DNA of 63,924 nt, filler included, from Craspedostauros australis (Eukaryota), in assembly GCA_030167865.1 (NCBI GenBank). It is 9 parts of 9 records of this genome, joined end to end, with 100 filler letters (N's around TTAATTAATTAA, not from the genome) between each part and the next. Parts side by side here need not be neighbours in the genome. Positions count along the whole stretch, not along the records: positions 1 to 25,665 come from JALAGF010002122.1; 8 more parts are not named here. One strand, given 5' to 3'. The notes beneath the pieces were generated by a model. That model ran no database searches. It was not told where the DNA came from and saw only the letters and a list, made by a program, of their open reading frames with translations. A program made the position numbers and the translations under genes. Positions 1 to 63,924 of the stretch are shown here, one piece after another (position 1 is the first letter of the stretch; each line of letters begins with the position of its first letter).

Positions 1-625
1 CACTTTCACACCCAGGAGATGCTTCACCTCAAGTGACCAGAGTTGAATCACGTCCTGAGAGTGTTGTATCTCTGGTGACCATGCAACTTCCCCAATTTTC
101 AACTTTCTGCACCCTTTCTCCGCAAACTGCCTGATCTGGTTCGTTTGTTCCAGGAGCTTGTTGAACTGGAGGCGCTTCTCTCATGGCATGGTCCATCCTT
201 GGGCCTTTGTTGATGCCAACAATTCCTCCACGCGTCTGTGTATGTTGTGTTGCTGTATTCTTCGAAAAGAGCGTTGTTGTAGCGTTGTACAACCCGCACG
301 ACACTGAGCACCAGTCTATTGGGCATGATGGATCGAACTGGCTTTATTCTCATCCCCAGGATCTGTGCGAAGCTCATGTCCGTCCATACTGCTCTATGGT
401 CCGATGGAATTGGAGCCCCAAATGCCAGATAGCCTGCTTTCTCCATCTTCCCCCTTCCGTAACATAGATTGTGTTGATGGGCACGTTGCTCCTGTTCTGT
501 TGTTGTGTGGCTTGTCGGGATTCCTCTCCTATTCTGTCTTCCACCGCGTTCTTCATTCCAATCTTGACCAGTTGCTTGGATATGTTTCTGTCCAGCATGT
601 CATTGTTAAGGTCCACTTGGATCAT

Positions 626-831
626 TATTAAAGCACTATCGAAAAATCACAAGGGGTGAGCAAAAGCAAAGTACCATGCTGGGATTCGAACCCGGAACCT
701 CAGTGAGAATTACTGGTGCTCTACCGTTGAGCTACAGGCGATGCGATTGCTGAACCGAACACAAGTGAAATTTATAGATAGTGGGGGCTACGGGAGTAAC
801 GTACTTAGCACTATTCGATTTTGTGCTGATA
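626..831. mobile_element. 206-bp insertion with 5-bp TSD (ATCAT) inside the LINE endonuclease
   Basis: ATCAT at 621-625 and 832-836. Removing the insert and one copy restores the minus-strand frame N-T-I-M-I-Q-V-D-L-N-N-D. Ends TATTA.../...TGATA are imperfectly inverted. Confidence 0.85.
671..741 (-). pseudogene. tRNA-like sequence (pseudo-tRNA with Pol III A and B boxes)
   Basis: Minus strand TCGCCTG-TA-GCTC-AACGGTA-GAGC-A-CCAGT-AATTCTC-ACTGA-GGTT-CCGGG-TTCGAAT-CCCAG-CATGGTA-C followed by TTTGCTTTT. D stem is perfect and the B box is GGTTCGAATCC. The acceptor stem is mismatched and U33 is absent. Confidence 0.8.
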
Positions 832-3800
832 ATCATGATGGTGTTTCCTTCCACATTCCATCTGTGTAGTTCCTCCAGCAAGTCTCTGGTCCATGCTTCA
901 TGCGGATCTTCCTCTCTTCCTTCGGCATCCAGGACCATTGATTGCCGTGCCCACACAGTACTGTGTCCTTTGGTGGATTGTCATGGCCTTTAGGCAGAAA
1001 CTGCTTGCAGTAGTATGCTTCCTTTGCCCTCCAATAGAGTCCAACACCATCTCCCCATCCTGCTCTAGTCAAATCCACTTTGGAATGTGCGAGCCGCCAA
1101 CTGCGCACTCACCACAATTCCTGCGCCACCGTAAACTCTCTGGTCCTGCTTTGCTTCATGCGCGTTGTACGAGAAAATGTGCTTGGACCTGGAGATCCGA
1201 CGTCTTCCTTGCTCCAACCATTGGTCCGTGGGTCACACATGGCCCCATCTTGTGTTGGTCTCAGCCATGAATAGCATGTCAAGGCCGCTCATCCTGATGA
1301 AGTCGAAGATCTCTTTGTTTTTCTGTTGGTACGAGTGTATGGGTATCTGGGATGCGTTCTGGAAGACGATGCGTATCGTCGCACCAGTCTTGTTGATCAT
1401 CGCATCCCCGCAAGCATCGTTCAGCCTACTTGCTTCTGTGTGAACAGTCATGTCTGTCATTGTGCCGTCCCTAGTACACTGTGGTATTGTCCAGTGTATC
1501 TGCCCTGTGGCCAATATTCGTTGTTGTCTTGCTCCACTTATGTTAGTGGTACTGGCTTCTTTCCTCGTTCTCTGTTGCTTTGTTTTGGTGAGAAAGTATT
1601 GGCGATCACTGTCATGATCCTTGAGTTGTGTTGGTGTGTTTCTGTATTGTTGTGTTGTTGGTTCTTATTGCCCTTGCGTTTTGTTTGCTTCTGCTCCTCT
1701 TTTTCTTTTTACTCCTGTTTTGTGGCTTCTTAGCCTTCAGGTATGATTGGATCTGTGTCCATGGGGTCTTCCATCTTGTTGTCTCCTTGACTGCCCTCGT
1801 CCTCGTCCTCATTGTTGCTGTCGGTCTTGCTTGAGCTGTCCCTGCTGTCCTTGTCTTCTCCCAACTTCTGGGCCTTCATCTGGTCACTCTTGTCAGTCTC
1901 ATGCTTGTCTTCCTCCAGGATGCTGCTACTTGGGTTGTCCGGGTCGAAGTCTGTTTTGGCTGCCGGGTCTGCTGCGAATGGCTGTGGCCTGGCTGACTTG
2001 TGTTTCGCAGTGTTTCCGATTGCGGCCCCAATATGGAAGTCTGCTGGGCCACTGATGCTGTTGTGAAAGTTGCTACCATTCCGTTTTTCCCGTTCTGTGT
2101 TCTTGGGTTGGATGTCATTTCAACCTCAAATTCCAGAAGCAGCACCAGTTTCATGTTGTCTTGTTCATCCATGTAGCCTTCCCATCCAACATCCTCCGCG
2201 GATAGCTCAATCATCTCCTCTTCGTCGAGATTGAGAAAGTGAGCACCCCTCTTGCGCGAGTTGCCCCATCTCCAACTCCTCCTTGCTTCTGACCAACCTG
2301 ATTTTCTAGTCCACTTCATAGTATTTGTTTTGGGACCATGCCTCTGGAGTAAACTATCCTTGGCATTTGTGGTCCAGCTTTTTGCTGCAGAAAAATGGTA
2401 GTTTGGAAATCAGTTCCCGCGCTTCCACCTGTCATTTGGGATGGAAGACGAAAAAGGCACGATTGCAGTTGGACTTGTCTGTATCCACTGACATGAACAA
2501 TGTGTAGTCTGGGTCTTCGAAAGACCGAAGATTTATGATGATCTTGCACAGAGTGAGTCTTCATATCAGCACTTCCACATCCAACTGCATGATAGAGTAC
2601 ATGCCCTCTGTCACCATTTTCTTTTCGAATGCAACCTGATGTGCTACCATCGAACTCAAGTTCGCGAGTTCCAAGGGTGGGTGATGGAACTGTTGGTCGA
2701 GAGCATCCGGCATGAACCTCATCTGTTTTCCAAGGAGGAGTACCGTGCCCGCGCGGTTGTTGAACATGTCGTTCATTGCGACATGGTAGGATCTGGGCTT
2801 TGACTCGCTGCACATGATGTGGGTGGCCCTTGGCCAGTTGCAGTAGCTATCCAATTCGGATCGTTGTCCTCTCTTCTTCACCAGTTGAATCTTATGGATG
2901 CGAAGTTGAGCTACACATTGGTTCTTCACAACCTCATGCCCATTGATTACTTCTGCCAAATCCTCCATATTCATGGTGCTGTGGCTGCCAAACATCCAGC
3001 CTGCTGCCACAATGTTGTGTTCCTGCATGTCAGACTTCCTGAAAGCCATCGTGGCGGTTACTAGTGTTCCATCATCCTCAAACGTGTCGAGGTCCTGTTT
3101 GTGGGCAACCCAAATGTGCGTGTAGGTCATGAATCCTGTTCTTGCATAGAGACTCTCTACGAATTGCTTCAGCATCTCACAGCTGGTCCACGCAACGTCT
3201 GCGGCCATCCAGGGCCATAGCTTTTTGCTTTTCTGTCATGCCAGGACTTTCGCCTTGGAGTCAGTGCGGAAAATGAATGCGCGTAACGTGTTCAATCCTG
3301 CGATGACTTGCACCAACAGAGTATCACTGCCCTCCCTTGACATTGGCGGACACACATCAAAGAAGCTCTTGTGAATGTTGCTGAGGACATCATTGATGCT
3401 CACCAGTTCTCAAGCTTGTGGGTTCTTCCTTGGGTACGCCGTTACTTTGTTTTTATTGGCTTGCATGACTTCTTTTTGGATGTGGGGTTTGGAGAGTTGG
3501 CCTGTGGAACTTCTTCATCTTCGTTTTGTCGAGATGGATGCCCTTGACCTCCATGAATACCATCCTTGCTTCAATCCACATGGCTGTCACATGTGTGGAT
3601 AGGATCTGTCCAAATTCCACATCAAAGAGGAGAAGATGTTGGACGTTGCCAACAGTTGCACCATGATTTGCACCATCAGCAGGTTGGATTCTGCAGTTAG
3701 TTTGTTGTTGTACGCATCGCTGAACAGCTGCTTCCACTGTTTGAAGGATGCTCCATCTGCCAGACTGTCCCTCATCTCCTTTACGAAGGCAATGGGCTTG

Positions 3801-5039
3801 TCAAGCGCGCCCTCTTCCCCAGATGCGGCTTGGAAAGGTTCTGAGCCCCGTGTCATCAGGTTCCTCTTACAGAGGATGTCACCCCAACTTCTCTCATGTT
3901 GATGACTCCAAGTCCAATGGTTCTCATTTTCAGTGGGTTGCTTTTTTGACGTCTTTTTGCCTGGAGAGTCCCTGGACTGTCGCTTGCCATCTCGGCCTCC
4001 TCGTCCTGGAAATCCTTGTGCCATGGTCGGCATCGATCGATCGCTCTGGTTGACTTTGCCAGAGCCGTTTTGTGCGTCTGTGCGCACCATTGTCAAAGAT
4101 TATGTTCTAGTACTGATTCTACAGGTTCTACGTGAGAATTTTTGTACTGGTCCTACGTACGTCATCAACTGTGGAAGAGCCATGGGACATTCTTTGGTAT
4201 GCAAAATATAGCATTGTGTCACGCTAAGCTTAGTTTGTTAATACAAAGTCCTGCGCACCCTTCTTTGCTTCCATTGGACAGGGGATGCCGAGGTCATCTG
4301 CTGAGCTGTTGGTATGGTGCGGAAAGAGACTGGTGGCAGTGGTGTTGTTTTCCATGTTGTTTTCGTGTTGTGATTCATGTGCTTGCAGATTCGTTGACAC
4401 CAAAATACCAAGCCGAGAGGAGAGCAGATGAACAACGGCCAGCAGCCAGAGATGGCTGTTGGTGACGATGAGCAGAGAGGAGGTCCAAAGGAACAAACAG
4501 AGAATAGATCTGAAGTGAGGACAAGGCCGCAATAAAGAGTAGACATATGGAGGGAAGGCAGTGTGTGCTGATTGGGACATGGACAAAGCTCAACGTCATG
4601 GGCCACAAACGACGCTTGAACCGAGAACAAGGCAATGTGAAAGTCAAGCTGGGGGTCAAGATCTGGATGACCCACCAACCCACAACTCTGAATTTTGACA
4701 ACTGATCCATGGCCCAGATGAATCAGCATCCTTGGCATGCCTACCGCTGCCACGCAATCCTAAACATTTCTTCGAAACCAACCGCCTCACCAACGCGAAA
4801 TGTGATTGTGTCGATGATAGGCACGACTGAACATCAAATTGAAGCACGACTGGAGTTTCCAAACCCAATTGCACGTCTACGTCCGCATGCCCAACGTTTT
4901 TAGAAATAGACTAATGCGAAAAATATAAACTTTTTAACTACAAGGATAGGGAGCTTGTTACTTCACACATGTACTCTCTACAACATTATAGGATGAACGA
5001 AGTCCTCAAATTAAAAATCGGCACGATAATACCTTTGTA

Positions 5040-5830
5040 TCCTGAATGGGGTCATACGGCACCATCAAGAACAGCTACAAGAGAGCGTCGTACAAACCGT
5101 GGCAGTGGAGGATCTTCTACCACCTCTCCAACATCTGCCTCAACCACGTCTCCTCAGAATTCCACTCGCAGAAAATGTGCGGAGGTAGAATCCGACGCCG
5201 CCTCCAATCTCTCCAATCTCTCCAACCGGACGTCGTCATCTCCGTTCATCCAGCCATGAACTTCACACCCCTCAAGGAGACCATCCACATCTCCAAGCAT
5301 CAAGACAAGCACATCCCATCCTTTACCGTCGTTACGGATCTCGGATCCGCTCACAGGATGTGGTTCTTGAAGCACGTTGACAAACTCTACGTCGCATCAG
5401 AACGGCTCCGTGTCTCTGTGTCTGTATCACCGCCAGGAAGCAAGGCAAGACACCCGACGAGAACATCATCCTCACAGGACTGCCCATCCGCCATGGCTGC
5501 CCATCCGTCATGACTTTGCCGTCCAGGCCGACAAGCTTGGCGTCCGCATTTCCGAAACCGGCAAGCAGTATCAGCATCAGGTCTGCCAGCAGGTCCTTGG
5601 CGATGACGCCTATGATCCATCCAAAAAGATGGTCCTCATCATGGGCGGCGGAGAAGGTGTTGGAGGATTGTCGGAGATTGTCGGAGATTGTCGATCAATT
5701 GTACATCGACCTGGTCAACCGCGGTGTCGATACCACAATCTGCGTCGTGTGCGGTCGAAACGAAAAGCTGAAGACTGATCTGGAGGCTCGTGATTGGGAC
5801 GCCATCATTAGGGAAGCAAACGAGGACGGC
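5040..5830 (+). pseudogene. Monogalactosyldiacylglycerol synthase (GT28) internal fragment, frameshifted
   Basis: PDVVISVHP, TVVTDLGSAH..W, GLPIRHDF, VLIMGGGEGVG and VVCGRNEKL are spread over three frames; both termini are missing. Confidence 0.85.
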
Positions 5831-6705
5831 GGGGAGCAGTCCGCCGGACGACGAAAACGACGACGGAGAAGGAGAAGAAGGAGAACAAGGAGATCGGCGA
5901 CGACATTGGCAAGCATACTCAGAATTGGATCAAGCTGAATGAGGGAGTGTGAATCGAGTGTGAATCAAGAGCCCAGACTCGTTGGACAACATGCCTGAGT
6001 GGGATGCGAGCGCAACTGTGATGGAATGGAATGGAATGGCATGCAATGCAATGGGCTGATTACTCGATGGATCGATCGATCCAATAACGACATCTGAAGT
6101 CGGACTAGAGAACAAACAATGTTAATCATAGCCAACCTCATCACCCACAAAACTCCACAACTAGTGTTATCGCTTGCTGCCTTGCTGCATTTTACATTCT
6201 GTGCAGGTCGTACTTGTGGTGTGGAGTACATATGTAGACTCTTGTGTGGGACGAAGATCCTCTCATTCGTGTAGGTCGGTGGATGTCTGTGGTCATGCCA
6301 AGACCCTTGGACGAAATTTGGAATGAGGCAACAGTGCAACGGACGTTGTGCATTCAGAACTGAATACAGGTATAGTGGCCAATCAGGAGTGTGCTGTGAC
6401 TGAAGGAAGTCGAATCGAATCGAATCGAGTCAAATCGAGTCGAATTGAGTGTTGTGTTGCGAGGTCCAAGGCGTGAATGCGAGGGCAAGTGTCACGACAT
6501 CCAATCGCCCACAGTAAAAATGGCGCGAAAGTTCGGCGGTTCGCAACTGATAGTCGTGAAAACCCAACCGTCTTGTTCCCTCCACTGTTCCTTCCACCAT
6601 TCACACACAAACACACGGTTGCAACAAAATCAAGCACCAAGAAAACAAGCAAGACAGTCAGCAAGACAAATCATAAAATCCACTGCCACAACAATCACTT
6701 TCCAC

Positions 6706-6740
<35 letters not shown>
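6706..6740 (+). repeat. (CAT)n microsatellite
   Basis: About 11 CAT units just upstream of the ATG at 6763. Confidence 0.9.
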
Positions 6741-6762
6741 CCACCAAGCAAACCATCCAACA

Positions 6763-7509
6763 ATGAAGTTTGTTCCCACTGTCGTTCTTGCTCTGTGGAT
6801 CACCACAGCATTTCCCAGCTGTGTCTTCGCAACAGCCAGCCCCACCAAGAAGCCCTGGTCGATCCTGGGTGGAGCCACCATGGAAGCTGGCAGCAACACC
6901 AAGGGTAGCATGCCAGGCTGTGCCTTTGCGCCACACAATCTTCATGGCACGACAGGTGTGACCACAGCTGGTGCAGCAGCTGGCACTTCAGGTGGTGCTG
7001 CAGGTGGCATTCGCCCAACACCAAGTGCAGGGATGCGTCTTCCATCTGTGCGGGGCTTGTGGAAAGCCCTTTGCACAGCCATTCTCCCACAAGACTTCAA
7101 ATTTGCGAAGAAGGTGCTGTTTGTTGCTCTCGTTGGTGGTGGCATCATCAAACTCTTGGTTGATGACAGCATCAACAAGACCATCGACTATGTGGACCAG
7201 ACTGTGGAACGGCGGATCAGACAAGTTGCAGAGGGTGTCAAGGGCACCACCAAAGAAGAGCGCAACAAACACATCAATGGCATGACCCGCGCTGCATCAG
7301 GCGGGTTTGTTCAAGGTACTGTGGAAGGGTTGCTACTTGCTCCTTTCCGTGCATCGTGGAATCTTTGCCTCTGGGTCAGCACATCCTTGGCTAGCATGCT
7401 CCGCAGCAGCACCCCAGTGAACAGTAGCAGCATCAACAACACCATCGACACCGACAGCACCAATGACACCAACAACACTGGCAACACCACCAACGAACTA
7501 ACCATCTAA
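6763..7509 (+). CDS. Hypothetical protein with signal peptide and hydrophobic segments
   Basis: MKFVPTVVLALWITTAF N-terminus, internal hydrophobic stretch VLFVALVGGGII, N/T-rich tail; single open frame. Confidence 0.55.
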   Translation: MKFVPTVVLALWITTAFPSCVFATASPTKKPWSILGGATMEAGSNTKGSMPGCAFAPHNLHGTTGVTTAGAAAGTSGGAAGGIRPTPSAGMRLPSVRGLWKALCTAILPQDFKFAKKVLFVALVGGGIIKLLVDDSINKTIDYVDQTVERRIRQVAEGVKGTTKEERNKHINGMTRAASGGFVQGTVEGLLLAPFRASWNLCLWVSTSLASMLRSSTPVNSSSINNTIDTDSTNDTNNTGNTTNELTI

Positions 7510-7573
7510 GCATGTTGCCAATGGTATTCTATGAGTTGTGTGTTGACTGCAATCACCTGGTGCACATGTAGGC

Positions 7574-10500
7574 TCACGCAGCGACCTTGTTCTTGTGTGG
7601 TCTCTTCTCGACGTCGCCTTCCATGTAGGACGGATCCGTCGAGCTTTCGGTGCCGCCATCCTCATCTTCCTCATCCGTTTTCGTGGTGAGCAAGGAGCGT
7701 GACTTTTGCTTGCAGAAAGACGATTGCATCGTATCCTCCTCATCGCGATGATTGTGCAGCACGCGGTGCTTGGAAACGCGTGGAGGTGGACACGATCTCG
7801 CTGCTGCTGTGATTGCTGTCGCGGATGGAATCGGCATGCCGACGTCTCGTGACGCTGCGACTGCGGTGCCTCTTGTCGCCAACGTTGCTGTTGCCCTTCT
7901 TGCTTTTGGCGGGAGCGACCTCCTGCGCCGCAGATTTGTCCGTGTCATTGCGTTTGTTGGATTTGCGTGCGGCGGATCGATGGCGCGATCGCGTGGATTG
8001 GTTCTTCATTTCCGTGCTCTCGAGAGATGAAGATTTCTTCGCGCGGGAGGATTTCGGCTTCGACATATCCATAACATCGCTCTTTGACGGAGTCTTCTTC
8101 AACGATTCTCCATTCTTGCTTTCGCGTTTGTGTGATGATCGATGCCTTGACCGAGTTGACGGTTCTGCCGTGGTGGCTGTCATGGCTGTTGTCGAAGCGT
8201 CCTGCTGTGGCTGATCACCCACGGACAGCTTGCGCGAGGATCGGTTGAGGTCACCCTTTCCGCGCGTTGAACGGTGACGTGACCGCGTGGATGGATTGGT
8301 GTCATCCATATCCTTCTTGCGCGATGATCTGTTTCTGGAACGGCTGGATGGATCCGCGGCATTGTCCGATGCCTCTTCCGTCACCTTCAGCTCGCGTTGC
8401 TTCCGCGACGACTTCTGCCACGCCAATCTGCCAGTGCGGTTTGGCGTTGACGAGGTGGCATCCTGCGAGGCCATACGTCCGGCAGGGTCGGGTACACTCT
8501 CCTTGCGGCGTGATGACCGATGACGGGATCCCGATCGCAGAGTCGCCTCCGCCGCATCGGCATTGATATCAGATTTGCACTCGTCACGATTGGTGCGGCC
8601 AACCTTGTGCTTGGAACGCGAGGATGGTTCCAACTCTCCCCCATCCTGGCTGCTGCGATGCGACGAACGATTCTTGCGACGAGTGGATCATTCGCCTCGT
8701 GCGGATGCCTCACGGGCGTCACTTGGATCCATCTTCGAGGATGATCCTGTCTTCGTGCGTCTCGATCGGCCCTCCTTCTGGTGCGACGATCCCAATTCGT
8801 TCTGATCCAGTGTGCGTTGATGATGTGATGACGTGATGACTTGCCACCATCGTCCTTCTTGGATGTCTTGTGTCTGTTCCGCGTTGATGGTGACTTCAAA
8901 TCACGATCATGGTTGGACTTCTTTTCCAGGTCGGGAACGAGCAAGTTACCTTGGACGCGCAGGCGACGCGACGATCCGCTCTTCTTGTGGCTTGTGCTGC
9001 CGGCTGTCTGGCTGTGCGATTGTGGGCTGAAGATGGTATCCGATTCGGACGGCGACATGAGGATGGAGAAGCTAGTAGTATCTGCGTGCTTCCCTCGACG
9101 ATGCGGCCGTGATGGTGCTGTTGTGAAGATCCGATGTCGCTCCAAGATTGCCATTGCCATTGCCGCTGCTGTTGCTGTTGCTGTTGCTGGAGCACCGTTT
9201 CGACAAGCTGGATTTGCCCTTGGACTTGCACTGCGCTTTGGTTTGGTTTCCGCCAAAGACTTCCCAACTGCGATGGCTGCCGCTGATGCCAACGTGGCGT
9301 TGGAACGCCTCGCCTTGCTCTTCTTGGTGGATTCCGTCTTGATTTTCTCCACCTCACCATTGTCGCAAAGACGACTTGACGACTGCAACTGCAACTGCGA
9401 CGATGAACCAAACATGGACGTTGCCGTCGTGGTCGCCGTGATGATCGAACCATTTCGGACCTTGGACGACGTTGTTTTTCTGTTCTGCGCAGCGGCCGAA
9501 TCGCCGTCTCCCGTCATGAGGCTCTTCGTGCTGCGCCTCATATCCTTTTGGAAGGTGATGGTCTCACGGTGATCATCGGCATCCTTCTTCGCCTTGGATT
9601 TCGCATCGTCGTCGTTGTCATTCTGCTGCTGGCTGGACTTGGATGGCGACAACGGCGCGTCATTCTCATCATGATCGTCGCTCAACTGACTGCTGCGACT
9701 GCTGCGACGGTGGTTTCAGCGGATGACGCGATTCCGCGTTGCTGCTGTCGCCATCATCCGGAATCGAAGTGAAACCGGAATCTTCCAACGGCGATGACTC
9801 GTGGATCATCGGGATGAAGAGACTGTGGTGACTTCCGCTGTGTTGGCCGGGCGGTGAAAGGAAGGGCGGCTGATCACCGGCCGTCGACGTCGACGTCGTC
9901 ATCGGTGCCCGTGGACTCCAACATCGTCGACGATCTCATGATGCTGTGCGGGTCAAACTGCAGGTCAAGCTGCAGGTCAAACTGCAGGTCAAACTGCGGT
10001 ATATCCTTGAGATCCGTCGTCATGTTCATGAGGCTGTCATCCAGCGACTTCGTGTGCGTGATGGACATGGAGCTGCGCGACTGCTGCACCTGCGGTGACT
10101 CGCAGTTGAATGACACCTCATCCGGATCATCATGATCGTCATCATTGTCATCATTGTCATGCTTATCAAAACTGCCCTTGCGATGATGTGAGGAAAAGAA
10201 CTTGATGGGCAGACCGAATCGTTTGTGATTGGGAGACACCGGTCGTTGTCTGCGGCGATTCCTTGTGAGCGGAGACATGAGGATCCCGTTGCGTTGCTGC
10301 GGCATTGTTGTTGTTGTTGTTGCTGCTGGTTATTGGAATACTGTTGCGCATACAGATGATGCACGTCGATTGGCTGTTGTCTGGGTGGAAGTTGGTTTGA
10401 CTCAGATGCTGCACTTGCTGCTGATGTTGCTGCTGATGAAGAGCCACTGTCGCCACATGCGCCTGTTGTACTTGCTGATGAGTCTGATGCTGTATCTGAT

Positions 10501-10730
10501 ACTTCTGCTTCTGCAGATTGGCAACCAGAGAGGCCTGCGTCTGCACCATCTGCGCCAGGATGTCGATCTTGGCATCGCTGGAAACGGAGGACGGCGTCGT
10601 CTGCGGCTGCGGCTGCTTCGGAAAGGAATGGTGGCTCTGGCTGTGAGTGCTGGGGCTGCCATCGTGCGGCAGCGCAAGTTCATCGTCGCTTCGGTTGGCT
10701 GTGGCTGTGGCTGTGCATGTGGCTGCTCAT
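7574..10730 (-). CDS. Large low-complexity S/R/K/Q-rich protein broken into overlapping ORFs (frameshifted gene or sequence errors)
   Basis: Consecutive overlapping minus ORFs 10166-10549, 9874-10305, 9669-9902, 8387-9685, 7740-8633 and 7574-7948 of similar composition; recurring PSTRSRHRSS motif. Confidence 0.45.
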
Positions 10731-11889
10731 GTCGTCAATCTGATATTATAGAATACTATTCTATTATATAATAGAATATAATACTATGGCTCCTCACAGT
10801 CTGATATCCCCAATGAGATGGCCTCCGCGGTGGGTCTGTGCGTCCTGGGCCATGGACCCTCCCCGAGATTTGAGTTTCCAGCGAGAGGAGGCCGTGATTT
10901 GGAGAGACACAGATTTTATGGGTTGTCCCTGTGGTGAGAGGATGACCGCCACAGACGGACGTAGGCCAGACTGCTTCCATTGTAGTGTGTCCCATGTCGT
11001 TCCTTGAAATTTACTGTTGGCGCGAAATCTTCCAACTACGACAACAGCAAAATCCTCCTTTCTCTTTTCCTCCTTTTCCATTCATGGATCATCGCTGACT
11101 CAAAGGGCACAACTGACTCGATCCAAGCTGTCCTGTGGACTATGTGCTTCCCTGGATCCTTGTCTATTCTCAACACTGAACCCCTGAGGGTCAGCGCAGA
11201 GCCGCACCAGTCATGTGAACATTGTTTCTTCATCCTATCTACACCATCTGATCAACTCACAATGCAGAACTATTGAATAACTATAACCCAACTCAAGATC
11301 AGTACAAACAGCACTATTCTATTCATTGTCAACGCTACTACGAATACTCCTCAGACGATCATCCCTTCCGGATCGTGTCACAACAGTACACAAAAAATAC
11401 AACTGAGCATGGTGTCAGCAACAGAATCCTTTCAGAGCAGGAGAGAACACACAATTTCGAGGACGATAGCTCGAAACAGCACCATCACCAGCAACAGCCA
11501 CTAATGCTAGATAAGATCGTCTTCTGTGTGTCTTGAGGTCTCTCCTTTGCAGCACCTACCAGCTCGCAATCGTCTGAATTCATTCTCTACCTTTCGTTGA
11601 CCCCTCGACATGGTCTCGTGGTTGTTGACGTTCCGACATGCACTCGTCTTGGTCGACCGAAGTCACACGATCGCTAGTCGTGGATGATTGACGCCGTCGC
11701 GCCAAAACCAACCAATCCCCAAACAACCTCCGGTTTCGCGTAACGAAACACGATCTTCAACGTGGTGGACTGTCTTCGTACAACATCGTCGACCCAACAC
11801 AAAGGAGGCAGGGCGAACAGTGAACATTGCAAGCCAGGATTGGGCAGCACTCTCCAAAATCAACCGCCACAGCGATAGCGACATTGAGA

Positions 11890-12732
11890 ATGGAGAATGA
11901 GAGCTTGCCTCCGATGCCCAAGTTCCGGCTTGGCAGCGCAGAGAAGGAAGGTCAAACAAGCGATCTCTTGAACCGACTGCAAGCATTTCTGCCGCAGATC
12001 CATGCGGCCAACGAAGGTGAGAATGTTCGCTTGTTGGGTCGGGAGAGTGCCGTTGCTTTCGCTTTTGGATGTGCGCATGAGAGGATGGGTGCGGTGTGGT
12101 ATGCTGTTCTGCCTTGCAACCTCAATCCCGGTGCTTTGATCTCACGCTCCGCAATCGACTTTTCACTTCTCCGTTTGGAATTCATTGGGATTTCAACAAC
12201 ACAACATGGAAATGACGAACACACACACGCACCGATGTTATCAGCACTTGACGATGGAGACGAGGCCGCGCGAGTGGATGTGGGTCTCGGTGAGCAATCG
12301 GATAGTGACGACAACGAAGATGACGACGACGACGGTGATTCTGCACCATCCGATAGTGGCGACTTCCTCATGAAAGAACGACGACCCAATGTTGATGCTT
12401 GCAACTCAGCCAAAGCGGATGCCAATGATGGCGCGAAGGATGGTCCACATAATGATTCAGTTGCGGAGAATGAGCATGCAACGCCGACGATACAGATCCA
12501 ATTCGCATTGGGCGATCTGAGCAGCAATCCGGCGGCGCTTGCCTTGTTGAAGACCGACAGCAACAAGGACGGCAGCAATGACGACGATGACGATAAAAGC
12601 ATTACTGACAATACGTCCGTATCGCAAGATGCCAAGACTGCATTGGTTTCCAACATGCTGAACCAAACAAAGGGAGCGAGCGAATCCGGCCAAGGCAAAA
12701 GCAAGAAACCACTGATATCGATCATGGACTGA
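11890..12732 (+). CDS. NOPCHAP1/C12orf45 (DUF4598)-like protein; intron 12017-12244
   Basis: SDLLNRLQAFLPQIHAANE motif, acidic linker, IQIQFALG. Removing the GTGAGA..TCAG intron gives ANE-ALD. Confidence 0.7.
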   Translation: MENESLPPMPKFRLGSAEKEGQTSDLLNRLQAFLPQIHAANEGENVRLLGRESAVAFAFGCAHERMGAVWYAVLPCNLNPGALISRSAIDFSLLRLEFIGISTTQHGNDEHTHAPMLSALDDGDEAARVDVGLGEQSDSDDNEDDDDDGDSAPSDSGDFLMKERRPNVDACNSAKADANDGAKDGPHNDSVAENEHATPTIQIQFALGDLSSNPAALALLKTDSNKDGSNDDDDDKSITDNTSVSQDAKTALVSNMLNQTKGASESGQGKSKKPLISIMD

Positions 12733-13156
12733 GCTGAAATCTGTTCAAGGTGAATATCGATGAGTTGCGATTGACCCGCTGCTCGACGATGGCAATGCCG
12801 GTTAATGGATTGAAATAGAGGCAACGCCAGTGCAATTGCGACTGTGGTGTGATGGTCGCTGATCTTTGCGCGCGGTTGCAACAACTGTAACAACAAATAA
12901 ACATTGTAGACCGAATGGACCACGTACCTACGAGTTTTTCATTGTAGACGGTATCGCAAGCACGTGCTCTCTACCTTTGAAGATAGTGTTCACTTCATAT
13001 TGCCACAATCTAATTGTCGCTTTGGTTGTTGTTAGTGTTATCATGTTGTTCAAGGTCAATAAAGTTGCCGATTCAGCTAACAGCCCCTCTCTCAAGCAGA
13101 CGACGATAAGAACGGTGCGATGATTTGTTGTCCTCCTCGAGCGCTTTTGCAATCAT

Positions 13157-14956
13157 CTACAGCACCTCAAAGGTGGAATCCTGCGGATTCATCTCACGTA
13201 ACAGGACGGCGACGCTGGTTGGCGGAATGATGCCAACTTCCGTCACGATGCCGCTGACGAATTCCGACGGCGTGACATCGTAGAGCAAATGCAGCAACTT
13301 GAGATTGGGAACGTCCTTCCATCCCTTGAGTTCGTCGATGTTGTTCGTGGACATGTTGGCCAACGAAGATCCGAAGACGGAGGCGGAATTTGTCGTGTCC
13401 TCCTTGTCGGACTCCTTGACGGCGGGTTGCGAGGCGATGTTGGGATTTGGCGAGCGCACCAAGGTATCCGGGTCGCCGAGTTCGTTGAATGTGATGCTCT
13501 CCAGCTGGACCCTGTTGGATATCTTGTACGTTTCGCAGCAAACGAGGACGGGTATGTGATGATCGTTCGCCAGCATGGCAACGGTGGCCATGCCAACGCG
13601 TCCGTAGACAGCGCCGTTGGTCATCAACGCCGACGCACCCAGGAAGACCTTGGTGACGCGGTGCATGACGTACGTCAGGGCGTTGAGGTTGATGTAGCCG
13701 CACCGGATGCCCGTATCTCTGAGCTTGGACAGCAGCTGCTTGCCTTCCCACAAGGGCCTCGCATCCACGATCCACACGAAGAACTCCTTGTCCTCCTTCT
13801 TGGCCATTTCGAGAATGGCCAGGATGGCTTCGGAATGACCAAAGGTGAGGAGGATGTCATTCTGCTCTATCTTCTGCAAGGCATGGTGCGCGATGGCTCT
13901 GTCCGCGAATTCCATGCGCTCATTCATGTACTGCTCGATGCTGTCCTTGAGGATGGCACGCGCTTCCTCGTAGGGCATGTCCCGCGACAAGGCCTGCAGG
14001 GCCGACTTGCAGAAGGTGAAGGCATTGCCCATGCTGACGGAGTGCGGTCGGCAGTGCTGCGTCCAGTATGTGAAGGATGGTTTGAGGACCTCCTGCAGCA
14101 AGTGAATGCGGAAATCAATTCGAGCATCATCGGAAGGTGGCACGTAGTCATCGAGGACCTTGGAGAATACCTCCAGCATGCGCCGGCATCGGGAGTTGCC
14201 GCCACGCACTGTGCCAGCAGCGTACCTCATGCCCAATTCCACAACGGCCGGGTGCAAAGATGACTTGGCCTGGTCGATGGCTTTCGACGATGGTTGTCCT
14301 ATGCATAGTATTGATGCGTTCGTAATCATGCATGCAAGTTGAGTGAGATGAAACGACGGAGAACCTTGAACGTGTTTTAACACAGTGACGTTTATCCAAG
14401 CAGGTGCACACGCACAATGATGACAATACCCAGCCATACAGATAACCAGACGCACACTCAAACGTCATTTAATCCTGCACTCACCTCTGTGCGGTGGCAG
14501 GTGCGAAAATAGTTCGACCCGATTCTCCCTTTCCTTCTTTGCCGCAAGAGCGGCTGCCTTTGACGCTGCTGCAGCTGCGGCTGCTTTGTCATTGCCTTTG
14601 GTCGCTTTGCTGGCCGCATTGTTGGCATTGTTGTTGGTATTGCTGCCCCCCGCATTGTTTCCTTTGTTATTTCCTCCCTGCTTGTTGCCTCCTTGCTTGG
14701 CGGTGCCATCATTGCTGCTGCCGCTCTTCTCAGATCCTGTCGCAGCTGCTTTGGCCGCTCGCTGCTTTTCCTGCAACGCTCTTCGCTCGGCCTTGGTGAG
14801 CTTGGGCTTCTTGGGTGGGATGACGAGGTTGGGCGGCGGCGCCTTCTTCTCCCTCTTCGGCTTGGCCCCGCCTGCGTCTGCCTTTGCAGCACCTGCTGCT
14901 GTTGTCTGTGGCTGCTGTTGCTGGTTGGTAGCCTTGCCTGCTTCTTCTGCTGTCAT
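13157..14956 (-). CDS. EIF2B4: Translation initiation factor eIF2B delta subunit; exons 14956-14485 and 14298-13157
   Basis: AERRALQEKQRAAK, LFSHL, LHPAV, CRPHSVSMGNA, KVFLGA, PVLVCCETYK, NELGDPD, YDVTP..TEVG.IPPTSV. The GTGAGT..ATAG intron joins in frame. Confidence 0.95.
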
Positions 14957-15618
14957 GATTGCGCGTTTGCTCTAAAGAGTTTGTCTGCTGGATTGGGTGC
15001 TCTTGTGCTTGGAGTGTTGCGAGTGAACGTGGAAGACGCTCTTTCGGTTGCTTGGCTGATTGACTATTGCGAATGATGGCTTGTTTGTATTACACGATGA
15101 ATGATGGATGATGAATGATGGATGATGAATGATGAATGATGGCAGCGAACAAAAGCTCGCTTCAAGAGGAAGCGTTTCGGGGGATGGATCTTATGATGGT
15201 TGTGGTTACAGTTCGTGGATGTGCGGACAACAGTGGACGTGGTTGTTGTCGTTGCTTCCCGCAAACACGCGCCATTTCGCAAACGTGCATCTGTCACGGG
15301 TCGACGGACATACATATTTGATGACATGCGACGAGACATAGTCGTATCATACCACTCCATTCTAATCTAGTTTTTTGTCAACGGAGCACGGGGGAGCAAC
15401 TCAACTCAACTCTGCTCGCTTCGTGTATTTCATCGCATGCCGGACATGCACACACGCATGATCTACCGCACTATTAGAGAGTCAGCAGAGGGTAAAGCCA
15501 GCCTCATTTGTCGGAGTCCGCTGATTATGCCGTTACAACATGTTGCGCAAGAACATTAATACGTGGGATATCTCCCTCTCTCTCTCTCTCTCTCACCACG
15601 TGACCCTGCAGTCACCCA

Positions 15619-16488
15619 TCACTGCGCCGGCTTGGCGACAAACTCACCGACGTATCGAAATTCCGTTAATATGCCGGCAACCTGAAAGATCCCCCACATT
15701 CCGCCCGTCTTCTCCGTCACGTCCTTCTTGCACGTGACGGTACCATCCCGCAACACCAACGCCGCGTCACTGGTCTTGTCCAACGCTGTCCCATCCTCAC
15801 GTTCCAACCGCGCCTGGAAGTAGTACCGTTCCGATTGGCGCGGCAGCATGGGATCGGTGTCTGGGAATTGCGCGTCCATCGACAGCAGGAGGTAGGTTTG
15901 CTCGTCCTTCGTGGAATACTCCTCATCCCAGCCCCACACCTTTGTGATTTGCAAGGCCTTGCTATCGTACTGTGTCATTTCGGAGTACCCGTCACCGCGC
16001 AATCGGATGGAGACCGAGCCTGAGTAGAAGACCTGTGGAGTTTCGTCGACGTCGTCCTTGTCATTCGATGGTTGACTCGAAAATCGGTACCGGAATGCCC
16101 AAACGGAGTCTGCCAATTTGGTGATCGGCTTTGGTGTCATCATGCCAGGAGCAGCAGTGCTGTCGTTTGACGAACTGGATACGTCGGCGTCGCGCAGTTG
16201 CTCTTCCAGCTCCTTGGCCTGTTCTCGCAGGCGGTTGGCCTGCTGCAGCAGATCGGAGGATGCATCATTCTCCTCTTCGTTTTCGTTGGATTGCGAATGG
16301 AAGAGAACGGGCGTGTGACGCCTTGTTGTTCTTGTGTTGGAGGTTGTGGATGGATGGAAGGCTGCCCGTGCAGCAGTGACGATGGCGATGTCTGATCGTT
16401 GGAACATGACTGGCGAGAACGCAGCAACGGACCAAGCGCTTGCCGCCACCATCAACACGGCTTGTGCTGCGATCCACAGCTTCGTCAT
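15619..16488 (-). CDS. Putative plastid-targeted protein of unknown function
   Basis: Signal peptide ending VAA-FSP (ASAFAP-like), a T/R/S-rich transit peptide, a short coiled coil and a beta-rich domain. Confidence 0.7.
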   Translation of the reverse strand: MTKLWIAAQAVLMVAASAWSVAAFSPVMFQRSDIAIVTAARAAFHPSTTSNTRTTRRHTPVLFHSQSNENEEENDASSDLLQQANRLREQAKELEEQLRDADVSSSSNDSTAAPGMMTPKPITKLADSVWAFRYRFSSQPSNDKDDVDETPQVFYSGSVSIRLRGDGYSEMTQYDSKALQITKVWGWDEEYSTKDEQTYLLLSMDAQFPDTDPMLPRQSERYYFQARLEREDGTALDKTSDAALVLRDGTVTCKKDVTEKTGGMWGIFQVAGILTEFRYVGEFVAKPAQ

Positions 16489-16840
16489 TGCAATACTCCC
16501 GACCATTATTGGATTCAAAGCGCTCGATTGGACAATGTTGCTTGATCCAGTTGTGTCTGTGATTGTGTTGGATGGAGGTGAACCTTGATGTTGCGAGTGT
16601 CAGAATGAGGGTTGCTGACACTTTTGTGCTTGCTGAAGTTTGTGTGGACCTCTTCTCGAAAAAACAGATCTTGTGTGACGTCACAAAAACGCCTGAACTC
16701 GTGACTCAGATCAAGGTCTTCCATCGAGGAGATGCACTCTACATGCTGTTCACAACGAGGACTACGAGGCAACTTCATTCTCTATCCTGGAATACATTTA
16801 ACTTTCAATTGCATTCTCTCTGCCCTGCGCGTTGTCCCCG

Positions 16841-18325
16841 TCATCCCGCTGCCTGGCATTGGCGCATCAGATCTTCCAACGTCCTCGCCGTCTCCCAACA
16901 CGACATCATGACGCCGGATATCGTCGTGGCACGCTCTTGCGGAGCCAAATTTACAGCTCGTTGGACAAGGGCCACGTACAGCTTCAATTCCGGCACGAGC
17001 GCACAGCACAGCCGCTGTCGTCCCACCTGCGTTACGGGCGTTCGGAATTCATGGCGTTCGCTGCCGTGCGTTTCGTTGGGGAATTGGCGGAACAGTTCGG
17101 CCTGATCGATGCGTTGGGCATCGCCCTTCACGATGGCGGTGCGCATCAGGAAGTCATCGAGATGCTGCAGATCGCCCCACAGATGTTCCGTGCGCACGAC
17201 CATGATTTCCTTGTCGGGCGGTATGGAATTCGCTGTTGTCGTTATGATGCTTGCGTCAGCGTTGTCGCTGTTGTCGTTGGCGATGGAGCCGACTGTCTTG
17301 TTCCAGTAGAAGGCGTGGTTGAAGTAGAGATGGTTGCTTGCCATGGAGGTATCGCCACGTATCGTCCTCCAAGCCAATTCCGTGCAATTCTCAGCATCAT
17401 CATCAGTATTGCCGTTCACACTGACTGTTGTTTGCTTTGGAGTGGAAACCAAACTGGACGCGAACATGTTGATGTTCGGAAAGCACTCAAAGAACTTGGT
17501 GGCCCACAGCTTGGGCTTGTACGCCAATCGCTGCCGGTTCCTCGTGATGGTGTTGTTGACGGCGCACGCCTTGGAGTCATGATGCGCGATCGGCTGACAG
17601 TGCGACGGGTTCGTGTAATGATACCACGACACGGCCCTGTCGACGGGATTGCGCAACGTCCACAGCAAGGTGGTGGACGATGCGATGACGCTAGGTGACG
17701 GGATGATGTCGCCGCAGTGGATACTGCCGACCGTGTGCTGCGACAGCACCGTCTCCACCGTCATGTTGCCGATCCGGAATCGTTCCTCGCATTCCTGCCT
17801 GCGTTTTGGATTCTTGCGCATGCGGCATGTGACCTGCAGTGTGTTGCGCACAGTCTCGCCGCCCGTCTTGCCCACGTGGACGAGCACGATGCGTCGTCGC
17901 TGTTGCTGTTTTTGTCCATTGCTGTTGTTGTTGTCAATGTTGGTGGCTTGGGGATGATGCTCACCTGCCGCAATGACGGAAGAAATGGGTGGTGACAGAT
18001 CCAGTTTGGGCAACGTCACGTGCACGACTCCTGGAGCCTCTTGAATGCCTTCCGCAGCAGTCTCGCTCACTCTCGCACGATGATCGCCAAGGTGCCTCGT
18101 CTCGTCTTCGACGTCGGTGCTGAATGGCATCCACCCTGCTTGTTGCGCCATCGCGGAACTTGATGCAGCTGCCGATGACGATGGCAATGACGGTGGCACG
18201 TCGATATCTGCCAACCAGAGGATGTTGTAGATGAAGACCACGAGGGTGCAGCAGAGAGCACCGATCCGCAACCTGAACGAACCATTCTTCGTTCGCCCCT
18301 GCGGACTTCGCTGTATCGTTACCAT
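16841..18325 (-). CDS. Type II membrane sulfotransferase-family protein
   Basis: N-terminal TM helix, 5'-PSB-like VHVGKTGGETV, 3'-PB-like LRNPVDRAVSWYHY, VVRTEHLWGDL. Confidence 0.75.
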   Translation of the reverse strand: MVTIQRSPQGRTKNGSFRLRIGALCCTLVVFIYNILWLADIDVPPSLPSSSAAASSSAMAQQAGWMPFSTDVEDETRHLGDHRARVSETAAEGIQEAPGVVHVTLPKLDLSPPISSVIAAGEHHPQATNIDNNNSNGQKQQQRRRIVLVHVGKTGGETVRNTLQVTCRMRKNPKRRQECEERFRIGNMTVETVLSQHTVGSIHCGDIIPSPSVIASSTTLLWTLRNPVDRAVSWYHYTNPSHCQPIAHHDSKACAVNNTITRNRQRLAYKPKLWATKFFECFPNINMFASSLVSTPKQTTVSVNGNTDDDAENCTELAWRTIRGDTSMASNHLYFNHAFYWNKTVGSIANDNSDNADASIITTTANSIPPDKEIMVVRTEHLWGDLQHLDDFLMRTAIVKGDAQRIDQAELFRQFPNETHGSERHEFRTPVTQVGRQRLCCALVPELKLYVALVQRAVNLAPQERATTISGVMMSCWETARTLEDLMRQCQAAG

Positions 18326-19019
18326 GGCCCGCACGGGTAAAATGCTTGGACGTTTGGACGTTCACTTGAAGTGCTCCATGTCCTCGTCCTCCTCCTTCTC
18401 TTCGTCTCGTCTTGTCTCCCTCTTGCTATCTTGTGTGAAGTGTTGCTCCAGCTACGAGCTTCTCTGACGGTATGAATAGTCGTACTTGTAGTCTCTGAGA
18501 GTGTGGTCTGAGAGTGTGGCGGAGTGCAGTGGGTGGTACGGCCATCCGTTCCAGGGCGGCAGTGTGTGGAATGCGAGTACGCGCATTGATCCGTTTCCAA
18601 CACGAGAAATGGGAATGTCGGCATTGTGGGGAAAGACCATTTCGCATGTTTCATTCGGATGAATCGTGTTCTCTTTCGACATGAAACGTTAAAAGACGTT
18701 AAACATGCAGCAGTCCACGGAGTCCTTGCCAAAGCACCAAAACTGCCCGCCGACACACGCTCGCCCAAAATGTGCGTGTGTTGTGCGGTTGCGCGGTTGT
18801 TACCGTGCTTGTGGGGTGTTGCGTGATGAAGATCACCACCACGCAAAACCCAGGTCCATCACATCACACCACACCAACACAAAGCCCAAGTTCATACTCA
18901 TACTCATACGATCTACACATCCATACCAGTCAGTCCTTCCCCAACAACACAGTCACGCAAGTAACCACGCAAAGCATCGAAGACTGTGACATGGAGAAGA
19001 AGCGAGCAAGGAGTCCACG

Positions 19020-22000
19020 ATGCTGATTGATGATGCCTTTGTCGGAGCCTGCGTCTTGTACAATGGAGAAAAGGCAATCATCAAGAAGAAATGCAAGAGA
19101 AAGATCTGGCTTTCCTTTCCTGCAGCCGACAGATCGGATCGATGCGTCTTCCCCAAGAGCTGCACGATGCTGAACGCAGCTGCGACACCAAGCCACGTTG
19201 GGAGTATTCACTGCAGCCACAGCGGTGATGTTTCGAGCATGTCCCATTCCGCCTTCTCATCCTGGTATCGATCTCGACCAAGTTCCATGGGATCAAGGCA
19301 GCGTGCAGCCAGCGCAAATCTTGCTGCCTCATACCAGAAACCGACATCCGTCCGTCTCTCAACTTCGCATCAAGCTGATCAGACAGACCCTGATTGCACG
19401 AATGTCATCAAGGATGTTGAAGCCGACTGTGATGACGTTCGAAGCACAAGTGAGAAGGAGTCTGCCCATAATGCCACCCGTGATGCCACCCTTGGTGCTG
19501 CGCGTAATGCTGCGAGTTATGTGAGCGTCAGCAGCTCAAACAGCGCCGACGACAAGCGCGAAGAAGACGACTTGGTAAAAGAGTTAATCAGCGCCACTCC
19601 CGCAAGCAGACAGCAGGATGACAGCATGTACGAGGTTGTGTCGGTCTCGTACCATCGCAAAACGACACCGCGCAGTCGCAGGCCATACGTGCAGCGTTCT
19701 TTGCCGCGAGCGTTCGGAATCCAAACCGCCTTGGCATCCGAGGCTGCGTCTTCATCCATTGTGTCTGGCTTCACGAGCTGGAAGACTGCGAGGTCCACGG
19801 ATGAGGTCAAATTGGCGCCGGTGCAGCGACAACGGCAACAGTCGCAAGTACAGTTGCTGTCACAGCAATCGTCACGATCTCAATCGCAGTCTCATTCTCA
19901 ATTGCAATCGACCGGAGCTGAAAGCGAGGTTAGCGAAGAGGCGGCAGAAGAACAAGAGAAGGACGACGGCAGCAAGCGTGAAAAGGATGCTGTCATTGTG
20001 AAGCAGCAGCGCCAAGACGAAGCACGCCCATGCTTTACGCCTATTCACGAAGTCCATCCATTACAATGCCATGTGCCACCACTCATCCATCAAGACGCAA
20101 AGCCGGATCCGTCCATAAAGAGCGGGTCACTGCCGGCCCATGTACCTATTAGGCCCACACATGAGGAGGAGGAGGAGGAAGACAAAGCTGTGGTACCGGC
20201 AGTCCCCAAACAAGCTATCAAAAGTGCGAATGGGCCGGCGATGGCATTGTGGGATATCCCCATCCTTCGGATCGATCACATTAACGCGTCCTTCGACCAT
20301 CCCCTCTTCCGACAGCAAGGCACGGGTAAATGCAAGGGTCCCGAGCGGGAGCAAACCATTGCGTATCAGATATTTGGAGAACGCCTTTTCGAAATCCACG
20401 GCGAGCTGCCTTACAGCACAAGTGATCTGCGTCAGGGCACTGCAGCGCCTGCAACTAGCCATGCTGGCACGCACAGCAATGATGAATCATCCAACGAGAC
20501 AATCTTCAAGTACAACGTAGCCAAGAGCGCACACAAGACGAATGGGCAGGATCCGAACATCCCTTCGTTGCCCACCAGGTTCCGTCTGGATGACCGCGTA
20601 TTCGAGCTTCTCTGCACCAAGAACCACAAACGCAAGGGTGGCGGAGGCAAAGGGTTTGCTGGTGCGAACCCAAATGTGCTTGCGGCGTACTACGTCATGA
20701 CGCAAGGTGCCAACAAACCAGCGATAGACCTGCAAGGAGAGCTCTCGAAGTGGTGTGACTTCGCTTCTCTCCCTCTTCTCAAAGTCAGCGCCAGGCTCGA
20801 ACTCTTCTTTACGCCCGCCAACAAGAGCAGCAGGAAAGGCCTTCCCCTGCTCATGTTCAAGACCCTAACTCCAGAATCATTCTCTCCAGATCTGGCACGA
20901 ACAGCAGACACCATCAACACAAAAACAAAGAACAAAACCAACAAGCCAAGGAAGGGCCTCACGCACGTGCTGGATGTGGAACGTGACTTTGAGGACATCC
21001 TGGTGGAGGATTGCCACGAAGGGTGCGGCTTCATCCCACGACGCATGATCGAAATGTTCATGGGATCGAACGCGGTTGGGAAACGCACGCGTTGCCTCCA
21101 GGTCCGCATCGTGCTGCCGAAGTTTGGCTTGTTCAAGGGAATGCTGCAGGAAAAACCAGGCATATCGAAGATTCAACTTCCACCATCCTGCAGAAAAGTT
21201 GGCCCGTCGAAGCGCAGGGACTATCACAAAGCTGGACTACTGTTGGTGAATGGCGCCTTTCCCTCCTCCAAGACTGTGCAGATGGCGAAGATTCTGGGAT
21301 ATCACGACGACCCTGACAATATCAGCATCCCCAAATCATTCGAGACGAAAAAGATCTCACCCATGATGCAGGATCTGTGGAAGGCGAAGGGAGTTCCGGT
21401 CGATGTCATACGGACCTACGATAAGGCACAGAAGAGGGATCCGACGCAGATCCAGCATGCATCCTTGGTGGGAACCGCCGATCCGACGGATGGTGGCATC
21501 CCGGAAGGCTGGGTGTTCATTCCCGGTCTGTACGATTCGCAGAATGCCTGCGTCGAGGTCAATTCCGAGGCAGCACGCAAGAAGGGTAGAATCCCAATCG
21601 ACGGACTCGATGACATGCCGAAACTCTTCGTGTCGCGGTTCCCCTGCATCGGCGTCGAGGACGGTGTGCTGGTACCGGTGCTGCGTGAACGGCCAGTCGA
21701 GGAAACGGGAATGTCACAAAGGGATTGGGAGTTTCTCAATGATCAACCGTTCGGTTCGATCATCTTTGGCAACTCCCGCGATGGCAAGGCTCCGTTGCCT
21801 ACTGTGATCGCGAGCGGTGACTTGGATGGTGATCTATACTTTGTGTGCTGGAACAAATCCATCGTGACTTCCATCATCGACATCCCCGTTCATCTTCCAG
21901 TCGTTGCAGAAGACAATGCTGCCGGTGTTGGTTGTGCTGGTTGTGCTGGTTGTGCTGATGATGCTGATGACGGTGTTGGTAGTGGCGACGGCGATGGTAC

Positions 22001-22670
22001 TGTTGTTGACACCAGCAGCAAAGCCAAGGGTTGCAATCAAGTTGAATCTATCGAAAGTGGTGCAGAGGTGGCATCGCAATGGCCAAAGGACACCTGGTTC
22101 TCGCTTACCCAGCTGTACGCTTCCAATATCTTGCGCGAAATCGAAACGGACTACATCATCAAGGCGCTGTTCGCGGGGCGGACCAAGGTGGCGAGGCTTC
22201 ACGACAACGATCGGACGCACCCGGACGCCATCCAGTTCGGGGTTGCGTTCAAGAGAGCGCTGGACTTGCACAAACACGGTGGCACGGTACCGCTCTCAAA
22301 GCGTCTTTGGCGGTTTCTGTCGCCAGCGTTGCACAAGTACCTTCGAGATGACGGGGGTGCAAGGATGAGCAAGAATGTGGAGGATACCGACGACGGCGGC
22401 GGCGGCGTTCGAATGCGAGGGACGCCGACGGATTGCGAGAAAGAAGCGAACGATGACGACATCGAATGCAGCGGGCCCATGGTTGGGAGCAAAGGAGGGG
22501 GTGTTGATCCCGGTGTTTCCAGCAGCAGTGGTGTCAACAATTCAAAGCCAGACCACGTCCTGCAAAGAGTCAAAAAGGAGGGGAGGAGGAGACGCGCAGC
22601 AGATGCCGAACCGATGGATTCCACAATACCGAAATACATTTCTATCTATCACGATTGTGCTGGGTGGTGA
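19020..22670 (+). CDS. Eukaryotic RNA-dependent RNA polymerase (RDR/QDE-1 family)
   Basis: 1216-aa ORF with EGCGFI, QVRI..G.FKGML, GTADPT, VSRFPC, SGDLDGDLYFVCW (DLDGD at 21819-21833) and ALDLHKHG. The start codon is uncertain. Confidence 0.9.
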   Translation: MLIDDAFVGACVLYNGEKAIIKKKCKRKIWLSFPAADRSDRCVFPKSCTMLNAAATPSHVGSIHCSHSGDVSSMSHSAFSSWYRSRPSSMGSRQRAASANLAASYQKPTSVRLSTSHQADQTDPDCTNVIKDVEADCDDVRSTSEKESAHNATRDATLGAARNAASYVSVSSSNSADDKREEDDLVKELISATPASRQQDDSMYEVVSVSYHRKTTPRSRRPYVQRSLPRAFGIQTALASEAASSSIVSGFTSWKTARSTDEVKLAPVQRQRQQSQVQLLSQQSSRSQSQSHSQLQSTGAESEVSEEAAEEQEKDDGSKREKDAVIVKQQRQDEARPCFTPIHEVHPLQCHVPPLIHQDAKPDPSIKSGSLPAHVPIRPTHEEEEEEDKAVVPAVPKQAIKSANGPAMALWDIPILRIDHINASFDHPLFRQQGTGKCKGPEREQTIAYQIFGERLFEIHGELPYSTSDLRQGTAAPATSHAGTHSNDESSNETIFKYNVAKSAHKTNGQDPNIPSLPTRFRLDDRVFELLCTKNHKRKGGGGKGFAGANPNVLAAYYVMTQGANKPAIDLQGELSKWCDFASLPLLKVSARLELFFTPANKSSRKGLPLLMFKTLTPESFSPDLARTADTINTKTKNKTNKPRKGLTHVLDVERDFEDILVEDCHEGCGFIPRRMIEMFMGSNAVGKRTRCLQVRIVLPKFGLFKGMLQEKPGISKIQLPPSCRKVGPSKRRDYHKAGLLLVNGAFPSSKTVQMAKILGYHDDPDNISIPKSFETKKISPMMQDLWKAKGVPVDVIRTYDKAQKRDPTQIQHASLVGTADPTDGGIPEGWVFIPGLYDSQNACVEVNSEAARKKGRIPIDGLDDMPKLFVSRFPCIGVEDGVLVPVLRERPVEETGMSQRDWEFLNDQPFGSIIFGNSRDGKAPLPTVIASGDLDGDLYFVCWNKSIVTSIIDIPVHLPVVAEDNAAGVGCAGCAGCADDADDGVGSGDGDGTVVDTSSKAKGCNQVESIESGAEVASQWPKDTWFSLTQLYASNILREIETDYIIKALFAGRTKVARLHDNDRTHPDAIQFGVAFKRALDLHKHGGTVPLSKRLWRFLSPALHKYLRDDGGARMSKNVEDTDDGGGGVRMRGTPTDCEKEANDDDIECSGPMVGSKGGGVDPGVSSSSGVNNSKPDHVLQRVKKEGRRRRAADAEPMDSTIPKYISIYHDCAGW

Positions 22671-23015
22671 GCATAACCATGGAGGGTCATACTCGTAGTG
22701 ATACTACTACATACAGATTGTTGCTGAACACCAGCTCGATGTTGTTTGCAATTCACTGTTTTCATCATGTCTCTCAGTGTCTTTGGCGAATACTTGCTCC
22801 GCTGCGCTGATTCAGTCTTTCCGTTGCATCGCAGAACAACTTTGCAGCCTTAGCTTGCGCGACTTCGCTATTTCGTTTACGGAGAGCATGCACGACTGTG
22901 ATACGCCATCACCATGCGCTCTCTGTCTCTCTGTCTCTTCTGCATACGATCGGTGCTGAACAAGGACAGAACTGGGCGCCATGCTCTCCTTCGGAGCGTG
23001 ATACATCGCATAATA

Positions 23016-24205
23016 TCATACGAACCGACATCGGCAACACGGACATGGTATCGACTGCAGCTGCGCCAAGCTATCGTCATGCGTGTTCTGCTGGCTTCCC
23101 TCCCGCACTCGCCTGCCTTGCGACACGATCATGTAATCGACGATGCAATCCTCATGGAAGGCATGCGAGCATTGGCCGTTTTTAGAGAAGATCAGGTCGT
23201 CACCGATCTCGAAGGATTCCATGCAGATGACGCATTCGTGGGATACGATGCTTGGTGTCTTTGTTTGGGGTGTGTGCAATGTTCCCGTTCGAGTCTCTGC
23301 ATTGCTGTTCGATGGATGGCCATCACTCGGTGGATAAGAGAGAGGTTTGTTGCTCACGGCAGAGCTCAGGGGGTGCGTCGTCTGCATGTCATCGTCTGAG
23401 ACGTCGCTGCTGTTCTGCAGATGGGGGGCGAGGTCCTCAAAATTCAGTGTTGCACCATCTTTCGTCGCCTCATGAAATTCATCTTTGTGATTGGATCCCG
23501 CCGGGCCAACGCAGAGTGGGTTGGACTCGGAAAGTGTCTGCTCCCAAGATTAGGATGATTTCATATTGCATAGTGTTGTATTATGATACGGAATAGTGTG
23601 TGAGTGAGCATGAACGCAGAGATAGAGATGGAAACAGAGACGTTGGCGAGAGACGTGTGGATGAGCGCACCGACATTCGCAAGTAACCGATCACAAGCAC
23701 TCCAGACGAGAGTGCTCATTATGGGCACGATCTTTCGCATCTTTCATTGCCAGTTCTCACCATCCTCATGTGTTGACACCGGAAGAGTCCCAAGATCACC
23801 TGTCTGAGCTCCTGATCGATGAGTTCCTCGCGCTCCGTTCGCAGCTCCTGCTGAATGCGCCTGTGCTCCCTGCGGTCCATGGTGCGCTGCTCTCGAGCAT
23901 TGCGGTCGCGAAGATGCCGGCCTCTGCCATTGGATTCAATACGACTCAAGAAGTCCTCGCGTCGACGCCGTCGTCTCCTGCGGCGCCTCCTCTGGTGACG
24001 CTGCGCATCCGTCTGATCTGCGCGGGATCTCCGCTTGGATGTCGCAGCATCGAACCAGTCGAGGAACATCACGGCGTGCGGAGTGGAGTATGACTATGCA
24101 GAGCTGCAAGAGTCGTTGAATATCAACACAGACAAGTGAGTGTTGATGCAGATGTAGCTGGAGATGTGGACATGGATGAAGCTGAAGATGTGGATCAATG
24201 ATCAC
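23016..24205 (-). CDS. RING-H2 zinc-finger protein (putative E3 ligase); intron 23760-23538, 5' end uncertain
   Basis: C-terminal CVIC..CSHAFHEDCI..CPCC. The GTGAGA..CAG intron joins HMRM to TLSESNP in frame. Confidence 0.75.
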
Positions 24206-25765
24206 ATGAGATGGTGTGGAGGTGACCTTGTCTCTCTATCGCTCTCCTCCTCTGCTTGTCTCCTCCATGTGCTATGATGTGATTGGTGTTGTGTTCCAGT
24301 ATGTTGGATTTCATGGGTCTGGTTCTGCGATGTGGAGAGGTCGCCAAAACAGTGGTCACGCCAGTTCAGTCCTGTGAAGCCGATTGGGTCACGATCAAGG
24401 CAAAGCGACACAGAGCATCTGTTAGTGACGACATCATGACGTCACATAATGACGCATGGCAGGCGCGACTACAACACAAACGAAGCGAACAATCACAAAG
24501 CATCATGCCAAGGAAATGATCACATCTTCCGCAACCCCAACCAGCACAGTCGCTCAATGACATGTGCACTTGCGGCGCAGTCGCCGCTCCTGGGGAGACA
24601 CCCGCGACGAATCGCTCTGGCGGTGGATCACAGGCCTTTCCCTCCTCCCTCTTGGAGTGTGCGAGTGGTTTGCGGATGCCAACTCACCTCGATGGTTGGG
24701 ACACAGCGCGTCTCTGCGTGCTCCACGGGCTGCGTTTCGCCTGAATTCGTTCCCATTTGCCGGTCCTTTCCCTGGTATCAAAACACGGCAAGCGGACTAT
24801 TTGCATGTGTTCAACATCACCAGTTTGCATCGAGCCGAAGACAAATGGCGCATTCCGGGTGCGAGTACGATCTATGACCGTGTTGGTCGTGCCTCAAGGG
24901 ATGCTCCCTCCCCGCTTGGACACGATGTGTCTCTTCCCCTCCTGTTTGGGATGGAGGAAAACCGAAAGTTAGATACCGATCATGTGGAAACAGCATGGTC
25001 TGCACTGCTGGTACACGAACTCTTTCGCTGATCGACTCAGCGCAGATCTTGCTTGCACCACGACTGCACAGATTTGCAAAGACCCGCCAGCATGATGTGT
25101 TTTGTTCCTCGGCCGGGTCTCTCCCACCCAGTCGCCCTCTTTCGCTTGGATTAGAGGGGTTCGAGTGGCTATTTTTTGGCATGGCCGGCGACCCCAGCCA
25201 ATCAAATGGCTTAGACTTTATCACTGCCACGAGCAAGCCATCCCATTGAAGGGTGAATTGAGGGGAGTTTGGGTGATTTTTCCCGAGCTTTGTTGCGCTT
25301 GGGGTTCTCATTTGGAACCGTGTGACGCAGACGATCTGTTCCCTGTCCGATCGATTCTCGTTGTGAGCGCTGACAGAGGTGGTGGGATTGCGTGGTCGGT
25401 TTCGCACGAGGGATTGTGGAACTTTCACACTTTCTCAGAAATCACGTATTGAGCAAATAAACTGCAATTTTTACGTGCAGTATCTCCGTTTAAGTATCTC
25501 GAGGCGACAAACTCCATTGTCGTAACAGAACGACAATTCCGGCCGATACGTTCATGATATCGTTGCGATGGTACTATCTTATGCTCAGTATTGTTGTCGT
25601 TTATTACTAGTATTACCGCAATAGTACCAAGACATACGCAAAATTGACAAAATTGTTTTCTACAANNNNNNNNNNNNNNNNNNNNNNNNNNNNNNNNNNN
25701 NNNNNNNNNTTAATTAATTAANNNNNNNNNNNNNNNNNNNNNNNNNNNNNNNNNNNNNNNNNNNN

Positions 25766-27043
25766 GGACGAGACGGATATGCTCGCACCGTCGTTGCCAT
25801 CATCCGTTTGTGACCCGCGGTCGTGGGTTAGTTCGTTGGATGAGTTCCCGTGTGTGTCGTGGCTGCCTTGTCTCTCCATGCTCATACTCATGCTCATACT
25901 CATGCCCATATCTGTTGGTGGTAAGAGTATGGACAAGGATGGGATCACCGAGATCAGTGCCCTGAGAGAGGATGATACTCGGGAAGTCTCGTCGCCGCTT
26001 TGATGCTGCTGCTGTCTATGGCTGGTGCTATTGTCACAAGACATGTTCGATGAGGCCTTGTTCATCGTCACATTCGAAGGATTGGTGCTGATGCTTGGTC
26101 GTTGCCGAGGCCTCTCATCGGACGCAAATGCCTGCCTCACACAGACACGCATGCGCTCCAACTCCTCCTTGGATCCGTTGTGGAGCTGTCTGGAGAAGTC
26201 ATTGAGTGCCTGCACAATTGCGGAGAACGGATCGCTGCCGCCGGTGCACTCATCGTACTTTCCCCGCAAGACGTAGCAGCACGAGCAGCATGTGAGGTCA
26301 TGTCTTGGAGGCCGCCCTGCCCCTTCCGTCTCATCTCCGCTGCCTTCTTCAACTCCCGCATGGTGGTTGCAAGTGCAAGACTCTTGCAAGAATTGGTCGA
26401 CAAGTCGCGACTTTCCCGTTCCGCTGACTCCCCAGACCAGCACTGCCGGGAGCAGCTTGTCTCTCTCGAGGTCCGTTCCCAGCGATGATGCTGTTGTCGA
26501 AGGCATCGTCGCAGTATCCATTTCCTTCGTACTCGTGCCACGACTCTGGTTGGAACCGGAGAAGGGCGTCGTCTTGTTCTCATCATCGTCATCATCGTCG
26601 TCGTCGGATTGTTGCTTTCTGTGGAAGGTTGCTCCATGGATGACGCATTCTCGGATTTGATGCAGCTTCTTGAGCTCTTTTTGTCTGCCAAAGAAGAGAT
26701 TTGACGAAGACGAAGGCGCTCCTGCCGCTGGAGACGGGCTCCCATCGTCATCATCGCCGCTGACAGTACCGTGCTGGCCATCAACGTGACCACCACCCAT
26801 GGCATCCTCCGTGCAACCGCCAAGCCTTCCCACGTGAGTAGAAAGGCCAGGAACCGATCCCGCAATCATGGTGGTTGGCAGCTCCGCAGCGTTCTGCTCC
26901 TCCTCCGTGTACCCATCATCGTAGAACTCGCGGCCTGACGAGAAGTTCGGTTTGTGAGGATGCTGACGATGGCGATTGCAGTGCTGTTGGTTCTCATGTC
27001 CATCCATCTTAGATGGTTCGTTCTGTTGAAGGACGTCCGTCAT
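25766..27043 (-). CDS. AAA_16/STAND-type P-loop ATPase, N-terminal part truncated at an assembly gap
   Basis: FFGRQKELKKL, Walker A GVSGTGKS, GKYD..PFSAIVQAL; the ORF runs into Ns. Confidence 0.8.
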
Positions 27044-27889
27044 GGTGCTGTTAGCTCGTGCGCTCCTGGAATATGGTCAAAGGCGCCAATGATGCTGATG
27101 GAGCTAATTGTGTTGGTTCCGCTGTTAATACCTATGCTGCTGCCGCCTGTTTGTGGAGCCACTCGCTGTGCTGTTTGGTGGCTGCTGTCTCGTGGTCACA
27201 AGTGACTGCCATGGAGTACGATCGACTCGCCGCTTCGCCGGTCGTCGTTCTGGTCATCCTTCTTCGCTCTCCTGATGTCTTGTGGATGCATGAACGTGGT
27301 CACCCCAAACCGGAGGGTACAGCACGAGCTATTGTACCCTATTGTGGCATTACTCGTGGGGCGCCAATTTGCACTAGAGTGCACTGGTGCATTACACCCC
27401 TCTCTTGGTCCTCTGTGCCAAGACCAGAGTCTCCCTCCACCGAATTCGGGACGCGCCAAACGAGAATTCTGTGTGATGCGAGCTACCATCCGAACTGGTT
27501 CGTACAGTCACCACAAGCGTACTACTATGGAAGCCTGCTTTCTGTAGCACGGAAAGGAGGAAGACCATGCATGGCCCCAGTCGCCCATAGCCAAGGCGAG
27601 GCGCGGATTTTGTGGCAGAACCTTTCCCGCACAAGAAGAAGGCAATCGGCCAATTCCAATCGCGCCTCCCTGGAAGTTGTCGCACCTGCACTTTTTATCT
27701 GTGGTCGTTACCTCTTTGCCCTGTTCTTGTTTCTCTTTTGTTAGGAAGCAGCGGTAAATATATTTCACATAAATGTTTCGCAACAGCTGACGATCGCAAT
27801 TGATGTTGCTTGTCTACTGGTGTGGAAACACGACGCACCCACCCACCCACACATGTTGGAAATCCAGGGTAGCCCAGTCTCTAGTAGTA

Positions 27890-28620
27890 GTAGTCTCTAA
27901 ATACCTATTCCTGTTGTTGCATTGTTGGAACTGTGAGTACAACATCTCCATTTCTTTCAACTCCATTTGTCATAACATACATAATCCACAGTAGTACACA
28001 GTCTTGCCCTTGCTCATGCAGTGCGGTCTCCTGCTTCATCATGTCATGCATCATGAAATTCATGTATATCTCATCTTGGAGTATCAATGAATCTCATCAC
28101 TCATCTCAGATGGTCCATCTCCTGCTCTCTGCATGCATCTCATCATTCGTTTCAGTAGTTTCATTTCGCTCTACGTTCGTGCAGTACATTCCACAGTCAT
28201 GCATGTTGCTTGTCACAGGTTTCATATTCATCAAACACACATCATCGTTGATTCCTCAGTCTTTTGTGCATGGGTTGATTGTCTCGCATCACCTTGCCTG
28301 GCCATTGTGTCATTTGCTGTTCTACAATTGATCGGCTTGGTTTCTCTTTCTGAGGTTTTCGTATTGGCAGTACAAGCATACAATTGACATTGTCCATCAG
28401 GAGCATGTGTTGCATCCCTATATGTTGGTTTCTGTTTCTCCAGATGGGATACAACCCCTACCCACTGACCCTGCACCCCTTCTGGTCAGACCTCACTGAC
28501 TACGTGGATGTGTTGTCAGTTTGGGTTGGGACACACTGTATTGCATTGTCATGGTTCTCATGCCAGAGGAGGACAGCCTGTCTTTCTTGGCACGATTGAG
28601 AGCAGTCACGTTTGAGTTGG
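27890..28620 (-). mobile_element. Highly decayed LINE reverse-transcriptase remnant
   Basis: Fragments HLEKQKP, PGK..KRL and HEQGQDCVLLW resemble the LEK, RPG and GxGQG..W motifs of diatom LINE RT in the right order; strongly CpG-depleted. Confidence 0.45.
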
Positions 28621-29005
28621 GTCAAGGGTGTGATCAACAAGAGTCGATTTTATTCAGTCGTGATTGATACCTTGCGGGAGGCGCGGCAATTATGAATACA
28701 TTGGAAGAGTTGCACCCTTTATTCCTGACAACACAAGACATGCAAAAAACGCCACATTTTCTGAACAACAAGAAAGGACACTCTTGAACGTTTGCACTTC
28801 TCATCTTTCATTTCGCGAGAGACCAAGCGACAGCTGAGCCCGTACCTTGCTGTACGTACAAGTGTTCGTGCCCGCACTATGCAAATACTAGTAGTATACG
28901 AGCTAAGCTATTATACAATCTATCATGCCCACTGCATTATGCTCCTATTGCCGCTGCTGCTGGTGTTGCTTTTTGACGGTGAGTACGAGTTATGCGAACG
29001 CGCGT

Positions 29006-32000
29006 TCATTGCTCGATGTCCGATACGGTGCCCGTGTAATCTACACGAGAGATGTGTGGCGAATGCGATTGGCTTGGATGTTGCGGCTGCTGCTGTTCTT
29101 GTTGTTGCTCCATCGTTGGCGAGGGCGCACGGACTTCATTGCCAGGATCCGTAGGTGATACCGTGGACGAGGATGTGTTCGTTCCGGGCTGGGAGGAGCA
29201 CTTCTCCACATCCAACACTGGTGCCTTTTCTTGGTGCTTTGCGTTTGATGCGTCCGTCATCACGCTGAGTCGGTCGACATGGTGCTGCGACAACTGGGAA
29301 CCGTACGTGTGCGACAGAGCCGAAACGTTGGTGGAGTTCCGATGCCGGCCCGTCCCGCCAGCGTTCATGCCGGTCACGTGGATCTGACCTCCCCCGACGC
29401 TGGCCCGCAGAGTGGACGATCCCTCGTCATTCCAGTAGTATGCGATGAACTTGGGCAGCATGACCAACAGCAATGTCGAACCGGCAATCACCGAGATCAT
29501 CGAAACGAATCCCAGGTACTGCCCGTTCGTTGACTGGCCCTCGAGGACCACGAAGACGGGGACGGACACCAGGATGACCTCGAGCTGCACGAAGATGAGG
29601 ACGAAGATCCAGTACGCCTCCGAGTAAGCGTTGTCAACGTCCTTGGTCTTCCATGACATGATTCCGGTCAGAAAGACTGGGATGAGCATAACGATCATCA
29701 GCGGGATGCCGAATCGTTCCGCGTGAGCGCAGTCGCAACCGCCGATGGACTCTCCTGTGGCTTGATCCAGCACGGTCCGTTGCCATTGCAATGGATCGAC
29801 GATGGTCCAGGCGGTTAAGATCGCGAGCGCGGTGAACATGAGCAAGGCGACAGGCCAGGCGACGTGCCGCACATCCATCTTCCGCCTCGTGAATGACAGC
29901 ACCCGGTTGACCCTCCACAGCTTGGCGAACATGGCCCCGTACATGGTGATGAATCCCGTGGATAGCAACCATGGCATCAAGGTGCACATCGTGCTCAACG
30001 AACCTGTGCCCCAACCGAAGGATTCATCGAAGGAAATGGAAAGGATCCCAGAAGCGACGATCGCAGATCCCAGGAACAGCAGGTAAAGGAAGAGGGGTTG
30101 GGATGCTCTCAGCACCCGGTCCTTCTGGTGCATGTACACCCACACCGCGCAGAACACTGCGGATGCCATGATGGTGGACATGACAACAAAACCGAGTATT
30201 TGAATGGCTGCAGAATGAAGGATTTGTAATTTTGCGCGGGGTAGTGGTGCGCGAGGACAGTATCAAACAAGATCACATCCGTGTAGAGCAGAGTCGAGTG
30301 AAATTGGTAGAGCCCAGGTAGGCACACGAATAAAAGGTCCAACCGACACATCGCACACAGCACAATGCGCAAAACCGAAGAGGAGATACCAGAACGTGGA
30401 ATGGTGCGGTATGGTGCAGGTCGTGAGTTGATGGAGTATAGAGGTACTTGCACTCGTAAATGGGAGGATCAGTAATCCAACCAACCAACCAGCCAATCGA
30501 GCGATGAAGTCATGGGTACGTAGCAACATGTATGGTACCACATGTCAACGAGCAATAGAATGGACAACGATGGACGTGCGTACCTGGTTCGAGATAATTC
30601 TGTTCTGGTGTGGTGCGAAGCAGCTTGGGCCCGCTGGTTGTGCCGTCGGCGTAGATGATTTGGTCCAACTCAACCCATGTCATGGGCATCGTTTCCGTCT
30701 CCGGATAAAAGATGTGAGAGAGGATGTAATCCAACGGAGCATCCGGGCCTGATCCGGAGTCTTCCGAGGAATCCTCGCTGGAGCTGGTGTAGTTTCCCCC
30801 CCTGTTGGAATAACCGTCGTCATCGTAGTAGTCAGACAGGATTTTTCCGGGTGGCAGATTGTTGATGACAAACCACGCGAAGTTGGATTGATCGCGCGCG
30901 TAGTTGCGAATCTCCTGCTTTCTGCGCACGGCCTTGGATTCCGCAATGAGACCATCCTCGTCCACCGTCATCTCCACCTTCTCGTCGTCGTTCTTCGTTT
31001 TATTGTTTGTGGTATCTCCGGTTTCGGGTTTTTGGAACTGGACGTGACCGGAGGCACCGAAGAATTCAAGCCTCCGGATCATGTTGTTGTGCTTCTGGCC
31101 GGTGATCTTGAAGGCCCCTTCTGGTGCTTGCAACGGCGTGAAGAAGTCTTGCGACAAGGCGGCCTTGTAGTCATCGAGCGTTGGGAGTTCCGAAATGTAG
31201 GTGCTGTTGTTGGCGAGATGGTCAAGGTAGTAAGGGACGAACTCCTCGCGGCGCGCCTCGTACTGCTTGCAGCCATCAAGCTTGTCGTAGTAGGCGAGGC
31301 AGCCCCCGATACCAATGGACATGATCGCATCGAAGAGCAAGTCCGAACCTGCCTCTGGTACATTGTTGAGGAAGTAGTCATCCTCGCCTCGGAAATAGCC
31401 AGGTTGTGATGGATCTTGAATGGGGGACAAGGCATCAACCCTGTCGAGGAGCTCGCGGGCCTTCACTGCATCCCAAGCCATCGATGCCCAAGCCTTTCGA
31501 AAACCGTTGTGTTCTAAGATGAGGGGGAAGAACCACACGGATCCCGCCAGCAACTGGGCGATGTTTTCATCGTCTGTGTAGATGTACTCGGGATCGAACT
31601 TGCCCCAGAAGATCCAGAGATAGTCCGTGTCGCCTTTGGCCACAGCGTCGCGATTGTTCATGCCGAGGTCCTGCGCAGCGTCCGCCAGCTGCTTCATCTC
31701 GCCAGAAGATGGATTATCCATGGCGACGATGATGGTGCGGTAGCCGCTCTCCCTGACTTGTTGCATGGCGTTTCTGATCTCCCGAGTCTTGACACCAATG
31801 TCGTAGCCAAATGAATTCCAGGAGACCTTGGTGCGTTTCTGTCTGTTTGACGCACGTCCTTCTTTCGGGATTTTCGTGACCTTTTCCGTTTGAACCGGTG
31901 GCAAGCCATCCTGATCGAGGGCCAATCCTAGGGCCTCCCTGCGCTGGATGCCAAGTTCCGACAGGCTGTGGATGAGGCTGACGAAGTCGGTGCGGTTGAA

Positions 32001-32690
32001 GTTCCTGAGGAATGACGTGACGACGTCCATGGATGCGAAGAGGTCGGGGAAGAGGGACGTGGTGTAAGGTCCATCATCGACGGAGGCGACCTTGGTATTG
32101 TAAGCCCGGCTGACGACGTGCGGGAACTGCGCTGCCGTTGCCAGCGTCTGCAGCTCGAGTGCGGGATCGTCGTGGTAGGGACCTGCGATGGCGCATGGCG
32201 GCCGTCCCGCGTTGAAGAGCCCCTGCGAGGCGAGGTGACCGACCGTTCCAGAGTCAAGGAAGGATTTCTCATCGAAGCCCAGCTGGATGGGGCAATCATG
32301 CATGAGCGCGAGGTCGGGCACCAGAGCGGTAGACTTGGAGTTGAATTCCTCCAGGGCCATCACGGCCGCGATGAGCTGGTTGTATCCTGGGTTGTCATGG
32401 CGGAGATCGTTGGAGAAGGGCAGGTTGGCGACCTTCTCGTTGGTTGTTGCGTCGACAGTGGTGAACGGCATGAAGCTGAACATCTCGCAGGTGAAGTTGT
32501 TGGCCGAGCTGATCTTGGATGGCGCGTTCTTCGTCGTGGATTGCTCTCTCTGGAGGGTAGCCGATGCCAGCCACTGTGGTGATGCGCTGATGCTTCCGGT
32601 CCTGACGGGAGCGCGAGCAAGGAGCAGGGACGTTGCCTGGAGGCACACGAGGACTATCGCCACTTTCCTTGCATGCTGGTAGGTCGTCAT
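29006..32690 (-). CDS. Class C (GABA-B-like) GPCR with periplasmic-binding ectodomain and 7TM; exons 32690-30584 and 30207-29006
   Basis: Signal peptide, PCAIAGP, GYRTII, FFGASGHVQF, then RASQPLFL, C..PW..GF..YGAMFAKLWR, WTIVDPLQW, PK. The GTACGC..GCAG intron joins in frame. Confidence 0.9.
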
Positions 32691-34392
32691 TCCNNNNNNN
32701 NNNNNNNNNNNNNNNNNNNNNNNNNNNNNNNNNNNNNTTAATTAATTAANNNNNNNNNNNNNNNNNNNNNNNNNNNNNNNNNNNNNNNNNNNNCTGGTCA
32801 TCGTGGACCTGAACGTGCCATCTGATCTTGTCTTCACCTCTGTGCTTGCAAACATGCATTTCCTCCCACATGTGAATCCAACAGTGCAAGGCATCATTTT
32901 ACAGCAGTATTGCTGTGTGCAACTTGTGCAATCTCATTGCATCATCATCATCATCTTGCATTGCACTCTTCATGCTCACAATTCTGACGTCAACAGATCA
33001 GAATTGGGCCAGCTTTCATTAACTTAATCANCTACTTGAGCACACACACACAATACCAACCATCTACATACTTCATTGTCGGATCTGATCAGTCTCTATT
33101 TGAAGTAAGTACCCTGTATTGTATTCTGTTCTATCAAAACGCGAACCAAGTTCTTGCTCCGAGGGGATCTCTCTTACTTTCCATCGACGCATGATCGTCC
33201 TCTGCTATCATATTCTTGTGCACTATGATATGACGGAATAGGTATTTTGATGTGTTGGGACAAATAACCATAGGTGAACGACAATGAACGTTTCGGGCAT
33301 TTAACTCGTCCTCGTCCAGTTCTTCACCCATTCCCTGAGGGCCGCATGGTGCAGCCACACACCCAGACAAGCCGACGAACAAACAACAATCGATTTTGCC
33401 ATGCCATGATTCGCAGCGATGTGCAATAGGTCCATCATGGACAGATTCGTCTGGCGATGTGTGGTATTCTATTGTATTATATAATAGAATATTATATAAG
33501 ATTAAAGCAAAATCGGGCTCCACAGTGAATCTTATTTTTATATAGTTTAAGAATATGTGAGTGATTTGGTCGAAAGCCCCGTATGTTGCCAGCACCCCAG
33601 GATGGACTGCAGGTCTCGTGGCTCAACTGGGTCTCATCATGACATTTGTGGCAAACAAGACCAACGCAAACCTTTTGCTGGCAGGACAGAGGCAAGAGTG
33701 CTTTGCCATTGCATCTTGGTTTCTCACTGGATCTGTTGAAAAGTATAATACTTTTCAGGTTGGAGCAACTCTTTGTATTCGTTGTAGGGGACGTGGCAGA
33801 ACAGCGACGTTGTTGTTCATGGTAGTGGCGGTACTGGTGGCTTGCGTGGCACATCACCCTTGCTGTACATACCATACACGTTGTCGTAGCGAACTGCTGT
33901 TGGCATTGCAACAGAGAAATTGCCACGAGCGCTGGCGTGAATGTGAGAACGGGCGTGGGTGGTAGTGTGCGTTTGAGAGAATGGATTCGAACTGTGTGGT
34001 GGCTCCGAACTGTTGTTGTGGGAACATCTGGGATTGGGAAATTCGATCTGCGCCGCTCACCTCTGTGCGAGTAGCAACACGATTTCGAACAGATCGTCGA
34101 GTTGAGTGGAGCATAGAGGGGAGTAGCTTTGAGTCCTCCTTTTTGGTGGCGGTCTCCACACACCAAGCCCCCTTTGGGTGAATGATTCGACGCGGATGAG
34201 TTTGCCGAACGTTGTGATGGACCTTCTTGTGCGAGCTGCGGAAGACGTGCACGCTCACGTGTCAGCGAGGATGGATACAAGGGTAGGTGTGTACGGCGGG
34301 GCGTGGTGGCTGCAATGCCAACCCGCTTGTTAAATGCTGGTCGGGACCATTTTCGCTTTTTCGATGACTTCGGTCAACCAAGCAATGACTGT

Positions 34393-34514
34393 ACCATGTT
34401 GAAGCAATGATTGGTTCCAAATAACACTTCACAACATCTGTAGCCGGACAAGCACCATGTTGAAGCAATGATTGATTCCAAATAACACTTCACAAATTCT
34501 GTAGCCGGACAAGC
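34393..34514. repeat. 61-bp tandem duplication
   Basis: ACCATGTTGAAGCAATGATT...GTAGCCGGACAAGC at 34393-34453 and 34454-34514, with about 3 mismatches. Confidence 0.9.
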
Positions 34515-34961
34515 GATTGATTCGAGTGTTTTGGCCCGCCCACTGGGGAACATGGACACAAGGTCACCCCAAACGATATCGCCACGTCATGCGTCGCATC
34601 ATTTGCGAAAACACATGAGCGATAGGAGGAAGCTGTTTGGGATCTGCGCGGCCCGATCCTTGCGGTGCAAGGTGCAAGGTGCAACAATGCAACGTATAGC
34701 CATGTAAGGAACGAGCACGAGTTGCATAGCTCGTACATACGAACAATGATGTCATCAGGCACCGGAGCGCAAACGAGAAACAGGTGTTGGACATCACCAA
34801 TCCTGCACCGAAACGCGAGCGTTCCAACTGCGCAAGTCGAAGCATCATGATCCGCCAAGTAGCTCTTCCTCACAAAAAATCACTGATCCTCCCGGGGAGC
34901 TAGTCAACACTAAGGTCGTATTCGTACCCACACCCACACCCACACGCACGGACTACTGACC

Positions 34962-37900
34962 ATGTCTCCAGCTCCAAGCAACAACGCCGGGTTGCCCCGC
35001 GATGGGCAGCTGGACAAATCGCTCAAGACCGTGTCACGCAGCGACGCCATCGACTACTCGGGTGATGATGGCAGCAACAGCAGCAGCAGCAGCAGCAGTG
35101 CCAGGGGTTTCCCAGCCACCTCGAGCACTGGTAACGGAACCACCATGTTCGGTGATCACGAAAGTCATCCTGAATTCAGCACCACCGCCGACAGCAACGA
35201 CGATGAAATGCAGGCCGTTCGCAATGTTGCACGAAAGGATACGTTCCAGGTCCGCTTGTGGCGTCTCGTGACAACAGCAGCATTGCTCGCAACTGGAGTC
35301 ACTGTCACTTGGGCGACATACCACGTGAGTGCAGTTCCGATCTGATGCAGTGAAGGGATGAGCAACAAGGCAAGGGAGGAGATGGCAGTGGGTCTGTCTC
35401 TACCAGCGAAGCATCCTTCACACATCCAATATTGGTTTGACGGCGAGTGTGCGACTATGGTGCTCACATATCAGCGTTGCCCATCCGAACACCCTCCATA
35501 TCTCTACCGCTCTGCTCATATCATCTGCACGGTACGATTTCATCTCACGTCTTGCCTCTCCCTTCTCGAACCATACCACTCGTACGAGCCTGTTGCGATT
35601 GCGATTTTCTTGCCCTGATCTTCCTTGCCTTCGTCCTTCTGCACATTTGGTTGCCTTTCTTGCTTCCGTCACCTCTCAATCAGTTCCTCGATCAACAACA
35701 AACAGACACCTTCGAGACAGCGGTAAGTGTGTCGTATCTGGCGGCAGCAAAAGAGGCCAACACTTGTATCGCAGAATACCTAGCGCACAGCACTGCATCA
35801 TCATAATGATACCGCTCCGTTCAATTGTCCTTCCCACTCGGCTCGGATGGTACTCAGTAGGGCTCTACGATACTCTATTGTGTACGGACACTTGCTCTTA
35901 GCACCCACGAGCTCATGGATCTCCTCCAACCTCTGCCTGGATAGCGCATCTCCTTCGCGTTCTAACACTCGTTCACTCTCCGTCTCTCACTACTCGGCCA
36001 AACACAATCTCCAATGCCCCATACAATTCACACCTCCATACGGCCACGTATCGATACATTCCATACATTCCATACAATCCATACACCAGTTTGAGCAATT
36101 CGCTAGAACTGTTGGAGATGCCGCTGTTGACCAACAGCTCAACCTCCGGCATGCCTACATTGGTCTTGCTAACCACGTGTCGAACTACGTCGTGAGCACA
36201 AACGCAAGTTGGCCGGACGTCACCATCCCGTTCTTCCGAACAACCGCAGAAACGGTCCTGGAGTACTCCGGCACAGAGATTGTGACTCTGCTTCACATGG
36301 TAAAAAACGAAACATACGATGCCTGGGTGGAGCATAGCATCAAGGACCATGGTGCCGTCGTGATGAATGCCAACCTCGAAGAGAATGGCAACCTCGACGA
36401 CTTCACCCCGGCAAACTTTCATCCCTACGTGGCCAAGGTCGACCGCTCTGCGGGCGGTTTCGTGCCGGATTACCCTGGACGAGAACGTAAGTACGTGCTC
36501 TGGGAGTATGCGCCGGCACCATTCGATTTCAGCTTCCTCAACTGGAATGTGATGTCCGCAGAATACCTCGGGACTCCCCTGGTGGGGCGCAGTCTGGTTG
36601 AGCTGAGAACTGAAACTCTGTTCCATTTTGCGGGCACATTCAACAGCTTCGCATTTAAGAAGGAAGAGCATGAAGCGATGCACGCCAGATTGCCCGGTTC
36701 CAAGGTCAGCCACCCGCACACCTTCGCCTATCACCCAGTGCACGAGGTCGCTTCGGATCCAGACTCCGAAATCGTCGGTATTTTGATTGGTGTAACAGCA
36801 TGGGACACTGCCTTGAACCAGCTGCTGCCCAATAACGTGCAGGGAATCACAGCCGTGATTTCCAACACCTGCAACCAAACGTTCACATACGAGATTCATG
36901 GAGAGTATGCCTACTTCCAGGGATACGGTAAGTGCGAACATCAAATCGCTGGTGTTTCAGCTGGTGTCTTTACACGTTGAAATCAATCTCTTCGGCCGGC
37001 TTCATTTGCGTATGCTTGATTCGCGTACCTGGTAGCCTGCTTTGCTCACCTCAATGTACTATCTACTTGCATCATGTGCTTGTGCGTACTATATCTGCTC
37101 AACTCCATCCATCCGTCCATTCGAAATGTAATCTCTCCCCATGCATTCATGCCGGTATCTACTCTCTGCTGACGACCTCACTAAATCGACCAAATCGAAC
37201 AAACTACTATTGTACCAGTCGACACACATGATACGAAGTACGACAAATACGAGAAGGTGCGCCTGCTCACAACGTCCGATCATCCGGACTTCGCCAAGAC
37301 GCCCGGGCATTGCATCTACACGATGCATATCTACCCATCCAGGCAATTCGAGGAGGCGTACGACACCTTCCTCCCCGAAATATTCGCGATCGTCATCTTC
37401 TGCGCATTCGTCGCGGTGATTGCGATCTTCTTCGTCTACGACATGTTTGTCAACCACCGCAACGAGAAGCTCATCGAGAATGCCGCGCGCTCCAATGTCA
37501 TCGTGTCAACGCTCTTCCCCAGTGCTATTCGAGACCGGCTCATTTCCGACAAGAATACGCACGGCGACACAGCGAACATACGCATCTCCAACCTCAAGAG
37601 CTTCTTGCATGGAGAGGCGGATGCAAACGCAGGAGCGGGGCAGCCGTTGGCCGACCTGTTCCTCGAGACGACGGTCCTATTTGCTGATATTTCCGGCTTT
37701 ACTGCGTGGAGTTCAGTTCGAGGTGAGTGTGGCAGCACATGGGAACAACAACCGTGACGAAGGGATTGTGGTCATTTTGTATGCAACACTTCAACTGAGG
37801 CGATCTATCCTTTCACTAACCTTCGCATTCATTCCATCATCATCATCACCACCATCGTCATCACCACCATCGTCATCATCATCATGCCCGTACACACAAA

Positions 37901-40093
37901 ATCAACATCAAACTTCAACTACAAAAGAGCCGACGCAAGTCTTCTCATTGCTCGAAACCGTTTTCTCTCAGTTTGATCAAATCGCCAAAGCCAGGCGAGT
38001 GTTCAAGGTTGAGACTGTTGGGGACTGTTACGTGGCCGCCACCGGTATTCCGGAACCAAAGAAGGATCACGCCACCATCATGGTCCGTTTCGCACATGAT
38101 ATCCTCAAGCGGATGGATGTCCTTGTGAAGGGGTTGGAAATCACGCACGGTCCGGACACAGCCGATCTCTCCCTGCGCATCGGCATGCACTCAGGACCGG
38201 TCACGGCCGGAGTGCTGCGCGGGGAACGTGCACGATTTCAGCTGTTTGGCGACACCATGAACACCGCATCTCGCATCGAAAACACCGGCGAGATTGGCCG
38301 CATCCATGTATCGAGAGAAACGGCGGAATGCGTGCGTCGGTGCGGCAAAGGATACTGGCTGGTGAAACGAGAGGAGAAGGTATACGCCAAAGGCAAGGGC
38401 GATATGCAAACGTGAGTTCGTGCGCTACTACTGTGACTGCCTTGAGTTCGCTCGAGAACTTTGAGGGTGCAGCAGATTACCAGCAACGCACTGTCATATT
38501 CTATCGCACATCGTATATGCTTCTGATACTGATCCTGATACTGAAATTCGCACGTTCATTTCGCCTCCCCATCGCGGGAGACTCTCGCACCCCTTTCCAA
38601 TCTCACCCATTCATCTATCTATCCATCAATCCATCCATCCATCGACACATGCTAAAATTTCACACTGTGCATCGGGATCATCTCTTCTCTCAATCACACT
38701 CTCGCTACATACGTATATCTCTCAGATACTGGATTGCTCGCTCCCTTTCGCGTCCCAAAAACGGTTCCGTGACTGGTAGCTGCAGCAGTGACATGGATGA
38801 TGCCCACGATTCATTGGACAATGCAGAAGACCTTTCCTTGCTCGGCATCCAGCAACGAGTTAAATCCAGCGGCCTGGATGAAAAACAGCTGCGGCTGGTG
38901 GATTGGAATGTGGTGATGCTCACCCAGATCCTGCAACAAGTCGTCGCTCACAGACAAGCAGTCGGCCCCCAAGCACCTGCCATTTCAAGAAAGAAGGCGG
39001 ACGAAGGCTCGCAGATTCAGCCGGCTATATTCATTCCGCTGGATGAAGTCTGCGAGATCGTCCATCTTCCAGAATTCAATCAGAAGGCCGCCCACGGCTC
39101 GGCATCGGCCAAGGGTGCCGCTCCAGCCATCGACCAGAGAGTTGTCGACCAGCTGCGATCCTTCGTGGAGGCCATTGCGGCCATGTACCAGGACAATCCC
39201 TTTCACAACTTCGAGCACGCATCGCACGTGACCATGTCCGTCATCAAGCTGCTTGCCCGCATCGTCGCCCCGTCCGATCTCGACTTCGCCGACAAAGGCA
39301 ACGCAGCAGTCCCTGTTAGCAGCGGCAACAGCATCGCCAGTGGTAAAAGCAGCGCCATCAGCGGCAACATGAGCGCAAAGCACGTGGCTGCATCGCTGCA
39401 CGACCACACCTACGGCATCACGTCGGATCCGCTGACGCAGTTCGCATGCGCATTCTCCGCCATGATTCATGACGTCGATCATCCAGGCGTCCCGAATGCC
39501 CAACTGATCAAGGAAAAGACGCGCGTTGCGGCCATCTACGACAACCGATCCGTTGCCGAACAGAACTCTTTGGTCCTGGCTTGGGATTTGTTCACATCCG
39601 ACCAGTACGCCGACTTCCGCAACTGCCTTTGCGGCAACGAACAAGATCTGCAGCGCTTCCGACAGCTCGTTGTCAACGGAGTCATGGCGACAGACATCGT
39701 GGACAAGGATCTGAAGCAGCTGAGGAACGGCCGCTGGGACAAGGCCTTCTCGGACAACACTTTCGACGAATCCACCAAGGACGCCACCGACCGCAAGGCG
39801 ACCATCGTCATCGAGCACTTGATTCAAGCCTCGGACGTTGCTCACACAATGCAGCACTGGCACGTGTACCGCAAGTGGAACGAGCGCTTCTTCAAGGAAT
39901 GCTACGCGGCCTACCGCAGCGGCAGATCTGAAACGAACCCGGCCGACGGCTGGTACAAAGGAGAGATGGGCTTCTTCGACTTCTACATCATCCCGTTGGC
40001 GAAGAAGCTGAAGGAATGCGGCGTGTTCGGCAAGTCCAGCGATGAATACTTGAACTACGCCATCGCCAACCGCGAGGAATGGGAACGCAGGGG
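34962..40093 (+). CDS. Receptor-type class III nucleotidyl cyclase-phosphodiesterase fusion (GC/PDE); exons 34962-35324, 35684-35722, 36090-36927, 37219-37722, 37928-38411, 38726-gap
   Basis: TM-extracellular-TM, then cyclase VLFADISGFT, KVETVGDCY, LRIGMHSGPV, RFQLFGDTMNTASR, then PDEase FHNFEHA, HDVDHPG, MATD, SDVAH. All five GT-AG introns join in frame. Confidence 0.93.
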
Positions 40094-42350
40094 NNNNNNN
40101 NNNNNNNNNNNNNNNNNNNNNNNNNNNNNNNNNNNNNTTAATTAATTAANNNNNNNNNNNNNNNNNNNNNNNNNNNNNNNNNNNNNNNNNNNNAAACTTA
40201 AAATAGGATCTAACTCAAAAATGTAATGGTTAATTATTTGTATTAGACCTACAGGGATTACGAATATGTGCTTGGTTTGGACAACGGAGACAAAAATCCA
40301 AGAGGTCTATTTCAAAGTGTTGGTCGACTCACTCGAGGGGCTCCTATGTTGCAGCTGCGTTCAAACAAGTAAGCTGCGCAACGGAACGATGCCATTTTGC
40401 CATTGCCGAGGTTGTTGCTTCTGTGCCCCTCCAAGAGGGTGCGAACTTATCGTCCACTCTCGGAACTCTCGATTCCTCTGCCTTTTCAAAATGTCTCTGC
40501 GAAAAGCATCCGGGTTTCATTATCATGGAACCACGACAATAAAGAAATAACAAATATGTACCACATGCCCCAATGAGTTCGTTCGAAACAGATGATTCTG
40601 TGAATTTCTGGTTCAACATGCTTGGAAGGACAACACAACAGTACAACAGCACAAAATGACAAGGAAACACCTGTGTGTTGCCAGTTTCTTGCCACTTTCT
40701 ACTCTATTGACAAAATAGTATCAAATTCGACAACACAAACATAAAATAACTTCGACCCGTTTCCGCTTTTGTTCGGATTGCTCCGGGTTTCGTTGAATAT
40801 GCATTAAATAAGCACGAAGCAAGACTTAACTAAGGACCCAATGACCCATGCAAGAACACAACGCTTGACAGCTGCGGCGCTTCGTTGTGGCCTCTCATTG
40901 GCGAATGGTTGCGCGCAATCCTGTCACTTGTGCATCTGTAGCACCTGCACCGAATCCTTGCACCAATCGATTCTAATTCGGAGACAGCCGCGACGTTCCG
41001 TGTAGAAGTTGCGTAGTGAGAAGTACAATATGTCGAAACGTGACGTATGCAAACGTGTGTAGAGTAGACGTCGTCGAAGAGTTGTATGTCTGGTTTCCAC
41101 GATAGCTGCCGAACCACCACGCACCCATCCACTCCCCAAAGTTATTTCAGTTCTCGCATCTCGGCGCCGTCGACAACGGGGACTCCTTTTTGGCTGTCGA
41201 TGGTCAGGTACACATGGAGTAGGAGAAAGAGAGAGAGAGAGAGTGGCACCGGGAGAAAAGGGACGACAAAGATCACGAAGGAGTTGAAGAGGCACGCTTT
41301 TGGCTTCCCCATGTTGCAGAGCGCGGAATCTTGTCCCGGCCACCACTGATACATGTACCAGTACGCTGCGCCTGCCAAAGGCTTGTTGCGCGGAATGAAA
41401 CAAGCCATTTGCACCACTGCCACAAGTGCCAATACGCAACACCTCGGGCCCGCCTCTTGTCCCTTCTCTTCACAAACATCAGCTTGCATTATCACAGCAC
41501 CATCGCCTGGCCGCACCCACCAAAGACTTGGAGCCTCCGTTGCTACACTGCCATTGACCACAGCGCGAGCAACGAGGTGCGAAGCACAATTGGAATAACG
41601 CAAGTGAGCAGAATAGAAGACCGGCGTACTTGCATAGAGTACGAGGACTCACAATACGAGCAGGTACGTGATGGTGTGCACTTCCGACGTACCGATGGCA
41701 GCGGGCCGCTTTCGAGCCGCAGTTCAGCTTCATTTATCCTTGCAGCGACGTTTCGGAGATCGGTTGCCGTCAACGTTGGCGTTTGGGTCGATGGGTGCTA
41801 CCAAGGTTGGTTCAAGAGTGACGGCGTTGCTGCTGCATTTGACGCCGTACGGGCATGTTTTCGTGTCTGGAGTTCATCTTGTCACGAGCCTGGCTAGATG
41901 CAACAGCTCGTGGGCGAGCAAGGAGCAAGGAGCAAGCTGGTTGGGGAGTGCCATACAAGCAACCATGCAGCAACGATGTGGACGATGCATACGATCTAAA
42001 CGAGAGACATCTCTGCAAGAAGGCGCTCAGCCATCAAAGAGAGTGGCTATAGCAAAAATGCCATGCTCTGCCGATGCATGTGGAACTGGAATGGAGAGAA
42101 TGATCATTCTTATGGCCAGTATCTCATCTTGGTGCTGTATGAGGAATAGCGAGCGCTTTATCAGATGCTGCATGGTTGAAATGATACCCTCGTATCACAT
42201 TCACTGACCCTCGCATTTTCCTGCACTCCTGAATGTCTCTCACCGCGATACCGATGGTCCTGTTTGATCTATTTTGCACGTATCGTGATCGTCTCAAAGA
42301 CTACAACAGGGTGATACCGTGTAGAGCATCCCGCTCCCCTGTGCGCCATC

Positions 42351-42932
42351 ATGAGCAAGGAGACCCACGCCATCAGTGGTCCGTGCGGAAGCATCGCCAA
42401 CATCGACGAGGACGCTCATTCGAATCGACGAGTGGATCATCTTGATGCGCAAAGGCGATCGCAAGGAGCGACAGAGTCGCAATCCCCGCGAACGGCAACG
42501 GCGCTGTCAACTGCGCCGCAAGTTGGTCGGAATGGTGGCAGGACAATCCATGCCAGGGCATCTCTGCCGGAATCGCTGTTGCAGCAGTATCAAGCGCACG
42601 AGGACGTTGCCAGTGCGGAGAATGCTCGCATTTCCGATCGGCGCCGTGATGGCGATCAGGATGGGCTCATGGAAATCCCTCCTTCATCAATCCCGTCTCG
42701 TGCTCAGAGCCACATGCTGTATCAAACCAACACACCACTGCTCCATCCATTGATCCTCCAGGCCGATGGCGACATGCATGAGCTCGGCGCCCATCTCAAC
42801 CTCAGCCAAGACCGATCCACGAGGACGGATGAAGACCCGCAGCAAGTTTGCTCCACGAGTGTCAGAGATATCATCAACGACGTCCTGAAAATGCTCGATG
42901 AAGACCAAGACCAGTGGAGATTTGATGCCTGA
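42351..42932 (+). CDS. Hypothetical protein (193 aa)
   Basis: Open frame with protein-like composition ending in a helical VRDIINDVLKMLDE; no recognised domain. Confidence 0.4.
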   Translation: MSKETHAISGPCGSIANIDEDAHSNRRVDHLDAQRRSQGATESQSPRTATALSTAPQVGRNGGRTIHARASLPESLLQQYQAHEDVASAENARISDRRRDGDQDGLMEIPPSSIPSRAQSHMLYQTNTPLLHPLILQADGDMHELGAHLNLSQDRSTRTDEDPQQVCSTSVRDIINDVLKMLDEDQDQWRFDA

Positions 42933-45900
42933 GTCATCCTCGTCGACCTTGCGCTTGATCCAACACAAGAATCCTTCGTGCTGATACGGCCATCTGTTCA
43001 AGACCAATTCCCAATCCCAGCACCTTGATCTGCAGTATTTTCATTTCGATGAAGCCAAATGGCGAATGGAGAATGAGTAATCTCGTCGATTGCGTGTTCC
43101 GATGGGATCGGCCTCCCATGGAGTCCCCATGAAAGTAGCGACGTTATCCACCACGGTGATGGTTGGCACCAAGAAGCGCACATCCGCGCATTTGGATGAC
43201 GATTGACACGCAGCGAATGCCAAGTGCCCAATGAAGCCGATGCCACAGGAGGAGCTCTCGGAAGTCTCCGATGAGTGTGGTGGTGACGAGAGTGGTGGTC
43301 GTCATTGTTAGTGCGGTGATACAGTATGTAGAGTAATACCAACGATAGCATGGCGTCAGTAGCATCCCCAAGTGTGCGAGATGCACACCATCCTAGCTGA
43401 CTGATCAACGTTGATACTGCCATCGACGGTGGACGGTTGGTCGATTTTCGACAGCGGTTGCTCGAGGAAGTTCATCGCAACTTTCATGTCAATATCTATG
43501 TCCGTGTTCGTGATTTTGCTTGTGTTGGTGTCGGTGTCTGCTTGTGCCGATCCGATCGAAACGCATACACAGATGAGCCTCGCGCAAGTCCATGTTCCGT
43601 CATTCTGGCTGCCAATTCCCATCATTCGAGCGGCTGCAAACTGCGGAAGCGATGGCGGGAAGGACAATGGCCACAACCCGAAGCAGCATCAATTCGGATA
43701 TGGTGTCAGCGGATAAACAAATGCTGAGGAACAGCGAGAGGTGACGACCGGTATGAATTGGGAGTGCAAGATGCATTGCAGATCAGCACATCTGCTGTGA
43801 TAGAACACAAAGCACGGAAGTGTTAACATCCCGTCATACGCGTACTCGTGTGGAAGACGAGTGGCGAAGGGCATAACGTATCAACGTCCCTACGAGTACT
43901 CTTGTGGTACATACCATTCTTAGCTCGTACGAGTGTGGACATCCATAGCTTGTACTATACGAGCACAAGTGCGTTCGATAGAACACGAGAACGAGAGGCA
44001 GGATTTTTTATCAAGGCAGGCCACGAGGAACATTGTGCGGTTTTCCATTGTGTGAGAGCGTCATTCACAGATAAAACGCAGTGGACGGGGATCCCAATAT
44101 GTACGCTTGTGATCTTATCGATGCTGGTATAATAGTTCCGAGCTTCATGTCGGTCCTACCCAGCGCGTGGGTAAGAAGGCTGCACCTTGTGTCAGATTAT
44201 GGGTAAAGTTCTCTCTGTGTTTCATTTGTCTCTCCCGTGCCAGCCTCATGCGTTCGCCAACGCGTCCGAAGGGCTTCTGGCTTCACAGGCCACGTCAGCG
44301 GACCCAGAAATTTTTGTCTTCTGCCAACCAAACAGGAGAAAAACAGATGGCTTGCACTTCCTGTCACAAAATGGAGCCTTGATGATCCAAAACAAGAACT
44401 GCAAGTCACCACGGAAGGAGCACAAAACGCATCAAGAGGCGGCAGGCGGCCAGCCGCAACACAAGGGGGAACAAGACGACGACAACAACAACAACAGATC
44501 TCACGAAAGCTGAGAGCACAAAATGTCCTGAGCACACTTCCCGCATCCGTGATCGTGCATTCAACGTTCTATGAGCCAAAAAATGCTGACGATGTTGTGT
44601 GATATTGGAGGCTGTGGTTGGTGGATGCTTGCTTTTGCGTATTGCCGTTCTGCCAACCTCTGCTTCGCCTTGAGACATACTCGTAGTGATCATCTCTGAT
44701 AAAGAGGCGTAGTGCAGTGCACGTTGAGTCAGGACATTCATACATACTGCTACTTATCTGAGAGTGAAGATGGATAGTAAGTGCGCGGCAGATCCCGAAT
44801 GTTGTGCAGAGGATGCTGAATGATGCGCTTGCTGGGGGGTACGGATGGGTGGCTCATAGGAGACGACTCTTCGCTGCTATCGGAACTAGGTGTGCAACAG
44901 TGCTGGTGCATTGCCGTGGTTGGATCATTCTTGGCTTGTTGCTTCCGTGGCCATTCATCGTCGTAGTTCACTTTTGCTGATCCTGAAGAATTGGATGATT
45001 GTGGCTGACGGGGGCCGATGGCTTCGACTGGGAATGCACAAGTCATGACGACGGCGCTACGAACGTTGGCCGGGCTACTCTTCTCTTCTCTTCTCTCAAT
45101 CGCCGCAGTGTGGTACATCCATCTCTTGCCCATCACAAGATGTAGCTGCACCTGTCAGGATGGCCATCGGCGGAGACACACGACGATCAATTCTCAAGAC
45201 CTCCAACGGCATGACGATGAATTCACCATGGTGGCTCCAAAACGGCACCGACACAGCATATCAGCACAACCAACTATCAGACAATGCCACCGCCAACATG
45301 GGCACTGGCATGAGCATGCATCTCAACGACAACGTGAACGTGAACGCCAACATCAAGAGGATCACCAACTGATGAAGGTATCCATCCATCCATCCATCCA
45401 TCCACCCCCACATACTCTCGCATCAGCAGTAGCAGCGGCAGCAACCCAAAAGGTGAAGATTCAGGACATACATTGATTCTCAGTGTGGTATGAGCCACAT
45501 ACCGTCACTCACAACTCGGATCGAACACAAAGGAACCGGACGATCCAACCGTTCTGTGCATTCGCATGTGCGAGATCATCGATGAATTCAGGATGTGAGC
45601 TGTCGAATGCCCGGTGGCACCCACGGCCATAACAACAAGCAGGTAGATCACGACTGCCACGAGTATCACCTGGAGCATTTGAGACCACCCACAGCATCGG
45701 AATCCTCTTCTTGAAAGCTAGTATACATCTCCATGCTCACAAGCATCGTCATCGCCACTCTTGAATCCAAGAGTGCACGAGTTACGTGCATCCCGCCAAT
45801 GGAGCACGATTGGCCCGCTATCGTGCGATGCGATCCTCTGTGGTCGAGGGGCTCTCTAGAGCATGATCCAACGCAGCAAATAGCCATCGCATTCGCAATG

Positions 45901-45960
45901 ATGCACATTCGTCTGCACGCTCTACCTGCGATCAAGAGAGGGAGAGGGAGAGAGAGAAGT

Positions 45961-46023
45961 GCATCCACCGCAACGCATCCACCGCAACGCATCCACCGCA
46001 ACGCATCCACCGCAACGCATCCA
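45961..46023. repeat. 14-bp minisatellite (GCATCCACCGCAAC)x4.5
   Basis: Perfect tandem copies. Confidence 0.9.
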
Positions 46024-48080
46024 GCCACCCTCACACGTCGCACGTTAGCTGTGCGTGGTCGTTGGTTTGATACTCATCATAATCTATCATGCTAATGTAT
46101 TGCGCAATATTACTGTCTATTCTCTTGCACTCTGTTAGTTGTTGCTTTCTTGCGGGTGGAATATGGGCTGGACCTCATTGTGTACAGTATGCAGTAGGCC
46201 GTACTCTATCAACTCCACGAGTAGACAAGAGGAGTATGAGTACTCTGCCGTGACTGACTTGGTTGGTTGTCGTGTTTGGGTCTGTCCGACAAGAAGCGAG
46301 AGTCTATGAGTCTATTGTTCGACATTGTCATGTCATTCGCGATGATGTCATGATAGGCCTTTGAAAGAAGTCGAATGGTTCGAAGAAATGAGGCCGCGCC
46401 AGAAGGACAATCCAGACACAAAACCAGATGCCCAGTCGACCATCTGGAATTTGGTGACGCACACGCGCAGATGTTGGAGTCAACCATCACCACGCAGGGG
46501 CTGGCTTGTTGATCTGCCCACAGCGCAGAGAGATGGATGTGTGGATGAGTGGATGAGTGGGCGGCTGCATTGATGATGGCAGGGTGCATGAATGAAAGAA
46601 TGAATAATGGACGCGGCCCAGGGAGAATGACCTCCCACAGAGGATGAAAGATACGCGGCGCAGAGTCCGAGTTGAACAAAGATGGAGCAAAGTGGTGCGC
46701 ACTCGATGGTTCGTTACGGCATGGGGAACGCACGCAGGGGCAGGTGTACGTACCATCTATCCCTTGTCATTCCGCGGCGCGATGGGATTTATTGCGGTGG
46801 CCCATGTGCTCGGAGGTCATTGCAATGGATTGGATCAGTTTACGACCCACTCCACTCCACTATACTGCACTATACTGCACTATACTGCACTCTGCTTGAG
46901 TACGAATATGCCGTGATCCGTTTGGGTGGCGCAACAGACGATCTTGGATGTTGAGGATGGATGGGCATGGGAAGAGGAGNNNNNNNNNNNNNNNNNNNNN
47001 NNNNNNNNNNNNNNNNNNNNNNNTTAATTAATTAANNNNNNNNNNNNNNNNNNNNNNNNNNNNNNNNNNNNNNNNNNNNTATACGATCTCCAGCGCAACT
47101 ATGGCCAATCGAACATTGGCCTCTACATTGCGCACGTGACACATGCTAAAATGCGCGCACATGGCGTGGAAATTTTGCGCGGCGCAGTTGCACATGCTCA
47201 GCGATGCGGAAGATCCAAAGAAGAGCGGTGNNNNNNNNNNNNNNNNNNACTCCTCAGTGTGAAACAGTCGACTCTGCTCTATTCTGGACTGCTATTGTGT
47301 GCTGCTGCTAACCAAGGGATCATTGCTCTCCCAAACAGGCAGGGTGCAACGATACACATGCATCCAAGTTGTTGTTGCCAAGACGGTTGCTGGTGTACGG
47401 TATTCCGAAGTAGAACTAAAACGCTATTGCAGAACTTATCAACCATAATCAACTACAATGCAATACGATGAACGAAGTCGCGATGGATGATAACAGGATA
47501 CAAGGAACTGATCATAGCATGTGAAGAACACATTGGTTGGCACCACAATGTTGTGTGATCATTTCAACCGCGTGTTACCACATGTTGGGGCACAAAGAAA
47601 TTCGCCACGATACATCGTGGTGATTGGCATTCGTGAATGGGAACAACGAGTGCCTGCTCCAAAGAAACAAACAGATCTCGACAACTACCCAACCAATCGC
47701 CACCAAAGTTGGAGCGTGTGATGAAAAGCCACACATGATAGTGCTCACCAAAGGAGAGCTCAAACAAACGGAGCGGCATGGACTTGCCGAGGAGGTTTGT
47801 GTCAAAAATGGTGGTTTTGGGGCCGGTTTGCGTGGGACTGACGTACAAAATGTACCAGCGTCTACAGAGAAACTGACTCATACGACTAGTTACCGATTGT
47901 TACCAATGGTTACCAAAAAATTGGCCTCCACCCAAGCCACGAGACACTAGGTACAGTACTCCACCGTACTCCAACAATAAGCAATCTCACCATTGGTACT
48001 ACTACTCTGGAGAACCATTATCACACATTTTAACATGTACAAACCAACTCCGCAACAGTAGTGCTAGTCATTCCCTGTCT

Positions 48081-50192
48081 CTATAGTTCATCATGATCGT
48101 CTTCCGCTTCATCCCGCCACTCGCCATCGGGAAAGATGTCATCCGGAATTCCGATGTAATGCCGGAACGCACGCGGATGGAATTGATCGCCCGTGCCTGG
48201 CTTATCCACGAAGATGACGGCCTGATGCGGGACGTTGCGCACGAGGGTGACGCTGGTGGGATCGTCGGGACTTTCGAAGATGACGTCGTACTCATAGACA
48301 TGCTCTTCCGACACTCTGCGCGTTTGGATGGCGCATTGGAAGAGGTTGTCGCTGTCAAAGGGCGTGGTCGTGGCCGTGCCGTTGACCCAGAGGCGGACCT
48401 TCTGTCCCAGATCGTTCACCAGTGGCTCGTCCAACGGCTTCTTGACGATCATGAAGCACTTAACAAGGACGTTGTCGGGATACGTCTCTTCGTCGGATGC
48501 CGTGTAGATGGGCTTGACGCCATCGCGATGCGCCTCCATGAGATCCGCCGCGCGCGTTGGCCATTGCGTGGGAATATCCCCGGATTCTTGCGACTCCTTC
48601 CATTCCTGCACGTGTTCATCCCAGGCAGCCTGCCATTCTTCGCCGTAATCGATGAAGATCTCCTCGCCTTGCTCGATCGGTCGCAACGCCACGACCTCCA
48701 TCATGAGTCCCAGGTAGAGATTGTCCTCTTCGAGCAGCTGCTCCGCCGTCAGATCGAACCAGTGCTGATGATGGTTGGGATGATCGGACCATACCAGCTT
48801 GGCGTTGGGCGCGTCCTTGGAATGATTGATGAGCGCCGCGCTGGATCCGACCGGCAAAAAGACCATGGACGACTCGGGATGTCCGTAGCAGTAATTGATG
48901 AGAAGCTGCGTGCCCGTGACGGTGTTGTCCTGCGTGCGCACCCATTCATCTTCATCCGTATCGGTGGCCTTGACGAGCTCATACATCTCCAACACATCCT
49001 CCGTGGCGATGTGCACCAGCGGAACCGGCGCCACCATGTCACCCGCCTCTATCGCGCGTACGGCAAATGCACCACGTCCCGCGTTGGGAATGGTGGAAGG
49101 TCCCGGACGGATCTTATCCATGCAGCGGCCGAACTTTTGCAACCATTCCACGGAACGCACGGCCGCTGGTTGGGACCAGGCCAAGGAACCTCCCGCATCC
49201 GGCACGCGGCGCAATTCCTCCAACGTCGAGGGCAAGAGATCGCGAATGAGATTTCCCTTCTGCTTGCCGGCCGCCGCGGACATGACGTCGATCATGAGGA
49301 AGTTGAAGATGTCCGCCACGGCCGCATCTTCCAATTCGCCTTCGTGCTTGTCAAAGAAAGCGAGGATCTTGGTGATGGTCTTGTCGACCTTGTCATGATC
49401 CTCGGTGGTCAACCGGTTGCTGTCTTCATCATCATCATTGCTGTTATCGTCATCTTCCCAGTTGTCGCCGTAATTGACAAAGATCTCCATGCCGGGCTGA
49501 ATCTCTGACTTGGCCATCATGGTGGCCTCGTAAAAGGAGGAGTACCCGCCGCGTCCCGGATGCGCCACGCCGGCTGGTTCGTTCCACTGCGGCTTCCAGT
49601 AGGCCGATCCATGATGCCAATCGGCGTTGGAAAGCTTTGGGTGCATCGATGCCAAGACGCCGACGCCTGGCACGGCCGTGACCGCAGTGCCCTCCTCCGG
49701 CGCCAGCTCGTACTGACCGCCGGAACTGTTCGGAATCCAGACGAATTGCTCGACAAAGTCGACGGTGCGTTCCAGGAATCCCTGGTAGTTCTGCTCCGCG
49801 GCGGTTTCGTGGTCCATCTTGAGCTGGTTGCCGATGAAGTTGAAGATGTTGATGGCGACGTCGCCATAGAGGATGGGGTCGCCCTTATGCAGCGCCTTGG
49901 TGGTGTAGACGCCCCATCGTGGTTCTTCCGGCGTCGATGTGGATGACACAGCGAGGTAGTATCCGCATTGCGCTTGGTCATCTGCTGGCTGCTCTTGCTG
50001 CTGGCGTTGTTCGCTGCCGTCATCATTGGGTTCTGGGGCATCTGGTTCCACCGTCTCTGCGCCGACAAGGCATGCTGACACCGACTTTGTGAGCAGGACG
50101 CTGCTTGGAACGGCGATGGCCGACAGCAAGGCCACCACCAACGACCAGCGCAGCATGCGAGCTGCGAAAGTGGATGATCTGGATCTCATCAT
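48081..50192 (-). CDS. Tandem SET-domain protein with signal peptide and C-terminal HDEL
   Basis: SET1: GVYTTKALHKGD..IQPGMEIFVNYG. SET2: STIPNAGRGAFA..LINHS..PN..ALRPIEQGEEIFIDYG. Hydrophobic N-terminus; ends HDEL-stop. Confidence 0.85.
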   Translation of the reverse strand: MMRSRSSTFAARMLRWSLVVALLSAIAVPSSVLLTKSVSACLVGAETVEPDAPEPNDDGSEQRQQQEQPADDQAQCGYYLAVSSTSTPEEPRWGVYTTKALHKGDPILYGDVAINIFNFIGNQLKMDHETAAEQNYQGFLERTVDFVEQFVWIPNSSGGQYELAPEEGTAVTAVPGVGVLASMHPKLSNADWHHGSAYWKPQWNEPAGVAHPGRGGYSSFYEATMMAKSEIQPGMEIFVNYGDNWEDDDNSNDDDEDSNRLTTEDHDKVDKTITKILAFFDKHEGELEDAAVADIFNFLMIDVMSAAAGKQKGNLIRDLLPSTLEELRRVPDAGGSLAWSQPAAVRSVEWLQKFGRCMDKIRPGPSTIPNAGRGAFAVRAIEAGDMVAPVPLVHIATEDVLEMYELVKATDTDEDEWVRTQDNTVTGTQLLINYCYGHPESSMVFLPVGSSAALINHSKDAPNAKLVWSDHPNHHQHWFDLTAEQLLEEDNLYLGLMMEVVALRPIEQGEEIFIDYGEEWQAAWDEHVQEWKESQESGDIPTQWPTRAADLMEAHRDGVKPIYTASDEETYPDNVLVKCFMIVKKPLDEPLVNDLGQKVRLWVNGTATTTPFDSDNLFQCAIQTRRVSEEHVYEYDVIFESPDDPTSVTLVRNVPHQAVIFVDKPGTGDQFHPRAFRHYIGIPDDIFPDGEWRDEAEDDHDEL

Positions 50193-51709
50193 TCCCTGTT
50201 TGCTCTTCTTTCTGTTCTTTCTTCTTTGGCTCTGCCTCGCTTGGCTTGATGATGGGGTTCGTTTGCGCTGTGGGGCTGCTGGTTGGAGAAGACTTGTTCG
50301 CTGCTGTTTGATCAGCTCCGCTCAAGGAATATAATAGTTAGATGCGGTTGGATGCGATCGTCCAAGCTTTCTATCCGTGCCCGTATGTACTGGGAGAGTT
50401 GGCCTTGGACTGCTTGGCTGCTTGGCCACCTGACTTCGGTTGTTGTGTCTGTCTCTGTCTCTCTCCACCTTGGTTGTCTGTGTGTGGAGTTTGGCATGGA
50501 CAATGCGCGTGAATTGGCCCGTTGCAACCGCGTTGGATCGCCTTCAGATTTGCAACGGACACAAATCAAACGAAGATCATTTTTTGTGTTTCAGATCAAA
50601 GGTTGCAGTCGCATCAGTCGGAGATGGCAAAGGGAAACCAGAATACTATTATATGAAGTTATTCAGTGATGAATAAATGTATTTTACAATGTCGTAGTGA
50701 CGGCTGATACGACATGCCTGTATGAAAGATTGTTTGCCGTTGAGTCATTTGTTTGTCCGTTCGACTGGTATGACTAGAAGTCGTGTGTCCCAACTTGTGA
50801 CATCAGCGCTCGGTTGCCACCGATGTGGGTGTTTTCGTTTGGCGGCTCCATTTGTGACCGTGACAAGGATACTGGGCGACAGCCGTGACTTTGGTCCTCC
50901 GCCTCTCCCTCTTCTCGCCTTGGTTGCCACCAACGCCACCCACAGACACAGGAAGGGAAATCATTGGGATTCGGACGTTCTCCTTTGATCGACGTCGCTC
51001 ATCATCGCAAAGCAGTCGCATCCACCACCGCCGCCGCCAACAACCACACCACCACCACCATCACAAAACAAACACATCAACCCGGTTGAGCCAACAGCAG
51101 TGCACTCCATTCCCAGCACTGTTTCCGAGCACCCCCTTTTCTCCATTCTGCTTGACTTTGCCTTGCATCTTCGCCGCATCTTCATCACGAACAAAGGCAG
51201 GCATCAACCAATCCTTTTAACTAGCTTGGGACCATCCATCAACCGACCAAACAAGCAACCAAGAGAAGCAAGAAGACAAGGCGAACAAGAGATCAGACAG
51301 AGGATCACTGTTGCGTACGCAGAGCCACAACAGCATCGACAGCATCAACCAACAGTCATCTTGCTGGCCGAAAAAGACGGAACCAGATTTCGAAATTTCA
51401 ACCATCCAGTCTTGTCAGCGCCAAAATTTGCTTCCCCATTTTGGTTCCCCATCTGCCCTTCATCGCAGACACCCGATACAAGCAATAGCAGTAGCAACTC
51501 CAATACAAACAGCAGTAGGATCAGTACCAGCAGCGGGAGTCGCCATAGATACTGATACCATCACAGCCACACCAATCCACAATCACAATCGCATCCACGT
51601 CCAACCGACCCTCTCCATCCGTTTTGACAAAGATAGACAGCTCACGGCAAGGATTCAGCACATCACGCATCGTATCACGCGTTCGACCGACCAGTCGGGC
51701 GTCATCAAC

Positions 51710-51763
51710 AGAGCGAAGCAATAGAGCGAAGCAATAGAGCGAAGCAATAGAGCGAAGCAATAG
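51710..51763. repeat. 13-bp minisatellite (AGAGCGAAGCAAT)x4
   Basis: Perfect tandem copies upstream of LIS1. Confidence 0.9.
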
Positions 51764-51987
51764 GTCGACTATTCATTGTCCCACACATACTCGCACATAC
51801 TCGTACTCTTCCATCACTTTCGTTGCATCCAGGCAAGGTCAAATTACAGCAGCGACGAAGACATCAACAACAACACAGTAACAACACAGCAACAACACAA
51901 CAGCATTGACGGCTTCCTGACGAACCACCACCATCACTGAAACCAAACCCAAAAGCAACAACAGCAGCAGCAACAACAACATCGATC

Positions 51988-53792
51988 ATGGTCCTCACCG
52001 ACAGACAGAGAGAAGACTTGCACGCCGGCATTCATGAATACTTGAAGAGTCGCGGAGAGGCCTTTGCGCCCGCCGCAGAGGCATTTGCTGCCGCCGATCC
52101 AAAGGCAGCGGCGAAGACCACCAACAACGTCGGTCGCACGCCGCTCCTCGAAAAGAAGTGGACGGCCATTCCCAGACTGCAAAAGAAGGTCCTCGAGCTT
52201 GAACGAGCCGTGGCTCAGAACGCGCGCATTCACGCACATCGCATGGGCAGCAGCAATGGGGAAAGGAACGGCAACGGCACAGGGGGCAACCGAAGAATGC
52301 TGCCCCGGCTGCCATGCTCCCACACCATGCAAGGTCATTCCGCCGTTGTCACCTGCGTTCGCGTGCATCCCGTCTTCACCGTTGTTTGCAGTGGATCAGA
52401 GGATGGAACCATCAAGGTACGTCTCCGCCATACCAACTGGTGCCACTTCTATCATGCTCTCTGTCAATTGTGTAGCCGAACTACAATGCATGCAAAGTTG
52501 GAATCCAATCGTCATGGCTCGTCATGCCATAAACCAATGGCGACGTTCGTCATTGTCGGTCATTTGTGCCCTCGTATGATACCGTGCCGCCAATACATTC
52601 GCACACCAATGACTCACCGACTCTGCTCTGGAATTTCGACCATCGGCCAATCCGCATGCACCTACGCTTGCATATGAGTGCGCAATTCCCGGCTCTTCGA
52701 ATCATTCACCCTCACAACCAACCAACGAACCAATTGGCAAATGTACGACGCAATCGCCTGGAATCGGTTCTGCAATGAATTGTGACACCGATGAACCACG
52801 ATGAACCATCCAATGATGCAAATGGTACTGCCCGAATTGTGACGTACCATACTTCGGGGATGAATTATTAAATGCTGGTCTCATAGATTTGGGATCACGA
52901 GAGCGGCGACTACATGAAGACCCTCAAGGGGCACACCAACACCGTCAACTCCCTGGCCTTCACGCCGACGGGGTCTCATTTGGTATCATCCTCCAACGAT
53001 CTCTCCATCAAACTCTGGGACTTCCAATCCCACGCCTGCGTCCGAACCCTGCGCGGTCACGACCACACCATCTCCGCCGTCTCCTTCATCCCAGCGCAGG
53101 GCCTCATCCCATCCAGCGGCGATGAAACAGTCAGCTTCGACGTCTCGGCGGCCTCAGCCAAGCTACTTCTCTCCGCATCCCGCGACCACACCGTCAAGCT
53201 GTGGGACATGGAGACAGGATTCTGCGATCACACATTCTCGGATCACACCGACTGGGTCCGCTGTTTGGCGGTCCGAAAGCACGACGGTGGAATTTGGGCA
53301 TCCTCCGGAAACGACCAGGTCATCAACGTCTACGATTCGGAAGAGTCCACAAAGACGAAGATCTGCGAGCTCCGAGGCCACGAACACGTTGTGGAATCCT
53401 TGGCATTCATCAGCGAGGAGTCCTTCCCCAAGGGTGCCTCCACGGCCGGACGTGACATGAAGCATCTCGAAACTGTCCGTGACTACCTGGCCAGCGCCAG
53501 CCGAGATAGAAGCGTGCGACTGTGGTCCATCGCCAACGCTTCCTGCGTGGGAGTCTTCACTGCGCACGAGAATTGGGTCAAAGGCGTCGTCATCCATCCC
53601 TCCGGAAACTACCTCATCAGCGGCGGCGACGACAGAACAATACGGGTATTCGACATCAAGGCCAACCGTTGCCTGCGGACCTTGGAAAATGCCCACACTC
53701 ACTTCGTTTCATCGATTGATATTCATCACACCCTCCCCGTCATGGTCACAGGCGGTGTCGACCAAGTCCTGAGGAGTTGGGTGTTGGATTAG
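51988..53792 (+). CDS. LIS1: LIS1 / NudF dynein regulator (LisH, coiled coil, WD40); exons 51988-52416 and 52887-53792
   Basis: [39 protein letters not shown], then WD40 repeats. The GTACGT..ATAG intron joins TIK-IWD. Confidence 0.95.
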
Positions 53793-54980
53793 GCGACTCT
53801 CACTTCGTGTGATACGTGTGCTACATATGTACTCGACTCGGATTGGCCGTCGCACAGCGGCATCATCAGTACCAACGCGCAAGGTGGCGACAAATCAGAG
53901 ATACCGGACGGCTGCGCCGCAATATTGCAACTGAACGCAGCGAATACGACACAACGAAATACTATATCATGCATACATCGGGTCAACGAAGACGATTGAA
54001 TACGGGGTTGATACTCCCTCACAGTCTGTGTATCTATGCTCTCGACACTGTGCAACAAGCCATGCAAAGTGCACGCACGCACACAAGTGCATGAAATGCT
54101 TTCATTATCGCGAATGAAATCCATCATCTGCAAACGCAACTGAGAACCAATCCTCTGCAAGGCAAGACAACTGCGGCCCGACAGGGCAGCGCACCGCAGA
54201 CACTCCTCCCATCCACCATGTGATTGGGAACGATCTGTTCCTTCCCCTCTGCCGGGCCGCACTTGTCACTTGCTCCTTGGTCAACTATCGCACTCGTACC
54301 GCACTCCAACTACTCAACCCATTACACCGCAACAAACAAACCAGCCGACGACTCGACGTCAACAATCCCTCTTTCAATCACTCAATCACTCACCAAGCCT
54401 CCTCCTTTAATAACACAGCCATTCTACTAGTCTAATACTATCAACACTCAGCAGAGCAATGCAATACTCCCATTTAACATGGAAGAGAGCGTTCCAACCA
54501 ATTTCAAGGGAACGCCACACACATTTACCCCAACACATGTACGTCCTGTACTGTCTATCTATGACGTGCCACGCTCGCTTGCGATCGAGGACGGCTTCAG
54601 CGACTGTGTGCATGTAACTTTGCTTGTCCAAAGTTAGTAAGTCTAGAAAAAGAGCCACTACGTTGTTACGGACACACGGCAAGACGTCACGAAAGTTGAA
54701 CATCCAAATGGAGTGACGCAGAGGAAACGATTGTGTTCTTTCCTCTTGCGTCTCCGTTTCCGCCCAACCACAACAAACAAAGACGACAGCAACACCGAAC
54801 CTCTGCAAGGCACGGGAAAACCGTTGAAACACGACTTAGAGCGCGTTCGACCACTCCGACGATTTACTTTGAATCGCTGAAGCGATGTTGAAGTTCGACT
54901 CAACTGATTGCACCTATCGTTCTAGAATAACGTTTTTAACGTCGATATGTTTAAAAAGCGAACTCCAATGACAACAAACT

Positions 54981-55120
54981 GATTCAATGAAAGTAATGAC
55001 GTTTCAATGAAAGTAATGACGATTCAATGAAAGTAATCACGGTTCAATGAAAGTAATCGCGTTTCAATGAAAGTAATGACGTTTCAATGAAAGTAATAGC
55101 GTTTCAATGAAAGTAATGTC
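54981..55120. repeat. 7 x 20-bp tandem array, consensus GTTTCAATGAAAGTAATGAC
   Basis: Invariant core TTCAATGAAAGTAAT in all seven units; variation only at the unit junctions. Confidence 0.95.
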
Positions 55121-55507
55121 GGACCACGACTGAACGACGAAAACACNNNNNNNNNNNNNNNNNNNNNNNNNNNNNNNNNNNNNNNNNNNNTTAATTAATT
55201 AANNNNNNNNNNNNNNNNNNNNNNNNNNNNNNNNNNNNNNNNNNNNCTCCTCGGAGACCGTTCATAATTTCATAATCTCTCTGAGGAGTCGTGGTAGTCC
55301 AAAATTCGTTCTCAACGGCTACATCGGAGCGAAACTTCGTCCTCACACTAGATTAATCCAATGTGCTCTACTGCAAATTGATTATTCGTTCCCACCCGTT
55401 GCATCGCGACTCTCTGTTGCAGTTCAACTCCTTCTTTGGATGCACCTAGTGTAACTGTGCATTCGTCATTTGATGAACTCCAGTAGATCATATCTTCCCC
55501 CACCATC

Positions 55508-56692
55508 ATGACTTCCACCCTCCAGTATCATCGCCGGCGCCAGGCTGCCTTGATTGCTGTCATCCTTGTCATTCTTGAGCATCTTGCTGCACAGCAGCGC
55601 CTCCTCATGTGTGCTGTGGCACACTACATCATCGACACCATGCCAACAAGTGTGCGAAGGGGTCGGTACCTCAGCTCCAGCATCTTCCGTCATCAAGCAG
55701 TATCGTTCTGGTCCTTGATTCGACAGTATGGTGACTCCATGGAGTTCTACAACTTCATTGGACTCACCAGGCCATCGTTCGATCGATTGGCTGAAGTGCT
55801 CAAGCCCGTCATCGAAGCGTTGCCCGTCGATCCGCGAGCTACAGCATCACCACGACCATCAGATATTCGCCGTCGTAAGTTTGACTACATCGATATCACC
55901 GCCATTGCAATGAAGTATCTGACTTCCAAGTCAGAATTGAAGAACCTATCACCGCAATTTGGGTGCATTGTTAGTGTGTTCCATCACTATCTCCAACTAA
56001 GCATCGACTCCGTGATCCAAACCTTGCTCGTCCATGACCTTGCGAGGGTGTTCTGGGATCGCAGTCCCAGAGGCATGGAGGAGATGAGACAACTCAGTGA
56101 GCCATTCCGTGGCGCTCCAGGAGTAGTTGCTGTGATTGACGGCCTGAAGCTCACCAGTGCTGCTCCATCTCATCCCATGGAACAAAACAGGGATTGGAAT
56201 GGGTGGACACGCGATGTCAACCGCAACCTTGTGTTGGTGTGGGACCTGAAGGGCCGCGTAGTTGACTGCGCAGTCAACACTCCTGGCAGCTTCCATGACT
56301 CCACTTCGTGCGTGTGGGGAAACATCTACGAGCACATCCTGGCCCTCCCAACCAACGCCAGCGTCGCAGCCGATGCCGCGTTCAGCACTGCCAAGAAGCT
56401 CAAGGGGAAAGTCATCAAGGCAAAGAAGTCCAAGCACCAGTACTCTCCGTACAACTCCACCCTTACACACTTGCGCCAGTGCTCTGAGTGGGGGAATCAC
56501 ACGTTGACGGCCACTTTCCGTCGTTTGCTTGTCCCTCTTCCTACTGATAACATTCGGCGCGGGAGAATCATGTGGTCAGCCATCCTCCTCCACAACTGGA
56601 AGACAGAGACATGCAATCGCAACCAAATCCGTACGTACATGGCAGATGTCGCAGCAACGGTGAATGAAGGCAAGGCCGAATCGAACAACTAA
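55508..56692 (+). CDS. Harbinger-type DDE transposase (DDE_Tnp_4/HARBI1-like)
   Basis: AVIDG, PGSFHDS, AADAAF, RQCSEWG..F, LLHNW; uninterrupted 394 aa. Confidence 0.9.
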   Translation: MTSTLQYHRRRQAALIAVILVILEHLAAQQRLLMCAVAHYIIDTMPTSVRRGRYLSSSIFRHQAVSFWSLIRQYGDSMEFYNFIGLTRPSFDRLAEVLKPVIEALPVDPRATASPRPSDIRRRKFDYIDITAIAMKYLTSKSELKNLSPQFGCIVSVFHHYLQLSIDSVIQTLLVHDLARVFWDRSPRGMEEMRQLSEPFRGAPGVVAVIDGLKLTSAAPSHPMEQNRDWNGWTRDVNRNLVLVWDLKGRVVDCAVNTPGSFHDSTSCVWGNIYEHILALPTNASVAADAAFSTAKKLKGKVIKAKKSKHQYSPYNSTLTHLRQCSEWGNHTLTATFRRLLVPLPTDNIRRGRIMWSAILLHNWKTETCNRNQIRTYMADVAATVNEGKAESNN

Positions 56693-56975
56693 GAGTGACT
56701 CTCACATGATAAACGAATGAAATAGGAGCAAGCTAAATCGATATGATCGTCTCCATCAAGCTGTGTCAATGCTGTGCGAAAAGCACAACCAGCAGCAAGA
56801 TTAGCTACAAGTCTCGCGAATCCCGACATGTTTAGGCGAGCATGTTCAATGCAGCTTATCGCGTTTGGTTCATACATGTCTTGCAGAACTGCACCATACA
56901 TGCATGGCCAACATTGTGAACGTGTGATTGTCTGATGCGTTTTGTTGTTGCTGTTGTGAGAAAAGTTGCTATGTT

Positions 56976-58127
56976 TTAGTTCTTCTTCAAGTACTCGAAC
57001 ATGACGCTGAGCTGCTCCGCGAGGCCTCCACAGGTGCGGTTGAGGTGTGCGTTCGCCACCTTCAGCTCAGCGCATGTCTTCTCCAGAAGGTCGCACTTCT
57101 TGTCGATCATCTCCAGCCTTGCGTCATTGGCGGGAGATGGCGGAGCCAAAATAGGGCTCTTCATGACTCCGATAAGTTCTCCGAGGCATCCAGACAACTT
57201 ATTGGACAATTCGGTGGTTGAATTCTGCATGTCAAGCATCGTTGATGCAAGCATGTCTGCCTTCCGCTTTCGAGGGAGAGGGCGCACTGGCGTTCCTTCC
57301 GCAGAGAACAGCCCACTGGCAACTCTGGCCTTTTGTAATTTGTCCGCTTCACGTTGCACCGCGGTTGGCACAGCGCCACCGGCACGCCCTGCGGCAGCAG
57401 CAGCCACGGTCTCGTCAACCTCGTCTGCGACGTCTTCAAGCCCCCCCTCGTTCAGTCCTGAGAAACCGATGGTCTCCTTTGTCCTAATATTCTCCATGAT
57501 ACGGTGTGCCCAACTGACGTCTCCAGGGACATCGCATGCCCCAGTTGGCCGGGCGCTCGTTGCCAACAACTGGAATTTGCGCTTGCACGCGGTTCCGTTG
57601 CGGCGCCAGAACTTGTAAACATCAGAGCACTCCTTCTCAACCGCATCCCACATCTTTGCACCGACAGGAAGCAGCCTGCCCACTGTAGTGAGCAACAAAT
57701 GGATCTCCTGGCCTGTCCACTTTAGGGCTCCCACTTTGCGACCTTTTCCGTTGGCGGCGGGTGCGCTGGAAACTGGAGTTGGAACCACGACAACGTCGTC
57801 TTCGTTGGATGCGGCGGGAAATGCGGCGAGGTTGTTGGCAGCCTGCCAAAGACGGCCAGGACGGGTCAATGGCGGCTCGGTGTAGCCTGGCCAGAGCTCC
57901 TCAACGTCGGTCAAGCGAAGGGAGCCGACGATGGCGTTGGCTCTGTCGTCACCAACGACCTGAGCATGATGGATTCCGGCTATGACCTCATCGATGGTGG
58001 GGACTTGGTCCAGTGGCATATCGCCTCCCACGAAAACGCGATAAAACCAAGCAGCATCGTCATGGTAGGATCTGCCTTCATCGGATGGTCGGAACAGATC
58101 CTGGAGGACGTAGGAAGCAATGGACAT
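56976..58127 (-). CDS. Myb/SANT-like DNA-binding partner protein of the Harbinger element
   Basis: KWTGQEIHLLL..LPVG..MWDAV..R..ACKRKFQLL..PTG trihelix pattern, PRKRK NLS-like motif, C-terminal coiled coil. Confidence 0.8.
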   Translation of the reverse strand: MSIASYVLQDLFRPSDEGRSYHDDAAWFYRVFVGGDMPLDQVPTIDEVIAGIHHAQVVGDDRANAIVGSLRLTDVEELWPGYTEPPLTRPGRLWQAANNLAAFPAASNEDDVVVVPTPVSSAPAANGKGRKVGALKWTGQEIHLLLTTVGRLLPVGAKMWDAVEKECSDVYKFWRRNGTACKRKFQLLATSARPTGACDVPGDVSWAHRIMENIRTKETIGFSGLNEGGLEDVADEVDETVAAAAAGRAGGAVPTAVQREADKLQKARVASGLFSAEGTPVRPLPRKRKADMLASTMLDMQNSTTELSNKLSGCLGELIGVMKSPILAPPSPANDARLEMIDKKCDLLEKTCAELKVANAHLNRTCGGLAEQLSVMFEYLKKN

Positions 58128-58980
58128 GGTAGAGTCTAAGGTTGACTGAAATGGAAGAGCACTCTTGTCAATAGTGGACTGTGGATGGTAATTGTAAACC
58201 GAGATACGAAGTGATGGCTCTTGAGAAGAAAGTAATAGAAGATGTGGAATGCATCAACGATGCCAAGAAGCGAAGAAGATGCGAGTGGGAAGCTGCCATT
58301 GCCATTTGTATCATCAAAGCAAAGACAAGGAGACGATTGGCAAGCCAGTGATTGCACTGAGCGCTGCAACGGTTGGGATAGGTACGTTGAGCGTTCAATG
58401 AATGAAGGAGTGGACACCAGCAGCACAGGAGATGGAGAAAGGAAGACCAAGAGAAGCAGAAAAGCGATGAGGCAAACAAAATAGTATGGAGATGAACTGC
58501 GGATGGCGCGGAGCAACACATACGTACATACATACATATATTCATCTGGTATATGGCAGTTGAAAACTGCACTTAGGAAAGACACATGTATTTGTGAATG
58601 TGTGACGCAGCAAGAGATGCGCGAAGCTGAAGCTGTCAATGTGTCAAAATACCACCCCATTCAGCGAGGTCGAGTAAAATCCTTCCGATTCTGAATCGGA
58701 CCACATGACTTTTTTTTTTGCAACGTTGCGTGTTGTCCATTTGGGTTTGATATATTTAGATAGCTCATACGACACTAATACATGGCTTGTCCTCACCGTG
58801 GACGGAAATGATGGCGTCGTTGCTGGTCGACATCAGACTGTGATGGTATCCAACAGTGTGGGTAGTGATGTTGTGACAGCTTCGGTGTCGCGTTCATTCT
58901 TCAAGCTGGCTCTGTTGTGTGCTTCCTCCCTTGTGCGTGTTGTGTCAAGTAGCACCGCGTTGTTTGTGGCATGCCAACAC

Positions 58981-59383
58981 ATCCACGGCATCATCCATGG
59001 CAACATCCACAGCATCATCCACAGCATCATCCACAGCAACATCCACAGCATCATCCACGGCATCATCCACGACAACATCCACAGCATCATCCACGGCATC
59101 ATCCACGGCAACATCCACAGCATCATCCACGGCATCATCCACCGCATCATCCACAGCATCATCCACAGCATCATCCACGGCATCATCCACAGTAACATCT
59201 ACAGCATCATCCACAGCATCATCCACAGCATCATCCACGGCATCATCCACGGCATCATCCACGGCATCATCCACAGCAACATCCACAGCATCATCCACAG
59301 CATCATCCACGGCATCATCCACAGCATCATCCACGGCATCATCCACAGCATCATCCACAGCATCATCCACGGCATCATCCACG
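58981..59383. repeat. 12-bp minisatellite (ATCCACRGCATC)n, at least 33 units, running into a gap
   Basis: Direct inspection; variants AGC/GGC and ATC/AAC. Confidence 0.95.
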
Positions 59384-59483
59384 NNNNNNNNNNNNNNNNN
59401 NNNNNNNNNNNNNNNNNNNNNNNNNNNTTAATTAATTAANNNNNNNNNNNNNNNNNNNNNNNNNNNNNNNNNNNNNNNNNNNN

Positions 59484-61105
59484 TCACCTTTGCACTCATC
59501 ACTGCATACAACACATCATACAATGAGGAGTTTGTCAGCCACATCCAGCGCTGCAGTGACTGCGGTACTCCAGACTACATCAGTCTCACGAATACTGCTG
59601 AGACCAAGTACCAGAGCGTGGTCAATGCCAGCACATGGAACCGCCTTTCTTGCGACAAGCAGCTCCTTGCTCTCTGAGCCAAGACGAAGCAGCTCAAAGC
59701 GTCAATCACCAAATCATCCAGCAAGCAAGCAAACAACAAGAAGGACAACAAAGGGACAGCTTGCCACAAGGTGGCAACCACCCTCTTGCCAATCAAGATC
59801 CGCCAAAGGGCAACAACCCCAGGCACTTTGTCCACCAGGGAACCACCTTCCACTGGTGTGACAACCACAAGGCATGGGACAAGCACAAGACATCCAACTG
59901 TCGCGCCCGACCTGGCAAGAACGCTGACTCCTCTGGGAAGAAGCGCCAGCACGACAAGAAATCGCCCTCGTCCAAATCCGTCAAGGTCCATGCCAAGTCA
60001 GCTCCTCACGTCCACTTCGACGACAGCGATGGCCACTATGACAGTAGCCAGCATTCCACTCCCAGCGATGGAAACGCCAGTGAGAACTGACATGAAGGCA
60101 CGCCCATCCGATCAATGTTATCAGTCACAGCACTGCAAGGCATCTCCGCGATGCAGACGACATTGCATCAGATGGGTGATGTTCCAATCGGAATTGACAC
60201 CTGCACGTCGGCCACAGTCTCTGGACAACGTGGTGACTTCAGCAACGATCTTCAGCCAGTCCACGGCATGGCCATACAAGGAGTTGGAGGGTCCATCCCC
60301 ATTCAATCCAAGGGCACANNNNNNNNNNNNNNNNNNNNNNNNNNNNNNNNNNNNNNNNNNNNNNNNNNNNNNNNNNNNNNNNNNNNNNNNNNNNNNNNNN
60401 NNNNNNNNNNNNNNNNNNNNCAATGGTCAGACCAAGGTCCCCGCGATCATCACGGCAGGCACTTGCGTACCTGCACAACCTACGGCAACCACACAGTCCT
60501 GCGCTCCTCGCGTCACAAGGTCACTGTCTACCATCATCCTGGCACCAACCTGCCTCTGATGTCCGTCATCCACGCCAAGCGACATGCGCCAGCATTCCTC
60601 GCTACCTCCAGTCCTTCAAGCAATCCTGAATTTTTTAACATCACCGACGTCCCCGACGGCATGATGGAGGTTCATGAAGACCCCAAGCTTGCCGAGTTGA
60701 GGCCCGATCCTCTCCAAGACAACGACACACTGGTCCGCGATCAGTCGGCAACACATCCTGTTGGTGCATCCGATGCACAGGGACAGCTACTCCGGTGGCA
60801 CCATCGCTTGGGGCACCTTCCCTTCCGTGTCTTGCGCAACATGGCATCACACGGAATCATACCACGGCACTTGGCCAAGGCCGAGTTCCCTCTCTGCTCT
60901 GGGTGCATCTATGGCAAGGCCGTCCGCCAGCGCAAGCCAAATTGCATCACGCGCGTCGTCAAGCGAGCGCGATTCCCAGGGCACATCGTATCGGTCGATC
61001 AGATCGTCTCTCGCCAGCCTGGGGTGCTTCCGCAGCAAAAGGGCACGCACACCTGGTCGTGATACACATGCGTGACAGTGTTTGTTGATCAGTACCTTGG
61101 TATTG
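59484..61105 (+). mobile_element. Degenerate Ty1/Copia (CoDi-like) LTR retrotransposon: gag, protease and start of integrase
   Basis: Gag WCDNHKAWDKHKTSNC, protease IGIDTCTS, WHHRLGHLPF..CSGCIYGK, integrase VSVDQ..TVFVD..YVHL. TGA stops at 59675, 60088 and 61060. Confidence 0.88.
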
Positions 61106-61225
61106 ACTACGTTCACTTGCAGCTCNNNNNNNNNNNNNNNNNNNNNNNNNNNNNNNNNNNNNNNNNNNNTTAATTAATTAANNNNNNNNNNNNNNNNNNN
61201 NNNNNNNNNNNNNNNNNNNNNNNNN

Positions 61226-61712
61226 TGGTTGTCACACCAGTGGAAGGTGGTTCCCTGGTGGACAAAGTGCCTGGGGTTGTTGCCCTTTGGCGGATCTTGA
61301 TTGGCAAGAGGGTGGTTGCCACCTTGTGGCAAGCTGTCCCTTTGTTGTCCTTCTTGTTGTTTGCTTGCTTGCTGGATGATTTGGTGATTGACGCTTTGAG
61401 CTGCTTCGTCTTGGCTCAGAGAGCAAGGAGCTGCTTGTCGCAAGAAAGGCGGTTCCATGTGCTGGCATTGACCACGCTCTGGTACTTGGTCTCAGCAGTA
61501 TTCGTGAGACTGATGTAGTCTGGAGTACCGCAGTCACTGCAGCGCTGGATGTGGCTGACAAACTCCTCATTGTATGATGTGTTGTATGCAGTGATGAGTG
61601 CAAAGGTGAGTTTGCTGCCAACTGTTTCGCCTTTGGACTGGAGAGTGAAGACTTGGTTGCGAACGTGGTTGTTCAGCTTCTTGATGTTGTTGTTGAAGTC
61701 TTTGAGCTTCAA
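61226..61712 (-). mobile_element. Copia gag fragment, reverse-complement copy of 59484-59867 extended further 5'
   Basis: Identical translated ORFs on the opposite strand (MEPPFLRQ..), the same premature stop, plus the extra KLKDFNNNIKKLN segment. Confidence 0.85.
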
Positions 61713-61717
61713 CCAAT

Positions 61718-62355
61718 GTAGATTGATACCAACTGCACCACTCCAAGCACACTCCCAAGAGTACGGTCATGGAGCCTGCAGTGCTAGATCCGTCTGGAAG
61801 TTATCGAAATCTACGGATGCTGATACCACGCAGTACTGCGTCGGACGAGACTGCACAGTATGCATCGCCTTGTGCAGTATTATGCATATCGATGTATTGC
61901 ACCGGCCGTTTTCAGAGATCCAATCAACTGGACAACTCCAAGCGCACTCCAAAGAGTACGGTCATCGAGTTTGAAGTCCTAGATCCGTTTAGAAGGGATC
62001 CAATTCTACGGATGCTGATACCAAGTAGTACGGAACGGTACGCATCGCGCTGTACAACGTTCTGAGCATGTGTGCATACAAAATGTCAATCATACTCCAA
62101 TCCAACACTTCGATGCCTCCGAATCTCCTCCAAAGTGTACGAATATTGAGTTCAAAGTGATAGATCCATGTGGGAAGGACTTAAATCTACAGATCAAGAT
62201 GTCGTTTGATGTGTAGCTCACAGTACTGCCACACACAAGACGCCATGATATCCAGATCCATCGGTATGAGTACCTTCCAGAAGGACCCAAGACCTCAAAC
62301 TTCGTGGCTGTACCCCATGGAGTGTGTTTGGAGTGGTGGGGTTGTTACAATCAAG
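61718..62355. repeat. Degenerate ~180-195-bp repeat: three direct copies and one inverted copy
   Basis: CTCCAAGC.CACTCC.AAGAGTACGGTCAT..TAGATCCGT..TCTACGGATGCTGATACCA at 61741 and 61936, weaker at 62117; reverse-complement copy at about 62240-62355. Confidence 0.7.
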
Positions 62356-62780
62356 TATGCTTGACTTTTTGTATGCACATATGACCAACACAGTACACAC
62401 AGTGACCGAACGGTATCGCAGGAATGGACTACATGTAGTCTGAAACTCCTTGCNNNNNNNNNNNNNNNNNNNNNNNNNNNGTACATGCCAATGGCGATGT
62501 CAGCATGCAATCGATAATAGCTGATTCGACCCTCTGCTCAACAGGATTCATCGACAACATCATAAACTAGAGTACTCTACGCTGTCCAACAGGGACATGG
62601 TTGATGTGTACACTTCGTGGCTAAACTAACATTTTCAATGCTGTCGCAGTGATACGCCGACCATTTCAGTCATCCAATCANNNNNNNNNNNNNNNNNNNN
62701 NNNNNNNNNNNNNNNNNNNNNNNNTTAATTAATTAANNNNNNNNNNNNNNNNNNNNNNNNNNNNNNNNNNNNNNNNNNNN

Positions 62781-63924
62781 ACGCCTCATGTGCGATTACC
62801 ATTGCACTTGACGGCAAGCAGGCGATGTTGCAGGCCCAAGAGGATGGACTACGCCCGGGCCAACACGACTGGGATGTCCTGACTGAGATTTGAGAGCTGC
62901 GGCACAGGATTCTGGCGATACTGCACTGGAAGTGGGTGAAAGGCCACCAGGATGACACTGGCAAGCAACTGACAACGCTGGAGAAACTCAATGTTGTAGT
63001 TGACGACCACGCCAAGCAGTTCGGGAGCCTGACAGAGAACCGACGTCGGGTGAAAAGGTGGCACACGTCTACAAACAGATGGAGGTTACGTCTCCGCAAC
63101 GCCGACTACTCGCATGTGGACGCGAAGGAGCTCCACGAGCTGCTGCAGTCTGCTGACGCAGCTACCTATTGGGCATCAAAGTTCCAGTGGGACGAAGATC
63201 AACTGACACAGGTGGACTGGTACACATACAAGAAGACACGCGCGGCCAAGAAGAACAAAGAGGTGGCAAAGTTCATCTCGAAGTGGTCATCAGGCTTCGT
63301 CGGAGTCAACAAGAAGCTGCACCAGGTTGGTCAGCGAGAGACGCTGAAGTGTCAGTTCTGCCAGCAGGACGAGACGACAATGCATGTGCTCCGCTGTAGC
63401 GAACACCAGGAAGCCTGGCAGACCTCTACGTCAGAACTTCTCGACCGCATGGTGCGGATTGGCACATGTCCGCGACTGGTGCAAAATATGAGAGTGGGGC
63501 TGGTGAAATGGAGGCGAAAGCTCCGAGTGGACGGGCCGCAAAGTTACATCGGTTGGTACCCCCTCCTGCTTGGTTTCATCCATAGGGATTAGGTCCGCCA
63601 GCAGACACAGTGGATGATGACGAACGAGTGCATANATCCAGACGCGAGAGCGTGGGCGCGAGAGATGGTGCGGTGGATCTGGAAAGTACCGTGGACGGTT
63701 TGGATTGCCAGNAACGAAAAAGTACATGACGCNGATCAGCATCCGACGATGAAGGACCTGCGCCGACAGGTGCAACGGATGCAACAGAGCGCGAGCAGCG
63801 ACATGACGGCATCGGAGCTTCACCTGCTCAGGGATGGCCAGAATATTGAGTATGATACCGAGCTGCAAATGCAGCAGCGGGTGCACTCTATGACGGCGGT
63901 ACAAGTGGCAGTGAAGGCCAGACG
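62781..63924 (+). mobile_element. 3' part of an Ambal-like LINE ORF2: RNase H and CCHC zinc knuckle
   Basis: WKWVKGHQDD..EKLN..D..AK, CQFCQQDETTMHVLRC, QSYIGW..GF, IW..W..W..N; TAG at 63590. Confidence 0.8.

Follow-up and report, generated by a model that had tools for sequence, protein, structure and literature searches.

What is the 206-bp segment that splits a LINE endonuclease frame in the diatom Craspedostauros australis, and how was it copied there? The DNA analysed is a stretch of 63,924 nt, called the window below, and all positions refer to it. The segment occupies 626–831, with the minus strand as its sense strand, and has a tRNA-like unit in its middle. We suggest that it is probably a leftover solo LTR, and that the element it came from was a small retroelement of the Helenus/TRIMp3 type, which has a tRNA-derived segment with Pol III A and B boxes in each LTR.

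The insertion and its host

By homology, the insert sits in the decayed endonuclease (APE) frame of a LINE, on the minus strand. Its upstream portion, with four in-frame stops, lies at 837–1409 and was assigned by homologue scan, Pfam and alignment; the same frame resumes past the insertion site at 374–620, as seen from a homologue match, the alignment and the restoration of the frame. The query protein P0001 (834–1409, minus strand, with the four stops translated as X) matched 1208 proteins at E ≤ 1e-3 in a full HMMER scan, and Exo_endo_phos together with RVT_1 was found in three of the seven matches that were scanned with Pfam. P0001 itself had no match to Pfam or to PDB sequences, a word-index homologue search was likewise empty, and the six host ORF fragments gave no relevant match to Pfam. 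On the homologue P0002, the match of P0001 stops at residue 398 and that of the downstream fragment starts at 399. Alignment A1 is gapless across the junction in seven of eight LINE endonuclease homologues, and the eighth stops there.

The insert is flanked by two copies of ATCAT, read from the sequence at 621–625 and 832–836 without assignment to a strand. The bases just outside them, CTTGG and GATGG, are unlike, and identical 5-bp flanks were seen in only 31 of 20,000 random 206-bp segments of the window. Deletion of 626–836 gives a continuous 131-residue minus-strand frame, ...WNVEGNTIMIQVDLNND...; when 626–831 alone is deleted, the host frame is shifted, so one ATCAT must go too. The public sequencing run X1, described below, independently gives the same boundaries, 626 and 831. 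Segment 626–831 is an insertion with a target-site duplication. The initial annotation had claimed a 206-bp mobile insertion with a 5-bp duplication, which is upheld by ATCAT at both flanks and by the X1 exits at 626 and 831. It had also claimed that excision exactly restores the APE frame, and the open 131-residue frame and the gapless homologues bear this out.

Helitron, tyrosine-recombinase and Harbinger families are incompatible with a 5-bp duplication, and these readings are ruled out for that reason. An introner was rejected because the ends have no GT...AG on either strand.

The window contains neither a second copy of the insert nor a sibling of the host LINE, and no likeness was found between the insert and any other part of the window, the host LINE included. 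An exact-pattern scan of viral contigs for the insert gave 0 matches, as did a scan of metagenome contigs with a 21-mer from the B box to the 3' side. A metagenome scan with a 20-mer (752–771) hit four loci, which are chance 23-base matches in sequence otherwise unlike the insert; two of these four contigs are labelled human-gut metagenome. Elsewhere, the window has an ORF of the Copia-type gag_pre-integrase kind (60421–61059) and a DDE_Tnp_4 transposase-like ORF. An eIF2B gene of the host also points to a diatom: among the 120 matches listed for it, nine carry an organism name, and each of the nine is from a diatom.

The tRNA-derived unit and the ends of the insert

The tRNA-derived unit lies at 671–741 on the minus strand. 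Rfam, ARAGORN and the fold suggest that its D and T arms are retained, while the acceptor stem and anticodon arm have decayed. The Rfam tRNA match (736–677, minus strand) has 28.9 bits against a threshold of 29, with E = 7e-4, and covers model positions 6–65. ARAGORN found no tRNA in the insert, also at lowered thresholds (ps80) without introns. With introns allowed at ps70 it made two overlapping calls, which were judged spurious, the introns being implausible. The fold of the unit is no better than that of shuffled sequences (z = +0.32). A functional tRNA gene is ruled out by the lack of an ARAGORN call, the restricted Rfam match and this z value. Position 33 of the anticodon loop, read by eye, is A. 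Judged from its sequence, the unit is real but decayed.

An A-box-like TAGCTCAACGG at 724–734 and a B-box-like GGTTCGAATCC at 682–692 were read on the minus strand. The A-box consensus agrees with the TRGCY...YGG published for Helenus. That form is the box A criterion for Helenus, together with a conserved box B core GGTTC (PMC10886601), and the insert has the tRNA-derived sequence with boxes A and B that is looked for inside the LTR of Helenus/TRIMp3 elements. On the same strand, a T4 run at 662–665, 6 nt past the unit, resembles a Pol III terminator, and a T5 run at 642–646 is a second such site. TATAAAT at 770–776 (minus strand), whose first base is 35 nt upstream of the inferred 5' end of the unit at 741, may be functional. 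Thus, of the tRNA-like cassette in the initial annotation, the intact A and B boxes and a T-run 3' of them stand, and the unit that contains them must be called decayed from its Rfam score and the ARAGORN result. Rfam searches at E ≤ 10 gave no second tRNA-like half in 742–831 and no 5S rRNA in 400–1100, where the tRNA match was listed.

Upstream of the unit is a 90-nt U3-like segment (742–831, minus strand), which is common to the insert and one X1 contig; the annotated position of the tRNA-like head, about 90 nt inside the element, was correct. This segment contains a hairpin, AGCAC (807–811)/GTGCT (823–827), which is also present in the computed fold. The terminal 20 nt on each side, 626–645 and 812–831 (no strand assigned), form the imperfect inverted repeat that had been annotated, with 14 of 20 positions matching without gaps. 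This was equalled by 7 of 5000 random segments at n = 20; the corresponding numbers at n = 12, 16 and 24 are 111, 45 and 23 of 5000. There is also a direct repeat, in which AGCACTATCGA (632–642, in the left arm) is paired with AGCACTATTCGA at 807–818. The element ends in ...GTGCTTTAATA without a repeat, in agreement with the earlier statement that it has no tail.

The termini are TA...TA, and the TG...CA by which LTRs are generally recognised is absent. The non-TGCA, short-LTR Copia element AtRE1 is similar in its TA...TA ends and short LTRs, so TG/CA is not absolute; unlike the insert, AtRE1-type elements are from plants and protein-coding, and the available part of that report describes no tRNA-like unit in them (10.1101/137141). 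Like ends are also present in the available Helenus consensuses, where LTR-1_PGr ends ...caata and Helenus-11B_PTrit starts tatt (PMC10886601 supplement).

Copies and junctions in a public sequencing run

X1 is one public sequencing run (share 0.11), the kind (RNA or DNA) and organism of which are coded or guessed. Among its 30,610 records, 13 contigs match 626–831 only and nothing beside it, with a likeness of 95–99% in 11 and 90–95% in two. Three contigs, of 155, 224 and 226 nt, extend past the insert into sequence unlike the window, with exits at 626, 632 and 831; the one that diverges at 831 spans 682–831 with two differences. Since X1 contigs exit at both 626 and 831, the copies share both ends. 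The summed contig depth is about 177–202 over 604–737 and 37 and 15 over 738–871, with the drop at the tRNA-like head, but contig depth does not measure copy number or RNA level and is not counted as evidence.

The three flanks in X1 were taken as 30 letters each, and their likeness to a PBS (primer-binding site) or PPT (polypurine tract) was read post hoc. On the plus strand, the flank before 626 ends with ...GCTGCGACTGTTAATC; read in the direction of the tRNA-like unit, the LTR therefore gives way at offset 0 to GATTAACAGTCGCAGC, which in this one X1 contig opens with the 12-mer GATTAACAGTCG. In the Helenus consensus file, this 12-mer has six occurrences, and it begins, after one base, the internal parts of Helenus-3_PGr and Helenus-2B_PSt (PMC10886601 supplement). 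The primer assigned to that rust-fungus Helenus lineage is tRNA-Asn-GTT, annealing at the anticodon loop (PMC10886601). In the tRNA sense, the contig with its exit at 632 has CTTTCA, GAG and then TGGTAGGATGC, so that its CA end falls exactly at the equivalent of 626 and is followed by a site starting with TGG. This variant looks like an LTR end with an initiator-tRNA-type PBS, and TGGTAGC primer-binding sites are found in other Helenus families in the available part of the supplement (PMC10886601).

At the other end, the flank beyond 831 in the tRNA sense has ...GTAGCGTAGGGGAG immediately preceding the LTR. Its purine run, AGGGGAG, is only seven purines long, and it resembles the way in which internal parts of Helenus end in the available consensuses, such as ...caagggggag (PMC10886601 supplement). 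The PBS- and PPT-like junctions give the sense of the element, and they indicate copying machinery of the LTR-element type rather than that of a LINE. Two LTRs were not seen in one DNA piece; no X1 contig spans both, and the copy in the window is solitary.

A probable solo LTR of the Helenus type and its alternatives

The PBS-like 12-mer, the variant with its TGG-start site and the purine run at the X1 junctions make a Helenus-like solo LTR the most likely explanation. It is based on what can be read directly at the locus and in X1, namely the insertion, its duplication and exact ends, the tRNA-derived unit, the same-ended copies elsewhere and the PBS- and PPT-like junctions; from these we infer that two LTRs recombined, that the helper was of the Copia type, that Pol III is active on the element and that the internal part is short and noncoding. 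The initial annotation had offered a solo LTR or a MITE with a captured tRNA promoter. The solo LTR is favoured by the shared ends in X1, the PBS-like sequence on its 3' side and the purine tract on its 5' side, and the MITE is disfavoured.

The full element would consist of an LTR, a primer-binding site, an internal part, a polypurine tract and a second LTR, and it would be transcribed. Reverse transcription would be primed by a 3'-truncated tRNA-Asn annealed directly past the 5' LTR. An integrase provided in trans by an autonomous element, probably of the Copia type, would then insert the copy and give the 5-bp duplication, the target here being ATCAT in the endonuclease frame of a LINE that may already have been dead. 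Subsequent recombination of both LTRs would leave a single LTR between the ATCAT copies. The tRNA-like unit would be located 90 nt inside because a U3-like part precedes it and a short U5-like part follows it, which is also the layout of the Helenus LTRs in print. A 4-letter duplication, TTCC, is reported for the diatom Copia element Blackbeard in the available part of its description (PMC2806351), so 5 bp alone is not a diatom-Copia signature.

Helenus (TRIMp3) was published in 2024 by Kojima for TRIMs with tRNA-derived sequence in their LTRs, and the hosts in its Table 1 are only fungi, animals and Selaginella (PMC10886601). Its LTRs are between 120 bp (Helenus-1_SMo) and 323 bp long and whole elements, which are noncoding, between 311 and 1263 bp; the fungal and plant families have 5-bp duplications and many solo LTRs, and Pol III transcription is called unproven by the paper itself (PMC10886601). 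The insert is similar in having a sense-oriented, nonfunctional tRNA-like unit with A and B boxes in a short LTR, here of 206 bp. Its duplication is of the size expected from the Helenus/TRIMp3 criterion of 4 bp in animals or 5 bp in fungi and the plant. The layout is also that of the available Helenus consensuses, with an upstream part, the tRNA-like unit, a T4 run and 8–45 nt to the end. The X1 junction 12-mer is the same as in the tRNA-Asn anticodon-loop PBS of rust-fungus Helenus, and the variant has a TGGTAG-type PBS. Unlike Helenus as published, the host is a diatom, the termini are TA...TA and no two-LTR element was seen. By eye, likeness to the available Helenus consensuses is limited to the generic tRNA core and the PBS, and an origin independent of published Helenus is likely.

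The earlier suggestion that this locus might be a diatom's tRNA analogue of Cassandra is supported by the X1 junctions. Since Helenus/TRIMp3 is in print (PMC10886601), the kind is not new; most likely the insert is a new member of this design in a new lineage. As far as the available sources describe Cassandra, a plant TRIM, it likewise has a small-RNA-gene promoter in the LTRs of a nonautonomous element and a 5-bp duplication, but its unit is derived from 5S rRNA rather than from a tRNA and it is known from plants.

Could the insert be the LTR of a full-size, protein-coding retrotransposon, for example of the Copia type, that has a tRNA-derived segment and is not miniature? Every LTR observation would fit equally well, the internal part extends past 124 nt from one end and past 76 nt from the other end, and the window has the Copia-type gag_pre-integrase ORF. 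However, the insert is unlike any other segment of the window, and sites like the two PBS candidates are not beyond chance there: GATTAACAGTCG with ≤2 mismatches gave 2 matches against 4.4 expected, and TGGTAGGATGC with ≤1 mismatch gave 0. Furthermore, every element so far published with a tRNA-like LTR is a TRIM, and Kojima argues that autonomous partners require a Pol II promoter (PMC10886601). We consider a full-size element unlikely.

A MITE-like nonautonomous DNA transposon with imperfect inverted repeats, 5-bp duplications and tRNA-derived cargo seems less likely again. The 14/20 inverted repeat, rarely equalled by random segments (7/5000), would be explained by it, as would the small size, the AT-rich ends, the fixed short duplication and the several same-ended copies, and the window has the DDE_Tnp_4 transposase-like ORF. 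However, short inverted ends also occur in LTRs, and no transposase family with these inverted ends was found. Harbinger-type elements make 3-bp duplications, which counts against a MITE. Moreover, PBS- and PPT-like junctions at constant positions in X1 have no reason in a cut-and-paste element.

We regard an ordinary tRNA-derived SINE, or a SINE fused to other sequence, copied by a LINE, as very improbable. The insert does resemble SINE2 elements in being short and noncoding, with a tRNA-derived unit that has A and B boxes and T runs. The X1 depth drops at the tRNA-like head, although it is no gauge of copy number or RNA level, and Kojima proposes that Helenus arose by a SINE landing in the LTR of a TRIM, so a related SINE may coexist (PMC10886601). 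Unlike in SINE2, however, the head is internal, at about 741 in an element that runs to 831, and the 90 nt upstream of it, to exactly 831, are present both in the window and in an X1 contig. There is no A-rich, simple-repeat or LINE-derived tail, the junctions are PBS- and PPT-like, and a Pol III transcript would contain neither end of the element. Finally, an immobile segment, taken up once in break repair as a filler patch or as the duplicate of a tRNA pseudogene locus, is scarcely credible: it would suit the single copy in the window and the lack of a copy in two metagenome scans and one viral scan, but not the near-identical X1 copies in other contexts with both ends the same, nor the clean 5-bp duplication.

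What would a solo LTR of the Helenus/TRIMp3 type mean for diatom genomes? Every copy would be one more place where TFIIIC/Pol III could bind. LTRs of this kind make counts of tRNAs and pseudo-tRNAs too high, and repeat libraries of diatoms may list them wrongly as SINEs or MITEs; the available part of the P. tricornutum re-annotation gives 13 'putative SINE' and 27 'putative TRIM/LARD' entries with no further detail (PMC5859163). Pol III that starts in the 5' LTR would meet the T4 and T5 runs past the tRNA-like unit but still within the LTR, and for the most part it should not get as far as the PBS. These T runs thus sharpen a puzzle that concerns all TRIMp3 elements, namely by what means transcripts of Pol III could ever include the PBS.

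Only tentatively, and with more doubt than confidence, we would propose that a Helenus-like family of miniature LTR elements, each LTR with a tRNA-type promoter for Pol III, evolved independently in diatoms and is still live there. This family might comprise at least two sub-lineages, one primed at the tRNA-Asn anticodon loop and the other by the initiator-tRNA 3' end, and have converged on the truncated tRNA-Asn primer of rust-fungus elements; it might also be abundant enough for many tRNA-like Pol III/TFIIIC sites and false tRNA predictions to be scattered through the genomes of diatoms. If the insert is indeed such a solo LTR, the range of LTR elements with Pol III promoters (TRIMp3) would come to include the stramenopiles and with them a third major eukaryotic branch, and a repeated origin of the design wherever tRNA-SINEs and TRIMs meet would be favoured.

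The insertion and its host

The 206-bp insert at 626-831 lies in the context CTTGG ATCAT (626) TATTAAAGCAC ... GTGCTGATA (831) ATCAT GATGG. Identical 5-bp flanks occurred in 31 of 20000 random 206-bp segments of the window. Removal of 626-836 gives one open minus-strand frame of 131 residues, joining ...WNVEGNTIM (ends at 834) to IQVDLNND (starts at 622); removal of 626-831 alone leaves the two pieces out of register.

The host fragments were not recognized by Pfam, so 834-1409 (minus) was translated throughout, with its four stops as X, and this sequence, P0001, was used in a full HMMER scan. It matched 1208 proteins at E<=1e-3 and 351 at E<=1e-10. When seven long matches were examined with Pfam, three (P0005, P0047 and P0055) carried Exo_endo_phos and RVT_1, one had a weak zf-RVT alone, and three had nothing relevant. 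By these matches the host is a decayed LINE, interrupted in its endonuclease domain. One homologous protein, P0002, aligns with P0001 up to residue 398 and with the downstream host fragment from residue 399. Furthermore, seven of the eight homologues in the alignment (A1) cross the junction without a gap, and the other, P0004, ends there; at the level of aligned translations, the gapless homologues serve as an empty site. Four stops (TGA, TAG, TAA, TGA) interrupt the host frame (374-1664, minus), and it is shifted at least once, near 440, after which an SDHRAVW motif goes on in another frame. The LINE copy around the insert is long dead.

The tRNA-like unit and the ends of the insert

The Rfam tRNA match, from a search of 701 bases, covers 736-677 (minus; model positions 6-65) with 28.9 bits vs a threshold of 29 (E 7e-4). 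This match and the sequence agree with the initial annotation that the unit begins about 90 nt inside the element, and the A and B boxes are intact, as it claimed, together with the arms that hold them: TAGCTCAACGG at 734-724 in the D arm and GGTTCGAATCC at 692-682 in the T arm, both minus. Also read from the sequence, on the same strand, are TATAAAT at 776-770 and, downstream of the unit, runs of three (670-668), four (665-662) and five (646-642) T's. By eye, pairing in the acceptor stem is poor, and position 33, in the anticodon loop, is A. ARAGORN found no tRNA in the window or the element with thresholds lowered to 80%; two calls at ps70, both intron-containing, look spurious. The predicted RNA fold of the unit is not better than shuffles (z +0.32). 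Judged on its sequence, the unit is no tRNA gene but a promoter-like relic of tRNA origin.

Compared as inverted repeats, the two 20-base ends of the insert agree at 14 of 20 positions. A MITE, the second of the four alternatives by weight and one that the initial annotation had offered beside a solo LTR, would be bounded by such ends; random segments were as good in 7 of 5000 cases at n=20, and in 111, 45 and 23 of 5000 at n=12, 16 and 24. Within the insert, AGCACTATCGA at 632-642 is repeated directly as AGCACTATTCGA at 807-818, and 807-827 forms a small hairpin.

Copies elsewhere and their flanks

No second copy of the insert was found in the window, and no real copy turned up when viral and metagenome contigs were scanned by pattern. 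X1, a public sequencing run that shares few words with the query and whose kind (RNA or DNA) is presumed, was compared with window 1-2000 at 80% likeness. Thirteen contigs of 30,610 records matched, every match lying within 626-831 (11 at 95-99% likeness, 2 at 90-95%); the LINE on either side had no X1 match at this likeness. Three contigs extend into unlike sequence, departing at 626, 632 and 831. Since the contigs match the insert alone and depart at its ends, we take the element to be present elsewhere with the same two ends. This answers two objections raised in the initial annotation, a single copy only and copies that start at the tRNA head. An ordinary SINE, which would have such copies, is third by weight among the alternatives, and non-mobile filler is the weakest.

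The summed depth of X1 contigs is ~202 and 177 over 604-737, vs 37 and 15 over 738-871, and the drop coincides with the tRNA-like unit's 5' end. This could reflect extra copies or transcripts from the tRNA head, such as a related SINE or Pol III RNA; contig depth measures neither.

Thirty letters of flank were taken from each of the three contigs and read in the orientation of the tRNA-like unit. Flank (b), from the contig departing at 632, reads CTTTCA, GAG, TGGTAGGATGCTG. Its CA end falls exactly at the equivalent of 626, provided that the repeat length is equal, and a site starting with TGG follows three bases after CA. The complement ends ...CCTACCA, in which T72 and A73 fit an initiator tRNA. 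Flank (c), before the 831 end, is ...GTAGCGTAGGGGAG. Flank (a), after the 626 end, is GATTAACAGTCGCAGC; its complement, GCTGCGACTGTTAATC, corresponds to the stem and loop of an anticodon arm with GTT as anticodon. At offset 0 from the 626 end, this flank has the same 12-mer as the tRNA-Asn primer-binding site (PBS) of published Helenus; our tRNA-Asn anticodon-arm reading preceded comparison with the Helenus sequences. Conservation of tRNA-Asn, rather than kinship between the elements, probably explains the shared 12-mer.

A probable Helenus-like element in a diatom

In Helenus elements, which are TRIMs, the LTRs carry a tRNA-like sequence (Kojima 2024, PMC10886601). Fungal and plant members have 5-bp duplications, solo LTRs are common, the tRNAs are non-functional, and one lineage uses tRNA-Asn-GTT (PMC10886601). 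In excerpts of the supplement (PMC10886601), the internal parts of Helenus-3_PGr and Helenus-2B_PSt open with cGATTAACAGTCGaa, the 12-mer of the tRNA-Asn PBS occurs 6 times, other families start internally with TGGTAGC..., and internal parts finish in runs like ...caagggggag. The insert and the LTR consensuses excerpted there are laid out alike: an upstream part comes first, then a tRNA-like unit in sense orientation and a T4 run, with 8-45 nt left before the end. The TA...TA ends of the insert are unusual but known, being reported for AtRE1 in an extract of 10.1101/137141; two of the excerpted Helenus consensuses have a ...ta end or a ta... start. Most Pol III transcription should halt at the T4 and T5 runs and so not reach the PBS, a puzzle raised equally by published Helenus LTRs.

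The most likely reading of the insert is a solo LTR that derives from a Helenus-like element and has its sense on the minus strand. A retroviral-type integrase would have inserted the element, hence the 5-bp duplication, and recombination between its LTRs would later have left one. A U3-like part would make up the 90 nt before the tRNA-like unit, an R-like part would run from ~741 to a T run, and the final 20-35 nt would be U5-like. Two LTRs on one piece of DNA were not seen in the window or the X1 contigs. The leading alternative is an LTR of an autonomous element.

A Copia-type gag_pre-integrase ORF (60421-61059, plus; E 3.8e-10) belongs to a fragmented LTR retrotransposon near the window end and has no sequence likeness to the insert. 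Other features, all on the plus strand, are a 401-aa ORF with a DDE_Tnp_4 domain, as in Harbinger/HARBI1-type transposases (55487-56689, E 2.5e-12); an RdRP match (PF05183), of an RNA-silencing-type gene, in a 1226-aa open frame (18990-22667); and, together spanning 37420-40093, a guanylate/adenylate cyclase domain ORF that overlaps then precedes a 3'5'-cyclic nucleotide phosphodiesterase ORF, the two of which may be one fused or frame-split gene. A long tandem repeat of a ~15-base CATCATCCACRGCAT-like unit lies in an open frame at 58980-59383 (plus), up to an N-masked join. In 25666-62780, runs of 44 N's come in eight pairs with 12 bases between the two members; the one pair read, at 59384-59483, encloses TTAATTAATTAA, a six-frame stop linker. 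The window beyond ~25.6 kb looks like short contigs artificially joined, and therefore long-range order there is untrustworthy.

An eIF2B-delta-like ORF (13160-14464) matched 496 proteins at E<=1e-30. Among 120 listed, all nine organism-named matches are diatoms (Cylindrotheca, Nitzschia, Bacillariaceae, Pseudo-nitzschia and Cyclotella), with a best identity of 63% among the matches listed. An MGDG-synthase fragment in the window fits a plastid-bearing host. Literature searches covering Helenus/TRIMp3, SINEs or tRNA-derived elements of diatoms, and diatom LTRs with a tRNA-like unit gave no report of this kind from a diatom; an extract of PMC5859163 gives 13 'putative SINE' and 27 'putative TRIM/LARD' for Phaeodactylum, without details. 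The initial annotation had suggested a possible tRNA analogue of Cassandra; this kind of element is already in print as Helenus/TRIMp3 (2024, PMC10886601), in Table 1 of which no stramenopile appears. The lineage would be new for the known Helenus/TRIMp3 kind.
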